Source of the DNA: Mobula hypostoma | Taxonomy: Eukaryota | Length of the DNA stretch: 64,000 nucleotides | Direction: 5' to 3' | NCBI RefSeq assembly: GCF_963921235.1 | Contig: NC_086097.1 | Coordinates: forward strand, 140,060,001 to 140,124,000 | Shown: piece by piece, positions 1-64,000 of the stretch | Layout of the letters: each line of letters begins with the position of its first letter | How positions within the stretch are numbered: the stretch's first letter is position 1 | Made by a program: the position numbers and the translations under genes | Notes under the pieces: generated by a model | Database searches by the model: none | Seen by the model: the letters and a program-made list of their open reading frames with translations, nothing else | Told to the model about the DNA's origin: nothing

Positions 1-240
1 GATGGTCATTTAAAACTGAGATATGGGGAAAATTCTGATGGCAGTGGCTCTCTGGGGTTCTCTGTCCCACTGAGTGGAGAGATCTGGATCATTTGAACTG
101 GAGGTGGATAAATATTGGACAGATCAAAGAATACAGGGGAAGTGGCACAGGATTTGAAGCCAGTGTAGGTTAGTCATGGTAATATTAAATGGTGAGTCAG
201 GCTTGAAGGGCCAGTTGGCCTACTCCTGCTCCTATTTTCT
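1..240 (+). mobile_element. Degenerate CR1 3' end
   Basis: Ends GGCTTGAAGGGCC...GGCCTACTCCTGCTCCTATTTTCT, homologous to the CR1 3' end at 12427-12467. Confidence 0.7.
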
Positions 241-672
241 TGAGGCTTAGGCTGAAAGATAAAATGTCTCCTGAAGAATGTGATGATCAGGATCAGTGGC
301 AGGGTTTAGAGCGGGTGAAGCAGGGTTTAGAGCGGGTGAAGCAGGCTGTGTGCTGTGACAGGAGGAGCTGTGTGTTAGCAGTAAACGTATGGAAGCTGCT
401 GCAGTGCGTGGCTGAGAAACCGGCAGTCCTTGGAGACTGTGAACGGTGTGTGAGGCTATTCTAGATCCGTGCCACATAACCAATGAAGGCCTTGTAACTG
501 TGAGCATTCCAGAGGCAGTTGCACCAAGTCCCCTGTGAATTCGAACACAGTGAACACAAGACAAATTCCCAAAGCGCTCCACACAGCCTTATCCCAGTAC
601 AAAGTGTGAGCTCCCACTGTGCAAACTTTGCTCACGAATGACCAGATCAGGCTGGCCCTGTCGGCAACTCAC

Positions 673-803
673 CCAGACAGCTCATCTCTGGCTTCCAGTG
701 CACATGCACACCTTCCCTCTGACAGGCCCGTGTGTAGGCAATTAGAGACTCGCAGTAACAATTCTTGTGCATGGGGCACTCACACATGTCAGTGACACAG
801 GAT
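673..803 (-). CDS. BMPER: BMPER-like exon 14 (C8 domain); final TIL exon not in window
   Basis: CCCACAG|(R)[49 protein letters not shown]; 131 nt; phase 2 matches the end of exon 13. Confidence 0.95.
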
Positions 804-838
804 CTGTGGGAAAGATCACAGGAGAAGTAAGAGCAAAA

Positions 839-3800
839 TGTCCACATCCACACCCACCATCCCTGTCCACATCCAACTCCGCTGTTCCCATCTCACATCC
901 ACCTTTCCCTGTCCACATCCAATTCATCTCACATCCACCATCCCTGTCCACATCCAACTCATCTCACATCCATCATTCCCTGTCCACATCCAACTCCGCC
1001 TTTCCAAATCTCACATCCGTCATTCCCTGTCCACATCCAACTCATCTCACATCCATCATTCCCTGTCCACATCCAACTCATCTCACATCCATCATTCCCT
1101 GTCCACATCCAACTCTGCGTTTCCATCTCACATCCATCATTCCCTGTCCACATCCAACTCCACGTTTCTATCTCACATCCATCATTCCCTGTCCACATCC
1201 AACTCATCTCACATCCATCATTGCCTGTCCACATCCAACTCCGCGTTTCCATCTCACATCCATCATTCCCTGTCCACATCCAACTCCACCATCCCCATCT
1301 CACATCCATCATTCCCTGTCCTCATCCAACTCCACCGTCCCCATCTCACATCCACCATCCCTGTCCACATCCAACTCCACCGTCCCCATCTCACATCAAC
1401 CATCCTTGTCCACATCCAACTCCACCGTCCCCATCTCACATCCACCATCCCTGTCCACATCCAACTCCACCGTCCCCATCTCACATCCACCATCCCTGTC
1501 CACATCCAACTCCACCGTCCCCATCTCACATCCACCATCCTTGTCCACATCCAACTCCACCGTCCCCATCTCACATCCACCATCCCTGTCCACATCCAAC
1601 TCATCTCACATCCATCATTCCCTGTCCACATCCAACTCATCTCACATCCATCATTCCCTGTCCACATCCAACTCATCTCACATCCACCATCCCTGTCCAC
1701 ATCCAACTCCACCGTCCCCATCTCACATCCACCATCCCTGTCCACATCCAACTCCACCGTCCCCATCTCACATCCACCATCCCTGTCCACATCCAACTCC
1801 ACCGTCCCCATCTCACATCCACCATCCCTGTCCACATCCAACTCATCTCACATCCATCATTCCCTGTCCACATCCAACTCATCTCACATCCATCATTCCC
1901 TGTCCACATCCAACTCCGCGTTTCCATCTCACATCCATCATTACCTGTCCACATCCAACTCCACGTTTCTATCTCACATCCACCATCCCTGTCCACATCA
2001 CACTCCACCGTCCCCATCTCACATCCACCATCCCTGTCCACATCCAACTCCACCGTCCCCATCTCACATCCACCATCCCTGTCCACATCCAACTCCACCG
2101 TCCCCATCTCACATCCACCATCCCTGTCCACATCCAACTCCACCGTCCCCATCTCACATCCACCATCCCTGTCCACATGCAACTCATCTCACATCCATCA
2201 TTCCCTGTCCACATCCAACTCCACCGTCCCCATCTCACATCCACCATCCCTGTCCACATGCAACTCATCTCACATCCATCATTCCCTGTCCACATCCAAC
2301 TCCGCCTTTCCAAATCTCACATCCGTCATTCCCTGTCCACATCCAACTCATCATTTCCATCTCACATCCATCATTCCCTGTCCACATCCAACTCCACGTT
2401 TCTATCTCACATCCATCATTCCCTGTCCACATCCAACTCATCTCACATCCATCATTCCCTGTCCACATCCAACTCTGCGTTTCCATCTCACATCCATCAT
2501 TCCCTGTCCACATCCAACTCCACGTTTCTATCTCACATCCATCATTCCCTGTCCACATCCAACTCATCTCACATCCATCATTGCCTGTCCACATCCAACT
2601 CCGCGTTTCCATCTCACATCCATCATTCCCTGTCCACATCCAACTCCACCGTCCTCCGTCCACATCCAACTCCGCGTTTCCATCTCACATCCATCATTCC
2701 CTGTCCACATCCAACTCCACCGTCCCCATCTCACATCCATCATTCCCTGTCCACATCCAACTCCACCGTCCCCATCTCACATCCACCATCCCTGTCCACA
2801 TCCAACTCCACCGTCCCCATCTCACATCCATCATCCCTGTCCACATCCAACTCCACCGTCCCCATCTCACATCCACCTCCACCGTCCCCATCTCACATCC
2901 ACCATCCTTGTCCACATCCAACTCCACCGTCCCCATCTCACATCCACCATCCCTGTCCACATCCAACTCCACCGTCCCCATCTCACATCGACCATCCCTG
3001 TCCACATCCAACTCCACCGTCCCCATCTCACATCCATCATTCCCTGTCCACATCCAACTCATCTCACATCCATCATTCCCTGTCCACATCCAACTCATCT
3101 CACATCCATCATTCCCTGTCCACATCCAACTCCGCGTTTCCATCTCACATCCATCATTCCCTGTCCACATCCAACTCCACGTTTCTATCTCACATCCACC
3201 ATTCCCTGTCCACATCCAACTCATCTCACATCCATCATTCCCTGTCCACATCCAACTCCGCGTTTCCATCTCACATCCATCATTCCCTGTCCACATCCAA
3301 CTCCACGTTTCTATCTCACATCCACCATCCCTGTCCACATCCAACTCCACCGTCCCCATCTCACATCCACCATCCTTGTCCACATCCAACTCCACCGTCC
3401 CCATCTCACATCCACCATCCCTGTCCACATCCAACTCCACCGTCCCCATCTCACATCCACCATCCCTGTCCACATCCAACTCCACCGTCCCCATCTCACA
3501 TCCACCATCCTTGTCCACATCCAACTCCACCGTCGCCATCTCACATCCACCATCCCTGTCCACATCGAACTCCACCGTCCCCATCTCACATCCACCATCC
3601 CTGTCCACATCCAACTCATCTCACATCCATCATTCCCTGTCCACATCCAACTCATCTCACATCCATCATTCCCTGTCCACATCCAACTCATCTCACATCC
3701 ATCATTCCCTGTCCACATCCAACTCATCTCACATCCATCATTCCCTGTCCACATCCAACATCCCTGTCCACATCCAACTCCACCTTTCCAAATCTCACAT

Positions 3801-6800
3801 CCGTCATTCCCTGTCCACATCCAACTCATCTCACATCCATCATTCCCTGTCCACATCCAACTCTGCGTTTCCATCTCACATCCATCATTCCCTGTCCACA
3901 TCCAACTCCACGTTTCTATCTCACATCCATCATTCCCTGTCCACATCCAACTCCACTCTCACATCCATCATTGCCTGTCCACATCCAACTCCGCGTTTCC
4001 ATCTCACATCCATCATTCCCTGTCCACATCCAACTCCACCGTCCCCATCTCACATCCATCATTCCCTGTCCACATCCAACTCATCTCACATCCACCATCC
4101 CTGTCCACATCCAACATCCAACTCCACCGTCCCCATCTCACATCCACCATCCCTGTCCACATCCAACTCCACCGTCCCCATCTCACATCCATCATCCCTG
4201 TCCACATCCAACTCCACCGTCCCCATCTCACATCCACCATCCCTGTCCACATCCAACTCCACCGTCCCCATCTCACATCCATCATTCCCTGTCCACATCC
4301 AACTCATCTCACATCCACCATCCCTGTCCACATCCAACATCCAACTCCACCGTCCCCATCTCACATCCACCATCCCTGTCCACATCCAACTCCACCGTCC
4401 CCATCTCACATCCATCATCCCTGTCCACATCCAACTCCACCGTCCCCATCTCACATCCACCATCCCTGTCCACATCCAACTCCACCGTCCCCATCTCACA
4501 TCCACCATCCTTGTCCACATCCAACTCCACCGTCCCCATCTCACATCCACCATCCCTGTCCACATCCAACTCCACCGTCCCCATCTCACATCGACCATCC
4601 TTGTCCACATCCAACTCCACCGTCCCCATCTCACATCCACCATCCCTGTCCACATCCAACTCCACCATCCCCATCTCACATCCACCATCCCTGTCCACAT
4701 CCAACTCCACCGTCGCCATCTCACATCCACCATCCCTGTCCACATCGAACTCCACCATCCCCATCTCACATCCACCATCCCTGTCCACATCCAACTCATC
4801 TCACATCCATCATTCCCTGTCCACATCCAACTCATCTCACATCCATCATTCCCTGTCCACATCCAACTCATCTCACATCCATCATTCCCTGTCCACATTC
4901 AACTCATCTCACATCCACCATCCCTGTCCACATCCAACTCCACCGTCCCCATCTCACATCCACCATCCCTGTCCACATCCAACTCCACCGTCCCCATCTC
5001 ACATCCACCATCCCTGTCCACATCCAACTCCACCGTCCCCATCTCACATCCACCATCCCTGTCCACATCCAACTCATCTCACATCCATCATTCCCTGTCC
5101 ACATCCAACTCATCTCACATCCATCATTCCCTGTCCACATCGAACTCCGCGTTTCCATCTCACATCCATCATTCCCTGTCCACATCCAACTCCACGTTTC
5201 TATCTCACATCCACCATCCCTGTCCACATCCAACTCCACCGTCCCCATCTCACATCCATCATCCCTGTCCACATCCAACTCCACCGTCCCCATCTCACAT
5301 CCACCATCCCTGTCCACATCCAACTCCACCGTCCCCATCTCACATCCACCATCCTTGTCCACATCCAACTCCACCGTCCCCATCTCACATCCACCATCCC
5401 TGTCCACATCCAACTCCACCGTCCCCATCTCACATCCACCATCCCTGTCCACATCCAACTCCACCGTCCCCATCTCACATCCACCATCCTTGTCCACATC
5501 CAACTCCACCGTCGCCATCTCACATCCACCATCCCTGTCCACATCGAACTCCACCGTCCCCATCTCACATCCACCATCCCTGTCCACATCCAACTCATCT
5601 CACATCCATCATTCCCTGTCCACATCCAACTCATCTCACATCCATCATTCCCTGTCCACATCCAACATCCCTGTCCACATCCAACTCCACCTTTCCAAAT
5701 CTCACATCCGTCATTCCCTGTCCACATCCAACTCATCTCACATCCATCATTCCCTGTCCACATCCAACTCTGCGTTTCCATCTCACATCCATCATTCCCT
5801 GTCCACATCCAACTCCACGTTTCTATCTCACATCCATCATTCCCTGTCCACATCCAACTCATCTCACATCCATCATTGCCTGTCCACATCCAACTCCGCG
5901 TTTCCATCTCACATCCATCATTCCCTGTCCACATCCAACTCCACCGTCCCCATCTCACATCCATCATTCCCTGTCCACATCCAACTCATCTCACATCCAC
6001 CATCCCTGTCCACATCCAATATCCAACTCCACCGTCCCCATCTCACATCCACCATCCCTGTCCACATCCAACTCCACCGTCCCCATCTCACATCCATCAT
6101 CCCTGTCCACATCCAACTCCACCGTCCCCATCTCACATCCACCATCCCTGTCCACATCCAACTCCACCGTCCCCATCTCACATCCACCATCCTTGTCCAC
6201 ATCCAACTCCACCGTCCCCATCTCACATCCACCATCCCTGTCCACATCCAACTCCACCGTCCCCATCTCACATCCACCATCCCTGTCCACATCCAACTCC
6301 ACCGTCCCCATCTCACATCCACCATCCTTGTCCACATCCAACTCCACCGTCGCCATCTCACATCCACCATCCCTGTCCACATCGAACTCCACCGTCCCCA
6401 TCTCACATCCACCATCCCTGTCCACATCCAACTCATCTCACATCCATCATTCCCTGTCCACATCCAACTCATCTCACATCCATCATTCCCTGTCCACATC
6501 CAACTCCGCGTTTCCATCTCACATCCACCATCCCTGTCCACATCCAACTCCACCGTCCCCATCTCACATCCACCATCCCTGTCCACATCCAACTCCACCG
6601 TCCCCATCTCACATCCACCATCCTTGTCCACATCCAACTCCACCGTCCCCATCTCACATCCACCATCCCTGTCCACATCCAACTCCACCGTCCCCATCTC
6701 ACATCCACCATCCCTGTCCACATCCAACTCATCTCACATCCATCATTCCCTGTCCACATCCAACTCATCTCACATCCATCATTCCCTGTCCACATCCAAC

Positions 6801-9101
6801 TCCGCGTTTCCATCTCACATCCATCATTCCCTGTCCACATCCAACTCCACGTTTCTATCTCACATCCACCATCCCTGTCCACATCCAACTCCACCGTCCC
6901 CATCTCACATCCATCATCCCTGTCCACATCCAACTCCACCGTCCCCATCTCACATCCACCATCCCTGTCCACATCCAACTCCACCGTCCCCATCTCACAT
7001 CCACCATCCTTGTCCACATCCAACTCCACCGTTCCTATCTCACATCCACCATCCCTCTCCACATCCAACTCCACCGTCCCCATCTCACATCCACCATCCC
7101 TGTCCACATCCAACTCCACCGTCCCCATCTCACATCCACCATCCCTGTCCACATCCAACTCCACCGTCCCCATCTCACATCCACCATCCTTGTCCACATC
7201 CAACTCCACCGTCGCCATCTCACATCCACCATCCCTGTCCACATCCAACTCCACCGTCCCCATCTCACATCCAACATCCCTGTCCACATCCAACTCCACC
7301 TTTCCAAATCTCACATCCGTCATTCCCTGTCCACATCCAACTCATCTCACATCCATCATTCCCTGTCCACATCCAACTCTGCATTTCCATCTCACATCCA
7401 TCATTCCCTGTCCACATCCAACTCCACGTTTCTATCTCACATCCATCATTCCCTGTCCACATCCAACTCATCTCACATCCATCATTGCCTGTCCACATCC
7501 AACTCCGCGTTTCCATCTCACATCCATCATTCCCTGTCCACATCCAACTCATCTCACATCCACCATCCCTGTCCACATCCAATATCCAACTCCACCGTCC
7601 CCATCTCACATCCACCATCCCTGTCCACATCCAACTCCACCGTCCCCATCTCACATCCATCATCCCTGTCCACATCCAACTCCACCGTCCCCATCTCACA
7701 TCCACCATCCCTGTCCACATCCAACTCCACCGTCCCCATCTCACATCCACCATCCTTGTCCACATCCAACTCCACCGTCCCCATCTCACATCCACCATCC
7801 CTGTCCACATCCAACTCCACCGTCCCCATCTCACATCCACCATCCTTGTCCACATCCAACTCCACCGTCGCCATCTCACATCCACCATCCCTGTCCACAT
7901 CGAACTCCACCGTCCCCATCTCACATCCACCATCCCTGTCCACATCCAACTCATCTCACATCCATCATTCCCTGTCCACATCCAACTCATCTCACATCCA
8001 TCATTCCCTGTCCACATCCAACTCCGCGTTTCCATCTCACATCCACCATCCCTGTCCACATCCAACTCCACCGTCCCCATCTCACATCCACCATCCCTGT
8101 CCACATCCAACTCCACCGTCCCCATCTCACATCCACCATCCTTGTCCACATCCAACTCCACCGTCCCCATCTCACATCCACCATCCCTGTCCACATCCAA
8201 CTCCACCGTCCCCATCTCACATCCACCATCCCTGTCCACATCCAACTCATCTCACATCCATCATTCCCTGTCCACATCCAACTCATCTCACATCCATCAT
8301 TCCCTGTCCACATCCAACTCCGCGTTTCCATCTCACATCCATCATTCCCTGTCCACATCCAACTCCACGTTTCTATCTCACATCCACCATCCCTGTCCAC
8401 ATCCAAATCCACCGTCCCCATCTCACATCCATCATCCCTGTCCACATCCAACTCCACCGTCCCCATCTCACATCCACCATCCCTGTCCACATCCAACTCC
8501 ACCGTCCCCATCTCACATCCACCATCCTTGTCCACATCCAACTCCACCGTTCCTATCTCACATCCACCATCCCTGTCCACATCCAACTCCACCGTCCCCA
8601 TCTCACATCCACCATCCCTGTCCACATCCAACTCCACCGTCCCCATCTCACATCCACCATCCTTGTCCACATCCAACTCCACCGTCGCCATCTCACATCC
8701 ACCATCCCTGTCCACATCCAACTCCACCGTCCCCATCTCACATCCACCATCCCTGTCCACATCCAACTCATCTCACATCCATCATTCCCTGTCCACATCC
8801 AACTCATCTCACATCCATCATTCCCTGTCCACATCCAACTCATCTCACATCCATCATTCCCTGTCCACATCCAACTCATCTCACATCCACCATCCCTGTC
8901 CACATCCAACTCCACCTTCCCCATCTCACATCCACCATCCCTGTCCACATCCAACTCCACCGTCCCCATCTCACATCCACCATCCCTGTCCACATCCAAC
9001 TCATCTCACATCCATCATTCCCTGTCCACATCCAACTCATCTCACATCCATCATTCCCTGTCCACATCCAACTCCGCGTTTCCATCTCACATCCATCATT
9101 C
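839..9101. repeat. Modular C-rich satellite, left arm (units 35/36/45/46 bp)
   Basis: Core CCCTGTCCACATCCAACTC + variable linker (none, CACCGTCCCC, CGCGTTTCC, CACGTTTCT) + ATCTCACATCCA + CCAT or TCATT, repeated for about 8.3 kb. Confidence 0.98.
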
Positions 9102-9106
9102 ACATC

Positions 9107-9382
9107 CTAGGAAGGGAGTTGAGAAAAAGGACCGCAAAGGTAGTAATCTCGGGATTACTGCCTGTGCCACGCGACAGTGAGAGTAGGAATGCGATGAGGT
9201 GGAGGATAAATGCGTGGCTGAGGGATTGGAGCAGGGGGCAGGGATTCAAGTTTTTGGATCATTGGGACCTCTTTTGGCGCAGGTGTGACCTGTACAAAAA
9301 GGACGGATTACACTTAAATCCTAGGGCGACCAATATCCTGGCAGGGAGATTAGCGGGGGCTACTGAGGTGACTTTAAACTAG
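9107..9382 (+). pseudogene. CR1 ORF1 C-terminal fragment (SGNH/GDSL esterase-like)
   Basis: LGRELRKRTAKVVISGLLPVPR...FLDHWDLFW...YKKDGLHLN...EVTLN*; the DGLH motif is SGNH block V, typical of CR1 ORF1; N-terminus lost to truncation. Confidence 0.85.
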
Positions 9383-12300
9383 AATGGTTGGGGGGTGGGA
9401 ATCAAATTAAAGAGGCTAGGTGTGAGGAGGTTAGTTCACAACAGAGGGATGGGAACCAGTGCAGAGAGACAGAGGGGTGTAAAGTGAGCGTAGAAGCAAA
9501 AAGTACAAAGGGGAAAAGTAAAAGTGGCAGGCCGACAAATCCAGGGCAAGCATTAAAAAGGGCTAAGAGAGTTGTAAAAGAGTGCCTGAAGGCTTTATGT
9601 GTCAATGCAAGGAGCATTCGTAATAAGGTGGATGAATTGAAAGTGCAGATTGTTATTAATGATTATGATATAGTTGGGATCACAGAGACATGGCTCCAGG
9701 GTGACCAGGGATGGGAGCTCAACGTTCAGGGATATTCAATATTCAGGAGGGATAGACATGAAGGAAGGGGAGGTGGGGTGGCGTTGCTGGTTAAAAAAGA
9801 GATTAACGCAATAGAAAGGAAGGACATAAGCCGGGAAGATGTGGAATCGATATGGGTAGAGCTGCGTAACACTAAGGGGCAGAAGACGCTGGTGGGAGTT
9901 GTGTACAGGCCACCTAACAGTAGTAGTGAGGTCGGAGATGGTATTAAACAGGAAATTAGAAATGTGTGCAATAAAGGAACAGCAGTTATAATGGGTGACT
10001 TCAATCTACATGTAGACTGGGTGAATCAAATTGGTAAAGGTGCTGAGGAAGAGGATTTCTTGGAATGTATGCGGGATGGTTTTTTGAACCAACATGTCGA
10101 GGAACCAACTAGAGAGCAGACTATTCTGGACTGGGTTTTGAGCAATGAGGAAGGGTTAATTAGCGATCTTGTCGTGAGAGGCCCCTTGGGTAAGAGTGAC
10201 CATAATATGGTGGAATTCTTCATTAACATGGAGAGTGACGTAGTTAATTCAGAAACAAAGGTTCTGAACTTAAAGAGGGGTAACTTTGAAGGTATGAGAC
10301 ATGAATTAGCTAAGATAGACTGGCAAATGACACTTCAAGGATTGACGGTGGATATGCAATGGCAGGCATTTAAAGGTTGCATGGATGAACTACAACAATT
10401 GTTCATCCCAGTTTGGCAAAAGAATAAATCAAGGAAGGTAGTGCACCCGTGGCTGACAAGAGAAATTAGAGATAGTATCAATTCCAAAGAAGTAGCATAC
10501 AAATTAGCCAGAGAAAGTGGCTCACCTGAGGACTGGGAGAAATTCAGAGTCCAGCAGAGGAGGACAAAGGGCTTAATTAGGAAGGGGAAAAAAGATTATG
10601 AGAGAAAACTGGCAGAGAACATAAAAACGGACTGTAAAAGCTTTTATAGATATGTAAAAAGGAAAAGACTGATAAAGACAAATGTAGGTCCCCTGCAAAC
10701 AGAAACAGGTGAATTGATTATGGGGAGCAAGGACATGGCAGACCAATTGAATAATTACTTTGGTTCTGTCTTCACTAAGGAGGACATAAATAATCTTCCA
10801 GAAATAGTAAGGGACAGAGGGTCCAGTGAGATGGAGGAACTGAGCGAAATACATGTTAGTAGGGAAGTGGTGTTAGGTAAATTGAAGGGATTGAAGGCAG
10901 ATAAATCCCCAGGGCCAGATGGTCTGCATCCCAGAGTGCTTAAGGAAGTAGCCCAAGAAATAGTGGATGCATTAGTGATAATTTTTCAAAACTCGTTAGA
11001 TTCTGGACTAGTTCCTGAGGATTGGAGGGTGGCTAATGTAACCCCACTTTTTAAAAAAGGAGGGAGAGAGAAAAATGGGAATTATATGCCTGTTAGCATA
11101 ACGTCGGTGGTGGGGAAACTGCTTGAGTCAGTTATCAAGGATGTGATAACAGCACATTTGGAAAGCGGTGAAATGATTGGACAAAGTCAGCATGGATTTG
11201 TGAAAGGAAAATCATGTCTGACGAATCTCATAGAATTTTTTGAGGATGTAACTAGTAGAGTGGATAGGGGAGAACCAGTGGATGTGGTATATTTGGATTT
11301 TCAAAAGGCTTTTGACAAGGTCCCACACAGGAGATTAGTGTGCAAACTTAAAGCACACGGTATTGGGGGTAAGGTATTGGTGTGGGTGGAGAATTGGTTA
11401 GCAGACAGGAAGCAAAGAGTGGGAATAAACGGGACCTTTTCAGAATGGCAGGCGGTGACTAGTGGGGTACCGCAAGGCTCAGTGCTGGGACCCCAGTTGT
11501 TTACAATATATATTAATGACTTGGATGAGGGAATTAAATGCAGCATCTCCAAGTTTGCGGATGACACGAAGCTGGGTGGCAGTGTTAGCAGTGAGGAGGA
11601 TGCTAAGAGGATGCAGGGTGACTTGGATAGGTTGGGTGAGTGGGCAAACTCATGGCAGATGCAATTTAATGTGGATAAATGTGAGGTTATCCACTTTGGT
11701 GGCAAAAATACGAAAACAGATTATTATCTGAATGGTGGCCGATTAGGAAAAGGGGAGGTGCAACGAGACCTGGGTGTCATTATACACCAGTCATTGAAAG
11801 TGGGCATGCAGGTACAGCAGGCGGTGAAAAAGGCAAACGGTATGCTGGCATTTATAGTGAGAGGATTTGAGTACAGGAGCAGGGAGGTACTACTGCAGTT
11901 GTACAAGGCCTTGGTGAGACCACACCTGGAGTATTGTGTGCAGTTTTGGTCCCCTAATCTGAGGAAAGACATCTTTGCCATAGAGGGAGTACAAAGAAGG
12001 TTCACCAGATTGATTCCTGGGATGGCAGGTCTTTCATATGAAGAAAGACTGGATGAACTGGGCTTGTACTCGTTGGAATTTAGAAGATTGAGGGGGGATC
12101 TGATTGAAACGTATAAGATCCTAAAGGGATTGGACAGGCTAGATGCGGGAAGATTGTTCCCGATGTTGGGGAGGTCCAGAACGAGGGGTCACAGTTTGAG
12201 GATAGAGGGGAAGCCTTTTAGGACCGAGATTAGGAAAAACTTCTTCACACAGAGAGTGGTGAATCTGTGGAATTCTCTGCCACAGCAAACTGTTGAGGCC

Positions 12301-12387
12301 AGTTCATTAGCTATGTTTAAAAGGAAGTTAGATATGGCCCTTGTGGCTACAGGGGTCACGGGGTATGGAGGGAAGGCTGGGTTCTGA
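9373..12387 (+). CDS. CR1 ORF2: APE endonuclease + reverse transcriptase (no upstream AUG)
   Basis: Frame open 9367-12387. APE motifs VNARS, GITETW, VYRPP, GDFN, SDHN; RT motifs QHGF, YLDFQKAFDKV, GVPQGSVLGP, KFADDTK. The ORF-track start at 9388 is TTG; the first ATG is at 9991. Confidence 0.92.
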   Translation, partial: FKLEWLGGGNQIKEARCEEVSSQQRDGNQCRETEGCKVSVEAKSTKGKSKSGRPTNPGQALKRAKRVVKECLKALCVNARSIRNKVDELKVQIVINDYDIVGITETWLQGDQGWELNVQGYSIFRRDRHEGRGGGVALLVKKEINAIERKDISREDVESIWVELRNTKGQKTLVGVVYRPPNSSSEVGDGIKQEIRNVCNKGTAVIMGDFNLHVDWVNQIGKGAEEEDFLECMRDGFLNQHVEEPTREQTILDWVLSNEEGLISDLVVRGPLGKSDHNMVEFFINMESDVVNSETKVLNLKRGNFEGMRHELAKIDWQMTLQGLTVDMQWQAFKGCMDELQQLFIPVWQKNKSRKVVHPWLTREIRDSINSKEVAYKLARESGSPEDWEKFRVQQRRTKGLIRKGKKDYERKLAENIKTDCKSFYRYVKRKRLIKTNVGPLQTETGELIMGSKDMADQLNNYFGSVFTKEDINNLPEIVRDRGSSEMEELSEIHVSREVVLGKLKGLKADKSPGPDGLHPRVLKEVAQEIVDALVIIFQNSLDSGLVPEDWRVANVTPLFKKGGREKNGNYMPVSITSVVGKLLESVIKDVITAHLESGEMIGQSQHGFVKGKSCLTNLIEFFEDVTSRVDRGEPVDVVYLDFQKAFDKVPHRRLVCKLKAHGIGGKVLVWVENWLADRKQRVGINGTFSEWQAVTSGVPQGSVLGPQLFTIYINDLDEGIKCSISKFADDTKLGGSVSSEEDAKRMQGDLDRLGEWANSWQMQFNVDKCEVIHFGGKNTKTDYYLNGGRLGKGEVQRDLGVIIHQSLKVGMQVQQAVKKANGMLAFIVRGFEYRSREVLLQLYKALVRPHLEYCVQFWSPNLRKDIFAIEGVQRRFTRLIPGMAGLSYEERLDELGLYSLEFRRLRGDLIETYKILKGLDRLDAGRLFPMLGRSRTRGHSLRIEGKPFRTEIRKNFFTQRVVNLWNSLPQQTVEASSLAMFKRKLDMALVATGVTGYGGKAGF

Positions 12388-12420
12388 GTTGGATGATCAG
12401 CCATGATCATAATAAATGGC

Positions 12421-12459
12421 GGTGCAGGCTCGAAGGGCCGAATGGCCTACTCCTGCACC
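12421..12459 (+). other. CR1 3'-UTR stem-loop
   Basis: GGTGCAGG...CCTGCACC outer stem enclosing a GGCC-GAAT-GGCC hairpin, immediately before the microsatellite tail; identical in the copy at 49039-49787. Confidence 0.7.
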
Positions 12460-12485
12460 TATTTTCTATGTTTCTATGTTTCTAT

Positions 12486-15400
12486 ATTCCCTGTCCACAT
12501 CCAACTCCACGTTTCTATCTCACATCCACCATCCCTGTCCACATCCAACTCCACCGTCCCCATCTCACATCCACCATCCCTGTCCACATCCAACTCCACC
12601 GTCCCCATCTCACATCCACCATCCTTGTCCACATCCAACTCCACCGTCCCCATCTCACATCCACCATCCCTGTCCACATCCAACTCATCTCACATCCACC
12701 ATCCCTGTCCACATCCAACTCATCTCACATCCATCATTCCCTGTCCACATCCAACTCATCTCACATCCATCATTCCCTGTCCACATCCAACTCCGCGTTT
12801 CCATCTCACATCCATCATTCCCTGTCCACATCCAACTCCACGTTTCTATCTCACATCCATCATTCCCTGTCCACATCCAACTCATCTCACATCCATCATT
12901 CCCTGTCCACATCCAACTCCGCGTTTCCATCTCACATCCATCATTCCCTGTCCCCATCCAACTCCACCGTCCCCATCTCACATCCACCATCCCTGTCCAC
13001 ATCCAACTCCACCGTCCCCATCTCACATCCACCATCCTTGTCCACATCCAACTCCACCGTCCCCATCTCACATCCACCATCCCTGTCCACATCCAACTCC
13101 ACTGTCCCCATCTCACATCCACCATCCCTGTCCACATCCAACTCATCTCACATCCATCATTCCCTGTCCACATCCAACTCATCTCACATCCATCATTCCC
13201 TGTCCACATCCAACTCCGCGTTTCCATCTCACATCCATCATTCCCTGTCCACATCCAACTCCACCGTCCCCATCTCACATCCATCATTCCCTGTCCACAT
13301 CCAACTCATCTCACATCCACCATCCCTGTCCACATCCAACTCCACCGTCCCCATCTCACATCCACCATCCCTGTCCACATCCAACTCCACCGTCCCCATC
13401 TCACATCCACCATCCCTGTCCACTTCCAACTCCACTGTCCCCATCTCACATCCACCATCCCTGTCCACATCCAACTCCACTGTCCCCATCTCACATCCAC
13501 CATCCCTGTCCACATCCAACTCATCTCACATCCATCATTCCCTGTCCACATTCAACTCCGCGTTTCCATCTCACATCCATCATTCCCTGTCCACATCCAA
13601 CTCCACCGTCCCCATCTCACATCCATCATTCCCTGTCCACATCCAACTCATCTCACATCCACCATCCCTGTCCACATCCAACTCCACCGTCCCCATCTCA
13701 CATCCACCATCCCTGTCCACATCCAACTCCACCGTCCCCATCTCACATCCACAATCCCTGTCCACATCCAACTCCACCGTCCCCATCTCACATCCACCAT
13801 CCCTGTCCACATCCAACTCCACCGTCCCCATCTCACATCCACCATCCCTGTCCACATCCAACTCCACCGTCCCCATCTCACATCCACCATCCCTGTCCAC
13901 ATCCAACTCCACCGTCCCCATCTCACATCCACCATCCTTGTCCACATCCAACTCCACCGTCCCCATCTCACATCCATCATTCCCTGTCCACATCCAACTC
14001 ATCTCACATCCATCATTCCCTGTCCACATCCAATTCATCTCACATCCATCATTCCCTGTCCACATCCAACTCCGCGTTTCTATCTCACATCCAACTCATC
14101 TCACATCCATCATTCCCTGTCCACATCCAACTCCGCGTTTCCATCTCACATCCATCATTCCCTGTCCACATCCAACTCCACCGTCCCCATCTCACATCCA
14201 TCATTCCCTGTCCACATCCAATTCATCTCACATCCATCATTCCCTGTCGATATCCAACTCGGCGTTTCTATCTCACATCCATCATTCCCTGTCCACATCC
14301 AACTCATCTCACATTCATCATTCCCTGTCCACATCCAACTCCGCGTTTCCATCTCACATCCATCATTCCCTGTCCACATCCAACTCCACCGTCCCCATCT
14401 CACGTCCACATCCAACTCCACCGTCCCCATCTCACATCCACCATCCCTGTCCACATCCAACTCATCTCACATCCATCATTCCCTGTCCACATCCAACTCA
14501 TCTCACATCCATCATTCCCTGTCCACATCCAACTCCGCGTTTCCATCTCACATCCATCATTCCCTGTCCACATCCAACTCCACATTTCTATCTCACATCC
14601 ATCATTCCCTGTCCACATCCAACTCCGCGTTTCCATCTCACATCCATCATTCCCTGTCCACATCCAACTCCACCGTCCCCATCTCACATCCATCATTCCC
14701 TGTCCACATCCAACTCCACCGTCCCCATCCCACATCCACCATCCCTGTCCACATCCAACTCCACCGTCCCCATCTCACATCCACCATCCCTGTCCACATC
14801 CAACTCCACCGTCCCCATCTCACATCCACAATCCTTGTCCACATCCAACTCCACCGTCCCCATCTCACATCCACCATCCCTGTCCACATCCAACTCCACC
14901 GTCCCCGTCTCACATCCACCACCCTGTCCACATCCAACTCCACCGTCCCCATCTCACATCCACCATTCTTGTCCACATCCAACTCCACCGTCCCCATCTC
15001 ACATCCACCATCCCTGTCCACATCCAACTCCACCGTCCCCATCTCACATCCATCATTCCCTGTCCACATCCAACTCCACCGTCCCCATCTCACATCCATC
15101 ATTCCCTGTCCACATCCAACTCATCTCACATCCACCATCCCTGTCCACATCCAACTCCACCGTCCCCATCTCACATCCACCATCCCTGTCCACATCCAAC
15201 TCCACTATCCCCATCTCACATCCACCATCCCTGTCCACATCCAACTCCACCGTCCCCATCTCACATCCACCATATCTGTCCACATCCAACTCCACCGTCC
15301 CCATCTCACATCCACCATCCCTGTCCACATTCAACTCCGCGATTCCATCTCACATCCATCATTCCCTGTCCACATCCAACTCCACGTTTCTATCTCACAT

Positions 15401-18400
15401 CCATCATTCCCTGTCCACATCCAACTCCGCTTTTCCATCTCACATCCATCATTCCCTGTCCACATCCAACTCCGCGTTTCCATCTCACATCCATCATTCC
15501 CTGTCCACATCCAACTCCACCGTCCCCATCTCACATCCATCATTCCCTGTCCACATCCAACTCCACCGTCCCCATCCCACATCCACCATCCCTGTCCACA
15601 TCCAACTCCACCGTCCCCATCTCACATCCACCATCCCTGTCCACATCCAACTCCACCGTCCCCATCTCACATCCACAATCCCTGTCCACATCCAACTCCA
15701 CCGTCCCCATCTCACATCCACCATCCCTGTCCACATCCAACTCCACCGTCCCCGTCTCACATCCACCATCCCTGTCCACATCCAACTCCACCGTCCCCAT
15801 CTCACATCCACCATCCCTGTCCACATCCAAATCATCTCACATCCATTATTCCCTGTCCACATCCAACTCATCTCACATCCATCATTCCCTGTCCACATCC
15901 AACTCCACCGTCCCCATCTCACATCCATCATTCCCTGTCCACATCCAACTCATCTCACATCCACCATCCCTGTCCACATCCAACTCCACCGTCCCCATCT
16001 CACATCCACCATCCCTGTCCACATCCAACTCCACTATCCCCATCTCACATCCACCATCCCTGTCCACATCCAACTCCACCGTCCCCATCTCACATCCACC
16101 ATATCTGTCCACATCCAACTCCACCGTCCCCATCTCACATCCACCATCCCTGTCCACATTCAACTCCGCGATTCCATCTCACATCCATCAGTCCCTGTCC
16201 ACATCCAACTCCACGTTTCTATCTCACATCCATCATTCCCTGTCCACATCCAACTCCGCTTTTCCATCTCACATCCATCATTCCCTGTCCACATCCAACT
16301 CCGCGTTTCCATCTCACATCCATCATTCCCTGTCCACATCCAACTCTACCGTCCCCATCTCACATCCATCATTCCCTGTCCACATCCACCATCCCTGTCC
16401 ACATCCAACTCTACCGTCCCCATCTCACATCCACCATCCCTGTCCGCATCCAACTCCACCGTCCCCATCTCACATCCACAATCCCTGTCCACATCCAACT
16501 CCACCGTCCCCATCTCACATCCACCATCCCTGACCACATCCAACTCCACCGTCCCCATCTCACATCCACCATCCCTGTCCACATCCAACTCCACCGTCTC
16601 CATCTCACATCCACCATCCCTGTCCACATCCAACTCCACCGTCCCCATCTCACATCCACCATCCCTGTCCACATCCAACTCCACCGACCCCATCTCACAT
16701 CCACCATCCTTGTCCACATCCAACTCCACCGTCCCCATCTCACATCCACCATCCCTGTCCACATCCAACTCCACCGTCCCCATCTCACATCCACCATCCC
16801 TGTCCACATCCAACTCATCTCACATCCATCATTCCCTGTCCACATCCAATTCATCTCACATCCATCATTCCCTGTCCACATCCAACTCATCTCACATCCA
16901 TCATTCCCTGTCCACATCCAACTCCGCGTTTCTATCTCACATTCAACTCATCTCACATCCATCATTCCCTGTCCACATCCAACTCCGCGTTTCCATCTCA
17001 CATCCATCATTCCCTGTCCACATCCAACTCCACCGTCCCCATCTCACATCCATCATTCCCTGTCCACATCCAATTCATCTCACATCCATCATTCCCTGTC
17101 GATATCCAACTCGGCGTTTCTATCTCACATCCATCATTCCCTGTCCACATCCAAATCATCTCACATTCATCATTCCCTGTCCACATCCAACTCCGCGTTT
17201 CCATCTCACATCCATCATTCCCTGTCCACATCCAACTCCACCGTCCCCATCTCACGTCCACATCCAACTCCACCGTCCCCATCTCACATCCACCATCCCT
17301 GTCCACATCCAACTCATCTCACATCCATCATTCCCTGTCCACATCCAACTCATCTCACATCCATCATTCCCTGTCCACATCCAACTCCGCGTTTCCATCT
17401 CACATCCATCATTCCCTGTCCACATCCAACTCCACATTTCTATCTCACATCCATCATTCCCTGTCCACATCCAACTCCGCGTTTCCATCTCACATCCATC
17501 ATTCCCTGTCCACATCCAACTCCACCGTCCCCATCTCACATCCATCATTCCCTGTCCACATCCAACTCCACCGTCCCCATCCCACATCCACCATCCCTGT
17601 CCACATCCAACTCCACCGTCCCCATCTCACATCCACAATCCTTGTCCACATCCAACTCCACCGTCCCCATCTCACATCCACCATCCCTGTCCACATCCAA
17701 CTCCACCGTCCCCGTCTCACATCCACCATCCCTGTCCACATCCAACTCCACCGTCCCCATCTCACATCCACCATCCCTGTCCACATCCAACTCCACCGTC
17801 CCCATCTCACATCCACCATCCCTGTCCACATCCAACTCCACCGTCCCCATCTCACATCCATCATTCCCTGTCCACATCCAACTCCACCGTCCCCATCTCA
17901 CATCCATCATTCCCTGTCCACATCCAACTCATCTCACATCCACCATCCCTGTCCACATCCAACTCCACCGTCCCCATCTCACATCCACCATCCCTGTCCA
18001 CATCCAACTCCACTATCCCCATCTCACATCCACCATCCCTGTCCACATCCAACTCCACCGTCCCCATCTCACATCCACCATATCTGTCCACATCCAACTC
18101 CACCGTCCCCATCTCACATCCACCATCCCTGTCCACATTCAACTCCGCGATTCCATCTCACATCCATCATTCCCTGTCCACATCCAACTCCACGTTTCTA
18201 TCTCACATCCATCATTCCCTGTCCACATCCAACTCCGCTTTTCCATCTCACATCCATCATTCCCTGTCCACATCCAACTCCTCGTTTCCATCTCACATCC
18301 ATCATTCCCTGTCCACATCCAACTCTACCGTCCCCATCTCACATCCATCATTCCCTGTCCACATCCACCATCCCTGTCCACATCCAACTCTACCGTCCCC

Positions 18401-21400
18401 ATCTCACATCCACCATCCCTGTCCGCATCCAACTCCACCGTCCCCATCTCACATCCACAATCCCTGTCCACATCCAACTCCACCGTCCCCATCTCACATC
18501 CACCATCCCTGACCACATCCAACTCCACCGTCCCCATCTCACATCCACCATCCCTGTCCACATCCAACTCCACCGTCTCCATCTCACATCCACCATCCCT
18601 GTCCACATCCAACTCCACCGTCCCCATCTCACATCCACCATCCCTGTCCACATCCAACTCCACCGTCCCCATCTCACATCCACCATCCTTGTCCACATCC
18701 AACTCCACCGTCCCCATCTCACATCCACCATCCCTGTCCACATCCAACTCCACCGTCCCCATCTCACATCCACCATCCCTGTCCACATCCAACTCATCTC
18801 ACATCCATCATTCCCTGTCCACATCCAATTCATCTCACATCCATCATTCCCTGTCCACATCCAACTCATCTCACATCCATCATTCCCTGTCCACATCCAA
18901 TTCATCTCACATCCATCATTCCCTGTCCACATCCAACTCCGCGTTTCTATCTCACATTCAACTCATCTCACATCCATCATTCCCTGTCCACATCCAACTC
19001 CGCGTTTCCATCTCACATCCATCATTCCCTGTCCACATCCAACTCCACCGTCCCCATCCCACATCCATCATTCCCTGTCCACATCCAATTCATCTCACAT
19101 CCATCATTCCCTGTCGATATCCAACTCGGCGTTTCTATCTCACATCCATCATTCCCTGTCCACATCCAAATCATCTCACATTCATCATTCCCTGTCCACA
19201 TCCAACTCCGCGTTTCCATCTCACATCCATCATTCCCTGTCCACATCCAACTCCACCGTCCCCATCTCACGTCCACATCCAACTCCACCGTCCCCATCTC
19301 ACATCCACCATCCCTGTCCACATCCAACTCATCTCACATCCATCATTCCCTGTCCACATCCAACTCATCTCACATCCATCATTCCCTGTCCACATCCAAC
19401 TCCGCGTTTCCATCTCACATCCATCATTCCCTGTCCACATCCAACTCCACATTTCTATCTCACATCCATCATTCCCTGTCCACATCCAACTCCGCGTTTC
19501 CATCTCACATCCATCATTCCCTGTCCACATCCAACTCCACCGTCCCCATCTCACATCCATCATTCCCTGTCCACATCCAACTCCACCGTCCCCATCTCAC
19601 ATCCACCATCCCTGTCCACATCCAACTCCACCGTCCCCATCTCACATCCACCATCCTTGTCCACATCCAACTCCACCGTCCCCATCTCACATCCACCATC
19701 CCTGTCCACATCCAACTCCACCGTCCCCGTCTCACATCCACCATCCCTGTCCACATCCAACTCCACCGTCCCCATCTCACATCCACCATTCTTGTCCACA
19801 TCCAACTCCACCGTCCCCATCTCACATCCACCATCCCTGTCCACATCCAACTCCACCGTCCCCATCTCACATCCACCATCCCTGTCCACATCCAAATCAT
19901 CTCGCATCCATTATTCCCTGTCCACATCCAACTCATCTCACATCCATCATTCCCTGTCCACATCCAACTCCACCGTCCCCATCTCACATCCATCATTCCC
20001 TGTCCACATCCAACTCATCTCACATCCACCATCCCTGTCCACATCCAACTCCACCGTCCCCATCTCACATCCACCATCCCTGTCCACATCCAACTCCACC
20101 ATCCCCATCTCACATCCACCATCCCTGTCCACATCCAACTCCACCGTCCCCATCTCACATCCACCATATCTGTCCACATCCAACTCCACCGTCCCCATCT
20201 CACATCCACCATCCCTGTCCACATTCAACTCCGCGATTCCATCTCACATCCATCATTCCCTGTCCACATCCAACTCCACGTTTCTATCTCACATCCATCA
20301 TTCCCTGTCCACATCCAACTCCGCATTTCCATCTCACATCCATCATTCCCTGTCCACATCCAACTCCGCGTTTCCATCTCACATCCATCATTCCCTGTCC
20401 ACATCGAACTCTACCGTCCCCATCGCACATCCATCATTCCCTGTCCACATCCACCATCCCTGTCCACATCCAACTCTACCGTCCCCATCTCACATCCACC
20501 ATCCCTGTCCGCATCCAACTCCACCGTCCCCATCTCACATCCACAATCCCTGTCCACATCCAACTCCACCGTCCCCATCTCACATCCACCATCCCTGACC
20601 ACATCCAACTCCACTGTCCCCATCTCACATCCACCATCCCTGTCCACATCCAACTCCACCGTCCCCATCTCACATCCACCATCCCTGTCCACATCCAACT
20701 CCACCGTCCCCATCTCACATCCACCATCCTTGTCCACATCCAACTCCACCGTCCCCATCTCACATCCACCATCCCTGTCCACATCCAACTCCACCGTCCC
20801 CATCTCACATCCACCATCCCTGTCCACATCCAACTCATCTCACATCCATCATTCCCTGTCCACATCCAATTCATCTCACATCCATCATTCCCTGTCCACA
20901 TCCAACTCCGCGTTTCTATCTCACATCCAACTCATCTCACATCCAACATCCCTGTCCACATCCAACTCCACCGTCTCCAGCTCACATCCACCATTCCCTG
21001 TCCACATCCAACTCCACCGTCCCCATCTCACATCCACCATCCCTGTCCACATCCAACTCCACCGTCCCCATCTCACATCCACCATCCCTGTCCACATCCA
21101 ACTCATCTCACATCCATCATTCCCTGTCCACATCCAACTCATCTCACATCCATCATTCCCTGTCCACATCCAACTCCGCGTTTCCATCTCACATCCATCA
21201 TTCCCTGTCCACATCCAACTCCGCGTTTCTATCTCACATCCAACTCATCTCACATCCATCATTCCCTGTCCACATCCAACTCCGCGTTTCCATCTCACAT
21301 CCATCATTCCCTGTCCACATCCAACTCCACCGTCCCCATCTCACATCCACCATCCCTGTCCACATCCAACTCCACCGTCCCCATCTCACATCCACCATCC

Positions 21401-24400
21401 CTGTCCACATCCAACTCATCTCACATCCATCATTCCCTGTCCACATCCAACTCATCTCACATCCATCATTCCCTGTCCACATCCAACTCCGCGTTTCCAT
21501 CTCACATCCATCATTCCCTGTCCACATCCAACTCCGCGTTTCTATCTCACATCCAACTCATCTCACATCCATCATTCCCTGTCCACATCCAACTCCGCGT
21601 TTCCATCTCACATCCATCATTCCCTGTCCACATCCAACTCCACCGTCCCCATCTCACATCCATCATTCCCTGTCCACATCCAATTCATCTCACTTCCATC
21701 ATTCCCTGTCCACATCCAACTCCGCATTTCCATCTCACATCCATCATTCCCTGTCCACATCCAACTCGGCGTTTCTATCTCACATCCATCATTCCCTGTC
21801 CACATCCAACTCATCTCACATCCATCATTCCCTGTCCACATCCAACTCCGCGTTTCCATCTCACATCCATCATTCCCTGTCCACATCCAACTCCGCGTCC
21901 CCATCTCACATCCACCATCCCTGTCCACATCCAACTCCACCGTCCCCATCTCACATGCACCATCCCTGTCCACATCCAACTCCGCGTTTCCATCTCACAT
22001 CCATCATTCCCTGTCCACATCCAACTCCACCGTCCCCATCTCACATCCATCATTCCCTGTCCACATCCAACTCCACCGTCCCCATCTCACATCCACCATC
22101 CCTGTCCACATCCAACTCATCTCACATCCATCATTCCCTGTCCACATCCAACTCCACCGTCCCCATCTCACATCCATCATTCCCTGTCCACATCCAACTC
22201 CACCGTCCCCATCTCACATCCACCATTCCCTGTCCACATCCAACTCCACCGTCCCCGTCTCACATCCACCATCCCTGTCCACATCCAACTCCACCGTCCC
22301 CATCTCACATCCATCATTCCCTGTCCACATCCAACTCCGCGTTTCCATCTCACATCCATCATTCCCTGTCCACATCCAACTCCACCGTCCCTCTCACATC
22401 CACCATCCCTGTCCACATCCAAATCATCTCGCATCCATTATTCCCTGTCCACATCCAACTCATCTCACATCCATCATTCCCTGTCCACATCCAACTCCAC
22501 CGTCCCCATCTCACATCCATCATTCCCTGTCCACATCCAACTCATCTCACATCCACCATCCCTGTCCACATCCAACTCCACCGTCCCCATCTCACATCCA
22601 CCATCCCTGTCCACATCCAACTCCACCATCCCCATCTCACATCCACCATCCCTGTCCACATCCAACTCCACCGTCCCCATCTCACATCCACCATCCCTGT
22701 CCACATCCAACTCCACCGTCCCCATCTCACATCCACCATCCCTGTCCACATCCAACTCATCTCACATCCATCATTCCCTGTCCACATTCAACTCCGCGTT
22801 TCCATCTCACATCCATCATTCCCTGTCCACATCCAACTCCACGTTTCTATCTCACATCCATCATTCCCTGTCCACATCCAACTCCGCATTTCCATCTCAC
22901 ATCCATCATTCCCTGTCCACATCCAACTCCGCGTTTCCATCTCACATCCATCATTCCCTGTCCACATCGAACTCTACCGTCCCCATCGCACATCCATCAT
23001 TCCCTGTCCACATCCACCATCCCTGTCCACATCCAACTCTACCGTCCCCATCTCACATCCACCATCCCTGTCCGCATCCAACTCCACCGTCCCCATCTCA
23101 CATCCACAATCCCTGTCCACATCCAACTCCACCGTCCCCATCTCACATCCACCATCCCTGACCACATCCAACTCCACTGTCCCCATCTCACATCCACCAT
23201 CCCTGTCCACATCCAACTCCACCGTCCCCATCTCACATCCATCATTCCCTGTCCACATCCAACTCCGCGTTTCCATCTCACATCCATCATTCCCTGTCCA
23301 CATCCAACTCCACCGTCCCCATCTCACATCCATCATTCCCTGTCCACATCCAACTCCACCGTCCCCATCTCACATCCACCATCCCTGTCCACATCCAACT
23401 CCACCGTCCCCATCTCACATCCACCATCCTTGTCCACATCCAACTCCATCGTCCCCATCTCACATCCACAATCCCTGTCCACATCCAACTCCACCGTCCC
23501 CATCTCACATCCACCATCCCTGTCCACATCCAACTCCACCGTCCCCATCTCACATCCACCATCCCTGTCCACATCCAACTCCACCGTCCCCATCTCACAT
23601 CCACCATTCTTGTCCACATCCAACTCCACCGTCCCCATCTCACATCCACCATCCCTGTCCACATCCAACTCCACCGTCCCCATCTCACATCCACCATCCC
23701 TGTCCACATCCAAATCATCTCACATCCATTATTCCCTGTCCACATCCAACTCATCTCACATCCATCATTCCCTGTCCACATCCAACTCCACCGTCCCCAT
23801 CTCACATCCATCATTCCCTGTCTCCGCGTTTCTATCTCACATCCAACTCATCTCACATCCATCATTCCCTGTCCACATCCAACTCCACCGTCCCCATCTC
23901 ACATCCACCATCCCTGTCCACATCCAACTCCACCATCCCCATCTCACATCCACCATCCCTGTCCACATCCAACTCCACCGTCCCCATCTCACATCCACCA
24001 TCCCTGTCCACATCCAACTCCACCGTCCCCATCTCACATCCACCATCCCTGTCCACATCCAACTCATCTCACATCCATCATTCCCTGTCCACATTCAACT
24101 CCGCGTTTCCATCTCACATCCATCATTCCCTGTCCACATCCAACTCCACGTTTCTATCTCACATCCATCATTCCCTGTCCACATCCAACTCCGCATTTCC
24201 ATCTCACATCCATCATTCCCTGTCCACATCCAACTCCGCGTTTCCATCTCACATCCATCATTCCCTGTCCACATCGAACTCTACCGTCCCCATCTCACAT
24301 CCATCATTCCCTGTCCACATCCAACTCCACCGTCCCCATCTCACATCCACCATCCCTGTCCACATCCAACTCTACCGTCCCCATCTCACATCCACCATCC

Positions 24401-27400
24401 CTGTCCGCATCCAACTCCACCGTCCCCATCTCACATCCACAATCCCTGTCCACATCCAACTCCACCGTCCCCATCTCACATCCACCATCCCTGACCACAT
24501 CCAACTCCACTGTCCCCATCTCACATCCACCATCCCCTGTCCACATCCAACTCCGCGTTTCCATCTCACATCCATCATTCCCTGTCCACATCCAACTCCA
24601 CCGTCCCCATCTCACATCCACCATCCCTGTCCACATCCAACTCCACCGTCCCCATCTCACATCCACCATCCCTGTCCACATCCAACTCCACCGTCCCCAT
24701 CTCACATCCACCATCCCTGTCCACATCCAACTCCACCGTCCCCATCTCACATCCACCATCCCTGTCCACATCCAACTCATCTCACATCCATCATTCCCTG
24801 TCCACATCCAATTCATCTCACATCCATCATTCCCTGTCCACATCCAACTCCGCATTTCCATCTCACATCCATCATTCCCTGTCCACATCCAACTCGGCGT
24901 TTCTATCTCACATCCAATCATTCCCTGTCCACATCCAACTCATCTCACATCCATCATTCCCTGTCCACATCCAACTCCACCGTCCCCATCTCACATCCAC
25001 CATCCCTGTCCACATCCAACTCATCTCACATCCATCATTCCCTGTCCACATCCAACTCCGCGTTTCCATCTCACATCCATCATTCCCTGTCCACATCCAA
25101 CTCCACCGTCCCCATCTCACATCCACCATCCCTGTCCACATCCAACTCATCTCACATCCATCATTCCCTGTCCACATCCAACTCATCTCACATCCATCAT
25201 TCCCTGTCCACATCCAACTCCGCGTTTCCATCTCACATCCATCATTCCCTGTCCACATCCAACTCCGCGTTTCTATCTCACATCCAACTCATCTCACATC
25301 CATCATTCCCTGTCCACATCCAACTCCGCGTTTCCATCTCACATCCATCATTCCCTGTCCACATCCAACTCCACCGTCCCCATCTCACATCCACCATCCC
25401 TGTCCACATCCAACTCCACCGTCCCCATCTCACATCCACCATCCCTGTCCACATCCAACTCATCTCACATCCATCATTCCCTGTCCACATCCAATTCATC
25501 TCACATCCATCATTCCCTGTCCACATCCAACTCCGCGTTTCTATCTCACATTCAACTCATCTCACATCCATCATTCCCTGTCCACATCCAACTCCGCGTT
25601 TCCATCTCACATCCATCATTCCCTGTCCACATCCAACTCCACCGTCCCCATCTCACATCCATCATTCCCTGTCCACATCCAACTCCGCGTTTCCATCTCA
25701 CATCCATCATTCCCTGTCCACATCCAACTCCGCGTTTCTATCTCACATCCAACTCATCTCACATCCATCATTCCCTGTCCACATCCAACTCCGCGTTTCC
25801 ATCTCACATCCATCATTCCCTGTCCACATCCAACTCCACCGTCCCCATCTCACGTCCACATCCAACTCCACCGTCCCCATCTCACATCCACCATCCCTGT
25901 CCACATCCAACTCATCTCACATCCATCATTCCCTGTCCACATCTCACATCCATCATTCCCTGTCCACATCCAATTCATCTCACTTCCATCATTCCCTGTC
26001 CACATCCAACTCCGCATTTCCATCTCACATCCATCATTCCCTGTCCACATCCAACTCCGCGTTTCCATCTCACATCCATCATTCCCTGTCCACATCCAAC
26101 TCCGCGTTTCCATCTCACATCCATCATTCCCTGTCCACATCCAACTCCACCGTCCCCATCTCACATCCATCATTCCCTGTCCACATCCAACTCCACCGTC
26201 CCCATCTCACATCCACCATCCCTGTCCACATCCAACTCCACCGTCCCCATCCACATCCAACTCCATCGTCCCCATCTCACATCCACAATCCCTGTCCACA
26301 TCCAACTCCACCGTCCCCATCTCACATCCACCATTCCCTCTCCACATCCAACTCCACCGTCCCCGTCTCACATCCACCATCCCTGTCCACATCCAACTCA
26401 TCTCACATCCATCATTCCCTGTCCACATCCATCTCATCTCACATCCATCATTCCCTGTCCACATCCAACTCCGCGTTTCCATCTCACATCCATCATTCCC
26501 TGTCCACATCCAACTCATCTCACATCCATCATTCCCTGTCCACATCCAACTCCACCGTCCCCATCTCACATCCATCATTCCCTGTCCACATCCAACTCAT
26601 CTCACATCCACCATCCCTGTCCACATCCAACTCCACCGTCCCCATCTCACATCCACCATCCCTGTCCACATCCAACTCCACCGTCCCCATCTCACATCCA
26701 CCATCCCTGTCCACATCCAACTCCACCGTCCCCATCTCACATCCACCATCCCTGTCCACATCCAACTCCACCGTCCCCATCTCACATCCACCATCCCTGT
26801 CCACATCCAACTCATCTCACATCCATCATTCCCTGTCCACATCCAACTCATCTCACATCCATCATTCCCTGTCCACATCCAATTCATCTCACATCCATCA
26901 TTCCCTGTCCACATCCAACTCCGCATTTCCATCTCACATCCATCATTCCCTGTCCACATCCAACTCCGCGTTTCCATCTCACATCCATCATTCCCTGTCC
27001 ACATCGAACTCTACCGTCCCCATCCCCATCTCACATCCACCATCCCTGTCCACATCCAACTCATCTCACATCCATCATTCCCTGTCCACATCCAACTCAT
27101 CTCACATCCATCATTCCCTGTCCACATCCAACTCCGCGTTTCTATCTCACATCCAACTCATCTCACATCCATCATTCCCTGTCCACATCCAACTCCGCGT
27201 TTCCATCTCACATCCATCATTCCCTGTCCACATCCAACTCCACCGTCCCCATCTCACATCCATCATTCCCTGTCCACATCCAACTCATCTCACATCCATC
27301 ATTCCCTGTCCACATCCAACTCATCTCACATCCATCATTCCCTGTCCACATCCAACTCATCTCACATCCATCATTCCCTGTCCACATCCAACTCCGCGTT

Positions 27401-28132
27401 TCCATCTCACATCCATCATTCCCTGTCCACATCCAACTCCGCGTTTCTATCTCACATCCAACTCATCTCACATCCATCATTCCCTGTCCACATCCAACTC
27501 CGCGTTTCCATCTCACATCCACCATCCCTGTCCACATCCAACTCCACCGTCCCCATCTCACATCCACCATCCCTGTCCACATCCAACTCCACCGTCCCCA
27601 TCTCACATCCACCATCCCTGTCCACATCCAACTCATCTCACATCCATCATTCCCTGTCCACATCCAACTCATCTCACATCCATCATTCCCTGTCCACATC
27701 CAACTCCGCGTTTCCATCTCACATCCATCATTCCCTGTCCACATCCAACTCCGCGTTTCCATCTCACATCCATCATTCCCTGTCCACATCCAACTCCACC
27801 GTCCCCATCTCACATCCATCATTCTCTGTCCACATCCAACTCATCTCACATCCACCATCCCTGTCCACATCCAACTCCACCGTCCCCATCTCACATCCAC
27901 CATCCCTGTCCACATCCAACTCCACCGTCCCCATCTCACATCCACCATACCTGTCCACATCCAACTCCACCGTCCCCATCTCACATCCACCATCCCTGTC
28001 CACATCCAAGTCCACCGTCCCCATCTCACATCCACCATCCCTGTCCACATCCAACTCATCTCACATCCACCATCCCTGTCCACATCCAACTCCACCGTCC
28101 CCATCTCACATCCACCATCTCCTGTCGACATC
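12486..28132. repeat. Same satellite, right arm, with kb-scale higher-order duplications
   Basis: Same units over about 15.6 kb; degenerate unit-like sequence trails off to about 28200. Confidence 0.98.
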
Positions 28133-29554
28133 TACTACTACAGTTCGATGTCCTTATCTGCCATTCCTTGTCCAAATCCACAGCTACCATTCCCTATCCA
28201 CTAACGTTCTGCTGCTTACATCTTCAAATGCCTTTCTTAAATTTTCCAGCCTCTTAGCCTTTTGCTATAATGTTAAGTTCAGGCACCAATACCCGCTCAG
28301 TGGATGTAAAAGAAGAGTTCATTGCATCCTTTGTATCTGCCCAAGTGGTTGGATTTGGGCGGCGGGCGGGGGGGTGGTGGGTAACTGGTGCTGGACTTCG
28401 AGTGACTCTCCCATTATCAGAACTGAAGCTGATAGTTTGACAATTAATTTGCTGTTGGTGAGATACAGCTCTGCACAAGATGTCCTGTTTTCCGATGTCA
28501 CAACAAAACACTTCTAAAACATTCAGTGATCGGGTGTCCTGCAGCCACTTCTTGCAGTAGAGATGCAAGTTGTCTCTGTCTGTGCAGTCCTCTCCCCGTT
28601 TTGTGTCGAGTGGGAAGTGGTTCACTGCTCCAGGAGTGGAGTCTTTTCACTTAGAGTGACCAACTTTGTCCAAGTCACTGCAGGGTTCAGCATAAAGCAT
28701 CTGACCCAACAGCAAGATCTTCACCTTTACTTCTGTTCCAAATACCACAATGTTTCTGACCAGCCTCATTGCACAATGCTCTGTTAGTCCAGATCTTTAA
28801 TGACTAAACTGTCTGCCCTTCAATCATGAAGATTTTATAGAACAATGAACCCTGTCTCTCAGTCTACTTAGTAATTCGGAGAACCAAAATATCTGTTCCC
28901 CTCTTGGTGGAAGTATCGTAATGCTCAGATGCCCCAGAACATAATGTGACCACGGACACTTCAGACAGGAAAATCTCAGGCACTGAGGAATTCAGTGATT
29001 TACTTTGTGACATTTCATGTGATGCTTTTGTGGTTTGCCAAGACTTCACCTCAGGGCTTTATGGAGCTTCAAGTTTCCATGAACAAATCCAGTCATATTT
29101 GTACAGAAATTCTAAAGCTCTGTAACGATTAGCAATGATACATACAGCAACAAAACCCTGAGTTCACACAAAGCCAGACCCAGTTAATGCCCAAACAAAA
29201 ATAAAGCAGGTTCTTCTGTGCCTGTGGAGATACCAATGTGGGCACAGTCTGCCATCTTGTGGTGAATTGGGACATAGCCAAATACAATTCTTAAACCAGT
29301 AACTGGAATGATCAGAACAGATTCCCACCGTGTCTGCTCATAGATGGTCCTGGACAATGTTGAGAACAGATGGGGAGGGAGATGGGATCACATTTCGCTG
29401 CCCTAACTCTCAGGGATGTACAAGTCAATATTTCTATTGCTTTTTCCCCAAGTCGTCCCAGAACCCATCCTCTCCCCCCCCACCCATCCATGGTGTGATG
29501 CCAGACAAGTGAGACTGGGGTCATATAGAAGCTGCAGTACATTACCTCCCTTAG

Positions 29555-29800
29555 GACACCATTTTCAGAGCCCTTACACCTACTCCTGACCCTTGGGACA
29601 CACCTGTACCTCTGCCCCAACAATGACACTCAGGACACACACCTGTACCTCTATACCCAAATGATGATGCTTAAGACACACACTTATACACTTATACCCT
29701 CTGCTGACATGCTGACACTCAGGACAAATACCTGCACCTCTACACCCACTGGTGACCCTTGGGGCACACACCTGTACCCATGAACCTACTAGAACACCCT
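29555..29800. repeat. Degenerate ~40-bp tandem repeat next to the exon-13 donor
   Basis: GACACACACCTGTACCTCT-like units repeated 5-6 times. Confidence 0.65.
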
Positions 29801-29812
29801 AGTGACACCCAC

Positions 29813-30149
29813 CTGTAGAACAAGACATAATCGACCTTGGAATGACAGTTCTTGAAGGGCCAGGATTTGAGTCTCTGGCACTCTCTGTGAGCACGGAACT
29901 TGACTTTCACAGTCCCAGAGCAGACGTGAGGCCAGAGCCTTCGCTGGGCCTGTTTACACACTTTGTTCCTCTCCACACGCCACGACTCAGCAAAGGCATC
30001 CACATCAAACTTGAAACTGCCGTCTCCACCGATCAGGTCATCCCGTTTGTGTCCGTTGTAGTTTCCGCACAGACCGCAGAGTTTGCCCTTCAGTGAGGGA
30101 GCTGCCATAACCTCGACAAAACTGTCTCCATCCCACGAGATCTCAATAC
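29813..30149 (-). CDS. BMPER: BMPER-like exon 13 (VWD C-part / C8 start)
   Basis: GATAG|(G)[43 protein letters not shown]...[11 protein letters not shown](R)|GTGGGT; 337 nt. Confidence 0.96.
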
Positions 30150-30224
30150 CTATCAACACAAGATCTGTTACTGACCATACACTGTTCCCTCCCTTCACAC
30201 CCAGGCCAACAACCATTGTGTAGA

Positions 30225-30520
30225 ACCATGGGAGTGTCACGCACCATGTCTGGTCCTCGCACCCCACTACAGTACTGAGAGTGTATCACATCATCGTTAG
30301 CCTGGTCTATCCCTCACTGCAGAAGGGGAGTGTTGTACACCCTCAGTATGGCCCTCACACCCCCACTACAGTACTGAGAGTGTATCACATCATCGTTAGC
30401 CTGGTCTGCCCCTTCACTGCAGAAAGGGAGTGTCACACACCCTCAGTCTGGTTCATTCCCCCCCCCCCCCCACTGCATTACTGAGGGAGAGTCACATTAC
30501 CCTCGGTCTGGTCTGCCCTC
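30225..30520. repeat. ~99-bp tandem duplication in intron 12
   Basis: CCCCACTACAGTACTGAGAGTGTATCACATCATCGTTAGCCTGGTCT at about 30262 and 30361, with degenerate flanking half-units. Confidence 0.8.
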
Positions 30521-30832
30521 TCAAAGCACTGGAACTGTCCCGGAGATCCCAGAAGCAGAGTGTAACCCCCACCAACACCAGCAAACAGATCTCTGCCAGC
30601 ATCCCAGTGCTGCCCACACAACCTTCTCTGGATCAACCAACAATCTGCTGGAGGAGCTCAGTGGGCCAAGGAGCATCTGCGGGAGAAAAGAAATTGTTGA
30701 TGGGAGGGAGGTGAGGGGCAGTTTTCCTGGAGCTGAGGGGGGAGTGAAGGACCGTTCTCACCTCGGGAGGGAAGGGGAAGGGCAGATCTCACCTGCTGAG
30801 GAAGATGAAGGGGTTCCACTGCTGCAACTCAC

Positions 30833-31159
30833 CTACTGCTGTCATTACTTTCAGCAAGTAGCCCTCCAGCTGAATGGAAAGGTTTTGACCCTGATAGGGC
30901 AGTGCGAGCTTCACCCCATCCTTCTTCACGGTGAGGTGCTGGAGCAGGCTGACGGTCCCCGTGCTCAGCACCAGGTCGATCGACCTGGTCCAAGAGTAGG
31001 CCTGTGTGCGCCGAGCGTCGTTCTCCACAAGCACCTGGAAACTGGCAGCGCGGGAGCAGTCCTTCACCAGAACGTACTGGCACGTCCCTTGGAAGTTAAA
31101 GGCCCTTCCGTCAAAGGTGTTATAATGGGGGTCACCGAACACTGTACAGACGCCGGGTT
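30833..31159 (-). CDS. BMPER: BMPER-like exon 12 (VWD N-part, GDPH site)
   Basis: CACAG|(K)[34 protein letters not shown]...[12 protein letters not shown](G)|GTGAGT; 327 nt; contains the GDPH autocleavage motif known from BMPER/Cv2 and mucin VWD domains. Confidence 0.96.
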
Positions 31160-31229
31160 CTGTGTGAACATAAACACAGGGTCAGCCTGGCTCGGCACCT
31201 AGACAGATCAGTGTTCAGAGACGGGAATG

Positions 31230-31495
31230 ATGGGGCGTCACTGTAGCATAATGCTTTACGTGCCAGTTTTTAATGATTGGGGTTTAATTCCCAGTGCTGC
31301 CTATAAGGAGTTCGAACTGTCCCTCCAGGTGCTCGAGTTTCATCCCACATTCCAAAGACATTGGGTTAGGGTTAGTGAGTTGTGGACATTGAATGTTGCC
31401 GCTGGAAGCATGGCCCTTGTGGGCTGCCCAGCACAATCCTCACTGATGTGACACAAATGACGCATTCTATTGTATGCTTCAGTGTACAGGTTAAA
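31230..31495 (+). mobile_element. tRNA-derived V-SINE-like element (degenerate)
   Basis: B-box-like GGTTTAATTCCC followed by V-domain-like CCTCCAGGTGCTCGAGTTTCATCCCACATTCCAAAGAC. Confidence 0.55.
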
Positions 31496-32206
31496 CATCT
31501 GTGACCCCCTCTTTAATCTTTATTCATGGCCACAGCACAGATCAGGCCCAGAGACAGACAGGAATGGCCCATAACAGCCCAGCCTCAGTGGTGGGTGGGG
31601 TGGGGCCAGAGGTTGAGATACAAAACACATCAATTGCTTTCAGTAGAGACATCCTAAACAGAAATACAGAGTTGGTTCTGAGGGAGTGACCGGTAGGAAA
31701 GTTCGGAACTAGTGTGTGTGATGTGGCTTTAGATGGTGCTCCTTGAGGGGGATGTATAAAGATGAATATATGATCCTGGGGTATTCGTGGATCAAAAAGA
31801 CAAGAAAAGGAAAACAAATAAATGGGGTCTGTTTGGAGCAATGGGTGGGGGGTGGTGGAATTCCACAGGGATCCGTGCTGGTAGTCAGATGCTCAGGGCT
31901 CAGTTCGTCTGTTCCGTCTGTCAAAGTGTAGCATGTGGGGACTAGTAAGGGTTAGTGTCCGAGAGCGCCGTAGGGGCCAGAGCGGGTTACAGAGACCAGG
32001 AGGGGTATAGGGACCAGAGGATTTATAGAAATGGGGAGAGGATTAGGGGCCAAAAGGGTTACAGAGGCCAGAAGGGGGATAGGGGCCAGAGCAGGTTGCA
32101 GAGATAGGAAGGGTGTGGGGGCTGGAGGGTATAACAGAGATAGGGAGGGGTGAGTGAGGTATGAAGTGTAAATGCATTCGAGTGTCCATGAGAGGTTTGC
32201 ACTCAC

Positions 32207-32252
32207 TTTCAGTACAAATTGCACAGCACCCATTCCTGTTGATGGTCTTTCC
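32207..32252 (-). CDS. BMPER: BMPER-like exon 11 (VWC5 end)
   Basis: CCACAG|GKTINRNGCCAICTE(K)|GTGAGT; 46 nt. Confidence 0.92.
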
Positions 32253-33049
32253 CTGTGGATGAAACACATCGGTCAGTACAAAGATCACAGTTAACTGTGG
32301 GACTTCGTTTTACTGGGGGAGACAGTTCTTTCTGTCCAGCTTTGAGAACACATCGACCAATTCACACAAGTGGATTGAGGACATAAAGGTCGGTCCCGGA
32401 AGATCAGTTAGAGCTGTGCCGTCTGAGTGGAAGCACAAGGGCCTTGACCTGACATTTTAATTGTCTACACAGACACTATCTAACCTGCTGCGCGTCACCT
32501 TCAGGATCAGATTTCGGTATTTTACATTGTCTACCCTGGCACTTTGTCTGTCTGCTGGGGAGGGGTTGTGACCAGAGTGGGTGCACTGACTAGGCAGCTG
32601 GGGAACACCCGGGGTAGAACATTCATTGGGGTGGGTGATGGGGTGGAGCATAAGCCCCAGCATGGAGCAGGTGGGTTGAAGGGATGTTCCCCGCTGCACT
32701 CATACCGTCCTGCACTCAAGTGCCGAGTACTGGAAGGAAATGTTTCTGTGCCTGACTGAAAAACAAATCCTCACCTCTGGACATGCAGTGCAGGGCTCAG
32801 CACCAGACACAGAACTGGCTGTCAGTGTGTGAAGGACAACTCTGGACACTGAATACGTGATAGTCTAAGCACAGCACTGGACAGCACTGCAAAAACACTA
32901 GATACAATGAGGAAGAAATGGTCTGATATACACATTAGACACAATGAACCCGTACAGGGCACTAGATACTGTTGCACTGGATACACAGTAAACCCAGTGA
33001 GGTCAGGTGGCACTGTAAACATTACTCTGGACACAGTGCACTCACTCAC

Positions 33050-33154
33050 CACTGGACAATCCTTGACGGGGGGACACTCCTTCCTCCGACATTCTGTCAC
33101 TCCCTTCTTGCACACACACAGCGAGCAGTTAACTGCTGACCACATTTCCCCATC
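33050..33154 (-). CDS. BMPER: BMPER-like exon 10 (VWC5)
   Basis: CTGCAG|DGEMWSAVNCSLCVCKKGVTECRRKECPPVKDCPV|GTGAGT; 105 nt. Confidence 0.94.
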
Positions 33155-34255
33155 CTGCAGCAAGGAATCAGGAAAGACAGTGCTGGATTACAACCACCTT
33201 CTCAGGACCAAACTTCTAAACCGCATGTCACCACCCACGCGTGTTCCAATAAATACTGAGCCCCTGGGTCCTGTAAGACCTTAGCCCATTTCTGTCACCT
33301 GTGGGTGCAGCAGGTGTTTCCCAATGAACGGACTTACCTGTCCAGCTGGTCAGGGTGTCCTGCACCATTGCTGGTCCCACACCACAACCACAACTCTCTA
33401 CCCGACTGCCAGCTTCCACTGCCTAACTCTGAGTCCTGGGGCTGAGGCTGAGATCCAGAGATACAAGACCCAAGAAACCCTTCGGATCAGGTCCCCATTC
33501 CTTTCCAGAAACTCTGAAATGTTCGAGTTCCGATGGAAAAATAGGGACAGTGGTTCCCAGTCTAGACCAGAATATGGAGAAAAGAAGAAGACCAGAGGGA
33601 AGAGTCTGGAGGTGTGGTTACCCCACTCTTGGACAACACTAATGGACGATCAGGCTGTACCAACACTGATGGTGTCAGTCCACCTCCAATATCACTACTT
33701 CAATTGATTACTACCTCGTGAGGGGTCCAGGGAGGGGTAGCACCTCTGGTGTAGGGCTTGTTGGGTCCATTCTGGGGTAGCTCACTAAGCTTTGGTGCCC
33801 ACCAGACACACAGATCTCACCTGTGGCTCCAAGTAGCTGTCGGCAGCAGCCACGCCCCAGTAGACCACTTTGGCAGGTGGGCTAGACCAGGTGAGCTAGA
33901 CCAGGTGATGGTAACCAATGGGCCTATTACACCAGTGAGATAGGGACATCCCTGTCCTAGCTTGCAAAGTCAACTCCAGATGAGATCCAATGGCCAGGAA
34001 GGTGGCTCTGCAACACTCCGTGGAATCGAAGGGCATGACAAGGCACTACTGTAGTCATGGTCATCCACTGCAACCAAGGAACACCTCAGTTGTGATGCTT
34101 GTTCCAGACTTCTGGGGTCGAGCAAGTGGAACTGCCCCACTACAATGGCTTCTCCACTTTAAAAACTCTCCCACGCAGGTTTCCTGTCATCAATGGACGC
34201 GAGAGACAACCGCCATCCCGCGGGGGTGAGTACTGGTGTCTGTGACAGCACTCAC

Positions 34256-34393
34256 CTTGTAGACCCTGTTCCCAACTCGACAAAGTTTGAACTGCTCAGC
34301 GGAAATGTAGGACAGACATTCCTCACAGCACTGACCCCGATCCCGACAGGACCCGGGGGGAGAACAGTGCTTCCTGCAGATTACGCTGGAATC
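34256..34393 (-). CDS. BMPER: BMPER-like exon 9 (VWC4 C-half / VWC5 start)
   Basis: CACAG|DSSVICRKHCSPPGSCRDRGQCCEECLSYISAEQFKLCRVGNRVYK|GTGAGT; 138 nt. Confidence 0.93.
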
Positions 34394-35556
34394 CTGTGTG
34401 AAAACAAGTGCGTCAACAAACTCCAAACTCTGACTGTCACGGTAAAAAAAATCCACACACCCAGAGTTCACAGCAAGATTTTATTAACAGGCACATTAAC
34501 TAAAGCAACAGGAGGGGTCACTCCACATCCAAAGACCAGCCACGCGACAGGATCACAGCTGGTCTTTTGCTCAATCCCACTTCCCCACGTGAAACTAACA
34601 CCCCCAAAATCCACCAGTCTGCACCGTAAACGCATCAAGTACCAATCCATGCCATAAACACACAGACCGAATCTGCTGAACCTTCAGCTCCTGGGGCACA
34701 GAATTCTGAAGGTTCACAGAAGAAGCTGTTTCAGATAACTAGTGTCTTTCTGGAGTGTGGCCCCGGTCCTTGTGATCAATCCAGAGACACAGCCTCCCAG
34801 GATGGAGTCCAGCCATGGGCCACAGTGGCCCTGGGCCCTGGGTGCTGGAGGTGTGGTCGGGATTGGACCTGGCTCTCTGGAGCATGGCCTAACAGAAGTG
34901 CATGGTTGACTTTACCCTCTACACAAGCCAGCAGGACCTCTGCAGTATCCACCCCACTCCTCCTTATACAAAGGCCAGCTCTTCCAATATCCCGTAGATG
35001 TCTGGACACAACAAGGCAAAAAGTGGCAGTGGTCTGTGGACTTGCTGGGTTTACAAGTCTCATCTCCTCTGAGTGTCAGTCAGGAAAACTGACCAAAGGA
35101 CACCAGATCCAGGTCAAAGACTTCCGTTCCCACCCTAACATGAGTCCTCGGCACCCCTAAGCTAAGATCACAGCTTCTCCCATCTTTCCTCATCTTGACC
35201 CTGTCTCTCCCACATCCCTTCTCTCATCCTAATCCTATCTTTTCCAATCCAATTTTTCCCAATCACGATCACCTCTCTCCTGATCCCACCTCTCTCAATC
35301 TAATCTCCTCTCAGATACCTATGCCTTTCGCCCCCAACACACCTAACTCCCCCACCTGTCTTTCCTACCCCCATCTCTCCCCAGACACCTCCATCTTAGC
35401 CACCTTCAACTTTCAGCACCCAACCTTGCCCTACCCCTACCTCACCATCTAGTAATGCAGACTCCAGGCTGCTTTCCATCCTCCCCAGTGCTTACAGGGA
35501 GGGTGAAACTACAGCCACTCCACTCTCCACACGATAGGCTGCTTGTCTTTACTTAC

Positions 35557-35666
35557 CTTGCACACACACGAGGTGCAGTTATCATAGGCAATCGAGGTTT
35601 GATGCTCGTAGACCTTACTGTGAAACAAGCAGCTCCTGGCACTCAGGTCAAACACGCGTCTCTGAC
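35557..35666 (-). CDS. BMPER: BMPER-like exon 8 (VWC4 N-half)
   Basis: Read by hand: GCAG|(G)[42 protein letters not shown]; 110 nt. Confidence 0.93.
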
Positions 35667-36067
35667 CTGCACCAAGGCAAAAGCGTGCAGCATGTTACAG
35701 GAAGGACACACACCCACATCTTGCTCCCAGAATGAAGAGATGGCCCTCACAGAGACCAACTATTTCTAGAGTATGTGGCATGGACTGTTCGGCTCGTCTG
35801 CTGTGTGCCGGGATTTCCTCTCCACCCAGGGTGTCTGCACTGCCTTCATCTCCCCAATTAGAATCTTGCTCCTTGGTCCTCTGGACGAGGCTGGAAGGTC
35901 TGTCAAGCCTTCTCCTTGGTTACATCCTCAGTGTCTCCACAGGGTAATCAGTTAAAATCTTAAATCTGCCATCACAAGTTGAGTGCCCTTGAGTTACCCA
36001 ATGTTCCTCAGTAAATCTTTCCTTCAGCACGAGTGGAATTTATGCTGTGAAAATTGAATTCACTCAC

Positions 36068-36167
36068 CAAAGCACCGGGGGCAACATTTTCCAGTCGGCA
36101 CTCGGCTGAGGTGATGCGGGCAGGAGAGAATGGGGCAGACCTCACGGACACAGTGCAGTGCGCCACC
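36068..36167 (-). CDS. BMPER: BMPER-like exon 7 (VWC3 C-half)
   Basis: [38 protein letters not shown](G)|GTGAGT; 100 nt. Confidence 0.95.
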
Positions 36168-36729
36168 CTGTACACAAGCAGAGACCACAACGTCAACACT
36201 TCTCCATACCGTCACGGCCAGACTGTATAAGGTCAGTGAGAGGGACGACAGAACAACCTCAGGGCCTGGTGCATGGGCTGTGAGTTGAGACAAGTGTACC
36301 AGTGCAGAAGAATCTGCTGGACCAGGACACAGAGTGGGGAGCACATCCCGTGAAGACAGTTGTCCCAATGGGAGCTTGCTGTGCAACCTCGGGAGCCAGG
36401 AAGCTCAACCAACACAGGTTTAAGGTAGAACCAGAGATGGGGGAGGATACATTTACATGTTTCAGAAGGACAGACTGTAAAAGGAAGGAGGTAGGTAGCT
36501 ATATTCGTGAAGGATGAAATTGGTACCGAGGAATGATGGGGAACTACAGGACTAAAAATTCCATCTGAGGCAGAATCAGTGGAGGCCAAAGGGGAAAATG
36601 GCAAGGGTGAGAGGGATATGGGCCACTGACAGGTCAGTCTCTGGTACATAACACTGTGGCCTGTCCCACAGGGCAGTCAGGATGTGACCTAGCTCCCTGG
36701 ACAGGATAACATTCACCTGGAGCAGCAGA

Positions 36730-36990
36730 CACTGGCCCACCTCTGGACTTGGAGGAGTTGCATGTTGTTCCATTACAGGGTGTGCCACAGTAAACCTAGG
36801 GCTTCAAGGCGCATAGTACGCATACAGGAAGGCACCGTGATCCCAGCTCTGTCTCAGGAACAGATCATCAAAGGACTGAGGGAAAGGTTCAAGGATGAGC
36901 TCAAACCTGCCACGAAATGATGCAACATTCCCACTGATGCCTGGTATCCTGGCCTGTGACTATTCAGTGTGGAACCATCTTTGGGATGGG
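36730..36990 (+). mobile_element. Possible RTE-clade LINE 3' remnant
   Basis: Degenerate ..RFKDELK..CNIPTDAW resembling an RTE ORF C-terminus; weak. Confidence 0.4.
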
Positions 36991-37014
36991 ATTGAGAGCG
37001 TCAAGTCACAATTG

Positions 37015-37551
37015 CAGACATCCCACCTCTCCCTGAAGTTCTGGGAGTCTCCCACATATTAATAGTGGCTCCCTGATGCCCGCAAATTATTTACAATATC
37101 CCGGAAATCAATTTTTTTGAGAGCGAGAGACAGCGAGAGAGAGTGTGAGAGGGAGCGCGTGAGAGAGCAAGCGCGAGACAGAGCAAGCAAGAGAGAGCGC
37201 ACGCCATGGGAGAGTGTTCCAAAAAAAGAAAATATAAAACGTACGTCACCCCAGACTACCCTAAAGTGTACCCCTGCCTAATAGGGGTCAAAAATAATGA
37301 CAGTGTTGCTCGCTGCACAGTTTGCAACAGTGACTTTTCATGGTGGGTTAAGGCTGTAAAAGACATGTTGAGGTGAGTTTAACAGGTGTCATTCGTTCAT
37401 TAGCAATAGCTAATATTATATAAACTAGCTGGCTAGCTGCTAAGGAGCTACTCTATTGCAGACATCCCACCTCTCCCGTAAGTTCTAGGAGTCTCCCGCA
37501 AATTGATGGTGCTACCTCCCTGAAATGAGTTTTTGCAGGGTGGGATGTCTG
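37015..37551 (+). mobile_element. Non-autonomous DNA transposon with a BED-finger transposase remnant
   Basis: TIRs CAGACATCCCACC / GGTGGGATGTCTG flanked by CAATTG on both sides; internal ATG 37206 gives MGECSKKRKYKTY...ARCTVCNSDFS, then a frameshifted HGG/CKRHVE and a GTGAGT donor at 37373. Confidence 0.75.
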
Positions 37552-37649
37552 CAATTGTGTGTATACAAAGATCCTGGGTAAAGCACAGGAGAAGACCACC
37601 AACCTCACAAACCCCCTCCCACAGGAGGCAGGCTGTTTTGGATTGGGTA

Positions 37650-38400
37650 TAGTGTAATGATATGGGGTACAGTGCAGCAACACAAGATACAGTGCAATGA
37701 ATTGGGGTACCATGTAATGAAATGGGATACAGTGCAATGAAATGGAACACAATGTAATGAAATGGGCTAAAGTGTAACAGCACAACGTATCATGTCATGA
37801 AAGGTACAGTGTAATGACACAGGGTACAGCTTAGTGAAATGGGGTCAGTGTCATGAAATAGGGCATAGTGTAATGAAATCAGATACAGGTAATGAAACAG
37901 GGTACAGTGTAATAACATGGTACAGTTTAGTGAAGTGGGGTGCAGAGTTATGTAATAGGGTACAGAATAATGAAACAGGGTGCAGTGTAATGACATGGTA
38001 TACAGTGATAAAATGGGGTACAGTGTAATGACTTGTGGTACAATGTAATGAAATGGGGTGCAATGTCATGCAATAGTGTACAGTGTAATGAAAGGGGTAC
38101 TGTGTTATGAAATGAGAAAGTGCAATGAAATGTGAAGAAGTGTAATGACAAGGGCACAGTGTAATGAAACAAGAAACAGTGCAATGAAATGTGGTTCAGT
38201 GTAATGAAAGGGGTACAGTGTAATGAAAGGTGCTACAGTGTAATGAAACAAGAAACAGTGCAATGAAGTGGGGTACGGTGTATTGAAATGTGGTACAGTA
38301 TAATGACAAGGGGTACAGTATAATGACAAGGGTACAGTTTAGTGAAATGCAGTGCAGTGTCATGTAATAGAGTACAGTGTAATACAAAGGGGTACATTAA
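37650..38400. repeat. Degenerate ~20-bp minisatellite (TACAGTGTAATGAAATGGGG-like)
   Basis: Recurrent CAGTGTAATGA motif at about 19-21-bp spacing. Confidence 0.88.
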
Positions 38401-38812
38401 TGAGCTTTCAGTAATGGATTCCTCAAGGAGAAGCAATTATAGCTCATATGACTTCAAACTCAGTTGCTAAGTTGGGCAGAGCAGTGGCAGGTGGAATTTA
38501 ATCCAAATGTGAGGTAATGCAGGGAACAGAGGGTTGGGGAAAATGGGGTGCTTGGAGGGACTAGGAGGTCAGGAGGGGGATTGGGAAGTGATGAGGGGAC
38601 AGGGAGCTGCAGGGTTACTGTGAGGTTCAGGTGGGATGGAGAGCTGGAGGCAGGAGCTAGGGATCTAACTTGGTTGCTAATGCGAGCTTCCACCAAGGCA
38701 GCACTTGTCCGCCTGTCCCCTGCAGCACTCTGCCAACTGTGTGTGGGCCAGTAATCTTCCTCAGGGCTCCCGGGGCGCTGATGCCTTCTGCAGATTCCTC
38801 AGTCACACTCAC

Positions 38813-38895
38813 CGTGCAGGAACATTTAATACAATGGTCTCCATCCGGATAGAATTGCTCCCCTTCCCGGTAGTGGTGTCCACCAAACTCACAAC
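38813..38895 (-). CDS. BMPER: BMPER-like exon 6 (VWC3 N-half)
   Basis: TCCAG|(G)CEFGGHHYREGEQFYPDGDHCIKCSCT|GTGAGT; 83 nt. Confidence 0.93.
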
Positions 38896-39412
38896 CTGGA
38901 GTCAAACAGAGTCATTGGGTCAGTCGGCAATCATCCAGAGTTGACCCAGTAACAACCGAATGACGACCTGTTGATGACCCGATGATGACCCAGTGACGAC
39001 CCAGTGATGACCCAATGGAGAAGAGATCGAGCTGAGGTTGTACAGAGTGGGGCCATCTCACAGCCAGAACCCCAGGTGAAATGGTGGTCACAGCAGAAAC
39101 CTGTTCACTTTGCCCTACCACAGGACTAACCCCCTCGATATCTCTTTCTGGAACAGGCCCTGCCCTCAGACCCACAGTTTCCTCCCTCTATCCTACAGAC
39201 CCCCTCCCACTGCCACAAGCTCTCCCAGATACACAAGCCCATAGTGCCCTCCCATATACCATGTCCCAGCCTTGACCCACCCACTTATGTAAGCTCCTCC
39301 CAAAAACCCACATGCCCCACCCACAGACTTAAAGACTCGGATGCTGACACAAGCTGCCCTTTGCCTCCTGAAGTCTACAAGCCAGACTTTCCCTCACGGA
39401 GCGGCCACTCAC

Positions 39413-39503
39413 CCGGACACACTGGGCAGCAGCCATGCCTGGGCTGGATGGGATGCTTGCAGTGGACCACACACAGCACTTCTGACTCAGTAATAACACC
39501 CTC
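39413..39503 (-). CDS. BMPER: BMPER-like exon 5 (VWC2 C-half)
   Basis: [36 protein letters not shown](G)|GTGAGT; 91 nt. Confidence 0.92.
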
Positions 39504-40279
39504 CTGCAGGTGGAAACGACAAACAGAGCGTTGTCTCAGCTCGTGACCGTGGCAGGTCCCCGCACTGGCACAGACACACCCTCAACACTCACTGAGTCTC
39601 TACAGTCAAATCCTGGTGTACTGTGACTACAAGAGCATGTCGGGGCTGGAGCTCCTCGACGAGTGACCCCCATTCACACTCCCCTTACCCCTTCCCACAG
39701 TTCGATGACATCAGAGAGGATTACATGACTCACACTCAACATGTTAGGAACAGCTTCTCCTCCCTCCATCAGAGCTTTGAATTGTCCATGAACCCATCAA
39801 CAGTACCTTGGCTTTCCTCTTTTGTACGTTTTAATTTAAGCTTATTGTAATTTTTTGTGTCTTGTGTTGTACTACTGCCACACAAGAACAAATCTCAACA
39901 TTTCATGGCATATGTCAATGATAATGATTCTGGTATTTCTCAGAGACTTTTTCTTTCTCCACAGATGCTGCCTGACCTAGAAGTTACTGTTTTATTTCAC
40001 ATTCTCAGTACCTGTAGGTATTTTTTCCAGCTAGGGCCTAGCCTCGGGATAGGGGAGCAGCAGTGTGGGGCTGGAAAGGGGGTCATGAAGTTTTGGAAAC
40101 TGTGGAGTCTTAGTCACTGAGTTTCCTCAGAGGTGTGTTGATTTCTGGATAGGGAATGGAAGGATAGGGAATTAGTGCAGGAAGATGGGACTGAGGCCAC
40201 GAACAGAGGAGTTGGGTGAGGGGGTTTCCTCCTACTCTTGTGTAGCAGGACAACTCCATAGTCACTCAGTCCTTGATGA

Positions 40280-41125
40280 CAAGTGATGAGTGGCACTCTG
40301 GATAGTGTAGAAGGTTGTCAAAGGATACAGTGGGATATAAATACTTTGCAAATATGGATGGAGAAATGGCAGGTAGGGTTTAATTCAGCCAAATGTGGGA
40401 GATCAAATGTAATAGGACAGTACACAATTAATGTCAGCATCGTTAACAGTGTTGACAAGCAGAGGGACCATGGCTCCCTGAAAGTGGCTACACAGGCTGT
40501 TAAGGTGCTACAGAAGGGATGTGCATGCTTGCCTTTATTAATCAAGGCAATGAGTTCAAAAGCTGGGAAATTGCTTTGCAGCTTTATAAAACTCTTCTTT
40601 GAAGTATTGCATTCAATTCTGGTCACGCCATTATAGAAAGGATGTGGAGGCTTTGACGAAGAGGCAGAGGATTCAGCGTGCTGCCTGGATTAGAGGGCAT
40701 TTGCTATCAAGAGAGGCTGGACAAACTTAGGTTGTTATCTCTGCAGCAGTGGGAGTTGAAAGGAGACCAGACAGAGGTCTGTAAGATTACGAGAGGCACA
40801 GACAGAGTAGACAGACCACATCTTTTTTTACCAGGATCAAAGTGTCTAATACCAGAGAGTATGAATTTAAGGTGAGAGAGGGGAAGTGCAAAGGAGATGA
40901 GCGGGCAAGTTTTCCTTTTACACTGAGAGTGATGTGGACCTAGAATGTTCTGCCAGGGGTGGTTGTGGAGGCAAACACGATAGATGCATTTACGAGAATA
41001 GAGGAATATCGACATTGTGTAAGCAGAAGGGATTGTTTTAGTGAAGTGTTTAATTACTAGATTATTTCATTTGGCACAACATTGTAGGCCAAAGAGCCTG
41101 TTCCTGTGCTGTACTAAGTTCTATG
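40280..41125 (+). mobile_element. Degenerate CR1 3' fragment
   Basis: WMEKWQVGFNSAKC and LPGLEGICYQERLDKL remnants; tail-like TTCTATG at about 41120. Confidence 0.75.
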
Positions 41126-41220
41126 TCTCACTGGGGAGGCAGCATTCTGACAAAACTTCTGTGTTACGATTCACATTCTCTTGCCTGCGATCACCAGCAG
41201 GGCGCAGACAGATTACGTAC

Positions 41221-41303
41221 CTGACAGGTCTGGGTCAAGCAGGGTTTGGAAGGGACAAGCCAGTCTTTGGAGCTGTTGTATACCTTCCCATCCAACACAC
41301 ACT
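41221..41303 (-). CDS. BMPER: BMPER-like exon 4 (VWC2 N-half)
   Basis: Read by hand: CTGCAG|(E)CVLDGKVYNSSKDWLVPSKPCLTQTCQ|GTACGT; 83 nt. Confidence 0.9.
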
Positions 41304-42329
41304 CTGCAGAGAAGAGACAAAGACTGGTGAAGGTGAAGATTGGTTGAGATCACAAGGTGATGACCCACCTTCCTCTGCACCTGCTAAGAACCATTCCCAA
41401 TGGGAGGCCATTCAGCCCACTGAATCCGTACTAGCACTTGAAAATTGCACGAGTTTCCTTCATGCTCCATAAGTCTGTGTATGTTGGTGTTTCCAGTGTT
41501 ATCCCAGCTCCCCTGTAAGGTTCCTGCTAAAGCTATTTTTACCGTCCTTTTCGACAATGTCCCAGATTAGAATAATTTGTTGCTTCAATAAACTCCTGTC
41601 TCTCTATGCCCTTGTCACCACCCTTCCTACTACAGGACAGAGGGGCTCTCCCCATTAGCCCCTCAGTGGTTCAGAATGGTTTGATTAAATCACCTTGTAC
41701 CATTCTCTGCCCCAGTCTCTCCTCGGATCTGCACCTCTCGTGCTGGGACCATTCCTGTAGATCTCACCTCCCCCTACAGGGCCATCTACTGGTGATATTT
41801 TCATCATCTGTAGTGTTCACCCTGTGTCAACGTAAAATTTGGTGGCTTGATTTCTGCAAAGATGGACTAATGTCAGAAGGGACCAAAATCCAGAAGCCCT
41901 ATCAGTGGTTCTGTGTTACTGGAGATTGACCGGAAGGATAGCTGAAAACAAGGGCTTAAGTTACACAGAAAAAACCGAGGGGTGATCTGAGCACAGTTTC
42001 CATGCTGTTGTAAGGTGTGTATGTATGTGAGTGTGAGTGTGAGAGCAAGAGTGAGAGAGTGAGAGAGTGTGAGTGTGAGTCAAGGAGTATGCAAGAGTGA
42101 CTAAGTGAGTCTGTGCCTTTGTCAGTGAGAGAGAGAGCTGCTGTTTCAGGGTATAGGTCTACATGCCTGACAGTCAGGGACAGAAGTGAAAAGTGTTCAA
42201 TCCAGCCCTAATTCAGTGTGAGTTTGGGGACACAAATCATTCTGGGATAAATTGACGGACTACATCTTGAGCAAAGACACAGGAAGTGGCTTCAGACTAG
42301 CCCATAGATCGTGTAACAGATGCATAGAC

Positions 42330-42540
42330 ATGTGTACAGACACACAGACAGGTGCACGGACACACAGACAGGCACTTAGGTGAGGCAGACAGATGCATAT
42401 GTACACAGACAGACATACAGACAAGAACAGGAACACATGCACACAGACACACAGACAGGTGCACAGACAGACAGGTGTACAGACACACAGACAGGCATAC
42501 AGACAAGGCAGAGGGGTGCACAGACACACGGACAGACTGT
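42330..42540. repeat. CA/GA-rich low-complexity repeat just 3' of exon 3 on the pre-mRNA
   Basis: CACAGACAGG-like reiterations; a GT/GA microsatellite also lies at about 42015-42140. Confidence 0.75.
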
Positions 42541-42553
42541 AACCTGGAAGCAC

Positions 42554-42653
42554 CTTTGCACTTCTCGCAGCAGGCTCCGGTCTGTTTAATGACGAGTGCA
42601 CAGTGCTTGGGCAGTGGGGGACACTTCTCTCTGGTACATCGCACCTCTTTGTT
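42554..42653 (-). CDS. BMPER: BMPER-like exon 3 (VWC1 C-half)
   Basis: [46 protein letters not shown]; 100 nt; weak donor but phase fits exon 4. Confidence 0.92.
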
Positions 42654-43498
42654 CTGCAAAGGAAATGAACAATGAACAGGGAACTCAGAGTCGAAGGAAC
42701 ATGTAATCACAGCAACACTGGAGGAGAGGCAGGAGGAGGAGTGGGGAGTCCTGGGGTGTGAGGATCACCAGGAAATGGGGAAAGTGAGGCGGAAGAGGCC
42801 ATGGAGGACAGTGGGAGGGACGGCAGAATAAAGGGGTGACAATGGAGGGAGGGGGAGACAATGGAGGGGAATGGGGGTGGGGGTGGGAATGGGGACAAAA
42901 TGCAAGGCAAGTCCCTCTTTGTTCTCTTAGAGACATGCAGTTCTTTATATTCCAGCACAGACAAAGCCTACACGACACAGGGATTAAATTATGCTCACTA
43001 AAATTGGTCCAAATTTTGTAATTTGAAACTAGGACCTGACCAATCTTCCTGCACTGAGGGCACTGGGGTTGAATGAGGGGGAGACGATACACACCCCCAC
43101 AAGCTACTGTACATCCCAGGAAATCTCCTGTATTGACTCTACACAAGGAAGTTTTGGCCATTGCTCTGGTTTAAATACTCCAGGTTTCAGACTATAACAC
43201 AGCAGAGTATTGCACAGGAACAGACCCTTTGGTTTACTATGTCTATACTGACCATGATGCCAATTTAAACTAACACCATCTGCCTTCACATGGTCTGTAT
43301 CCCTCCATCCCCTGCCTGTTCATGTGTCCGTCTAACTGCCTCTTAAATGTTGCTGTCATTTCTTCTTCCCCCATTTCCCCTGGCAAAGCATTCCAGGTAT
43401 CCTCTAGATCTCTTTTAAACTTACCCCCTTTCACTTTGAATACATGACCTCAGTATTTGACATTTCCAGCTTTGGAAAAAGACTCTGGCTATCTGCCC

Positions 43499-43578
43499 CA
43501 GGGGTTCTGAACCTGTGGTCCACAGACTCCTCATTTCATGGTATTGGTCCATGGCATCAGAAAGGTTGGAAACCCCTG
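43499..43578. mobile_element. 80-bp hAT (Charlie-like) MITE
   Basis: TIRs CAGGGGTTCTGAACCT / AGGTTGGAAACCCCTG; 8-bp TSD ATCTGCCC / ATCTACCC (1 mismatch). Confidence 0.8.
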
Positions 43579-43950
43579 ATCTACCCTGTCTATGCCTCTC
43601 ATATTGGTTAGGTTGCTCCTTATCTCACAGCACTCCAGAGGAAATGTCCAAGTTTGTCCAATTAACACACTCAGACAACATCCTGGTAAACCTCTTCTGA
43701 ACCCACAGCATCTGCATGTAATTTGGCAACCAGAACTGCACACAATGCCACCAACGTGGCCTCACTGAATTTTCACACAGCTGCAACATGACTTTCCAAC
43801 TTCTATACTCAACATCATATCCGGTGACGGCAAGTATGCAGATACAGCTTTACCACCCTCTCTACTTGTGTTGCCACTTTCAGAAAGTGATGGACTTGCA
43901 TTCCAAGATCCCTTACACATCAGAGGTCCTAAGGATCCTGCCATCTACAG

Positions 43951-44300
43951 CAGTGGCCCCCAACCTCCGGGCCGCGGACCGATACATTGCCGCAAAGCAT
44001 GCAGTGGTACAACGGTAGCTGGGACGTACCCAGCACATCTTTAAGAAAAAAGCCGAAATAAACAAGCTAATTAATTAGGTGCCACCCGCCATGTAAATGT
44101 CAGCCCAGATCAGAGGCGATGCAATCGGCAATCGCCTCTGATCTGGGCTGACATTTACGTGCCGGCCGGCACCTAATTAATTAGCTTGTTTATTTCGGCT
44201 TTTTTCTTAAAGATGTGCCGGGTTCGTCCCAGCTACCGTTGTACCACTGCATTCTTCGTGGCCTGGTATCGGTCTGCGGCTTGGAGGTTGGGGACCACCG
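43951..44300. mobile_element. 350-bp palindromic hAT (Charlie-like) MITE
   Basis: TIRs CAGTGGCCCCCAACCT / AGGTTGGGGACCACCG; perfect 8-bp TSD ATCTACAG at 43943-43950 and 44301-44308; the whole element is an inverted repeat. Confidence 0.93.
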
Positions 44301-47129
44301 ATCTACAGTGTACTTTCCTCTTACCTTTGTCCTCCCAAATGCAACACTTCACACTTGCCAGAATTAAATTCCATTTGCCATTTCTTCACCCATATTTCCA
44401 AGTGATCTAAATCCTGCTGAATCCTTTGACAACCTTCCTTACTACCCACAACTCTACCGAAGTTTAGGTGCCTGCAAATCTACACTTTTTGTCCAGCAGT
44501 TCATATACATCCATCCCCAGGTTAAACACACCAAACTTACGGCCAGGCAGACACATGTGAGTGATTGGACTGAGGTGTCTCAGAAGGGGTTATCAAACAT
44601 TCCTTCCTGCAGAGGCTTGTGGAGCTCTCTTTCACACACCAGAGTTTTCAGGAACCAAATGACCTCGACATCTCATTCCTCAATCTTTACAACCCAAGAC
44701 CCGTCTATGGAAAGTATAACACACGTACTGATTACTTCACTTCCTGCAGACAAATTAATAAAGGCTGAATATGTTTGCCAGGAACTGCTGAGTGCAGTTG
44801 ATCAAAATTCCTCTGTGGTGGCATAAACCAATACTTTGGTCTGCCATTCTGCATTCTATCTTCCATGAAATCAACAACATTTAAGTCACATCTGTGTCAA
44901 ATTTAGTTAATGAAGTGGCCACGGGAGAGATGGAATTCAAAAATTATACCATCTAGAGCAAGGTTCAGTCACGTGTTCTATTGATGGAAAGCCAATGATT
45001 AAAGTCACAAAGTAACATGCCCTGGATTAAGGACTACATATTAATACCAGACTCCTTACTCCAGCTTTCTACTGAAGGACAACAGCCACGATTCAGTGCT
45101 TACTGATAAAATGGTCAGGGATTGAAGTTATTTCTTGCAAAACAAAAAAATACTGCAAGCCAGAAGATTGTGATGTTTGGGCACATTTAATCCAGGGAAG
45201 ACATTGATCTGTGAAATCCACTTCTGTTAGTTAATCCAGTTTTACTGCAAAAGTCGGATCAGAATTCTCTGCCCAAACGTGGATAGCCCGTTGCCTAGGC
45301 AACAGGGACCAGAGGGCCCTAGAACTGATGACTGAACTCCACCCTTCTCCTCCAGCTAACAGCAGCAGTCCGATAATCAGTCTCTGACCTGGAGTTTCCT
45401 TCGTGGTAACAAGTTGAGTTGAGCCAGTCTGACACCAGCCTCCATGCAAAGTGGTGGGGCCATTTACCACTGGATCCCAATTTCCAGCTCAGCAGAGACG
45501 GTGATGTATGCCTCTCTCTATGCGCAACAATGTTACTTTGGCTTGGCCGATTCCATTACCTCATTCCTGACGACACATCCCAGAGGTTGCCAAGTAGCCT
45601 CACCGATAATTTTAGATACTGCAGCTCATAAAGCCCACCCCACATGTAGTCAGCTCTCCATCTTGGTCTGGGCCTTGGGGCAGAGTCCTCCTGATCAGTG
45701 GTGACATCATGACCCACGCCCATGTGTAAAACCACTCTGGCTCCCTTCAGTTCCTCCATTATCTGCAGCCAGAATCCCACACACCCAGGAAAGAACGGCT
45801 CCATCACAGTGCAAACGTCTGGACCCTGGAGAGGTGTAGGAGGGGTGGGATGGGGACCTCAAGCAGCTCACAAATACAAATTATAAGCAGGGTGCTCCAG
45901 GACACTGTTCCCCTAAACGTCTACCACTGTAGGTGGACGGTACCTCCTCCCACCCCCTGGCTCATTTTGTTTATGATGGGAAGCTGAACAGAGGACCCTC
46001 ACCCTGCTGGGAGCACTGAGACTAACTGAACCAGAGGTGGCTCTGTTATCTATTGACAGAGTGAAGGGAGAGGCCAGGAGCCCAGTGGGTGACACTGCCA
46101 ACACCACTCACCCACCGACCCCGAGTGGCAGAAACCCCATCAGGCTTGTTCACTGTGCACCAGGTTTCAGCCACACTAGGCTGTGGGGCGTGTAAGTTCC
46201 TGCCAACCTGTGAAAACTGCAAACACTCCGTGCACTCAGGCTGCAGGTCTCTGCAATGAATCCAAAGTCTACTAACACACTGTTGCACACATTTCCGTTC
46301 ACAGTGTGGCAGGACCAGCAGACAGGGAGCACCCACTGACTCATGTGGGGCAGCACTGCCTTCGTCAGTATCATCGCCTTCAAAAACTCTCCCTAGCAGC
46401 TCAGAGTGTTCAGTTACAAAGAATGCTGGGGTGGAACTGGGACTACTCTGTAAGGGCAAGTGGTGAATTTCCTTCATAGAACGTATTCTATCTGGAAACA
46501 TTCTGTCTAGATGCATAATGGGTTGGTACGGCAATTGCTCTGCACAAGACTGCAGAAAACGGTAGAGTTGTGGACACATCTCAGCACATCACAGTAACCA
46601 GCCTCCCCTCCATGGACCCTGTCTGTACTCTTCGCTGCCTCAGTAAAGCTGCCAGCATAATCAAAGACGCCTCCCACCCCGGTCATCCTCTCTTCTCCCC
46701 TCTCCCACTGGGTACAAGTTATAAAGGCCTGGAAACACTGACACCAGGATCATGAACAACTTCAGTCCCACTGTTATCAGACTCGTAAAAAGAACTCTTG
46801 TATGATAAGATGGTCTTTTGGCATCACTATATACCTCATTACAATCTTACACTTTATCATTTACCAGCATAGCATCTTTTCAGTTGCTTTTATAATTTAT
46901 TCTGCTTTATTGTTTAACCATATTCTACTTCAATGCACTGTGCAATAATTTGATCTGTATGCAAAACAAGCTTTATGTTGTATCTTGGTACATGTGACAG
47001 TAATAAACCAACACCAGCACCTTGCTCAGAAGTTGCAGGGATTAGGTGTGGCAGTATGAGGTGCATCAGTCTGAGCTAAGCGTGTGGGAGAGTGAGTGTG
47101 TCAGTATGTAGTGTGAGCTTTAGTGCGGG

Positions 47130-47765
47130 GAAGTGTGTGTCAGCTTGGGGTGGGTGTGTCAGTGTTGGATAAGTGTGTCAGTGTGTGGTAGGTGTGCCAG
47201 CATGGGGTAGGTGTGTCAGCGTGGGGTGGGTGTGCCAGCACGGGGTAGGTGTGTCAGTGTGGGGTGGGTGTGTCAGTGTTGGATGAGTGTGTCAGTGTGT
47301 GGTGGGTGTGTCAGCATGGGGTGGGTGTGTCAGTGTGGGGTGGGTGTGTCAGTGTGGGGTGGGTGTGTCAGTGTTGGATGAGTGTGTCAGCGTGGGGTGG
47401 GTGTGTCAGCGTGGGGTGGGTGTGCCAGCACGGGGTAGGTGTGTCAGTGTTGGATGAGTGTGTCAGTGTGTGGTGGGTGTGTCAGCGTGGGGTGGGTGTG
47501 TCAGCGTGGGGTGGGTGTGTCAGCGTGGGGTGGGTGTGCCAGCACAGGGTAGGTGTGTCAGTGTTGGATGAGTGTGTCAGTGTGTGGTAGGTGTGCCAGC
47601 ATGGGGTAGGTGTGTCAGCGTGGGGTGGGTGTGCCAGCACGGGGTAGGGGTGTCAGTGTGGGGTGGGTGTGTCAGTGTTGGATGAGTGTGTCAGTGTGGT
47701 AGGTGTGTCAGCGTGGGGTGGGTGTGTCAGCGTGGGGTGTCAAATGCAAGTGAGTGTGTCAGTGT
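47130..47765. repeat. ~20-bp GT-rich minisatellite (GTGTGTCAGCGTGGGGTGG-like)
   Basis: Tandem units interspersed with a GTGTTGGATGAGT variant. Confidence 0.9.
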
Positions 47766-49038
47766 AGCTGGGAAGTGGAGTAGAGCTGCAGTAGATGGTG
47801 CTGCCACTGCACTGGTGATGGTGGTGACTCAGTGAGATGTGAACCTGGCTGTGGCAGGGTAACACAGTCCAGCCGCACACACACACCAGCCTCTGTGCAG
47901 GCCACAAACACCTGGAGTGTCAATTCCTGTAGCAACATCAGAGACAGCCTAATCCAGCAGATTGTCATGCAGTGAGAGATTCCCTCACTATCAGTGACAG
48001 TTTACCCCAAACCCCTCCAGGGCACCGAGGAATGGCAATAAATACCGTCCTGTCAAACATGGCCAGGTCCTGAAAGTGAACAGAACAAACCAACCAACAG
48101 TTTTGTTTGTGTCCCACTCTCACTATCAGCTGAGAGAATGGGTCAGTCCGATTCCCAGCTCCATTCCCAAAGAAACATAGAAACACTGCATTGAAAAGGT
48201 CTGTTGACATTGTTTTCCTTCTGATGTCTGGGCACAAATTTCACATTCTGTGAGCCATGTGTGAACCAGATCACAGGTTAGATTACAAAATCACTTGCAT
48301 TATGGCAACTAAAAATATTAACATCAGAAAGCTGTCAAAACATTACCTGATCATATTCAAAACATTAACCTGATCTTCAAAAATAACTTTGGAAGTGCCA
48401 GGAGGCCAGTGAAGCCAGTTAGGTCAGATAGTGTTTTTGATGCAGAGAGCTCTGCCTGTGACTCAAGTGTTCATGTGTGTGTGAGATGTGACCCTCATTG
48501 CACCTTCGTTCAGCTCACAAATACATTATCACACTGTGAATTGTGCACGAGGCTCAGGTGAAATCAGTTTCAAAGGGAAACCATCTCCAATGCAACAAGC
48601 CCACCAAACTTTTGATTTAATCTGGACAATGACAATGCACTAAATTATATCAAAACACATCAGCCAGATTTCATGTTTAGTTATAATATTAAAGCAAAAT
48701 GCAGAAGGTCCTCTGAAACTGGGCAACCCGTTTATTAAAGAACATTTTCTCAGTTTTCATTCATAGCTCTTCTGGACAGATATCACTAGATCCTGTGCTC
48801 TACAGATCTTATTTAAGCTTATAAAGTTCTTACAGGATTAGACAGACTGCATGCAGGGAGGAATTTTCCTTCTCACTAGGAGTCCCCATGACCTGGGGTT
48901 AAGGAGGATACTAGGGCTAAAATGAAGAGAAATCTCTTCACCCAAGGAATGGTGAGCTTTAGAATTCTCCACCACAGGGGGCAGCAGAGACCAAGCTGCT
49001 GAATATTACATAGAACACATGACAGGTCAGGTTCTTAG

Positions 49039-49787
49039 GATTAGGAAAAGGGGAGGTGCAACGGGACCTGGGTGTCATTATACACCAGTCATTGAAAGTG
49101 GGCATGCAGGTACAGCAGGCGGTGAAAAAGGCGAATGCTATGCTGGCATTTATAGCAAGAGGATTCAAGTACAGGAGCAGGGAGGTACTACTGCAGTTGT
49201 ACAACGCTTTGGTGAGACCACACCTGGAGTATTGTGTGCAGTTTTGGTCCCCTAATCTGAGGAAAGACATCCTTGCCATAGAGGGAGTACAAAGGAGGTT
49301 CACCAGATTGATTCCTGGGATGGCAGGACTTTCATATGAAGAAAGACTGGATGAACTGGGCTTGTACTCGTTGGAATTTAGAAGATTGAGGGGGGATCTG
49401 ATTGAAACGTATAAAATCCTAAAGGGATTGGACAGGCTAGATGCAGGAAGATTGTTCCCGATGTTGGGGAAGTCCAGAACGAGGGGCCACAGTCTGAGGA
49501 TAGAGGGGAAGCCTTTTAGGACCGAGATTAGGAAAAACTTCTTCACACAGAGAGTGGTGAATCTGTGGAATTCTCTGCCACAGGAAACAGTTGAGGCCAG
49601 TTCATTGGCTATATTTAAGAGGGAGTTAGATATGGCCCTTGTGGCTATAGGGGTCAGGGTGTATGGAGGGAAGGCTGGGGCAGGGTTCTGAGTTGGATGA
49701 TCAGCCATGATCATAATAAATGGCGGTGCAGGCTCGAAGGGCCGAATGGCCTACTCCTGCACCTATTTTCTATGTTTCTATGTTTCT
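49039..49787 (+). mobile_element. Second young CR1 copy of the same family (3' ~750 bp)
   Basis: Aligns to 11741-12485 with about 27 substitutions plus a 6-bp indel by eye; same tail. Confidence 0.95.
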
Positions 49788-49799
49788 TTGGTATGTAGT

Positions 49800-50990
49800 G
49801 GTGTGCAGATCTTTTAACTTACTCCAAAATAAATCTAACTCACCCTCCCACACAGCCCTCCATTTTTTCATCCCTATATAAGAATCTCTTAAATGTCTCT
49901 GATGGATCTACCTCCAGCAGTACATTCCATGCACTCACCACTCTGTATAAACTTTATCTCTGAGATCCCCCCTATACTTTCCTTCAATCACCTTAAAATA
50001 GTGCTCTCTCATACTAGCCATAGCTGCCCTGGGAAAAAGGCACTGGCTGTCCACTTATACACCTCTCTCAAGTCTTCTGTCATCCTCCTTCGCACCAAAG
50101 AGAAAGGCCCTAGTTTGCAACACACATCAAAGTTGCTGGTGAACACAGCAGGCCAGGCAGCATCTCTAGGAAGAGGTACAGTTGACGTTTCGGGCCAAGA
50201 CCCTTCGTCAGGACTAACTGAAAGAAGAGCTAGTAAGACATTTGGATAAGAGATCCAAATAATATCTAAGTGTGGTCTATCTAGAGTTTTACATCTTGAA
50301 CTCAGTCCCCTGGCTAACAAAGGCAAACACACCATACGCTTTCTTAACTACCTTATCAATATGCACTGTAACTTTGATGAATCTATGGAAGGGGACCCCA
50401 AGATCCCTGTTTCCTCTACACAGCTAAAAATCCTACCACTAACCCTGTACTATGGCTTCAAGTTCAACACTTCAAAGTGAATCACTCCACATTTTTCCAG
50501 ATTGAACTCCATCTGCCATTATTGAGCCCAGTTCTGCATTCTATCAGTCCCATTATAACCTGTGACAACCTTCTGCACTATCTACAACACCACCAATCTT
50601 CATGTCACCTGCGAACTTACTAACCCACTGTTCCACTTCCTCATCCAAGTCATTTATAAAACTCACAAAGAGCAGAAGTCCCAGAACAGCAACCTGCTGA
50701 ACACCACTAGTCAGCAGACGTCCAGGCAGAATACACTCCATCTACATGACTCTCTTCCTTCTGTGTCACTTCCTCGAAAAATCCAATCAGGCTTGTGAGG
50801 CATGACCTGTTCCCCACAAAGCCATATTGACTATCCTTAATCAGACTATGCTTCTCCAAATGCACATAAATTTTGTGTCTTCAACAGTTTCCCCACCTCT
50901 GATGTAAGACTCACTTGTCTATAATTCCTAGGATTATCCCTATTACTTTTCTTGAAACTTTTAGCCACCTTCCAATTTTCTAGTCCTATT
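49800..50990 (-). mobile_element. Degenerate reverse CR1 with an embedded Penelope-like terminal fragment (about 50118-50238)
   Basis: FINDLDEEVEQWVSKFAGD remnant; the embedded segment carries a hammerhead-like core (see findings). Confidence 0.7.
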
Positions 50991-51364
50991 CCTGTAGTCA
51001 TGCTCTTAAGAAGCATATGAGACAGAAAGGGTGAGGACAGAGGAAGGTCAACTGTGATGCACTACATGGAGGGGAAGACTTGGACACCATGGCCTTCTGC
51101 TCTTGTGAACCAGAAGTTAACAAATGTCTCCCCCGACCTGAGGCTCTGGTGCCCCAAAAAGGATCAAATGGACATGAAGTCTGAATGGGTCTTCGTCCTC
51201 TCAACAACCCAGGTGCTCACACAACCAGCCTCTCCAGCTGTGCCCACCTGAGCTCTCCTGATCCAGGTGTCCAGAGAGTGAACGTAGAACAGTACAGCAC
51301 AGGAACTTGGCCCACAACATCTATGCCGAACACAATCCCAAATTAAACTCAATCCCTTCTATCT

Positions 51365-51930
51365 AGAGCTGATTGTGGACTTTAGGAAGGTGCAGGCTAA
51401 CCACTCCTCATTGCAGATTCATGGCTCCTCTGTGGAGAGAGTTAGAAGCACCAGGTTTCTGGGAGTGTACGTTACGGACAATCACACCTGGTCCCTTAAC
51501 ACCACCTCTTTGGTCAAGAAAGCACAGCAGCAGCTCCAACTCTTGAGGAGATTGAGACAAGTGAGGCTCCACCAGCCCACACCCCATTATAGTCAATTTT
51601 TACCGGAGCACCATCAAGAGTGTCCTGGCCTGGTACAGGAATTGCAAGGAATCTGACCATGAGTCCCTACAAAGGATAGCAAGAACTGGTGAGAGGATCA
51701 CTGGGGTCTCTCTTCCATCCATCAGAGATATTCATCAGGAGTGCTGTGTATGCAGAGCTCTTAGCATTGTTGATGATCCCTCCCATCTGTTTAATGATGC
51801 CTTACCCCTTACCATCAGACAGGAGGTACTGTAGCATTAATACAAGAACTGTTAGGATGGGAAACAGCTTCTTCCCCCAGGCTGTGAGAGTATTGAACTC
51901 CCTGCCACCACCCATGTCTCATCATTCATG
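51365..51930 (+). mobile_element. Rex1/Babar-like LINE 3' fragment
   Basis: ELIVDFRK...VERVRSTRFLGV...KKAQQQLQLLRRL...RMGNSFFPQAVRVLN. Confidence 0.75.
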
Positions 51931-53709
51931 AAGTGCCAGTAGCTTTATATTGTTTACTTTTTAATTTGTGTCATAAGTGCACCAATTATTTGTTAATCTA
52001 CTAGAGGTAATATTATTTTATGTCTTGTGTGTGAATTATGTGTACTGTCCTGTGCACCTTGGTCTGGAAGATACATATGTACAGATGAATCACAATAAAC
52101 TGAACTTGAACTTGATCTTCATTCCCTGCATATTCTGTCAGTGCTGCACTTTCTCTGTAACTATGGCACTTTATTCTGCATTCTGTGATTGTTTTTCACT
52201 GCATTGATGTGATGAAGTGATCTGTATGGATGGCATGCAAAACAAGTTTTTCACTTTGGCTTGGTGTATGTCATAGAGTCGTGCTGAATGGAAAAAGGCC
52301 CTTCAACCCGACTCGATCGTGGTAACTGAGTTGCCCAGCAAGCTAGTCCCATCTGCCCATGTTTAACTCACAGATCTCTAACCACCTCCTATCCATGTAC
52401 TGATCTAGATGGCTTTTAAATTTTGCTAATATGGCTGTCTCAACCACTATTTCTGGTTGCTCATTCCAATTGTGCACCACCCTTTGTGTAAAGAAGCTGT
52501 CCCGAATGTCCCTCTTAAGTATCTCACCTCTGATTTTAAACTGATGCTCTCATGTTTTTAGCTCCTCCTCCCTGAAAAAAAGTCTATGTGCTTTCACCCT
52601 GTTTATGCCTGTCTATCAGGTCACCCCTCGATCGCTTACATTCCAGTGAATAAAGTCCCAGACCATGCAACCTGTCTTTGTGGCCACTTTATTAGGTACA
52701 CCTGCTTGTTAATGCAGACATCAAATCAGCCAATCATGTGGCAGCAACTCAATGCATAAAAGCATGCAAACATGGTCAACTGGTTCAGTTATTGTTCAGA
52801 CAGAACATTAGAACAGGAAGGAAATGCAATCTAAGAAGAGACCTGAAATGGACAGACTACAGCAGTAGAAGACCACATTGGGTGCAAGTCCTACTGTGCA
52901 AGTCTTATGTAGACTTTGCACTGCATTAGACACAGGCTTCCAGTTGGAGAAACAACCCTTGACCATTATCCTTCGCTTCCTACCACTGAACCAATCAGCT
53001 ATTTCCCTCACCCCCACCCCTGGATCCCATGCAAGACTAGACCACAGGCTAGTCTGCCATGAGTGGCCCTGTCAAAGTCCTTTTTAAAGTCCACATGGAC
53101 AACATCCACTGCCCCACCCCCCTCTATCTTCTTGGTTACGTTCTTGAAGAACTCCAAGATTTGTCAGACATGACTTCCTATGCACAAAGCTGAGCTGACT
53201 GTTGCAAATCAGACCCATTTCTCCAAATGATGGTCTGACCCTTTACCTTACAATCCTTTCCAAGACTTAATCCACCAATAATGTCAGATTCACTGGTCCA
53301 TAGTTTCCTGGCTTGTTTTCACTACCCTTTTTAAACAACCCAGTAATGTGTCAGCCACTTTCCAGTCTTCAGGTACTTCCAAAATCTCTGTAAGGCCTCC
53401 CAAAATTTATTCTCTAACTTCCATCAAGGTCTGGGACCAGGTCAGGCCCAGAGGAATTATCCACCATACTGCTGTTACAGCCTCCATACTTCCTCCCTAC
53501 AAATTCTTCTGTGGTTCAAGATGACACCAATGATTTCATCCATTTCTTATTTTCCATCATTTTCCCCACAGTAAAAATGGACGAGAAATATGGGGGCTGA
53601 GAGGAAAAATGGATCAGCCATGATAAAATGGTTAGCAGACTCAATGGGACAAATGGCCTAATTCTGCTCCTATATCTTATGGTCTTAACTACACGTAGTC
53701 TAACATTCA

Positions 53710-54320
53710 ACATTGGCCTTCATAAATCAATATATTGAGTGTAGGAGTTGGGAACTTTTGGTGAAATTGTATAAGATGTTGCTGAGGTCTAATTTGGAGT
53801 ACTGTGTGAAGTTTTGGTCACCTACTTACAGTTGTGTACAGTAAATAAGATTGAAAGAGTACAGAGAAAATTTACAAGGATGTTGCCGAGACTTGAATAC
53901 CTGAGTTATAGGGAAAGGTTAAATAGACTACGATTTTCTTCCCTAGAATGGAGAAGACTGAGCGGAGATTTAATAGAGGTGTACAAAATTATGAGGGCTA
54001 TTGATAAGGTAACAGGAAGCCGGATTTTTCATTGAGGCTGGATGAGATTAAACTAGAGATCATGAGTTAAGGGTGAAAGGTGAAATGTTTAAGAACATGA
54101 GGGGGAACTTCACTCAGAGAGTGGGGAGAGTGTGGAATGAGCTGCCAATTCAAATGGTGGATGCAGGGTCAATTTCAACACTGAGTAGACATTTAGATAG
54201 GTACATGGCTGAGTTGGGTATTTAGGACTATGGTCTGGGTGACTAGGCAGATTAGTGGTTCAGCACAGACTAGATGGACCAAAAGGCCTGTATCTGAGCT
54301 GTAATGTTCCTTGACTTTTT
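53710..54320 (+). mobile_element. Degenerate CR1 3' fragment
   Basis: IERVQRKFTRMLP...RLSGDLIEVYKIM; CR1-type 3' end. Confidence 0.8.
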
Positions 54321-54650
54321 TGTCTATGACTAGCTGGCAGTCACCACCTGGGATTTATTTACAGAAACACAGGGTAGAAAGACATGGAAATCTTGATGAA
54401 ACTTCATAAAATACTGGTTGTGTCATAACTGAAGTAACTGTGTCCAGTTCTGGGCCACACCTTAAGATGTGAATGTTTTGGAGGATGCCGAAGAAATTTA
54501 CAAAGTGATTCATCCCAGGGGTGAGAGGATTTGGAGTTTCCTCTTGGAACAGAGGAGGCTGTGAATGAATCTAATGGAGGAGAGAGAGAAAAAAGGTATT
54601 TCCATTAATAGAGGCTCAAGAACTGGAGATATTGATACTGAAGATAATGG

Positions 54651-55996
54651 TTGCTTGGTAAGTTGATGGAGAAGATCCTGAGAGGCAGGATTTATGAACA
54701 TTTGGAGAAGCAGAATATGATTAGGAATAATCAGCATGGCTTTGTCAAAGGCAGGTCGTTCCTTACAAGCCTAATTGAATTTTTTGAGGATGTGACTTTA
54801 CACATTGATGAATGTAGAGAAGTAGATGCAGTGTATATGGATTTCAGCAAGGCATTTGATAAGGTATCCCATGCAAGGCTTATTGAGAAAGTAAGGAAGC
54901 ATGGGATCCAAGGGTACATTACTTTGTGGATCCAGAACTGGCTTGCACACAGACGGCAAAGAGTGGTTGTAGATGGGTCATATTCTGCATGGAGGCTGGT
55001 GACCAATGGTGTGCCTCAGGGATCTGTTCTGGGACCCTTTCTCTTCGTGATTTTTATAAATGACCTGGATGAGGAAGTGGAGGGATGGGTTAGTAAATTT
55101 GCTGATGACACAAAGGTTGGGAGTGTTGTGGATAGTGTGGGAGGCTGTCAGAAGTTACAGCGGAACATTGATAGGATGTAAAACTGGGCTGAGAAGTAGC
55201 AGATGGAGTTCAACCCAGATACGTGTGAGGTGGTTCATTTTGGTAGGTCAAATATGATGGCAGAATATAGTATTAATGGTAAGACTCTTCGCAGTGTGGA
55301 GGATCAGAGGGATCTTGGGGTCCGAGTCCACAGGACACTCAAAGCTGCTGCTCAAGTTGATTGTGTGGTTGAGAAGGCATACAGTGCATTGGCCTTCATC
55401 AGCTGTGGGATTGAGTTCAAGAGCAGAGAGGTAATGTTACAGCTATATAGGACCCCGGTCAGACCCCACTTGGAGTACTGTGCTCAGTTCTGGTCATCTC
55501 ACTGCAGGAAGGATGTGGAAACTATAGAAAGGGTGCAGAGGAGATTTACAAGGATGTTGCCTGGATTGGGGAGCATGCCTTATGAGAATAGGTTGAGTGA
55601 ACTCAGCCTTTTCTTCTTGGAGTGACAGAGGATGAGAGGTGACCTGATAGAAGTGTATAAGATGATGAGAGGCATTGGTCATGTGGATAGTCAGAGGCTT
55701 TTTCCCAGGGCTGAAATGGCCAGCACGAGAGGCCACAGTTTTAAGGAGCTTGGAGGAGATGTCAGGGGTAAGTTTTTTTATGCAGAGAGAGGTGAGTGCA
55801 TGGAATAGGCTGCTGGTGGTGGTGGTGTAGGTGGAAGCAATAGGATCTTTTAAGAGACTCCTGGATAGGTACATGGAGCTTAGAAAAATGGAGGGCTATA
55901 GGTAACCCTAGGCAATTTCTAAAGTAAGTACATGTTCGACATAGTATTGTGGACCGGAGGGCCTGTTTTCTGCTGTAGGGTTTCTATGTTTCTATG
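54651..55996 (+). mobile_element. Older CR1 LINE fragment (RT to 3' end, with stops)
   Basis: QHGFVKGRS, YMDFSKAFDKV, GVPQGSVLGP, KFADDTK, VRPHLEYCAQFWS; in-frame stops; TTTCTATG tail. Confidence 0.9.
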
Positions 55997-57439
55997 AATG
56001 AAGGTGATAAGCAAAATAACTAAAACTGAAATGAATAATGAAGTGATTTACACAGCAAGCAGTTGGGATTTGGGATGCAAGACATTGGGGATGCTCTACA
56101 TCCCAAAGGAGCTGCAGGGCTATGAGGAGAGGATCAGGATGTGGGACTGGCTGGATTGAGCTTACATAGGGCTGGTATAGACATGACTTGAGTCTTTCTG
56201 TGCTACAACAATTCCCTTGATTCCAAGGTGTTAGCTGACAATAGCCTTTGCAAACAACAGCCATCAAACTGGTGACATCTTTTCTGTCTGATTTGCGGGT
56301 CATGTGGAGGGAGAAGTGTTCATGTGTGGGCGAGGTGGCCATGCATGCCGTCTGTGAATCCGGTGAATAGTAAAGACAACAGTAACAGTGGAGAGGTGAC
56401 ATTGCATTGATGGGTCCGGGGTTGCAGTGCCTATCAGGTGGTCTGAACCTTACTGTAGTGAAGAAATGCCAGCTCCATCACCTCCAGATGCTATCTTCCA
56501 GAGAGGTCTTCAAGGGTCACAAGGTGATCCTTGCAACTGAGGACTGCAAACGTACAGGAGACTGGCTAGTGTGATACAGTATGGCACTGCACTTTACTCA
56601 CAGGACTTGGTATCAAACTGACCTCTCACCAACTGTAAAAGTCCGCATGGACCTAGAGTGCACTGCACAAGCTGCCTGCGATTCAGCACAGACCGCAAAC
56701 GAGCAGTTTTACACTCAATTTATTCAAACAGGAGCTGAACTTCCAAACGTAAACCAGTGACTTGGCTCCAACCCGTGTTGATAAACATTTGCTCCCACTC
56801 CTCCACATACGGAGCTGTTAATCAAGCAAACAGGGCAGTGTGCCTGGTAAACATTCAGCGCACGCACACATCCAGGAAAACAATCAATGTTGAAACTGTG
56901 TACTGCATCACTGAGGAAGCCAGCTTCTCGAACAGACACCAGCAGTCCCTAGGGGATAGGGTTCCCCAGAGCGCTCAGCCGCAGTTACACAGAGGCCATG
57001 CTTCTTCCCGGCCTCTCAGTGCCGCGACAAGGGAAGATATTCAGAGCTGGTCACGCACAGCCGACCCATTCAACTGAGCAGCCAGGTTCAGTCCCAAACT
57101 CTTTCCAATCCAACACTTCCCCACTTTGTGGGAAAATATAAAGAATGGCAGAAGCTGTTGAGAGTCCCCGAAAACACACAGGAGATTTTTTTCCTGGTCA
57201 CAACAAAGGAAACAATAAAGCCCCAAATCCGTGTCACTGAGTGGAGTTCACTGACAATCTTTGGGGTTCAGTATTACGCATCTCACTCTGACTGTCGGTA
57301 GTTTACTGACTGAGACATCCTGAGCTAATAAGGGGGACTGTGGCAACAGTTCACCTTCTCTACACTGGAGACACAGTGTACGGGGGCTGAGTGAACTGGA
57401 GATCAATAATGGAAGGGCAAGATTCATGTAAACATACAA

Positions 57440-58090
57440 CACAAAAACAGGTCCTTCGGCCCAACTGGTCCATTTGCCTACACTGGTCTATATCCCTCCA
57501 AATCTTTCCTATCCATGTACCTGTCCAAGTAGCTTTAAAATGTTAATATACATGGCTCAACCACTTCCTCTGGCATATCATCCCTGAAACACTCTTTGCG
57601 TGAAAAACTTGCCCCTTAGTCCCTTTAAATCTCTCCCTTTTCACCATAAACCTTTGCCTCTTACTTCTTGGTTCCACAATTTTTGGAAAAAGACCATGTG
57701 CATTCACCGTTCACCAAGACTATGCCCTTCATAATTTTATACATTTCTATAAAATCATCTTTCATTCTCCTATACTCTGGTGAAAATAAGTTACCACCTG
57801 CTCAACCTCTCTCCATAACTCAGTCCTGGCAGCATCCTTATTAAACTTCTCTGCACTCTTTTCAGCTCAATGGCACCTTTCTTATAACAGGGTGACCAAA
57901 TCTGAACACGATATTCCAAATGCAGCCTCACCAATGTCTGGTGCCACTGCAACATAACATCCCAACTTTCACACTCAGTGCCTTGACTGATGAAAGCCCA
58001 GCGTGCCAAATGCCTTCTTCACGAGACACCATTTTCAGGGAAGAAGTGCTTGTACTCCTAGATCCCTCTATTCCACAACACTTTGCCGGG
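57440..58090 (-). mobile_element. Degenerate reverse CR1 3' fragment
   Basis: LVRLHLEYRVQIWSPCYKK...RMLPGLSYGERL. Confidence 0.75.
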
Positions 58091-59363
58091 GCCTACAGGT
58101 CCAGCGAAGTTACAAAGGAGCAGGTTTCCTATGCCATTAACTAGACCCACCCAGAAATGCCGTAAGAGAAATGCCAAGGACAGTTCCAGGGATGTTTCTA
58201 AGAGCAGAGACATCCAGATTTTCTTTTACTTTTTATCGGGAGATTTTGACAAGACCCCAGCCCAGAGTTACCATTCCCTGAGGCTTTTCATACTTGCACC
58301 AGCCACAGACATTTCCCGATGCAAACCCACAATGATCCCAGCTCTGGACCACAGTGATTCAGCAGCCAGATATGCTCCAACAGGAGTCCTTAGACACGCA
58401 GAGCGTCTCGTGGTCCGAGCACAGCACCGGAGCTCGCAGGGCACAACTACCCATTCTGTTCACCCTGAAAGCAGAGAGTAACTGCTTGGGCGAGAACCCT
58501 GTGCCGAGAATTTTAGAGGGTCTGCTGATCCGGTTTTACTCCTTGGCGACGAGCTCAGTGTTTCAGAGAACCAGCGGCAGTAATAGTGAAAGTCTCGAGC
58601 TGATCCAGTCCACTGAATTCGGGTGTTCCACATGGAGAGGTGGTTGTGCGCTTCCGGAGCCCGGCAAACCCGCTGGTGCTACCGCACCCACACACATCGC
58701 CGGCCACACTCGGCTGCAGATCCGGGAGGTGCCCGTCCTCGGGCTGGCGCCCTGTACCACCAACACAGCCTGGTACTAAAGTTTCCTAAGTCTGCTCCCT
58801 CTGACCGTCCCTGCAATAACACGTTAGACACCCCATCACCAACTGGACCGACAGATGCCCCGGTGACTTCTATCCAAAGGATATAATCGGGCTCAGTCGG
58901 AGTTGGCAAATTGTAGTCAGGAATGCAAGAAAACCAACAAACCAACAGCTAGTCTGCAACCGGCGAGAATTAAACCAGAGTCCCGGGTGTCCGACAATGC
59001 GCTGACAAAGAACTGACAGCTGTCTGTGGGGCATAGGCCGGTGCAAGCGGCTGCCGGACACACACACACAATCCCAATAGTGAAGCGGACAAAGCAACGA
59101 ACCGCACAGATTCGTCAGCAAATGCAGACACTGCGCTCAGCACCAGAGACCATTGTGGGCACTGATCCCCGACTAGGGGCGTTGACACCGAGAGCTTCAG
59201 CATTCTGCTCATCAGAAACGCGTCTCAGAGACGCGGGGCCCAGCATAGATGCGTCGGGTGTGTTAACAACGTCGGGACACTTGGGGGGGCGGGGGGGGGG
59301 GAGAGAAGCCGGGACAATGGTGGGAGAGACCGGGACAATGGTGGGGGAGGCACATTTCCTTAC

Positions 59364-59449
59364 CAGACACCGACAGGAGATGCAGGGGTTGTCTGTGATC
59401 AGTGGGATCTCTATCACGGCTCCTTCCTCCTCACAACCGGCCACGGAAC
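59364..59449 (-). CDS. BMPER: BMPER-like exon 2 (VWC1 N-half)
   Basis: CAG|..(G)SVAGCEEEGAVIEIPLITDNPCISCRCL|GTAAGG; matches the BMPER IP.ITDNPC motif; 86 nt. Confidence 0.95.
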
Positions 59450-59532
59450 CTGGAGCATAAACAGAGAGATCACAGTGTGCAGTGACAGCGGGCCGCCGCC
59501 GTGTCTCCTCGCCGGCCCACGACGCTTCTTAC

Positions 59533-59638
59533 CTGTCAGCAGAGACGGCGAGACGGCGAGCTGGGTCAGAAGAACCAAGGCGAAACAGAGCAGCTGACGG
59601 CCGCGGAGGCGAGGCCAGCGGGCGGCAGCGAGCCGCAT
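59533..59638 (-). CDS. BMPER: BMPER/Crossveinless-2-like, coding exon 1 (signal peptide)
   Basis: ATG at 59638 with an in-frame TGA 4 codons upstream; MRLAAARWPRLRGRQLLCFALVLLTQLAVSPSLLT(G) has a basic N-region plus hydrophobic core; donor G|GTAAGA; 106 nt, phase 1. Confidence 0.85.
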
Positions 59639-61722
59639 CTTCAGACGATGTCACCTCGGCAAGGGTAGGGACGCCGGAATCCCTCAGTCAGGTTTGGGCA
59701 AGAAGCCGGAGAAGGTACAGCGGGTGTCGGTATATCCCAAGTCAGGAGCAGAAGGCAAAGGCAGCCCGAGCAAGTCATCACAGTGACTACAAACTGCTCA
59801 TCCTGCTCTCAACCCCACTCTTCCAGGCACCAGGCTCTCCACCATCAGCGCGACCCGTGCGCTCCGCAGCCTCCCGCCTGGTGCACTGAGCTGAACGCTG
59901 TAACAGAGTAAACATTAAATAGATCCACCTACAGCCCCATTACTTCGACACCCTACTGGACACGTGTCCCCCCCTCTGTAAGGATCCAGCGACCCCACCC
60001 CCATCGAGACACAGTCAGACAGACACACATACACTCCACCGCTGCTCCAAAGCCCCTCGAGATCTCCAGTCAGTGCATTGGTTGGTTTTAAGGTTTATCC
60101 GCATCCTACCTGTATCCCGGGAATTCGTGTCCTAGTCCGATGGAGCGAGTGTTAATAACAGAGGCCCGCGGAATCTCCACACAGACTAGGGGAGAGATAA
60201 TTCAACTTGTGCACGCTTATGGAATATCGATGTGAGACTTCTGAATGAAACTGCCGCACTTGTAAACATGCAGCAGAACCTCCTGCATTGAAATGTGAAG
60301 TTTGAGAGAAGTAGCAGTGAAACTTACAGCGAATGTGAAAGTTGCAAATAAACTACCTCAGTGAAACTCGCAGGCAAAAGTGTTACACTTAAACTGCAGC
60401 CGTGAACCGGGCAGTGAAATAGTTCTACTGACTTTATTTATTGCAAAAGATCCTTTACCAGACTTCCAGATTATTTTTGCTTGGTTCAAATGCACTTAGT
60501 GAATCTCTGCCCATCGCAATTTTATTTAACCGCTGGGTGTTTCTTTATAGTTCTTGATGTATGGAGATGATTGCTAAGTTTACAATCAGCCCAATATACA
60601 TTAAATAATTCGGCACCGTCTGTTTTTCATCTTCGCGGCTAACCGTTGGGAGCTGCGTTCGGAATGTTTCACAATGTGGCTGAAATATTTATATCATGGG
60701 CTTGAACTCAATAAATCCCGCACAGGTCAGGAACAAATACCCTCAGATGGGGCTAACAAGGGTCTTTTGTCAGCAGTGCTTTGGCAACTGTTCAAGGTAA
60801 TTAAACGTGTGGCTCTTGACTGCGAGATTAGTGTTAACCCACGGTGGGGAGTGCTCCCTACCTGCGCCGGTGAGTCGGAATATATAGAGATTGGGTTACA
60901 CACATACACCAATCAAAGCGGCCGGGCCCAGCCTCGCACGGCGTATTTGAACCAAGAGCAACGCCTGAGGGCGCCCGGTTCAGAATGAAGCGTCCCTGTG
61001 TGGGAATTCTCGCTGCCCGGTGAGTGTAGAGCACGCAGTCTCGGCTGAATGGGGCTCCTGTTCGCTGCGTGCGGTGTCCGTGAGCGAAACTGGTTTCACA
61101 AACATGAAACAAAACTGATTCCAAGCCCCTCGGAGCAAGTTTTACCGTGTGATTTACAGATAATCTTTTAAATGTGGTCTGCATTAATCTCTGTTGGATT
61201 CCCAATAGAAATTTCTATGTCAACAGCGAGTACTCAGTGAGCGAGACCGAGGGCACGGAAAGGACCGATACCGCCGTTCCAGTCTCCTGGCGCGCACCAA
61301 GCAGTGGGCAGACGGTCCACAGAAAGGTCCCACAACAATGAGTTCTGCCCAGAGGATCACTGGGGAGCTCTGGCTGAGGGGATCCTCAAGCTCTTGTGAG
61401 AGCTCGGTGGGAACTCTGCTCAGTTTTACTGTCCCGCGCCCTGCGGCGCTGACGGGAGAGCCGAACGATCTTTAACTTCCTGAGCTCAATCACACTGACA
61501 TCAGGTAGCAGCAATTTATCATGAAAGCACAGAAAAGGCTATAATGCATTGTTCTGCAACAGAGACCGGGATGCATCCGCGCTCCAGCCACACCTCTCCA
61601 AACCCCTGAACATTTTAGCCCTGCATGCTACACGCTGCCACAGGCAGTGATGGGCACGAGCACAGCGGTTCATACGCATTCAGTAGTGAACACAGATAAA
61701 GCTACACACACACCGACATATA

Positions 61723-62092
61723 TACTCAGTGACCCCTTTATTAGGTACCTTCCTTTTTTGCTTTCGCCCACAGAACTACAGCTCACTGGATTTTTGTTTT
61801 CGTTTTCGTACCGTTCTCTGTAAAATCTAGAGACTGTTACGTGCGAAAATCCCAGGAGATCAGCAGTTTCTGAGATATTCAAACCACCTCTTCTGGCGCC
61901 AAAAATTATTCCATGGTCAAAGTCACTTAGATCACATTTCTTCTCAATTCTGATGTTTGGTCTGAACAACAACTCAACCTCTTGACCATGTCTGCATGAT
62001 TTTATACATTGAGATGCTGCCACATAATTGGCTGATTAGACATTTGCATTAATGAGGTGTAACAGGTGTACCTACAAAATGGCCACTCAGTG
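61723..62092 (-). mobile_element. Tc1-derived MITE with an HTH remnant
   Basis: TA-flanked imperfect TIRs (TACTCAGTGACCCCTTTATTAGGTAC / GTACCTACAAAATGGCCACTCAGTG); DLSDFDHGIIFGARRGGLNISETADLLGFSHVTVSR; a related partial copy lies at about 52680-52880. Confidence 0.8.
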
Positions 62093-62508
62093 TACAAAGA
62101 GTTGTACCCACAAACATTCGTGTAAGTGCCCAGATGGCTACACTGCATTACAGACCTGAATAAGGTCACCACAAGTGGATCAACACATTGATCAAGACAC
62201 TGATTGTCAACTTCGGGAAAGGGAAGGAAACCAGAGGTCCGTGAGCCAGTAATCATTGGAGGGTCAGAAGTGGAGAGGGTCAGTAACTTAAATTCCTGGG
62301 AGTCACTATCTCAGAGGAACTGTTCCGGGCCCATCATATAAAGATAATTGAATTACAATCAGAATCAGGTTTATTATCACCGTTATGTGTCGTGAACTTT
62401 GTTAATAGCAGCAGTTCAATGCAATACATGATAATTGCAGTGAATTTTTTATATATATATATATATATAGAATAGATTAAAAATAGTGCAAAACTGAAAT
62501 AATATATA

Positions 62509-63389
62509 CACTGGCATGCAAAAGTTTGGGCAACCCGGTCAAAATTTCTGTTACTGTGAATAGCTAAGCGAGTAAAAGATAACCTGATTTCCAAAAGGCA
62601 TAAAGTTAAAGATGACACATTTCTTTAACATTTTAAGCAAGATTACTTTTTTATTTCCATCTTTTACAGTTTCAAAATAACAAAAAAGGAAAAGGGCCCG
62701 AAGCAAAACTTTGGGTACCCTGCATGGTCAGTACTTAGTAACACCCCCTTTGGCAAGTATCACAGCTTGTAAACACTTTTTGTAGCCAGCTGGGAGTCTT
62801 TCATTTCTTGTTTGGGGGATTTTCGCCCATTCTTCCTTGCAAAAGACTTCTAGTTCTGTGAGATTCTTGGGCCATCTTGCATTGCACTGCTCTTTTGAGG
62901 TCTATCCACTGATTTTCAATGATATTTAGGTCGGGGACTGTGAGGGCCATGGCAAAACCTTCAGCTTGCGCCTCTTGAGGTAGTCCATTGAGGATTTTGA
63001 GGTGTGTTTAGGATCATTATCCTGTTGTAAAAGCTATCCTCTTTTCATCTTCAGATTTTTTTTAAAGACGGTGTGATGTTTGCTTCTAGAATTTGCTGGT
63101 ATTTAATTGAATTCATTCTTCCCTCTACCAGTAAATGTTCCCCGTGGCACTGGCTGCAACACAAGCCCAAATATGATCGATCCACCCCCGTGCTTAACAG
63201 TTGGAGAGGTGATCTTTTCATGAAATTCTGCACCCTTTTTTCTCCAAACATACCTTTGCTCATTGTGGCCAAAAAGTTCTATTTTAACTTCATCAGTCAC
63301 AGGACTTGTGTCTAAAATGCATCAGGTTTGTTTAGATATTCCTTTGAACTTTTTGAATAGAACTTTTTGGATGGTTTTGCATGCCACTG
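62509..63389 (-). mobile_element. Internally deleted Tc1-family transposon
   Basis: TA-CACTGGCATGCAAAA...TTTTGCATGCCACTG-TA; transposase remnants TDEVKIELFG, TVKHGGGSI, QQDNDPKHT, PDLNIIEN on the minus strand, frameshifted. Confidence 0.92.
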
Positions 63390-63419
63390 TATGTAAAAAG
63401 TGAGGTAGTGTTCATGGGT

Positions 63420-64000
63420 TCAATGCCCATTTAGGAATCAGATGGCAGAGGGGAAGAAACTATTGCTGAATCACTGTATGTGTACCTTCAGGCTTCTGCA
63501 CCTCCTTCCTCATGGTAACAAGAGGGCATGCCCTGGTATTGGGCGTCCTTAATAAAGGACGTCATCTTTCTGAGGCACTGCTCCTTGAAGCTGCCTTGGG
63601 TACTAGGGAGGCTAGTACCCAAGATGGAGCTGTCTAATTTTACAGCTTTTTGTAGTTTCTTTTGGTCCTGTGCAGTAGCCACACCACCCCGCCCCCCTCC
63701 ATACCAGACAGTGATGCAGCCTGTCAGAATGCTCTCCACGGTGCATCTATAGACGTTTTCAACTGTTTTTGTTGACAAACCAAATATCTTCAAACTCCTA
63801 ATGAAGCATAGTTGCTGTCTTGCCTTCTTTATGCATCGATATTTTGGGACTAGGTTAGATCCGCAGAGATCTTGACACCCAGGAACTTGATTGAAATTGC
63901 TCATTCTCTCCACTTCTGATCCCTCTATGAGGATTGGCTCATGTTCCCTTGTCTTACCCTTCCTGAATTCCACAATTAGCTCTTTCATCTTACTGACATT
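63420..64000 (-). mobile_element. Rex1/Babar-like LINE fragment
   Basis: KELIVEFRKG...KKARQQLCFIRSLK...YRCTVESILTGCITVWYG; related pieces at about 46490-46800 (+) and about 62190-62340 (+). Confidence 0.8.

Follow-up and report, generated by a model that had tools for sequence, protein, structure and literature searches.

In birds, reptiles and cartilaginous fish, CR1 elements rank among the major repeats. A copy in Mobula hypostoma raises the question of how ribosomes reach its second open reading frame (ORF2), which encodes endonuclease and reverse transcriptase and has no AUG ahead of the endonuclease motifs. The translation of the second ORF in bicistronic LINE mRNAs has been called 'not clear' (PMC3708506, available sections). 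We analysed the junction between ORF1 and ORF2 in this copy and in its relatives.

The element and its setting

The window (the whole 64,000-nt stretch of DNA that was analysed) contains a 3.4-kb CR1 LINE (~9107-12485) that has inserted into a C-rich satellite with a period of ~45 bp. Its parts are as follows.

9107..9382, + strand: 3' remnant of CR1 ORF1, the last 91 codons of an SGNH esterase domain, ending Leu-Asn-stop
9367..12387, + strand: ORF2 frame (−1), a single open frame of 1006 codons that opens two codons ahead of the heptamer described below
~9643-10203, + strand: APE endonuclease in ORF2 (Pfam)
~11062-11709, + strand: reverse transcriptase in ORF2 (Pfam)
12388..12485, + strand: 3' UTR with about three TTTCTATG units at its end (12463-12485), after which the satellite resumes

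The CR1 label is one that we assume from the anatomy of the element (esterase ORF1, APE-RT ORF2, tandem 3' tail) and from the general features of the clade. CR1 elements characteristically have a 3' end of short tandem repeats and are truncated at the 5' end; both features are present here, together with an ORF2 carrying APE and RT and an esterase ORF1. In its APE-RT ORF2, short tandem tail and 5' truncation the element thus resembles the esterase-ORF1 CR1 clade. ORF2 matched Pfam Exo_endo_phos and RVT_1 above cut-off, and the SGNH/GDSL fragment in ORF1 fell just below it (31.2 bits, cut-off 32.9). The ORF1 remnant matches the terminal part of a 311-aa Mobula hypostoma protein at 99% identity; at full length this protein carries PF13472, and in a tree of esterase ORF1 only it groups with vertebrate sequences. 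The copy starts inside ORF1 at ~9107, leaving 91 of ~311 ORF1 codons. Such a truncated copy cannot make ORF1 itself; any mechanism discussed here applies to the full-length source element of the family.

A second 3' fragment of the same family lies at 49039-49784 (95.6% identical, same 3' end and tail), and about ten older CR1-like fragments occur between 40500 and 58000 of the window. The satellite (~900-29000) has a GC skew of ~−0.82, a ~45-bp period with variants and stop-free + strand frames of thousands of codons. Cys-rich frames on the − strand at 29743-30285 and 42300-42764 resemble host-gene exons with von Willebrand-type domains.

The ORF1/ORF2 junction in this copy

The features around the junction are these.

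9364-9366, + strand: TGA bounding the ORF2 frame upstream
9373..9379, + strand: slippery heptamer T_TTA_AAC, in X_XXY_YYZ phase of ORF1 (ACT TTA AAC TAG)
9380..9382, + strand: ORF1 stop TAG, directly 3' of the heptamer
9382..9585, + strand: linker in the −1 frame, 68 codons from the shift site to the endonuclease, ATG-free in this copy
9386-9387 (GG), 9390-9395 (G6) and 9397-9399 (GGG), + strand: G tracts past the stop
9390..9395, + strand: G-run 7 nt past the stop and 10 nt past the heptamer, a putative unstructured stimulator
9484..9486, + strand: in-frame GTG ahead of the endonuclease, replaced by ATG in other copies of the family (counter-evidence)
9601, 9676 and 9901, + strand: endonuclease motifs VNARS, GITETW and VYRPP, all upstream of ATG 9991
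9991..9993, + strand: first in-frame ORF2 ATG, codon 209, inside the endonuclease

A sequence-only reading had placed T TTA AAC at 9373-9379 in phase directly ahead of the ORF1 stop, ORF2 in the −1 frame opening at 9367 after a TGA, and the first ORF2 ATG at 9991, past VNARS, GITETW and VYRPP. Our reading of the sequence bears out each of these points, the −1 frame being open over 9367-12387. As in canonical −1 programmed frameshifting, the heptamer lies in 0-frame phase within the overlap and the −1 frame is open onward from it. The 3.4-kb element contains seven X_XXY_YYZ words and the window, on both strands, nine words of heptamer plus stop; the heptamer in one copy is therefore weak evidence, and the case beyond chance rests on the relatives rather than on this copy. 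Other TTTAAACTAG-like words in the window were set aside, as they do not lie at ORF junctions.

Conservation of the junction in relatives

A metagenome scan yielded 44 loci, and the junction could be read in 24 of them, 21 being CR1-type; the remaining 20 end ahead of the junction or lack an ORF1 end. Three readable loci (L021, L035 and L038) belong to another lineage and were kept apart. Viral-contig scans returned no relatives. When the CR1 junctions were aligned for TTTAAAC followed by a stop, as the earlier reading had proposed, the heptamer was exact in 18 of the 21; L008 reads G_TTA_AAC, and the motif is decayed in L014 and L037. A stop directly follows the heptamer in all intact junctions, as TAG or, in L028 and L031, TGA (the stop is mutated in L014, L025 and L040). 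G_UU(A) is the arterivirus variant of the heptamer (PMC5009743, available sections).

Codon usage was controlled in 16 rows, made up of the window and 15 loci whose stop is clear. At the ORF1 end the codons are fixed among synonyms (Leu TTA in 15/15, Asn AAC in 16/16), and ten other near-invariant residues use mixed codons in the same rows, for example nine AAT and seven AAC for Asn and five different codons for Leu. The codon ahead of Leu varies (ACT, TGT, TAT, GCT, CAT, TCT, TTT) and ends in T in 15 of 16 rows. The joint background chance of this combination is 0.013 per lineage. The junctions fall into five groups (the window, A, B, L008 and L028) with ~20-47% identity over the last 70 residues. 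For the three full-heptamer groups other than the window, the chance is roughly 2 in a million, a figure that is optimistic because of shared ancestry (though the control codons are scrambled) and because related lineages are not fully independent. The codon pattern indicates that the heptamer is conserved beyond amino-acid need.

Thirteen rows have both an ORF2 match and a CR1-type stop. ORF2 is −1 in 10 of them; in L007, L023 and L031 it is +1, with further stops or indels. In five junctions the ORF2 frame opens 13-16 nt ahead of the stop, which leaves no room for an upstream start. Group A has the heptamer in all 10 of its junctions; in an 80-row esterase tree it lies within turtle and squamate sequences, and we take it to be bird CR1. 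The separate lineage (L021:2938-2950, L035:2670-2690, L038:735-755) consists of esterase-ORF1 LINEs without the heptamer, in which an AUG overlaps the ORF1 end; it forms a natural stop-start control.

ORF1 protein tails

Among the 120 homologues listed, DGxHL is kept in 92, and Leu-Asn is the terminal pair in 82 of those. Their tails from DGxHL to the end range from 22 to 39 residues, yet still end LN. The 79 homologues with a 26-residue tail have Leu at position 25 in 78 and Asn at position 26 in all 79, with positions 19-24 variable. The ORF1 proteins of relatives terminate at the Asn, and the named hosts include sharks, rays, frogs, turtles, lizards and snakes. In four proteins whose ORF1 has slipped frame by mutation (P0011, P0027, P0048, P0152), the tail reads FKL-x-x-x-G, the −1 frame.

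In two RefSeq ray gene models, P0027 and P0048, an indel specific to the copy carries ORF1 in frame into ORF2; the name of one, 'hydroxyacid oxidase 2 isoform X1', is probably a mis-annotation. Two other CR1 ORF1 proteins, P0038 and P0088, are recorded as coming from Pseudomonas aeruginosa and from a flatworm, which probably reflects host contamination.

A more distant set comprised 132 new representatives, of which 72 have the motif and a short tail, giving 60 distinct tails. Asn is terminal in 33 of these (LN 24, GN 5, SN 2, KN 1, EN 1) and absent from the end of the other 27, including two whole clades of the 80-row esterase tree. The GN and KN rows form one supported clade in that tree, with an LN member inside. 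Hosts are named for 2 of 20 distant proteins, both turtles. U_UUA_AAC, G_GGA_AAC and A_AAA_AAC are among the most shifty heptamers (PMC5009743, available sections), and LN, GN and KN are the ends that these three would encode. Heptamer covariation in the GN and KN types is a prediction from protein sequence. Four loci from scans for GN-type DNA were rejected, with no ORF2 match and no heptamer; they apparently encode unrelated SGNH proteins.

Start codons and within-family variation

Contigs of four runs (X1, X5, X10 and X16) were compared over 9200-9700, where contig depth is not copy number. None of the 40 variants listed, out of 61, falls in 9357-9414. Two further ray subfamilies have AGT or GGT ahead of TTA AA (loose contig ends), and X10 and X16 share a 27-nt in-frame linker insertion at 9557. 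The GTG at 9484 becomes ATG (G>A) in 95% of X5 depth and 17% of X1 depth, and in none of X10 or X16 among the variants listed, although neighbouring variants could alter the codon. A family AUG ahead of the APE domain, which the earlier reading had named as a finding against its proposal, therefore exists as the dominant form in X5 and a minor one in X1, while X10 and X16 keep GTG. Its statement that AUG initiation could not yield a functional endonuclease holds for this copy and several lineages but not for all.

Nine junctions have a −1 linker, 30-86 codons long; five of these linkers contain an AUG, against 5.4 expected at 2.2% Met, and the positions are scattered rather than shared. L003 and L005 have a long open ORF2 frame with no AUG before the endonuclease. 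No AUG overlaps or adjoins the ORF1 stop in this copy or in group B. In group A (n = 10), an ATG lies 2 nt past the stop in L001, L002, L006 and L012 and a GTG in L004 and L010, with neither in L013, L018, L040 and L044. Group A may use reinitiation as well, though it keeps the heptamer throughout.

A conserved G-run and no conserved fold

The earlier reading also proposed a G-quadruplex or hairpin as stimulator, and this part of it is not supported. No canonical stimulatory hairpin or pseudoknot was found 5-9 nt downstream: five windows around the site folded no better than shuffles (z −0.24 to 0.58), and a consensus fold of 15 aligned junctions gave 0 consensus pairs. A G-quadruplex was predicted in only 3 of 18 junctions (0-3 GGG runs in 46 nt), so it is not conserved. 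Rfam returned no match at gathering level (one hit at E 0.45, far below), and the best duplexes of the G-run with long-range partners lay at differing places in eight loci, none shared. A short inverted repeat can be seen by eye ~25-55 nt past the ORF1 stop in L006, L012, L013 and L018; this repeat of several group A junctions lies beyond the usual stimulator distance and is absent from other groups.

What is conserved is the G-run itself. Alignment columns G26-G30 are at least 90% conserved over 15 junctions, and a run of at least four G lies exactly 7 nt past the stop in 12 of 18 junctions and 6-9 nt past it in 15 of 18 (background 0.029 for a 6-nt slot). The run spans three −1 codons, the first residue of which varies, so its conservation resembles that of a nucleotide signal, although a requirement for Gly may also account for it.

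Weighing the explanations

On these comparisons, we consider it likely that ORF2 is translated by programmed −1 ribosomal frameshifting at T_TTA_AAC, giving an ORF1-ORF2 fusion. Fixation of the heptamer, the open −1 frame and the lack of a conserved start support the slippage and fusion that the sequence-only reading proposed, and the G-quadruplex or hairpin stimulation that it attached to them is not supported. Against frameshifting is the absence of a conserved downstream RNA structure, unlike classical −1 signals. The ATG at 9484 in X5 and X1, the ATG or GTG just past the stop in group A and the 27 of 60 distant tails that lack a terminal Asn also count against it. A missing AUG does not by itself imply frameshifting either, because mammalian L1 is thought to translate its ORF2 independently of AUG (PMC5009743, available sections). 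This and the UAAUG stop-start overlap of SART1 (PMC3708506, available sections) make termination-reinitiation the main rival, although we judge it improbable. Translation would then end at the TAG and begin again close by, in the −1 frame, at an AUG if there is one and otherwise at any codon; ORF2 would be a separate protein, and the conserved letters would act as a signal for reinitiation. The stop is indeed always adjacent to the heptamer, and an ATG or GTG lies 2 nt past it in 6 of the 10 group A junctions; in other junctions, this copy included, that +5 codon is TGG, TCG, GCA, TCC or CCG. Reinitiation also leaves unexplained the exact X_XXY_YYZ form in ORF1 phase, the constant −1 position of ORF2 in intact copies, and the GN and KN termini.

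It is very unlikely that the source element had an ordinary in-frame linker AUG, such as the ATG at 9484, that was lost in this copy. The prevalence of that ATG in X5 and its presence in X1 speak for such a start, as do the AUGs in five of nine linkers; yet GTG is kept in 83% of X1 depth and in the spanning contigs of X10 and X16, the number of linker AUGs is at chance level with unshared positions, the frame continues without a stop 5' of these AUGs as far as the heptamer, and L003 and L005 have long ORF2 frames that are AUG-free before the endonuclease. We give still less credence to the motif being kept for protein reasons, as an ORF1-terminal Leu-Asn, or as a DNA or RNA site unrelated to decoding. 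A C-terminal Leu-Asn could hypothetically pack on the esterase fold, but synonymous codons are fixed only at the terminal Leu-Asn, the end remains LN despite the variable tail length, and Leu, Gly and Lys are chemically dissimilar. The slimmest probability falls to a joining of the frames in the RNA itself, either through use of the AG in TAG as a splice acceptor or through slippage of the polymerase on the G-run. CTAG is acceptor-like, and a 1-nt G-run deletion makes up 3% of X1 depth in genomic contigs. However, there is no polypyrimidine tract upstream, TGA replaces TAG in L028 and L031, and the G-run is 3' of the ORF1 stop, so that an indel in it cannot join the frames.

Under −1 frameshifting, ribosomes finishing ORF1 would slip back one base on UUUAAAC, with tRNA-Leu and tRNA-Asn re-pairing on UUU AAA. 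In place of a hairpin, the neighbouring stop codon and the G-run would make the ribosome pause. Most ribosomes would terminate; those that slipped would read the linker and then the endonuclease and reverse transcriptase, passing from Thr-Leu-Asn of ORF1 to Leu-Glu-Trp of ORF2. The product would be an esterase-linker-endonuclease-reverse transcriptase fusion, made in low yield beside abundant ORF1 protein. Slippage, fusion and the parts played by the stop codon and the G-run are inferred from the sequence comparisons above.

Relation to known systems

Frameshifting in LINEs is not new, since ORF2 of Dictyostelium TRE5-A and TRE3-A is stated to require a −1 frameshift (PMC5911963, available sections). 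These elements resemble CR1 in being APE-type non-LTR elements with two ORFs and an APE-RT ORF2; they differ in clade and host, and their ORF1 is described there without an esterase. L1 and SART1 share with CR1 a bicistronic LINE mRNA and a low ORF2 yield. Unlike CR1, L1 has a spacer and AUG-independent ORF2 initiation (PMC5009743), and the SART1 overlap is followed by downstream structure (PMC3708506); the available sections of these two papers describe a slippery heptamer for neither.

IBV and other coronaviruses use the same heptamer, U_UUA_AAC, in the same phase and with the same order of structural and then enzyme products (PMC5009743, available sections), whereas CR1 has no detectable hairpin or pseudoknot, a stop that is always adjacent and a G-run 10 nt downstream. 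A looser analogy is with the arterivirus PRRSV, in which a protein-bound, unstructured CCCANCUCC motif lies 11 nt 3' of the shift site (PMC5009743, available sections). The putative CR1 stimulator is likewise a short unstructured motif at a fixed distance (10 nt against 11 nt), but it is G-rich and is not known to be bound by a protein. No report of CR1 frameshifting was found in the literature searched, which included few subscription papers; two 1997 descriptions of CR1, from chicken and turtle, may already suggest it. The available parts of 10.1101/788562 and PMC11835228 hold nothing on CR1 frameshifting.

Implications for CR1 and for recoding

A broader and more tentative proposal is that CR1 elements across jawed vertebrates and in more distant hosts share an ancient structure-free signal, composed of heptamer, stop, 7 nt and G-run. 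Pausing would be caused by termination and by a factor binding the G-run, the product would be a Gag-Pol-like esterase-APE-RT fusion, and lineages would have swapped U_UUA_AAC, G_GGA_AAC and A_AAA_AAC.

Collectively, the alignments argue that the junction carries a genuine signal of deep conservation, for which a −1 frameshift site in an unusual structure-free context is the best reading. A conserved signal of 20 nt makes the question of ORF2 translation directly testable by point mutants. If this reading is true, the ORF2 protein of CR1 would be joined to ORF1 in a fusion, any consensus annotated with ORF2 beginning at its first Met would be truncated or wrong, and a structure-free −1 signal would be a new type of stimulator for the recoding field.
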